Source: Candidatus Baldrarchaeum yapensis (GTDB taxonomy: Archaea; Asgardarchaeota; Baldrarchaeia; Baldrarchaeales; Baldrarchaeaceae). From it: DNA of 16,210 nucleotides. How positions within the stretch are numbered: the first letter of the stretch is position 1; the number at the start of each line of letters is the position of its first letter. Below, in pieces: positions 1 through 16,210 of the stretch. A model generated the notes under the pieces. It made no database searches, was not told the origin of the DNA, and was given only the letters and a program-made list of their open reading frames with translations. The translations under genes and the position numbers were made by a program. The stretch is taken from contig JAEOSH010000050.1 in NCBI GenBank assembly GCA_016840465.1, positions 1-16,210 on the forward strand, given 5' to 3'.

Positions 1-188
1 GGACATAATATTCTGTTAATTAATTACGATTTTGAATTCAATTTATATAATCAAATCTCTCTATCGTGAGAAAATGAGATTAATTTCACGCAGGATCACT
101 GGTGTTTTTGATGTTCCATTTAAAAGCAAATATTTGACCACCGAAAAATAAGAGTTGTAAGTGCAGGATGATGTGCCTAGAAATTTCA

Positions 189-776
189 TCACTTTACTTT
201 CTTTTTTGGAATCCTTACCTCAACGACTCTGTTCTTAAAGTTCACTTGCATTTTAGAGGTGTCGATGTCTTGTGGCAGTTGCGTTTCATGTATCAACCTT
301 CCATCGCAGTAAATCCTTATGGCTCCCTCATGCGGTTCAACTCTTATGCTTTCCTTGTCGGTCGTTGGAACTTCAGCTACGACTACCACCTCGTTGTTCA
401 TCTCTATTACGTCAAGGAGTAAGCTGTCGTTTTCGGTTTGCGGAAATGGCATCGGAGGGTTTATGGGAAACGGGGGCTCTGGAGCTGGTAATGGAAGCGG
501 CATCAGTGGAGGTGATCTTCTAGTATTGTCCTGCCGCGGTGCTTCTTCGATGTACTCGTGAACTTCGGGCTCTCTGCTCCTATCGGTGGATTTCCACTCC
601 CTGACTATCCTTCGTCCATCAGGAAGTATTACCTCTTCTCTTCCGTATGCGATATACCTTTGGAGGACCTTCGTGCCGATTTTATTGTCGATTTCGGGGG
701 TTTCTCTCATCAATGTGCGCAGGAGGCGATCGAAGAAACTCATGATTCTTTTTACATCTTCACTCCACCAGTACAT
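189..776 (-). CDS. Atypical small heat-shock (Hsp20/alpha-crystallin-like) protein with Pro-rich linker, 195 aa
   Basis: The C-terminal ~85 aa fit the alpha-crystallin pattern (LLLDVIEMNNEVVVVAEVP...VNFKNRVVEVRIPKK). N-terminal ILPDGRRIVREW resembles IGPDGKPVVREF of the hsp20 at 15213. Start moved from 785 to ATG 776 because GGAGGTGA (782-789, minus strand) lies 5 nt upstream. Confidence 0.78.
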   Translation of the reverse strand: MYWWSEDVKRIMSFFDRLLRTLMRETPEIDNKIGTKVLQRYIAYGREEVILPDGRRIVREWKSTDRSREPEVHEYIEEAPRQDNTRRSPPLMPLPLPAPEPPFPINPPMPFPQTENDSLLLDVIEMNNEVVVVAEVPTTDKESIRVEPHEGAIRIYCDGRLIHETQLPQDIDTSKMQVNFKNRVVEVRIPKKKVK

Positions 777-796
777 GATGGTCACCTCCTTGTGAT

Positions 797-834
797 GGTC
801 ACCATTTATTGACCAAGGTCATATAATGGTGACC
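797..834. promoter_or_regulatory. Double palindromic operator: two GGTCA-N8-TGACC units 2 bp apart
   Basis: GGTCACCATTTATTGACC (797-814), AA, GGTCATATAATGGTGACC (817-834). The whole 38 bp is itself a near-perfect inverted repeat. It lies between two divergent starts. Confidence 0.75.
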
Positions 835-842
835 TATATATA
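835..842. promoter_or_regulatory. TATA box, possibly bidirectional
   Basis: TATATATA between divergent genes, about 35 nt upstream of ATG 877 and directly next to the operator. Confidence 0.55.
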
Positions 843-876
843 AGTTTATCGCTAATCACATAATGAGGTGAGCAAC

Positions 877-1356
877 ATGGATATCGACGATTACATGAGG
901 TACATGGAGGAACTACTGGAGAGATTGCGAGTCTTGATGACGCAAAACTGCATAAGAATACTTCAAATGCTGGAAGAGCCAAAGTACTGGACACAACTTG
1001 TGGAAGAGTTGAATATGCACAGGTGGCTCGTTAAGAGATATCTAGATAAACTGCTTGAGGTCGGTTTGGTGGAGAGTTTCGTAAAACCGTCGGAACGTGG
1101 ACCACCTAGGCGGTATTACAGGCTTGCTAAAGAACTTGCTATCCTCTTTATAATATCATCGAATGGCGTTTTTATTCGTGAAATCCCCCTAAGTAGCAAT
1201 GAAGTTGCCATTCAGGAGGTTTTAAAGAAGTATCCATCGGTTAGGCGCATCCTCGAGATCGGGCAAGAAATCCCACACGAGGAAATTGAGAAGGAAATAA
1301 ATTCACTTACGCTAGCAATAAGACTTCTACTATCGTTGCGCAGATCCAAACGATAG
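877..1356 (+). CDS. Winged-helix (ArsR-like) transcriptional regulator, Phr/HSR1 heat-shock regulator-like, 159 aa
   Basis: wHTH pattern IRILQMLEEPKYWTQLVEELNM...YLDKLLEVGLVESFVKPSERGPPRRYYRL resembles Pyrococcus Phr (from recall). GAGGTGA precedes ATG 877. Divergent from an Hsp20-like gene. Confidence 0.75.
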   Translation: MDIDDYMRYMEELLERLRVLMTQNCIRILQMLEEPKYWTQLVEELNMHRWLVKRYLDKLLEVGLVESFVKPSERGPPRRYYRLAKELAILFIISSNGVFIREIPLSSNEVAIQEVLKKYPSVRRILEIGQEIPHEEIEKEINSLTLAIRLLLSLRRSKR

Positions 1357-1972
1357 ATTTTCGAAGAAAAATGAAGGTTGCTAATGTGTCATTGCGGAGA
1401 ATCTGCACTATTAAAATCTACCTATAATTTGGAAGTTACCGAAGTCCTCATGTTGATCGTGGCGTCGATCGCGTACTTCTTTATACCTTCGAATCTGAGG
1501 AATCGCGGGGGTATTTCCTCAGGATCTGGAGAGCGATCACTTTGAATTTGACGTACTTCGGCAAAACGCGTGGGCTCGACAGCGGAGCACATGCATTCTT
1601 GAGAATTCCCTAAGTAATTGAGGTGTTTCGTTAAAGAATTCCCTAAACTCTGTGTTACACGTTATTCTTTCGAGAAGCCTTAATGGTTTTTCATGTTTTT
1701 ATGGGGGAACCGCATGTCTATCTGCCTTCGTGGCTTGGATAAATACGTATGAGAAAGTTCAGTTTTTTGTCACTATACGTATCACGGATTCGGGCGGCGC
1801 GGTTTGTGCACAAAGAGAACGCAAATTTTGGACGAATTGATCTTCCGTGATAATGTTGCTGACGCAGGAGGATGAGTGCAGTTCTGAAAGAGAGGGACAT
1901 CCTCTCCTGTCAGTTGGTTGGCGGTATATATGAGTGCTGACCGCGCCCTTCTACTTTTTGCCCTACCTGTCA

Positions 1973-1989
1973 TAGGTAATCGTTACCTT
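1973..1989. promoter_or_regulatory. Palindromic operator resembling a DtxR/IdeR box
   Basis: TAGGTAA-TCG-TTACCTT contains perfect AGGTAA/TTACCT arms. With flanks (1972-1990) it matches 15/19 positions of TWAGGTWAGSCTWACCTWA. Confidence 0.45.
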
Positions 1990-2031
1990 GACGAAAGACA
2001 ACCTTTTGGTGGGGCCCAGTTCATCGAAGGA

Positions 2032-2038
2032 TTTATAA
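2032..2038 (+). promoter_or_regulatory. TATA box of the ECF operon
   Basis: TTTATAA preceded by purine-rich GAAGGA (BRE-like), about 45 nt upstream of ATG 2084. Confidence 0.55.
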
Positions 2039-2055
2039 GTATGTTCTAGGGTATG

Positions 2056-2072
2056 TAGGATAAAATATCCTA
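2056..2072. promoter_or_regulatory. Second palindromic operator over the predicted transcription start
   Basis: TAGGATA-AAA-TATCCTA is a perfect 7-bp inverted repeat with a 3-bp spacer, the same geometry as 1973-1989. Confidence 0.55.
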
Positions 2073-2083
2073 GAGGGCAAAAG

Positions 2084-2653
2084 ATGAACAGGGTGCAGGA
2101 ACTCTCTGTTACAGCGGTTCTTTCAGCGGCTGCTGCATCTCTAAGAATAATAAAGCATCTAATCGCCGGTCCAATACAGTTCGTGAATATACCCGCAGTA
2201 TTTGCGATAATCGGGGGCGCTGTTTTTGGAGCAAGGATCGGATTTTTAGTGGGGCTGTTTTCCTTTGTTATTTCCGACTTCATACTTGGACCAGGCCCTT
2301 GGACGGCGGTTAATTCTATACTTTGCGGCCTCATTGGTGTCATTTCATCGGTTCTATGGTACGGCGAGACGAGTGTAAGCAGACTTGAGGTAGGCGCAAC
2401 CACGTACTTACTATTGTTCATGAACGACATCCTTAACTCTATGATCCTCTATCTGCTGTTAGGATTTTCCATACAGCAAGCGGCCATCATATCGGTCGTT
2501 GGTTTGTTCTTACCAATTGCAGGTGGATGGATGTTTTTCGTGGGGCCAATCACCGAGGGAACCACATCAGTACTTGCCGCCACACTCATGCCAGAAATCA
2601 GAGAGAGGTTGCAATACGTGTTACCAACGGGTGAGAGCGTTGAGAGAGAGTAG
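2084..2653 (+). CDS. ECF transporter substrate-specific (S) component, possibly CbrT-like (cobalamin)
   Basis: 189 aa, highly hydrophobic. It has the ECF-S pattern (GPIQFVNIPAVFAIIGGAVFGARIGFLVGLFSFVISDFILGPGPWT). No EcfA/T genes in the window. Confidence 0.75.
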   Translation: MNRVQELSVTAVLSAAAASLRIIKHLIAGPIQFVNIPAVFAIIGGAVFGARIGFLVGLFSFVISDFILGPGPWTAVNSILCGLIGVISSVLWYGETSVSRLEVGATTYLLLFMNDILNSMILYLLLGFSIQQAAIISVVGLFLPIAGGWMFFVGPITEGTTSVLAATLMPEIRERLQYVLPTGESVERE

Positions 2654-2663
2654 AGCGTTTCTC

Positions 2664-3092
2664 ATGCTGACGGTGGCAATTCTCGTAACGATCTTAGGGG
2701 CATTCATCTCTCATTGGTGTCTAATGGAGAATGGAAAGTCACTGGCAATAAGCGGGGAATCCGGGGAAGGTATCTGGCCAAAATTAGTTTTAAACGTCAC
2801 AGTGGTGATAGACTATGAAAATGGTACTGTTGAGAGGCATATCATCGAGAGACTTTTCTATCCTCATGTGACCGTATTTGATGCGCTGATTGCAGTTGCA
2901 AATGTAAGCTATCGGTATTATGGGGATTTAGTTTTTGTAGAGGGGATTAATGGAGTGTTCAATAATGAGAATAACAATGGCCGATACTGGCAGTACTGGA
3001 TAGATGGAGAGTATGGGCAGGTTGCCGCGAATAAGTGTATTTTGAATAATTGTAGTGTTGTTGAGTGGAGGTACGTTCCTTCACAATTTTAG
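2664..3092 (+). CDS. Membrane-anchored DUF4430 (transcobalamin C-terminal-like) protein, 142 aa
   Basis: N-terminal hydrophobic anchor, then TVFDAL...YGDLVFVEGINGV...YWQYWIDGEYGQVAANKCILNNCSVVEWRY, typical of DUF4430. ATG 2664 lies 10 nt after the ECF stop, so the 2499 start in the ORF track is rejected. Confidence 0.75.
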   Translation: MLTVAILVTILGAFISHWCLMENGKSLAISGESGEGIWPKLVLNVTVVIDYENGTVERHIIERLFYPHVTVFDALIAVANVSYRYYGDLVFVEGINGVFNNENNNGRYWQYWIDGEYGQVAANKCILNNCSVVEWRYVPSQF

Positions 3093-3107
3093 GAGGTGAT
3101 AAACTAC

Positions 3108-3869
3108 ATGTTTAAGCGGAAAAGTTGCTCACACTGCCCACATCTGGTAATAGCGGCACTTGTGGTGTTCCTGCTATTGTTAATGGTGGTTTGCCCATCA
3201 GCATACGCAGTACCGACTGGTGGCTTGCCCATTAAGGAGGGGGACGAGTTTGTATGGGAAATTACGAGGGCGAATGGCTCACCAGCGTTCTGGTGGCATA
3301 CGTATCCCAATGGTAGCTACGAGACAATAACGTACACGTTCGAGAAAGGAGGCCTGCTGAAGTTTAAGATTACAAAGATCACCGAGGAAGAAGTGTACGG
3401 CTCATTAACTGTTGGGAACCTTACGCTTGACAACACCACGCTCTCCGAGATAAGTTGCAACTTAGCGCTTGCACCATGGCCCTATCACAAGGTATTCTCA
3501 CTAATGGTACCGACAGATTGGGAGTATCTCTCAAAGGTTGCACGTGAGAACATGAGTCTGACCGTGAGTGAGAGGGACATTTGGTACTTTACAGGGTCGT
3601 CGTTATGGCATCTACACGTGGTTATTATTAGCGGGACGTTTAAGGGGTTTGCCGAACAACAGGTCTATCTCGTATATGATAAGCAGAGCGGAGTGTTAAT
3701 CGAAGGGATGGGCAAATTTGGCAACTTTGAGATATACCTAGAACTGAGAGATGTGAAAAGTGATGCCTTCAGACCCTTGAACTTCATACTTGTGATTGTA
3801 GGTGTTTCCATAGCCGTTGTGGTTATTTTGATCGCAGCACTGAGTTTAAGAAGAAGGGTGCCCAAATAA
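3108..3869 (+). CDS. Secreted/surface protein with signal peptide and C-terminal transmembrane anchor, 253 aa
   Basis: GGAGGTGA (3092-3099) overlaps the upstream stop. Basic n-region, hydrophobic h-region, AYA cleavage site. Aromatic beta-rich body with YDKQSGVLIE. C-terminal TM followed by RRRVPK. Confidence 0.7.
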   Translation: MFKRKSCSHCPHLVIAALVVFLLLLMVVCPSAYAVPTGGLPIKEGDEFVWEITRANGSPAFWWHTYPNGSYETITYTFEKGGLLKFKITKITEEEVYGSLTVGNLTLDNTTLSEISCNLALAPWPYHKVFSLMVPTDWEYLSKVARENMSLTVSERDIWYFTGSSLWHLHVVIISGTFKGFAEQQVYLVYDKQSGVLIEGMGKFGNFEIYLELRDVKSDAFRPLNFILVIVGVSIAVVVILIAALSLRRRVPK

Positions 3870-3982
3870 TCAAATAATCCTCATTCTTCAATATTTTTAT
3901 TTGTGATCCATTATCTAAATCGTGTTTCTCATAAAATGCATGAATACGTACGTACGAGTAGCAAGATGAGCGAGGTCACCAC

Positions 3983-4381
3983 ATGAGTTCAGCTTCACGC
4001 TACAAGGATTGGTTCTCGGAGGCGGAGGACGATTTTAAAGCGGCACTTCTATTAAAAGAGGGAAAAATGTATGGGAAGGCTTGTTTCTTTGCGCAACAGG
4101 CTGCGAAGAAGGCTTTGAAGGCATTACTTTTAAAATTGTATAAAACTTACGAAGATACGCACAGTGTAATGAAATTATTGTCAAAGCTAAGCGGGTTTTT
4201 GAAATTAGACGATAAATTGCGCGCATGTGCACAGTTACTTGATAGACATTACCTTCCCCCTAGGTATCCGAATATGTGGCCATCTGGTGCACCTCATGAA
4301 TTTTATAACGAGGGGGATGCCGAGGAGGCGATCGACTGTGCAAGAAGAATTCTTGAACTCGTTAGACGGCATATTACATGA
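3983..4381 (+). CDS. HEPN domain protein (HEPN-MNT toxin-antitoxin-like pair)
   Basis: WFSEAEDDFKAA...ACFFAQQAA-KALKALL...HSVMKLL...LDRHYLPPRYPN...AEEAIDCARRIL. GAGGTCA precedes the ATG. Confidence 0.9.
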   Translation: MSSASRYKDWFSEAEDDFKAALLLKEGKMYGKACFFAQQAAKKALKALLLKLYKTYEDTHSVMKLLSKLSGFLKLDDKLRACAQLLDRHYLPPRYPNMWPSGAPHEFYNEGDAEEAIDCARRILELVRRHIT

Positions 4382-4802
4382 TATTAAGAGAAGGAATCCC
4401 TCATTTGATGAAATTGATGGTTTAAAGAAACTAATACTTGAGATACTTCGCAAATATAAGCCAAAAGCCATTATAATAGCGGGATCGCTCGCTGAGGGAA
4501 AGTGGATAAGAGGGATGAGTGATATTGATATTCTTGTCATAACAGATGCTGTTCGGGGCGAGAAACTCACTATGCGCTCATTCATTACTAGCATAAACGA
4601 GGTTGATGCGCAGGTTTCTATGTTTACGGAAGAGGAAGTTTTAATGGGCATGGACAATTTGAACTTCTTCTTCATTTCGGCGATTTATTACGGGATTCCC
4701 GTTTATGGTAGTGAATGTTATCAAAGGCTCAAAATGCATTTAGAGAAAATGATTTCGGAGCGTAAAATCAAGAGAACAGAATATGGTTGGGTTTTTGAAT
4801 AG
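4338..4802 (+). CDS. Minimal nucleotidyltransferase (MNT), partner of HEPN; start uncertain (GTG 4338, ATG 4317 or TTG 4353)
   Basis: IIIAGSLAEG...SDIDILVI carries the pol-beta GS...DxD motif. Overlaps the HEPN 3' end. GAGGAGG (4322-4328) precedes GTG 4338. Confidence 0.85.
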   Translation: MQEEFLNSLDGILHDIKRRNPSFDEIDGLKKLILEILRKYKPKAIIIAGSLAEGKWIRGMSDIDILVITDAVRGEKLTMRSFITSINEVDAQVSMFTEEEVLMGMDNLNFFFISAIYYGIPVYGSECYQRLKMHLEKMISERKIKRTEYGWVFE

Positions 4803-4821
4803 AAATTAGGAGGGCCCCATT

Positions 4822-6688
4822 TCACTCGGGAAGTTTTATGTCCTTGGTATATTTTTCAAGCCCTAATTCCCTTACTTTACTCCTTGTCGGTCTTCCGTCC
4901 TTCCATCCTCTGAGTTTATAGTACTCCCCGAGCATTCTATCCAAGTGAACCACTTGGCCCTTCGATAGGCCTCTGGGTATGGGTTCCTCCAAGAACCTCT
5001 TCGGAAGAGTATCGTATTCCTTACCGTCGCCGAAACTTTTCACGTTAAATATTCTCTCGGCGTTGTATATCCTTTCTCCGATTTTTAGGAGTTCTTTCCA
5101 TGTTATGTCCCATCCGGTTACTGCTCCGAGTACCTCCGCAAGGTGTGGAAGTTCAAAGACATACGTTATGAACTCGCAAACTATCATGCTATCGACGGCG
5201 GCCTTAAGGTTCTGAGAGTACACGACAAGTTTTGCCCTGTTTTCTTCTGATAATCTATCGGGATATTCGAATAGGGCGTAGATCTCCCTCTTAATGGTAT
5301 ATCCCCTCAAATGGCAACCTCCTCTATTACTGGTGGCATAGGATAGTGCTTGTCCTTTCGCACCCCTGGGATCGTAGGCCGCCCATGTTTGCTTCCTCAC
5401 GGTGGGCGCTATATCGGTCATGTTATATTTCTTTGCAAGTCTGTATGCCCCCCTCGGCTAGCAGGTTTCCGATTCCTTTCCTATAGGCTATTAGCTCTAT
5501 AAGCCTGAAAACGGCGTCTTCATTCCCCCATACCGGCTTTAGTCCCTCAAGATCACTCAACTCGGAGTCTTTAATAATTCCTCTCTCGTATAACTCGAAG
5601 AGGAGACCGATGGTACCTCCGAGTTCTATGGTATCCAATTCCAGTTCGTTTGCCATATAATTTACCTTAGCGACCGCCTTTAGGTTGAACATTTCCAAAT
5701 TTGCTCCGAGCATGGCAAGGGTTTCGTACTCTGGGCCCGCCCCTTCTCCCTTATACTTCTCGTCCTCAACCCTAGTGTACTTGCCGCATCCCATTGGGCA
5801 ATAAGCGCATGGGTCATTGCTTACTAGGATCGTTGCCGCCATAAGTTCCCTACTTATGTTATGGGCTAACTCGTGGTATCCGTATCTGAAGTTTCTTACC
5901 GGGAGTATACCTGCTTCGTTGATGAAAGTTATGGCCATAGGTGTTCCAAGTATCGGGAATATTGCAGTTGCTACGGCGTTTTCTCCGATAATTTTTCAGA
6001 TGGTGCTTAACTACCTCCCTGAACCTTTCTTCATCCTTCATCGAGGGTCTAAGGGTGCCCCTCACGGCTATTGCCTTTAACTTCTTAGAACCCCAAAACC
6101 GCCCCATGACCTCCCCTTCCGACTGCTCTTCCTCCATCCACCATCAGAGATGCGTACAACACCTTGTTTTCTCCAGCCGAACCTATTGAAAGCACGCTCA
6201 CCTTCTTGTCTCCCAGTTCCTCCTCAATGATTTTTGTTGTTTCTCTAGTGGTTTTTCCCCACAGGTCTTTAGCGCTTCTTATTTCGACCTCCCCATCACG
6301 TATCCATATCCAGACGGGCTCCTCTGACGCCCCCTCAATTATAATTCCGTCAAATCCGGATTGCTTGAGTTATGCCCCAAAGTGACCCCTGCGTGAGAAT
6401 CGTGGACTGTTTCGGTCAAGGGGGACTTTGTGACGCTAACCCATCTTCCAGACGTTGGATATCTCGCGGCGGTGACCAGTCCTGTGAGGATGAACAACTT
6501 GTTTTCCGGGCTCAGGGGATTGACTTTCGGATTCACTTCCTCCAGCATATACCATACTCCGAGACCCCGTCCCCCCACCCACTTTCTTAGCACATCCTCC
6601 TTGGGCAGTGATTCGATGGATACCTTTTTCTTAGTTAGATTCACGCGTATAATTTTCCCCAGTATCCTCCCGGATATTCATCCGTCAT
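4822..6688 (-). pseudogene. aor: Tungsten aldehyde:ferredoxin oxidoreductase family gene, disrupted
   Basis: Reassembled pieces read GGYWGKIIRVNLT..WVGGRGLG..KSPLT..SHAGGHFG..GFDGIIIEG..GRGGHGAVLGSKKLKAI..GPEYET..ELDTI..YDPRG..NRGGCHL, about 621 aa. Lesions: single-base indels at 6653-56, 6386-89, 6091-94, 5992-96 and 5448-53, plus an in-frame TAA at 6370-72. Confidence 0.92.
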
Positions 6689-6704
6689 ATATTTCACCCG
6701 CTGG

Positions 6705-7187
6705 TCATTCTAATGCTTCTGACGATGGTATTTGGGACGATGCGACCGCCTTTCGCATGATTGCCTTGTAGGCCTCTCTTGTTATGATTATATCTGTTGA
6801 CAGTTTTCTTCCCATCAGGAAAGCTAAAAGTATCCCAATTAGAAACGCCACCACCGCGAAGATTGCGTTCAATAGTATTGAGTACTCCTTGAGAGGTGTT
6901 GCTTGGGATGTAAGCATGTACACTCCGCATAAGGTGGCTATAAAGAGAATTGCCTGTGGTGCTATGAATTTCACTGGCAATTTTAACTCTTTTATTCTTA
7001 CGAAGAACTCAGCATCCGAGGAGTCCCTTAAGAGAGCCCTGCCATCGAGCAAAATCACAACCCTAGCCCTTCCGGGAATCACGGCTGCAATCGCGCCGGA
7101 TATGAATCCTCCCACGAGCGCAATGATCATACCCACAAATTCGGGAGGAGGTCCCAGAATTCCCGGCATGTCCATCCCCACCAGCAT
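6705..7187 (-). CDS. Hypothetical membrane protein, about 3 TM helices, 160 aa
   Basis: Three hydrophobic segments (MIIALVGGFISGAIAAVI; AILFIATLCGVYML; ILLNAIFAVVAFLIGILLAFL). The stop lies 16 nt before the aor start, so co-transcription is likely. Confidence 0.65.
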   Translation of the reverse strand: MLVGMDMPGILGPPPEFVGMIIALVGGFISGAIAAVIPGRARVVILLDGRALLRDSSDAEFFVRIKELKLPVKFIAPQAILFIATLCGVYMLTSQATPLKEYSILLNAIFAVVAFLIGILLAFLMGRKLSTDIIITREAYKAIMRKAVASSQIPSSEALE

Positions 7188-7316
7188 TTATCCTCTTTAA
7201 TTTATTGCAAGCAAAATGTAAAGGTTACGGGGATGTGTATGGACGTTTTACTCGTTTTGTGTCTAATTCCGAATTATCATCGCCTATTAATGCCCCATAC
7301 ACTATCATTCGGGTTG

Positions 7317-8912
7317 TCAACTGGTTAGAAGACTCTCTTTTGCGTATACTATTTTGCCACCGACAATGGTCATTTCTACCTCTATTTCGTCAATTTTGCC
7401 CTTTGGAACCTCGAAGGGGTCCTTTGACAGAACAACTAGGTCTGCAAACTTCCTTGGCTCTATGCTTCCCTTTTTATTTTCATCAAACGAAGAATATGCT
7501 GCATTTATAGTATACATTCGGATTGCCTGATTGACACTTAGGGCCTCCTCTGGGAAGAATCCGTTTCTCTCGACCGCTGCCCTTATTCCCGATAGTGGAT
7601 TTATTGGTTCAACCGGGCAGTCGGAGCTCCCAGTTAGGAGTATACCGTTATCGATCATTGTTTTGAACGGGTATACGTGCCTTATCCTTTCAGGTCCGAG
7701 TCTACTGGGTAACCATTCCTTATCGGACACTATGAAGTGTGGTTGAACAGATGCGATAACTCTTAGCCTTCTCAGGCGTTTAATAAGGGATGAATTGAGC
7801 AGGGAGGCGTGTTCAATGCGGTGTCTGTGATCTTCCCGTGGAAGTCTTCTTAGCGCCTCCTCTATAGCATTAAGGGCCACTTCAACGGCTTTATCTCCTA
7901 TACAATGTATAGCGACTTGGATTCCATCTTTATGTGCCCTATATACGATCTCGTTGAGCGTTGTCTGATCGAACCAAAGGATTCCTGTGTTGTCCGGATC
8001 ATCGCTGTAAGGTTCCGTCAGAGCCGCTGTTCGCGCCCCTAAGCTTCCATCTAGTATTATTTTCAATGCTCCCAAACTCAGATAATCCTTAGATCGTTCG
8101 AACTCTTTCTTTAATTTTGAAACGTGATGCAGTAGGTTTACAAATGGAAGTATGTGAACCCTTAGTGGCAACTCTTTACTTTTAAGCATTCTTTGGAATG
8201 CCCTGATTTCTTGAATCGACTTTACTATACAATGCACGGACGTTAATCCGTGGCGTATGGCTTCCTTGCACGCCGCTTTCAGAATCTCATATAGCCTTTC
8301 ATCGGAAAGGGGGATTGCGCTTGTAACCATCATGGCTGCTGTTTCCTTTAATATTCCAGTCGGCTGGCCTGTTTTCGGGTCTTTATCTATCTCTCCACCG
8401 GGTGGTGGCGGTGTTTTCTCTGTTATGTTGAGTTTTTCGAGAGCCCTACTATTAAGAGTACATACATGCCCGCATACGCGGAATACGACTACAGGGTTTT
8501 CAGGAGATGCCTCGTCGAGGTCCCATCGCGTGGGAGGTCTTTTTTCCGCCAGTTTACCTTCATCCCATCCAAAGCCGATGATCCACTCATCTTTTTTCGC
8601 TCTTTTAGAAAAGTCAGATATTTTTTCCTTCATTTCAGCGATAGATCTCACATTCTTGAGGTTAATGGATGATAGAAGCAACCCATATTCTGTAAGGTGG
8701 ACATGCGTATCTATGAATCCTGGGAGAACAGTTTTTCCTTTTAAATCTATCACACGAGTACTTTTACTCACTAGAGACAGTATTTCTTCGCTTGTGCCAA
8801 CTGCAAGAATTTTTTCTCCTCTTATAGCTATCGCTTCGGCCCTCGGCAGCTTATCGCTCATTGTTATGACGTTTCCGTTAATTAAGCAGATATCCACGCC
8901 ATTCTTATTCAT
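7317..8912 (-). CDS. Metal-dependent amidohydrolase, YtcJ/Amidohydro_3 family, 531 aa
   Basis: DLKGKTVLPGFIDTHVH, KIILDGSLGARTAAL, QVAIHCIGDKA, RHRIEHAS, GSSDCPV and KGSIEPRKFADLVVL motifs. Confidence 0.92.
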   Translation of the reverse strand: MNKNGVDICLINGNVITMSDKLPRAEAIAIRGEKILAVGTSEEILSLVSKSTRVIDLKGKTVLPGFIDTHVHLTEYGLLLSSINLKNVRSIAEMKEKISDFSKRAKKDEWIIGFGWDEGKLAEKRPPTRWDLDEASPENPVVVFRVCGHVCTLNSRALEKLNITEKTPPPPGGEIDKDPKTGQPTGILKETAAMMVTSAIPLSDERLYEILKAACKEAIRHGLTSVHCIVKSIQEIRAFQRMLKSKELPLRVHILPFVNLLHHVSKLKKEFERSKDYLSLGALKIILDGSLGARTAALTEPYSDDPDNTGILWFDQTTLNEIVYRAHKDGIQVAIHCIGDKAVEVALNAIEEALRRLPREDHRHRIEHASLLNSSLIKRLRRLRVIASVQPHFIVSDKEWLPSRLGPERIRHVYPFKTMIDNGILLTGSSDCPVEPINPLSGIRAAVERNGFFPEEALSVNQAIRMYTINAAYSSFDENKKGSIEPRKFADLVVLSKDPFEVPKGKIDEIEVEMTIVGGKIVYAKESLLTS

Positions 8913-9948
8913 GTTTTCGCCACTCTCGCATTGCTTTCGTAATGCTTGCAGAGATTTTACTATGAAGGGGAGTTTCTCCCAGTAATAACTGTTGCTCGAT
9001 TGATCAAGGAAAACCTCACTGTTACATCACCAACAGCAGTCGATATGGCACGAGTTCACATTTCTAAATAATAACCGAGCGCGTCGGAATCTACTCTTTA
9101 ACTTCCGAAAATTTCTCTATCTTTGCATAATTGATGCAATGCGCTACAAAACTCCGGTTCGCTGAAAAGATTTGCTTAAATATTTCGTACTCATCAAGCA
9201 AGAGGTAGAAGTTTCGAATGAGTGATGAGGATGAGCATTCTGAGACGCGTGAAGGTCTATAATTTCAGGAGCATAAGGGAAGTGGACGTGGAGTTAAAGC
9301 CGCTCACAATATTTGTTGGCCCTAATGCTGCGGGGAAGTCTAGATTCTGTATGCGATAGCGTGGCTGGCGCTTAGGGCCACGTATAATCCTCACCTCGGT
9401 AGCCAACCACATGACGTTGAGAAGAAGTTGCTGAAAATAGAATCTTATGATGACCTTGCGCTCAATCGAGACCTCTCTAAGGTTTCTATAGGAGTGGAGA
9501 TAACATTCGAGTTGCCGCCCGAGTTAAAGTCCAATTTTAAGAGACTGATCAATATGATCGATTGGCCGATGCTCTCGGGGTTGAGAAGCCGGAGCTTAAG
9601 GTTCTGAGTTACGGTTTCAGGATAAGCAAAAAGAACAAAATACTCTACTGCGACATTTCCCTTTCATTGAATGGTGCTAAGATGGAGATCTCGTCGGAAT
9701 ACGACTCGGTTACGGATACCACGGTCTGGACGCTGAAGTTTCCGCCGCATTACAACATAAATGGTATGGGTAAGCTTAATTATGAACTCTTTGGGAAGTT
9801 AGACATTCATCTAAGAGTTGTAGAGGCAAAATCACCACTTAGTGAGAAAGAAAGCAATACTCTTGAAAGATTAGATTACTTCATCGAGAGGTTGCTGAGG
9901 TATGTGAGGGATAACCTCATAGTTGGAAGGATATTTCTCCTAACCGTT

Positions 9949-10130
9949 CTGACTCTCCGCCACTTTTGTTGCAATTAACGCGTGTGTGGCGGAGAGCCTT
10001 CCCGTCTCGGGGTCCATCGACGGGCTTTCGCGGGGAACGGTGCTCCGCACATCCATCTGCCCCCTTTGCTTCGCCCTTTCGGGCTTCCCTCCCTCTCACC
10101 GTCCCTCCCACATCCCGAGCGGAGCCCGCT
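9949..10130 (-). ncRNA. Candidate structured RNA, omegaRNA/reRNA-like; ends approximate
   Basis: GC-rich, with a GCCC-GAAA-GGGC tetraloop hairpin (10073-84), a CCCGUC/GACGGG hairpin with tandem G.A pairs (10001-24), long-range pairs 10119-25/10042-48 and 10098-105/10034-41, and a terminal 11-bp stem. TATA about 20-25 nt upstream. Confidence 0.55.
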
Positions 10131-10148
10131 TAACACAACGGAACCGTC

Positions 10149-10163
10149 CTTTATAAGGGTTTT
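10149..10163 (-). promoter_or_regulatory. TATA box inside the mini-element, pointing at the structured RNA
   Basis: The minus strand reads AAAACCC-TTATAAAG. The predicted start near 10125-10131 coincides with the start of the GC-rich folded segment. Confidence 0.55.
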
Positions 10164-10931
10164 AAAGGTTTTGAGGTTGCAAAGGTGCATGGGGGCAACA
10201 AATGCAACACTATACGTTTCTGCCCCACTCAGGGGAGATGTGCCGATTTGCTCACTCGTGGATTTAGACGTATCTGTTGGGGCCTCACGGCGAAAACCTG
10301 CTGAACGCCGCGGCATACGCTCTTGCCCATCACGACCTCTCCATAAGGATGAAGTTGGGAGAGTGGATAAGGCGGTGGTCCGAAAGGTCCGGACTTAAGA
10401 ACTTCTGTGCGGGTCCCGAGAGAAACGTGATAAGGGCCTCATTCAAGGACTTAGATGCGGTTCTCGACTTGGCGATGGGCAGTTTTGGGAGCAGGCAAGT
10501 AGCGACTATGATCACGCAACTTATAGTGACGCCACGTCGGAGCGTTGTTATGGTAGAGGAGCCCGAGTTATGCCTCCATCCCGAGGCGCAGACTCTACTT
10601 CCGTTGCTCTTCGCAGATGAGATGTGATAAAGAAGCATGACAAGCAAGTTATTATTACCATGCACAGTAACATATTGATACTGGCGTTGAGCGATGCGGT
10701 AATGAGATCCGAAGAGTATCCCGATGTTCCGAGGCTGAATGACGATGATATTGCCCTTTATCACGTACCAGAGGGCCGGATGGGAGCACCAAAGTGGAGC
10801 GTATAGAGCTATCGGAGGAGGGACTTCCGGTCGGGGGAGTACCTTCCTTCATGGAGGTTGAACGGAGACTTTTCATGAGACTCATATCTAGATTAAAGTC
10901 CCGCATGTAGTATATCGTAGGAGTAGTGGTG

Positions 10932-12170
10932 CTATGGTCCGATGTGCCCGATGCTTGTCTGAACTATCACTTTTTTGAGTCCCGCGTTCTCCAATACTTC
11001 CTTTACCATCAACATGTCATCAACGGTGGGTCGTGGCATATTCCACTTTCGGAATTCTCCTCGGTAGTCGAGAACACAAACCTGAATGTCGGGGTCTATT
11101 TTTGCGATTTCCAGCCCCATCTTGTAGATCTCATCGAATGTGGGGTGGAATTCCCGGTTATAGGGTATGCCTATTCCCATGAAGACCTTATCCGGGTAAT
11201 AGTTGTCGGCGATGTATCGTACCGCCTCCCACTCCGTCTTTAGATACTTCTCCGCCAATTCTTTATCCGTAATGTTCGTTATCAGTTGGAAGGTCTCCAG
11301 TTTCAGCGCCTTGATATCCGGTCCTATATCAGTGATCCCCGTGTCTTCTATCAGTTCGTCGATATAGTCCTTTGTCAGGATAGTCGCATTTGTGTCGAGA
11401 TGAAATCTCGCTTTCTCATCTCTATTCAGCTTCCTCAATTCTTTGAAGAACTGCACAAGCCAACGTCTATTTATCGTGGGTTCCCCGCCGCTTATTGCCA
11501 TCCGGTGAACTCCATATCTTCTGCGGTAACTTGTCAAGATGCGCGCGGCCTCCTCGGGCGTCAATGGGCTTAGAGAACTGTTGTACGTCACATGGTAATT
11601 CTGGCAGGTGGGGCACCTCAGATTGCAACCAGCAGCGAACGCCGCCACTTCTATATACTTCCCCTCGTATTTCAACCAATATGGCGTCCCCACACCACCC
11701 ACCGGATGAGGACTGAAGCCCTCTACTATTCTTAGTGGAGTGATTCCTTCCACATTCGTGCAGATCTCCATACCCTCTCTAACTGGGGTGTGACATGCGG
11801 GTTTTAACTCTCCATCAACGAGAACCGCGCACGCATAACATCCTCCCGTGTTACAGGGTGCAAACATTTTTCCCGGTTCAGGATAGCGCGTAAACACGTA
11901 CCCTAGTATTTCAAGCGCCTTTTTTACTGTTATGTACTCGGGAACCTCGTACTCCACCCCATCCACCTTTATCTTTATATATCTTCGCTCACTCTTATCC
12001 TCGACTGGAATTCTGGCGTAGTATGGGCAAGCAAGGTAGCACGCCTCACATCCTATGCATCTTTCGGGGCTCGGGCATTTAACGATCGTTTCGCAAAATC
12101 CGCATTTCACACATTTTGTCGGATCCACTACGTACTTAAAGAAGCGCATTTTGTCTTCCCGCCCGTGCAT
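10932..12170 (-). CDS. Radical SAM protein (PFL-activase-like) with N-terminal 2[4Fe-4S] ferredoxin and [2Fe-2S] domains; alternative start 12149
   Basis: CVKCGFC...CP and CIGCEACYLACP (ferredoxin); PCNTGGCYAC...PAC (2Fe-2S); GCNLRCPTCQN (CxxxCxxC); ISGGEPT; LDTNA. Confidence 0.88.
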   Translation of the reverse strand: MHGREDKMRFFKYVVDPTKCVKCGFCETIVKCPSPERCIGCEACYLACPYYARIPVEDKSERRYIKIKVDGVEYEVPEYITVKKALEILGYVFTRYPEPGKMFAPCNTGGCYACAVLVDGELKPACHTPVREGMEICTNVEGITPLRIVEGFSPHPVGGVGTPYWLKYEGKYIEVAAFAAGCNLRCPTCQNYHVTYNSSLSPLTPEEAARILTSYRRRYGVHRMAISGGEPTINRRWLVQFFKELRKLNRDEKARFHLDTNATILTKDYIDELIEDTGITDIGPDIKALKLETFQLITNITDKELAEKYLKTEWEAVRYIADNYYPDKVFMGIGIPYNREFHPTFDEIYKMGLEIAKIDPDIQVCVLDYRGEFRKWNMPRPTVDDMLMVKEVLENAGLKKVIVQTSIGHIGP

Positions 12171-12449
12171 CTCACCTATCCTCTAAACATTTAACATTTA
12201 ATTGAAGTCTTTCGTAATTTTGTTTAACGCCATACACTTTATTCTCAACAGTAGAAGAGTTCTAAATTCAATTCTGCTACACTGTTCAATTTTCGACGTG
12301 TAGACGGCATATCATCGTAACTAGAAAGTTCATACGGTTTCCCTTGACGCTGAGGTCGGGAGACTATTGACAGTAAAGTTAATGTAGTTGTATCTTCCGT
12401 TTTAAAATATCAGGTGCGATTTCCGTTAAACCTGTTGGAGGACAAAGTT

Positions 12450-13157
12450 GTGAGTGGAGATGTGAATAAGGTAGATGAGGCATTACGCATTCTTTCGAAA
12501 GTTGAAGAGATCTTAAGAGGTCTAAGGGGTTCTATCGAGCAGGCGGACCGTATAAGATCGGAGAACGAGGCGCTGAAATCCGATTTGGAAAAATTGAAGG
12601 CGGAGGTTGAGCGCAGGGATCTACGCATAAAGGATTTGGAGAACGAAAATAACGAATTAAAAAGCAAATTAAAGGAAAAGGAGGAAGAAGTGAAGAGATT
12701 AAGTGAGAGGGTTGCATCTCTGGAGGACGAAAATCGTAGGCTTGAGCAAGAACTAAAAATTACCAGAGAAAACCTGTCTAATGTTGAGAAGTCCAAGAAG
12801 GAGGTGGAAGAAGAAAATAAAAAGTTAAAAGACGAGCTTAATAAAATATCTGAGCAACTTGAAAAAATTTCGAAAATGTACGGCGAGTTAACACGTGAAA
12901 GGGAAAGAGTAGAAAGCGTAAGAGAACTTTTAACTATCTATGTAACACTACTTGAGACAGTCTTTGCGGGTATGCCTCATGCTAGGATTCTCTGGCTACT
13001 GCATGGCGTTCCTAAAATGAAGAGAGCGGAGATAACCAAAGCCTCCGGATTTGAGCCTGCTGTCGTGCTCAAGAGCATTCATGATCTTGAAAGAGCTGGG
13101 CTTGTGAGGTTTAATAGGCAGAAGGATGAGGTTCATCTTCTAAGGAAATTATTTTGA
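12450..13157 (+). CDS. Long coiled-coil protein with C-terminal winged-helix domain, about 235 aa
   Basis: About 130 aa of E/K/L-rich heptads, then PHARILWLLHG..KRAEITKASGFEPAVVLKSIHDLERAGLVRF (wHTH). GGAGG (12437-41) favours GTG 12450 over 12414. Confidence 0.8.
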   Translation: MSGDVNKVDEALRILSKVEEILRGLRGSIEQADRIRSENEALKSDLEKLKAEVERRDLRIKDLENENNELKSKLKEKEEEVKRLSERVASLEDENRRLEQELKITRENLSNVEKSKKEVEEENKKLKDELNKISEQLEKISKMYGELTRERERVESVRELLTIYVTLLETVFAGMPHARILWLLHGVPKMKRAEITKASGFEPAVVLKSIHDLERAGLVRFNRQKDEVHLLRKLF

Positions 13158-13185
13158 CAGACCTACTGCCAGTCATTGTATTGTA

Positions 13186-13640
13186 CTATTCTTGTAATTT
13201 GATCCCGAACGTGCAGATGTCCCCAATCCCCCACCTTATGTTTTTCTCCACGGCATCTATCGAAACTTTAGGCGTTCGCCCTCCTATGGCATCGACGAAT
13301 CCTAAAAGAAGTCCCGGGACGACGCATGCGGTTCCCTCAAATTCGTAGCCACCAACACGTTTCGGACAAAAGTGATAACCCTTTACCTTTATGCGGAGAA
13401 TTTCGTCTCTATATTAACCTCGACCTCATCAGCAAGGTCTATGACTTTCAGGAGATGTTCTATTTTCTCATTTATGCTCTTTTTGTCCCAATCTGGAGTG
13501 TTACTAAAGGTTTTTGCGTGTTCAATGCCGGCGTGGTAGCTTGCGATCGTTACTATTCCCTGCACGGACTTTCCCGAAACAGTACTCATTCCGTAAGTAA
13601 ACCCAATGTTACAATGTGCGAGTATGTTGAGTTCTTTCAT
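13186..13640 (-). pseudogene. V4R-like small ligand-binding domain protein, one frameshift, about 151 aa when repaired
   Basis: The 83-aa ORF continues after a -1 shift near 13414 as (K)YRDEILRIKVKGYHFCPKRVGGYEFEGTACVVPGLLLGFVDAIGG...GDICTFGIKLQE, ending at TAG 13186-88. C..PGLLxGF and C.F.I match the V4R pattern. The 3' half is absent from the ORF track. Confidence 0.62.
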
Positions 13641-13723
13641 GTTCTCCCCCTTAATGTTCTGTCAGTGGAATGAATCAAATAAAATATAAATATGTCGGTT
13701 CTTCAAGTCGATTGCTGGCGCGA

Positions 13724-14296
13724 TCACTTTCGTGGCATCGCTATTATTTCTCTTATCTTTAGGTCGGAAAACATTCTGGAAATGTCGGTTGATTTTATCA
13801 TGACGGCGGTATCGGCTCCTCGTCTCGTCCCCGCAATTGCTATTACGTCCGTGTTTGAGGGAATGGCCCCCGCCGCGACCGCCATCAGAACTATTTCGAC
13901 GCATACCTTCATACCTTGACAAAACATTCTCAGTGTCGCATTAACTATGTCTATGGGATCCCCTCCGCGTTCCCTGAATGCTCTGGGAACCATTGTGAAC
14001 ACATCTGTGCCTATGACTAGTGTCCCACCTTTCTTTGTTATCTCATCGGCGAATTCCTTTTTCAGGGCTATCTCTCCGGGCTTTAGAAAGCCGTACTGAT
14101 GCGTTACAACGACGACTTTGATGCCAGAATCCTTAAACATGTCGACGGCCTTTACTCCCGTCTCGCCGGTGGTTGAGGCGACGACGACATACTTGATTCC
14201 TCGTTCCTTAGCCCTCTCCAACGCGGCTCTCAGGGTTGCATCCGTATTTTGGGGGCCGGGCGAATCGAAATATATTATTTTTTCCTCGACTGACAT
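13724..14296 (-). CDS. Pyruvate kinase C-terminal-like (PK_C, MTH1675-type) conserved archaeal protein
   Basis: IIYFDSPGPQNT...YVVVASTTGETG...VVVVTH...LRMFCQGMKVCVEIVLMA...IAIAGTRRGADTA...KIREIIAMPR. Confidence 0.85.
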   Translation of the reverse strand: MSVEEKIIYFDSPGPQNTDATLRAALERAKERGIKYVVVASTTGETGVKAVDMFKDSGIKVVVVTHQYGFLKPGEIALKKEFADEITKKGGTLVIGTDVFTMVPRAFRERGGDPIDIVNATLRMFCQGMKVCVEIVLMAVAAGAIPSNTDVIAIAGTRRGADTAVMIKSTDISRMFSDLKIREIIAMPRK

Positions 14297-14366
14297 TTAG
14301 ATCCCTACCCACTACTGGTACACTATCTGAACTTTTAATGGAATATTACGTTTGTGGTAACGCGGG

Positions 14367-15104
14367 ATGAAGCATATGCCAAGCTCGGAAGATGATATAG
14401 TTGAGATATTGCAGACGAACAAGGTGAAGCGCGACAGGGCGATAAAAATAGCAAATAAACTTTTAAATCTCGGAGAAGTGGAGTATCTCGCAAAAGGCAC
14501 GAGTTTCGTTGTTTTACTTCTCCGGACGCCGGAGGGTGATCGGAGAGTTGTTAAAATAGAGAAGGATGATATTACGGCGAGCGGTGCTGCATGTAAAGAG
14601 GCGCATTTTTTACGGATCGCAAACAGCATTGGAGTCGGGCCGCGACTGTACTCTTATGATCATGACCTTCGTTACCTAATAACGGAGTATTTTGATGGGG
14701 AGTTTATTATCGATTTTCTGCTCAGGGAGAAAGATGCTGAGAAAATTCGCAAAACCGTGATCAGTGCTCTGATGGACGCTTTTAGACTCGATGAGTTAGG
14801 TATCACGCATAAGGAGCTTGCATCACCGAAGAGGCATATAATAGTGACTAACGAGGGGCCGAAGTTTATAGATTTTGAGAAGTGTAGCAAGTCCAAGAAG
14901 CCGAAGAACCTGTCGCAACTCGTGCAGTTCTTTTTCTTGAATCCAAAATCTCCGTTCAGGGGCAAAATTTTTTCCATTTTCGGGTTAAAGGATGATGATG
15001 TCAACAAACTCGTCGAATTAATCCGCGAATATAAAAGGACGGAGAAAAAATCGGAAATTTTTCGGAGGATTCTGCAAATACTCGGGCATTCGGGTCCCAT
15101 TTGA
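14367..15104 (+). CDS. Archaeal Ser/Thr protein kinase (Bud32/RIO-like, COG2112-type)
   Basis: YLAKGT (Gly-rich loop), VVKI (VAIK-like), KEAHFLRIANSIGVGPRL, ITEYFDG, GITHKEL, FIDFE. Confidence 0.82.
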   Translation: MKHMPSSEDDIVEILQTNKVKRDRAIKIANKLLNLGEVEYLAKGTSFVVLLLRTPEGDRRVVKIEKDDITASGAACKEAHFLRIANSIGVGPRLYSYDHDLRYLITEYFDGEFIIDFLLREKDAEKIRKTVISALMDAFRLDELGITHKELASPKRHIIVTNEGPKFIDFEKCSKSKKPKNLSQLVQFFFLNPKSPFRGKIFSIFGLKDDDVNKLVELIREYKRTEKKSEIFRRILQILGHSGPI

Positions 15105-15212
15105 AAATTGCCGCGAAAGTTCCGTTGCATTATATGTACGAACTTGCTTCATTAGAAAGTTTCATGTAGTCGTGGTAATAACATCAATAGTTAGGCAAAC
15201 GGGGGGAAGTCG

Positions 15213-15758
15213 ATGCGCGAAAGAAGGCGAAGATGGTGGCCGTTTGACGAAATTTTCGAGGAAATGAGAAGGATTTTCGAAGAGATAGAGGAGAGTATTT
15301 TCCGTGAATGGGAAGAGTTCGAAAGGATGCTTCCTAGAACAAAAACTCCATCGGGAGTGGAAATACATGGTCCAATTGTCTGGGGCTGGTCGCTGACCAT
15401 AGGTCCTGACGGAAAGCCCGTAGTAAGGGAGTTCGGCAACCTCCCACGGCCCTACGAACTCAGAAGGGGTCTAATAAAGGGCACACGTGAGCCGCTAATC
15501 GACGTGATAGAGGGAGATGAGGAGATTATCGTCGTTGCTGAGACCCCTGGGGTTGAAAAGGACGAGATAGAGTTGCATGCGACGGAAAGAGAGCTTGAAA
15601 TAAAGGCCGGTGATAAGTACTATAAGAAGTTAGAGTTACCAACTGAGGTAATCCCCGAGAAGGCAAAGGCGACATATAAGAATGGTGTTCTCGAAATAAG
15701 GATTCCGAGAAAGACCCCGAAGGAGAAACCAAAGGGAACTCGGATAAAGGTCGAATGA
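15213..15758 (+). CDS. hsp20: Archaeal small heat-shock protein Hsp20
   Basis: WWPFDEIFEEM..., GPIVWGWSLTIGPDGKPVVREFGN, EPLIDVIE..VVAETPGVEK, ATYKNGVLEIRIP, and a C-terminal IKV motif. Confidence 0.93.
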   Translation: MRERRRRWWPFDEIFEEMRRIFEEIEESIFREWEEFERMLPRTKTPSGVEIHGPIVWGWSLTIGPDGKPVVREFGNLPRPYELRRGLIKGTREPLIDVIEGDEEIIVVAETPGVEKDEIELHATERELEIKAGDKYYKKLELPTEVIPEKAKATYKNGVLEIRIPRKTPKEKPKGTRIKVE

Positions 15759-15838
15759 TCCCCGTACTTTCACACCTCCCATCCTATTTATTCATAGACC
15801 GTTTTTGATGGCTTTCACGCCTTGGCAAAAATAGAAAT

Positions 15839-15846
15839 TTTTATAT
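15839..15846 (+). promoter_or_regulatory. TATA box of the thermosome gene
   Basis: TTTATATA-like box after A-rich AAAAATAGAAA, about 55 nt upstream of ATG 15902. GGAGGAGG ribosome-binding site at 15887-94. Confidence 0.55.
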
Positions 15847-15901
15847 AGAAGTGCTAATCAAGGAGTCTTTCGGCTGAGCATAAAATGGAGGAGGATTTGA
15901 T

Positions 15902-16210
15902 ATGGCAACACAGGGAATCCCCGTCATAATCCTGAAGGAAGGAACCCAGAGAGCGGTCGGACGCGACGCGATGCGGTCCAACATAATGGCCGCGCGCATA
16001 ATTGCGGAGGCCGTCAGAACGACCCTAGGTCCAAGAGGAATGGACAAAATGCTTGTTGATAGCCTCGGTGACGTGACCATCACGAACGACGGCGCGACGA
16101 TTCTGAAGGAGATAGACGTGCAGCACCCCGCTGCGAAGATGATGGTGGAGGTTGCGAAGGCGCAGGACAATGAGGTCGGCGACGGGACGACCACGGCCGT
16201 CGTCCTCGCG
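15902..16210 (+). CDS. ths: Thermosome (group II chaperonin) subunit, 5' part; runs off the window end
   Basis: Translated by hand (missing from the ORF track because it has no stop): [17 protein letters not shown]...[63 protein letters not shown]. Confidence 0.98.

Follow-up and report, generated by a model that had tools for sequence, protein, structure and literature searches.

Can a locus that encodes neither a transposase nor a nuclease supply a guide RNA for TnpB, and towards which target would such an RNA lead the nuclease? The question is raised by a short minus-strand feature in contig JAEOSH010000050.1 of the uncultured Asgard archaeon Candidatus Baldrarchaeum yapensis, of which positions 1 to 16,210 were analysed here (the window, 16,210 nucleotides). 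A preliminary description of this DNA had proposed an orphan cassette encoding an omegaRNA-like transcript whose guide is taken from the flanking host sequence. Our preferred reading, which we regard as probable, is that positions 9944–10226 (minus strand) are a non-autonomous IS607-family MITE that has kept its LE, a TATA promoter of its own and the omegaRNA scaffold of its parent TnpB, and that would act as a homing guide through TnpB supplied in trans.

Copies of the element and their IS607-family parent

The element lies within a host gene on the plus strand (9170–10806) for an AAA_15/AAA_21-type ATPase (AbiEii/OLD-like), recognised with Pfam in a three-frame translation and carrying a Walker A motif, GPNAAGKS, near 9250. 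Besides the MITE insertion the gene carries at least three frameshifts, which make it a pseudogene, and taking out 279, 280 or 281 nt restored no complete host ORF. It has a decaying look and is possibly of a defence type. No homologue of the gene was found in 200 sampled genomes of the phylum, and there is therefore no orthologous empty site with which the locus can be compared. The preliminary description had the cassette transcribed antisense to the host gene; the orientation is correct, but its consequence is small in a gene broken by several frameshifts. The genes on either side are intact, and both are uninterrupted ORFs on the minus strand: one encodes an Amidohydro_3 family protein of 531 aa (7317–8912) and the other a radical SAM protein of 412 aa with N-terminal 4Fe-4S and 2Fe-2S domains (10932–12170).

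When positions 9929–10330 were used as a query against the organism's own genome (2.27 Mb in 100 contigs), 12 near-full copies at 86–94% identity were recovered together with fragments, and about 14 MITE copies are present in the genome. The MITE is 279–283 nt long, the window copy comprising 9944–10222 and a GGGG run at 10223–10226 on the minus strand. An alignment of the copies with their flanks showed that all of them start ..GG|GGCAGAAACGTATAGTGTTGCATT and finish ..GGCGGAGAGTCAGAACGG, that similarity stops outside these limits and that the flanks are unrelated from copy to copy. The only protein-coding content is a relic of 39 tnpB codons, without a transposase or nuclease ORF. A covariance model of the RNA scaffold, described below, matched 21 sites in the genome, only one of which lies beside a tnpB; of 151 genomes sampled from the phylum, 19 contained matches. 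The cassette is thus one of many and not the single orphan first described. Given the degree of identity between copies, the family does not appear to have been active very recently.

The LE (10175–10222, minus strand; CAGAAACGTATAGTGTTGCATT...) is conserved in all copies and contains GTTGCA/TGCAAC repeats, which may be binding sites for TnpA. Between the LE and the TATA box, just upstream of the latter, the copy alignments revealed a 9-nt duplication, AAAACCTTT (10164–10172, minus strand), that is limited to the window copy and the copy on contig C80.

Three further arrangements of family ends were observed in the same genome. Two MITE copies, at C39:1-300 and C69:3164-3480 (G000), have the same left flank and different right flanks, a pattern that points to recombination among the copies or to an assembly drawn from heterogeneous strains. 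A second type of mini-element, at C82:5700-5959 (L007 2366-2625), shares the left end (50 nt) and right end (30 nt) with the MITE but encloses a different, GC-rich interior; it carries a TATA-like box of its own, is matched weakly by the covariance model (35.8 bits), and its interior has no match to any other tnpB 3′ end in the genome. Finally, at C76:22492-24413 (L010 993-2914), a solo left end is followed by 1.7 kb with a 231-aa ORF containing a V4R/DUF5943 domain and by a shortened MITE that retains the TATA box, scaffold and right end. Such a locus may represent a composite that carries cargo between two family ends.

On contig C96 the MITE query gave two matches, 1.85 kb apart, that bracket two genes. 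By Pfam, the first encodes a 204-aa TnpA with Resolvase and HTH_17 domains and the second a 436-aa TnpB with a Cas12f1-like TNB domain; this TnpB can be aligned to solved TnpB/Cas12f structures over RuvC-II, the zinc ribbon and RuvC-III, and the DRD is present. The C96 element is an intact IS607-family element and the parent of the MITE. The left junction of the MITE matches the C96 LE at 90% identity over 31 nt (MITE positions 4–34, made up of three junction G and about 28 nt of LE), and in blastn the last 115 nt of the MITE match the 3′ end of the C96 tnpB and the right end at 85% identity. As expected of an IS607 MITE, both ends are homologous to those of an autonomous IS607 element, both junctions have a GG core (its position being good to within 1–2 nt) and show no further target-site duplication, and multiple copies without a transposase or nuclease ORF are found in differing contexts. 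The serine recombinase and the GG core rule out membership of the IS200/IS605 family.

A relic of the C-terminal codons of tnpB, QMDVRSTVPRESPSMDPETGRLSATHA..KVAESQNG, overlaps the RNA scaffold at 9943–10059 on the minus strand and was detected by both tblastn and blastn. Its frame, QMDVRSTVPRESPSMDPETGRL... (10059–9943), matched C96 TnpB residues 364–402, with the alignment continuing to residue 417, at 61% over 54 aa (E = 1e-17, tblastn). The resemblance to a TnpB tail in the preliminary description proved to be real and to concern a TnpB of the same genome; the comparison with tnpB 3′ ends that had been recommended returned the 115-nt match given above and a tnpB resident in the genome. That tnpB is the one cognate gene in the genome, and its product is catalytically plausible as the effector of an omegaRNA. 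Two more IS607-like elements are present, with TnpB identities of just 27–28%.

A scan of genome contigs identified TnpB relatives at 57–81% identity in MAGs labelled Bathyarchaeia, Archaeoglobaceae, Thermoproteota, Undinarchaeota, Baldrarchaeota, Asgardarchaeum, Thermococcus and others. All of them end in CAGAACGG, followed by unrelated sequence. Among these relatives, L026–L058 place the same TnpB family and right-end terminus in MAGs from hot habitats that are assigned to six or more archaeal phyla, which implies a wide horizontal spread of the TnpB family across archaeal phyla.

The parent tnpB (G000:C96:26822-28132; L009 1823-3133) has no stop codon inside the element. Its reading frame crosses the scaffold and the right end and continues for 34 more codons into an interrupted sulfatase-like gene. 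In the relatives the tnpB stop also lies in the flank, often as TAA/TAG straight after the GG. Immediately past CAGAACGG, 19 of 32 distinct insertions have a T, a bias that may reflect target preference at +1 or selection for an early tnpB stop.

The RNA scaffold, the TATA element and the 5′ stem

The folded RNA of about 180 nt in the preliminary description was recovered as a 187-nt fold (10130 to 9944, minus strand) of −76.9 kcal/mol with z = −2.4, and 1 of 200 dinucleotide shuffles was as stable. The GC fraction of the folded stretch reaches up to 0.56, against about 0.45 in its surroundings.

A first alignment of 24 MITE and tnpB 3′ ends resolved three stems, in which 16 of 24 pairs carry compensatory changes. 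From this 24-sequence region we built a covariance model, as had been suggested for homologues of the RNA, and used it to realign 41 sequences from several archaeal phyla. In the realignment standard pairs occupy 94.1% of cells, compared with 40–48% when the partners are slid; changes on both sides were seen in 20 of 23 pairs, compared with 7–10; and the covariation score is 0.427, compared with 0.04–0.08. None of 500 shuffles reached the observed values. Much of this covariation signal comes from tnpB-carrying elements, in which the RNA acts in cis. Across the 41 sequences, compensatory changes affect 4 of 5 pairs in stem S1 (10029–10049), 5 of 6 in stem S2 (10001–10024; CCCGTC / GACGGG) and 11 of 12 in stem S3, a terminal hairpin of 12–13 bp (9951–9998; GGCTCTCCGCCAC / GTGGCGGAGAGTC), all on the minus strand. 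The S1 loop, CCGUUC (10040–10035, minus strand), is complementary to the 3′-terminal GAACGG, and the two may form a pseudoknot; both partners are nearly invariant, so that covariation is uninformative here, and a C.A mismatch is present in eight other copies.

The transcript would therefore resemble an omegaRNA on two counts: its conserved secondary structure is supported by covariation, and its sequence originates from a tnpB 3′ end and right end and terminates at the transposon boundary. Searches against known RNA families were negative. Rfam gave no matches over the whole window at the gathering score, with TnpB-associated motifs such as RAGATH-18 among its curated families, and two chance-level matches only between 9850 and 10350 at E up to 10; a tRNA scan of the window returned none.

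Upstream of the scaffold lies a candidate archaeal promoter (10149–10162, minus strand), defined from the copy alignment as an A-rich BRE-like stretch followed by the TATA box TTATAAAG (10156–10149) that the preliminary description had already picked out. The TATA columns are invariant in 13 aligned MITE copies, one of which, at 68% identity, is from G003, another species of the same order. We infer that this element probably acts as the promoter of the MITE. It is nearly palindromic and might instead be a protein-binding site; the sites of Cbo TnpA include a TATA portion (Zedaveinyte et al., bioRxiv 10.1101/2023.11.20.567912).

Between the TATA box and S1, RNAalifold applied to the MITE-only alignment A3 identified a MITE-specific 5′ stem-loop (10068–10125, minus strand), in which GCTCCGCTC (10125–10117) pairs with GGGCGAAGC (10076–10068). 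The 9-bp stem closes a GAAA hairpin and is common to all copies; compensatory changes are found in the G003 and C75 copies, and the window copy has one C.A mismatch. Upstream of S1 the resemblance of the MITE to tnpB coding sequence ends, and no corresponding conserved stem was found in related tnpB coding sequences. With the homology to the tnpB 3′ end and right end, the covarying scaffold and the conserved TATA box, the notion of a stand-alone cassette, whose RNA a TnpB encoded elsewhere in the genome could load, is supported at the level of sequence.

A structured right end might also persist for no reason of its own. The MITE could be a deletion derivative that TnpA is able to move, its scaffold inherited baggage and its RNA either not made or not used. 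The divergence between copies, the stem mismatches in some of them and the presence of a single cognate tnpB in the genome would suit such an inert relic, which we nevertheless consider unlikely. Between the window MITE and the G003 MITE, 9 of 42 pairs are compensatory at an overall identity of 68%, which argues that the structure has been maintained within the protein-less lineage and not only in tnpB carriers. Furthermore, the TATA box is invariant and the MITE-only 5′ stem covaries in both lineages. Serine recombinases take duplex DNA as their substrate, and RNA-type stems are of no use to them. Ends of 60 bp suffice for excision by TnpA in CboIS607 (bioRxiv 10.1101/2023.11.20.567912), and by analogy the structured right end of about 190 nt exceeds what a recombinase should need. 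A functional RNA, used in trans as in our preferred reading, is plausible on these grounds.

Junctions, guide and the proposed homing cycle

The right end of the MITE terminates in AGAACGG (9944–9950, minus strand), which is both the end of the scaffold and the end of the element, and of which the last GG is the likely crossover core. This terminus is common to all 32 distinct family right ends examined, with divergence immediately beyond it; likewise, ...GAGTCAGAACGG is common to all copies and all related tnpB elements, which diverge only after it. Because the element ends at 9944, the guide would begin at 9943 with TTAGGAGAAATATCC, and the flank to be transcribed as guide is predicted to be TTAGGAGAAATATCCTTCCA (9924–9943, minus strand). 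The right end had previously been placed at GAGTCAG (9949), which is 5 nt short, since all copies and relatives run through AACGG to 9944. Accordingly, the AACGG with which the earlier guide (9948–9929) started belongs to the element. That the guide would match its own site stands, albeit by construction for any omegaRNA in place, whereas the guide sequence does not.

At the left junction, a GGGG run (10223–10226, minus strand) would comprise the GG crossover core and two upstream G and is a candidate for the TAM at the donor joint. Among the 16 family left junctions in this genome, positions −1/−2 are GG in every case, a G occupies −3 in 13 of them and −4 in 11, and the relatives agree. The window copy reads GAGT-GGGG|CAGAAAC at its left junction and ACGG at its right end. 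From these junctions the predicted donor joint is ..CCCCTGAGTGGGG|TTAGGAGAAATATCC.. (equivalent to ..GAGTGGGG|TTAGGAG.., or ..GAGTGGGGTTAGG.. when written as joined), in which the candidate G-rich TAM would sit beside the guide-matching TTAGGAGAAATATCCT. The empty allele in the preliminary description, CCTGAG|AACGGTTAGG, was never observed and is at odds with the copy alignment, and its TGAG TAM is replaced by the GG-cored (GGGG) sequence of the left junctions.

A search of metagenome contigs for the empty site, with its flanks joined, gave 0 matches. The parent element interrupts the sulfatase-like gene, whose reading frame gives two G in the empty site; this is at odds with the simplest GG-core model. 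Owing to this misfit and to the lack of an empty allele, the core position is uncertain by 1–2 nt. A 16-nt MITE-specific pattern occurred at 80 loci in metagenome contigs, but the covariance model matched 0 of them, which marks them as chance matches.

These features suggest a cycle in which the MITE would promote its own retention. It would have retained the LE, a dedicated TATA promoter and the final ~190 nt of its ancestor (the tnpB 3′ end and right end), with a scaffold made up of the MITE-specific 5′ stem, S1 to S3 and the 3′ AACGG tail. A transcript directed by the TATA box would begin near 10126 and extend through the scaffold into the flank, giving a guide from 9943 (TTAGGAG...). The serine recombinase TnpA of C96 would move the MITE in trans by recombination at the GG core, and excision would leave the predicted donor joint with its G-rich TAM, whereas the occupied site, ..AACGG|TTAGGAG.., would be without one. 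TnpB from the intact copy, loaded with the MITE RNA, would then cut the empty site only, and the MITE would be regained when the cut is repaired by recombination with an occupied sister copy.

The distribution of guide matches is consistent with such a cycle. The 16-mer guide of the window copy has its sole occurrence in the genome at its own site when up to one mismatch is allowed; each MITE's 16-nt guide, at the same threshold, matches only its own flank, and off-targets at up to three mismatches were found at random background only. Guides that match their own flank fit homing and retention better than the regulation of distant genes.

Nearer to hand, the MITE might mainly be a mobile promoter or a source of antisense sRNA for neighbouring genes, or a decoy that titrates TnpB, and not a homing guide. 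Its promoter would read outwards and send a transcript antisense into the flanking gene, and there are about 20 scaffolds for each tnpB. However, the flanking gene here is a pseudogene, the differing flanks share no common target, and conservation falls on the scaffold stems and not on the flank-proximal sequence; we regard these roles as quite improbable. The version given in the preliminary description, with its right end at GAGUCAG (9949), guide AACGGUUAGG..., TGAG TAM and corresponding empty allele, draws on the fact that a 279-nt removal (9949–10227) equals the excision length of the GG-core model, but is scarcely credible in the face of AACGG at 32 of 32 distinct right ends, including tnpB elements of other phyla that diverge only after it, and of left flanks that finish in GG or GGGG and not in TGAG.

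Relation to known systems and meaning for the family

Standalone omegaRNAs without an effector or transposase have been reported to be mobilised and to function in trans (Altae-Tran et al. 2021, as summarised in PMC10691335). Like the loci in that summary, the MITE combines a scaffold and guide without a nuclease or transposase, with effector loci in the same genomes. It differs in being an IS607-type (serine recombinase) derivative of an Asgard archaeon, with a putative TATA promoter of its own and an extra 5′ stem; the summary itself is silent on the effector families and hosts of its loci.

PATEs are reported often to encode omegaRNAs that require TnpB in trans (Meers et al. 2023, PMC10055086). 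The PATE-like IS200/IS605 elements of Geobacillus stearothermophilus (PMC10055086) are, like the MITE, protein-less, consist of LE, RE and omegaRNA, and require TnpB from outside. In contrast, PATEs are served by a Y1 HUH transposase and have ssDNA hairpin ends and TAM/TEM guide sequences, whereas the MITE has a serine recombinase as its partner and GG-core junctions. We considered assignment to the PATEs, which are defined by subterminal hairpin ends recognised by a Y1 HUH TnpA, and rejected it on account of this partner and these junctions; the MITE would be PATE-like in its working without being a member.

A parallel to the junctions is found in the experimentally characterised CboIS607 system, where the TAM/target is TGGG, the GG core is strict, the right end is TCGG and self is distinguished from non-self at position −3 (bioRxiv 10.1101/2023.11.20.567912). 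The CboIStron/IS607 of Clostridium botulinum resembles the MITE in its GG core and serine TnpA, in a scaffold that reads ..CGG directly before the guide, and in a G-rich TAM as opposed to C at −3 in the right end. Near its 3′ end there is also a pseudoknot, and its TnpB promotes retention after excision. The Cbo element is full-length and bacterial, with a group I intron, and its mini-IS was an engineered construct, whereas the MITE is natural, multicopy, archaeal and intron-less. Among archaea, the MITEs of Haloquadratum walsbyi (PMC3119063) are likewise short non-autonomous repeats and are treated in that source together with tnpB and palindrome-associated elements; we claim for them here neither a guide-RNA role nor a link to IS607.

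The concept of a standalone omegaRNA that serves in trans has been published before, and the putative archaeal promoter and the added 5′ stem of the MITE are modest novelties. The value of the locus is that of a well-resolved example, together with a correction of its boundary, and it brings no new principle. It provides a clean natural case, from an uncultured Asgard archaeon, of an IS607 TnpB guide-RNA module that has become an element in its own right, multicopy and probably driven by its own promoter. The compact scaffold of about 125 nt with its covariance model, the TnpB family and the candidate G-rich TAM together give a defined protein–RNA pair for biochemistry.

A bolder reading of the MITE, which we offer tentatively as possible though short of probable, is that it is an independently evolving selfish element consisting of guide RNA only. 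Such an element would have lost both proteins, gained a promoter and a 5′ stem, and kept its scaffold by compensatory evolution across species of the order, outnumbering TnpB by about 20 to 1 by turning the homing activity of the nuclease to its own retention. If this reading is true, the MITE would be a parasite of a parasite in Asgard archaea.

Follow-up and report, generated by a model that had tools for sequence, protein, structure and literature searches.

The window, by which we mean the whole 16,210-nt stretch of Candidatus Baldrarchaeum yapensis contig JAEOSH010000050.1 that was analyzed, contains an AAA_15/AAA_21-type ATPase pseudogene interrupted by a discrete, GC-rich insert (57–60% GC vs ~42% in the flanking gene), within which no credible ORF was found. 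The transposon sense of the insert is the minus strand of the window, and the element is antisense to its host gene. Read in the transposon sense, the element proper (9946–10222) runs from a left end starting with CAGAAACG... to a right end finishing with ...GTCAGAAC; it is composed of ~68 nt of an IS607-type left end, including a TATA-like box, to which the terminal ~200 nt of tnpB are fused together with the right end. The features of the locus are collected in Table 1. The host gene was assigned to the AAA_15/AAA_21 type from the Pfam matches of its pieces and of its intact homolog P0001 (481 aa).

Table 1. Features of the interrupted ATPase gene and of the insert, in window coordinates
Feature	Position	Strand	Remarks
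Host gene	9237..10904	+	AAA_15/AAA_21-type ATPase pseudogene interrupted by the element; delimited by tblastn of P0001
Predicted ~20-nt guide	9924..9943	-	UUAGGAGAAAUAUCCUUCCA; flank, antisense to host gene; placed by position only
Core dinucleotide, right-end junction	9944..9945		CC on + strand, GG in transposon sense
Inserted DNA, 279 bp	9946..10224	-	element proper 9946-10222 with a single 2-nt core
Right end and conserved scaffold core, ~115 nt	9946..10060	-	homologous, in full-length elements, to the tnpB 3' terminus plus right end
Helix C, terminal 11-bp stem	9953..9996	-	exact in window; 5/11 pairs changed on both sides
Helix B	10001-10006 / 10019-10024	-	3/6 pairs changed on both sides; 95% of cells paired
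Helix A	10029-10033 / 10045-10049	-	column 48/66 CG in 13, GC in 11 sequences
GC-rich (65%) 5' part of predicted RNA	10061..10149	-	hairpins GCCCGAAAGGGC and CGGGCUCCGCUCG; run of G-tracts
TATA-box-like TTATAAA	10150..10156	-	predicted RNA promoter; preceded by A-rich BRE-like stretch
Left end	10157..10222	-	homologous to tnpA-proximal end of full-length IS607 elements; GTTGCA-type motifs
9-bp tandem duplication	10158..10166		found elsewhere only in the truncated C80 copy; these 9 nt absent from other full copies
CCCC (+ strand), GGGG in transposon sense	10223..10226		10223-10224, core GG; 10225-10226, two more G from the target, TAM-like
G-run	10279..10282	+	host frame shift by one base, 17 codons past the insert

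Boundaries of the insert and the interrupted ATPase gene

The ends of the insert were set by alignments of 14 copies from the same genome and of their relatives. An earlier note on this DNA had placed a 279-bp element at 9949–10227. The length holds, but family alignments shift both boundaries 3 nt to the left, to 9946–10224, because GTT at 9946–9948 belongs to the conserved terminus ...AGAAC. The dinucleotide shared by the junctions is CC (GG in the transposon sense) rather than the CT named previously, and CCGTT, which had been taken for a pentanucleotide target, corresponds to the right-end terminus AGAAC followed by the GG core. GG follows ...GAAC in all 32 of 32 elements, the AGAAC-GG terminus being invariant, and the flank of the left end carries G at positions −1 and −2 in 19/19 elements, at −3 in 18/19 and at −4 in 15/19. 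The aligned family copies lack terminal inverted repeats and show no duplicated target sequence other than the GG core, the flanks being otherwise unrelated; a subterminal inverted repeat, TTTGTTGCA, is present at 9965–9976 / 10195–10209. The minus-strand TGAG before the element and TCAG inside it, both pointed out in the earlier note, are indeed there, but the copies do not share TGAG, and the element does not terminate at TCAG. Similarly, what was described as four AGG(T) repeats at ~9-bp spacing is better read as three 12-nt units with AGG(T), 8–9 nt apart, one of which arose through the 9-bp tandem duplication of this copy.

Removal of the 279 nt leaves the upstream reading frame intact. 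The joined peptide LLT(V/P)LRGDVP...VSVG aligns gap-free with LLTGSRGWMP...DVGVRGE of P0001 (11/27 identities, hand-counted), which, as anticipated for an intact homolog, lacks the insert. The score of the joined alignment is 41–42 with 279 nt removed vs 28–33 when 278 nt, 281 nt or no sequence is taken out, and the insert length is thus backed by both the frame and the zero-gap spacing to P0001. Further downstream, frame 1 (...VSVG) before the G-run and frame 2 (GPHGEN...) after it both align to DVGVRGEK of P0001. In tblastn, the frame order of the host gene relative to P0001 is 3, 2, 1, [insert], 1, 2, 1, 3, with five further frame changes apart from the insert. The copy therefore interrupts an ATPase gene that is already decayed, and its removal, which had been expected to repair the gene, restores the frame locally and not the gene. 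P0001, found with the downstream piece of the host gene, is the one good homolog; no homolog of the upstream piece was found among longer proteins, and 400 genomes of the phylum yielded only distant ATPases with 29–45% identity.

Removal of the element plus 2 nt fits the frame not only in the window copy but also in the copy on C89, where taking out 269 nt turns the two parts of a PF01637 ATPase gene into a single ORF of 563 aa. The elements disrupt two or more ATPase genes of this genome. In the full-length parent described below, which lies in a sulfatase gene, the frame is restored with 1847 or 1850 nt removed and not with the model-predicted 1848, and relative L092 fits +1/+4 rather than +2. 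A four-G circle-junction model, in which 281 nt are removed, is ruled out by the frame in the window and C89 copies, although the parent would accommodate it. The relatives L078, L080, L087, L091 and L073 gave weak or mixed results when tested for ORFs spanning the element. The C28 copy carries no junction information, as the short-chain dehydrogenase gene that it adjoins is truncated and its N-terminal half is missing from the upstream side.

Copies and a full-length parent in the same genome

A BLAST search of the own genome gave 22 matches, of which 12 are full length. These copies, at least 12 in number, are 85–94% identical and lie at unrelated sites, with subfamilies up to 99% identical (e.g., the C55 / C89 pair). 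The element is ~266–279 bp long across copies; those other than the window copy measure 266–269 bp including the core and are mostly outside recognizable genes. The C82 element combines identical termini with a different GC-rich interior, and very small ends-only elements exist among relatives, such as a 74-bp one in L085. The source genome is the sole member of its genus and family in the set compared, which offered no close relatives in which orthologous empty sites could be sought, and no empty-site allele was found.

Besides these additional copies with the same ends, the earlier note had predicted a longer copy bearing tnpA or tnpB, and such an element, sharing both ends, is present at C96:26176–28021. 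This 1.85-kb parent carries genes for a TnpA of the serine-recombinase type and for an intact TnpB. Its TnpA (L023:737–1351) matches the IS607 transposase model NF033518 with 237 bits vs a cut-off of 110, as well as the Pfam domains Resolvase (PF00239, 91.6 bits) and HTH_17 (PF12728, 53 bits). Its TnpB matches NF040570 (162 bits vs a cut-off of 100), and the RuvC D/E/D motifs align with solved TnpB/Cas12f structures, the triad being intact. The right end of the window copy is 84.5% identical to the parent over 110 nt (element positions 1–110), and the left end (element positions 247–277) matches it over ~31–51 nt at 80–90% identity; in BLAST, the last ~31–47 nt of the query match the parent and other elements, and they also align to full-length left ends.

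Given that both ends are common to an element of the same genome that encodes a serine-recombinase TnpA and TnpB, the insert derives, as judged by sequence comparison, from IS607 and not from IS200/IS605. The earlier note had left open which of these families gave rise to a protein-free, non-autonomous derivative; with a serine-recombinase parent and no match to the Y1 transposase PF01797 in the 96%-complete own genome (6/14 control genomes were positive), IS607 is the family that stands. It is thus highly probable that 9946–10224 is one copy of a protein-free, non-autonomous IS607-family derivative. Elements of this kind are known, and the insert adds a clear new example of a gene-less, cut-down IS607-type transposon. 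The dispersal of at least 12 copies, one pair of which is 99% identical, suggests transposition by the serine TnpA.

The conserved scaffold and its predicted RNA

The ~115-nt scaffold core, which in full-length elements overlaps the C-terminal coding tail of TnpB, recurs in conserved form in MAGs from several archaeal phyla. In an alignment of 27 sequences from several archaeal phyla, in which the pattern that fetched the distant relatives had the 3' arm of helix C fixed, 93.7% of cells are paired and 10 pairs are changed on both sides, with much of the covariation coming from the comparison of full-length with mini-elements. Shuffled alignments give 4.2 ± 1.1 two-sided pairs, with 0/500 reaching 10, and slid controls give 2–4. 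An alignment of 19 sequences agrees, with 14 pairs changed on both sides, a number that no shuffle of 500 reaches. By this comparative evidence, the last ~115 nt form three helices kept by compensatory changes. Column 121/148 of helix C, for example, is UA in 12 sequences and CG in 10. Strand asymmetry is weak (46 G-U vs 30 A-C cells), and single-sequence folding, with z about −2 on either strand, is uninformative on strand. The scaffold has a GC content of 61–65% vs 45.9% for the genome, and the adjoining segment 10061–10149, when translated, weakly resembles TnpB in its RuvC-III region.

In the window copy, the loop of helix A (CCGUUC, 10035–10040) is complementary to the terminal GAACGG (9944–9949), which makes a pseudoknot a candidate. 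A C-A mismatch occurs in 7/19 sequences, and there is no covariation, GAACGG and CCGUUC being nearly invariant in the family. The 3' regions of the other TnpB genes of the genome offered no alignable ends for comparison of this pseudoknot.

The position of the scaffold at the tnpB 3' end, where the omega (guide) RNA lies in known systems, suggests by analogy that it is of the omega-RNA type. A search of 9500–10700 on both strands with Rfam 15 cmscan (E ≤ 1) returned only a chance miRNA match (22 bits vs a gathering score of 80), and the ~115-nt scaffold would represent an omega-RNA-type structure that has covariation support and lies outside Rfam coverage.

The TTATAAA box is near-invariant in the MITE copies, and its spacing from the left-end tip equals that of TTTTATAAAG in the full-length elements L080, L092 and L091 and in the MITE L078. 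In full-length relatives, it is located just upstream of tnpA. In the mini-element, the box would act as a promoter for the RNA. The guide of a TnpB omega RNA starts directly past the right end (bioRxiv 10.1101/2023.11.20.567912), and, by analogy, the flank at 9924–9943 would serve as the guide here. The window guide UUAGGAGAAAUAUCCUUCCA has no second match in the own genome; for the 14 predicted guides, no second target with ≤ 1 mismatch was found in the own genome, and there is a single match with two mismatches.

A possible mechanism, competing readings and known relatives

We propose that the serine TnpA of the full-length element, acting in trans, would excise the mini-element as a circle with the predicted junction ...AGAAC-GG-CAGAAACG... 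and insert this circle at GG within (N)GGG sites. The predicted empty-site joint reads ...GAGTGGGG|TTAGGAG... in the transposon sense (...CTAACC|CCACTC... on the + strand). The internal promoter would transcribe the scaffold and read out across the right end, and the resulting RNA would be an omega-type guide to which the flanking DNA supplies ~20 nt of guide sequence. Excision would leave an empty site (GGGG plus flank), which the intact TnpB of the genome, also supplied in trans, might then cleave, and repair from an occupied copy would favor retention of the element. We tentatively hypothesize, at somewhat less than an even chance, that in this Asgard-type thermophilic archaeon the family consists of dispersed, mobile, promoter-equipped guide-RNA cassettes, of which at least 12, all protein-free, would each direct the one cognate TnpB in trans to their own empty site, and which would be kept by RNA-guided homing, modular, and exchanged between phyla. 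The cassette looks modular because the C82 element combines the same termini with another interior, and exchange between phyla is implied by the presence of the scaffold type in MAGs labeled Asgard, Thermoproteota, Bathyarchaeia and Archaeoglobales. Should the RNAs act in trans, the mini-elements would be archaeal guide-RNA-only parasites of the TnpB system, and if the proposal is true, the matching compact TnpB, scaffold and G-rich TAM would make a candidate thermostable editor.

The copies could instead be relics that are mobilizable but dead as RNA, with TnpA moving the ends in trans and the scaffold persisting as a functionless passenger from tnpB. Since much of the covariation comes from full-length vs mini-elements, the RNA could be functional in full-length elements only; the pseudoknot lacks covariation and is mismatched in some sequences, and the ends-only relatives imply that the scaffold is not needed for mobility. 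We nevertheless regard this reading as rather unlikely. Compensatory changes are also found within mini-element subfamilies (e.g., C27, C28 and C76 in helix C), independent mini-element lineages of other genomes have kept the TATA box, and the interior has 65% GC vs 49% in the equivalent coding stretch of the parent, a shift in the direction expected of a stable thermophile RNA.

Two further readings concern the nature of the insert itself. An IS200/IS605-type PATE, moved as ssDNA by a Y1 HUH transposase, inserted 3' of CCGTT and recognized through subterminal hairpins, would agree with the conserved pentanucleotide adjoining one end, the lack of inverted repeats and target duplication, and the perfect subterminal hairpin at the CCGTT end. 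It is very improbable, as the 96%-complete genome yielded no Y1 transposase and the parent with matching ends encodes a serine recombinase; moreover, CCGTT lies at the tnpB-3' (right) end, whereas IS200/IS605 targets flank the left end, and AGAAC-GG is kept as element sequence in all relatives while the left end is flanked by (G)GGG. Of the hairpins noted earlier at both ends, the one at 9953–9963 / 9986–9996 is confirmed, with an exact 11-bp stem and a 22-nt loop, and is the terminal stem of the guide-RNA scaffold (helix C) rather than a signal for ssDNA transposition; the other comprises only 6 bp and a bulge (GGGGCA/TGCCCC) and is not conserved, being weaker or absent in other copies and the parent. 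An intron-like insert, either an IStron or an archaeal bulge-helix-bulge intron, removed from the host RNA would account for the length of exactly 279 nt (3 × 93) and the frame kept on removal. This is extremely improbable: no Rfam intron family was detected at E ≤ 1 on either strand, including no group I intron match, the lengths of the other copies are not multiples of three and most of these copies lie outside recognizable genes, and the element is antisense to a host gene that is itself a pseudogene.

The preferred assignment, a derivative of IS607, agrees with what is known of this family. Published IS607 behavior includes a GG core, a TGGG target that equals the TAM, and a scaffold ending in ...UCGG (bioRxiv 10.1101/2023.11.20.567912), and is matched by the AGAAC-GG end and the (G)GGG left flank observed here. 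As in the C. botulinum CboIStron described in the same work, there is a GG crossover core at both junctions, a G-rich motif that precedes the left end (CboIStron, TGGG; here, (G)GGG), and a scaffold and right end that finish with ...CGG, without inverted repeats or duplication; the ends are also shared, as in the IS607 family, with a TnpA_S and TnpB element of the same genome. Unlike IS607 and CboIStron, the mini-element encodes no protein, spans only 266–279 bp, has no group I intron, resides in an archaeal host, and joins a predicted left-end promoter directly to the scaffold of the tnpB 3' end. The family would provide a clean natural example of IS607 reduced to ends, promoter and guide RNA.

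Stand-alone omega RNAs and PATE-like carriers of omega RNA depend on TnpB/TnpA in trans (PMC10691335; bioRxiv 10.1101/2023.03.14.532601). The mini-element resembles them in being a protein-free mobilized unit that keeps transposon ends and a guide-RNA scaffold, and in sharing its genome with effector-bearing elements. Those described, however, belong mainly to IS200/IS605 and use a Y1 transposase acting via ssDNA hairpin ends, whereas the ends of the mini-element are of the IS607 type and a serine recombinase would move it in double-stranded form. For the IS607 element ISFba1, the TnpB reRNA (omega RNA) is derived from RAGATH-18, and the reported TAMs are AGGAG or GAGGG (PMC11061315). Here too, a structured RNA would lie at the 3' end of an IS607 tnpB and take its guide from the flank, but there is no Rfam match to RAGATH-18 or another family, and the scaffold sequence and helices are of a separate archaeal type. 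Classical MITEs are likewise short, multicopy, non-coding, mobilized in trans and able to insert into genes, yet the mini-element differs from them in having no terminal inverted repeats or target-site duplication. The end rules of this archaeal IS607 group are a GG core, a left flank of (N)GGG and the terminus ...AGAAC-GG.

Origin of the insert from an IS607-type transposon

The insert is a genuine repeat. The GC-rich block (57–60%, against ~42% in the flanking gene) sits within a decayed reading frame and has sharp edges. The extra copies expected in the earlier note were found by BLAST in the genome's own assembly (100 contigs, 2.27 Mb), which gave 22 matches, 12 of them full-length copies at 85–94% identity with unrelated flanks. 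Subfamilies of these copies are 95–99% identical when gaps are ignored (99% between those on contigs C55 and C89). Contig ends coincide with three copies, as expected of a repeat that breaks assemblies.

A longer copy that shares the ends of the mini-element and carries tnpA and tnpB, also anticipated, lies at C96:26176-28021, where two partial BLAST matches (element positions 1–110 at 84.5% identity and positions 247–277) are 1.85 kb apart. The two genes between them are on the strand opposite to the orientation first assumed. The 204-aa product matches NCBIfam NF033518, "IS607 family transposase" (237 bits, cut-off 110), as well as Pfam Resolvase and HTH_17; the 436-aa product matches NF040570, "RNA-guided endonuclease TnpB" (162 bits, cut-off 100). 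In this TnpB, the RuvC motifs GVDVN, ALESL and ADRD line up with the positions that are catalytic in solved TnpB/Cas12f proteins, and the PDB entry that matches it best is the mimivirus TnpB-like L79. The genome carries two more TnpA+TnpB pairs, both distant. The Y1 transposase PF01797 had no match in this genome in a search that was positive in six control genomes. Of the two origins considered initially, IS607 is upheld by the serine TnpA and TnpB on C96, and IS200/IS605 is disfavoured by the lack of a PF01797 match. It follows that the element arose by deletion from an IS607-type element; its transposon sense lies on the minus strand.

Coordinates of the element and associated features in the window
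Feature	Position	Strand	Remark
GC-rich block	9949-10227
Inserted DNA	9946-10224	minus	transposon sense; 279 nt
Element proper, as deduced	9946-10222		277 nt; the insert adds one CC core
Host ATPase gene, homology to P0001	9237-10904
First hairpin, arms	9953-9963 / 9986-9996		11 bp, exact; 22-nt loop
Imperfect inverted repeat	9965-9976 and 10195-10209		~20-30 nt from each element tip
TATA-like box TTATAAA	10156-10150	minus	preceded by A-rich stretch
Predicted transcription start	near 10125
G-tract run	10098-10120	minus	5' part of predicted RNA
Predicted guide, template	9943-9924		the ~20 nt that follow the right end

Termini, target and the interrupted genes

Read in transposon sense, all copies have the form flank-(G)GGG-CAGAAACGTATAGTGTTGCAT ... 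GTGGCGGAGAGTCAGAAC-GG-flank. The ...AAC-GG terminus is invariant in 32/32 elements, including those from other genera and phyla; CCGTT, which is not a target site, is its reverse complement and lies where tnpB ends, on the right. Of the 19 left-end flanks, all have G at -1 and -2, 18 at -3 and 15 at -4. IS607 biology is established (bioRxiv 10.1101/2023.11.20.567912; PMC11061315). In the experimentally studied IS607-family element CboIStron, the serine-recombinase TnpA (TnpA_S) requires a GG core and prefers TGGG, which doubles as the TnpB TAM, while ...UCGG ends the guide-RNA scaffold and C at -3 guards the element's own right end against self-cleavage (bioRxiv 10.1101/2023.11.20.567912). The corresponding sequences in the mini-elements are (G)GGG and ...ACGG. 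Bases after the GG core are T/A-rich in the right-end flanks of the 32 elements, with T at +3 in 19 and GG-TTA(A/G) frequent, a pattern that hints at a preference for a longer target, roughly GGGG-TTA.

One intact homologue, P0001 (481 aa, 57% identity), emerged when a large database was searched with the ATPase piece downstream of the insert. In tblastn with P0001, the frame order along the host gene is 3, 2, 1, [insert], 1, 2, 1, 3, so that the frame shifts five times in addition to the insert. Removal of the insert, claimed to repair this gene, restores the frame locally and leaves the gene as a whole broken by these frameshifts. The neighbouring genes are intact, and the second ATPase gene struck by a copy is likewise intact when the copy is taken out; the host gene is therefore a pseudogene and not an assembly artefact.

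When 279 nt are removed, the segment from LLT to G..GE is equally long in the joined protein and P0001, with 11/27 residues identical by hand count and a score of 41–42; the score is 28–33 when 278 nt, 281 nt or nothing is removed. The frame and the family-defined termini together point to an insert of 279 nt, made up of the 277-nt element and one CC core, and to a predicted empty site of ...CTAA-CC-CC-ACTCAGG... (transposon sense GAGT-GGGG-TTAGG). The C89 copy, a second and independent case, agrees with removal of the element plus 2 nt: it splits an archaeal ATPase gene into an N-terminal half matching PF01637 positions 1–56 and a C-terminal half matching positions 109–224, and a single 563-aa ORF is obtained only upon such removal (269 nt). 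The parent lies in a sulfatase-like gene (L023:17-706 and 2527-2700, contig C96), between ...RVPLIICGG and ...LKHKVIDIKASLIDLAPT, and here the frame returns on removal of 1847 or 1850 nt, where a simple GG-core model predicts 1848; L092, a full-length relative, fits +1/+4. These one-base misfits could reflect register slippage in G-runs or later 1-nt changes in dead genes.

RNA scaffold and left-end promoter

Over its last ~115 nt, the mini-element is homologous to full-length elements at their tnpB 3' end and right end, a stretch that in the latter still codes the TnpB tail ...DVGSTVPPESPSMNPETGRLSAT.... We aligned own-genome copies with relatives obtained by a DNA search in the phylum and by a pattern scan in which each species was represented by one genome; the 20 pattern-scan matches were in MAGs labelled Asgardarchaeum, Baldrarchaeota, Thermoproteota, Geoarchaeota, Caldarchaeum, Bathyarchaeia and Archaeoglobales. 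Three helices (A, B and C) are supported: among 27 sequences, 93.7% of cells are paired, and 10 pairs show both-side changes, compared with 4.2 +/- 1.1 in shuffles (0/500 reach 10) and 2–4 in slid controls. Examples are helix A (CG 13, GC 11) and helix C (UA 12, CG 10), the 3' arm of the latter being fixed by the pattern used to fetch relatives. A 19-sequence alignment gave the same picture. The loop sequence CCGUUC is complementary to the terminal GAACGG, as in a pseudoknot; the pairing is mismatched in 7/19 sequences, and no covariation was found for it in the alignment. G-U versus A-C counts barely favour one strand, so the predicted RNA sense rests on tnpB homology and the promoter. No Rfam family matches the element.

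The first of the hairpins described earlier is exact, and the second reduces to GGGGCA/TGCCCC with a bulge. The "subterminal hairpin" is not an ssDNA recognition hairpin; it is the terminal helix of the RNA scaffold. The AGG(T) repeats hold up as three 12-nt units spaced by 9 and 8 nt; one of these arises from a 9-bp tandem duplication otherwise seen only in the truncated C80 copy. GTTGCA is not significantly enriched across the window as a whole. The two copies of the imperfect inverted repeat, TTTGTTGCAATT / AAATGCAACAAA, are candidate binding sites for the recombinase HTH domain; the right-end one falls within the loop that the terminal RNA stem closes.

The left end of full-length relatives bears TTTAAATA and TTTTATAAAG directly upstream of tnpA. 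This end is kept as far as the second box, and there fused to the scaffold, both in own-genome mini-elements and in independent mini-elements from three further MAGs (G003, L078, L087). Transcription would start a short way downstream of the TTATAAA box. GC content is 65% between box and core and 61% in the conserved core (parental equivalents 49% and 56%; genome 45.9%), an enrichment consistent with selection for stable RNA in a thermophile. A G-tract run, GGGAGGGACGGTGAGAGGGAGGG, could fold as a G-quadruplex.

Proposed mobilization and variant elements

The mini-elements have IS607-type ancestry and termini, are dispersed in multiple copies and carry a structured RNA module, and intact TnpA and TnpB are encoded elsewhere in the genome. 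In the mechanism we propose, TnpA_S, acting in trans, would excise the element and insert it at a GG lying in (N)GGG; the left-end promoter would drive an omega-type RNA with UUAGGAGAAAUAUCCUUCCA as its guide; and TnpB loaded with this RNA would cut the vacated site (GGGG + UUAGGAGAAAUAUCCUUCCA), driving re-copying of the element. Such cutting and re-copying have been shown for bacterial IS605 and IS607 elements (bioRxiv 10.1101/2023.11.20.567912; bioRxiv 10.1101/2023.03.14.532601). None of the 14 predicted guides has a second near-perfect match in the genome, which fits self-site homing. A repeated sequence at C89:88741-88766 and C74:266-291 matches the guide predicted for the C11 copy, TTTAACAACCTCATTGCT, with 2–3 mismatches, and GAGGG stands immediately before it. 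The shared stretch, CTGAGG(G)TTTAACAACCYCATTSCTC, spans only ~26 nt, and about one such match is expected by chance over 14 guides, the TAM-like context being notable. Stand-alone mobilized omega RNAs and PATE elements with omega RNAs, dependent on proteins in trans, have been described (PMC10691335; bioRxiv 10.1101/2023.03.14.532601); added here are an archaeal, IS607-type, promoter-fused version and a new scaffold family.

The copy at C28:4604-4869 abuts a short-chain dehydrogenase gene of which the C-terminal half (GKIINISSVAG...Y..ASK) starts directly after the right end, with no N-terminal half on the opposite side, suggesting deletion or rearrangement at the element. A second mini-element (C82:5702-5958; L026 ~1203-1459) has the same left end (48 nt, ~96–98% identical), a similar terminal stem with ...CCAGAAC-GG, a preceding GGGG, an unrelated GC-rich interior and its own TATA-like box, which suggests that scaffolds are swappable between the same transposon ends. 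At C76:22491-24413 (L024 ~692-2614), a 47-nt left-end piece is separated from the rest of a diverged mini-element by 1.68 kb holding a V4R-domain ORF in transposon sense (PF02830, 32.9 bits); two readings fit, a derivative that carries cargo and an element that an insertion has split. In the Thermoproteota MAG Kor3 (L085), a ~74-bp element containing repeated TGTAGCAT consists only of the left-end tip (GGGG-GAGAAATGTATAGTGTTGGATTTGTAGCAT...) joined to the final ~25 nt at the right, finishing at the right-end terminus, and may mark the minimal TnpA recognition sequences.
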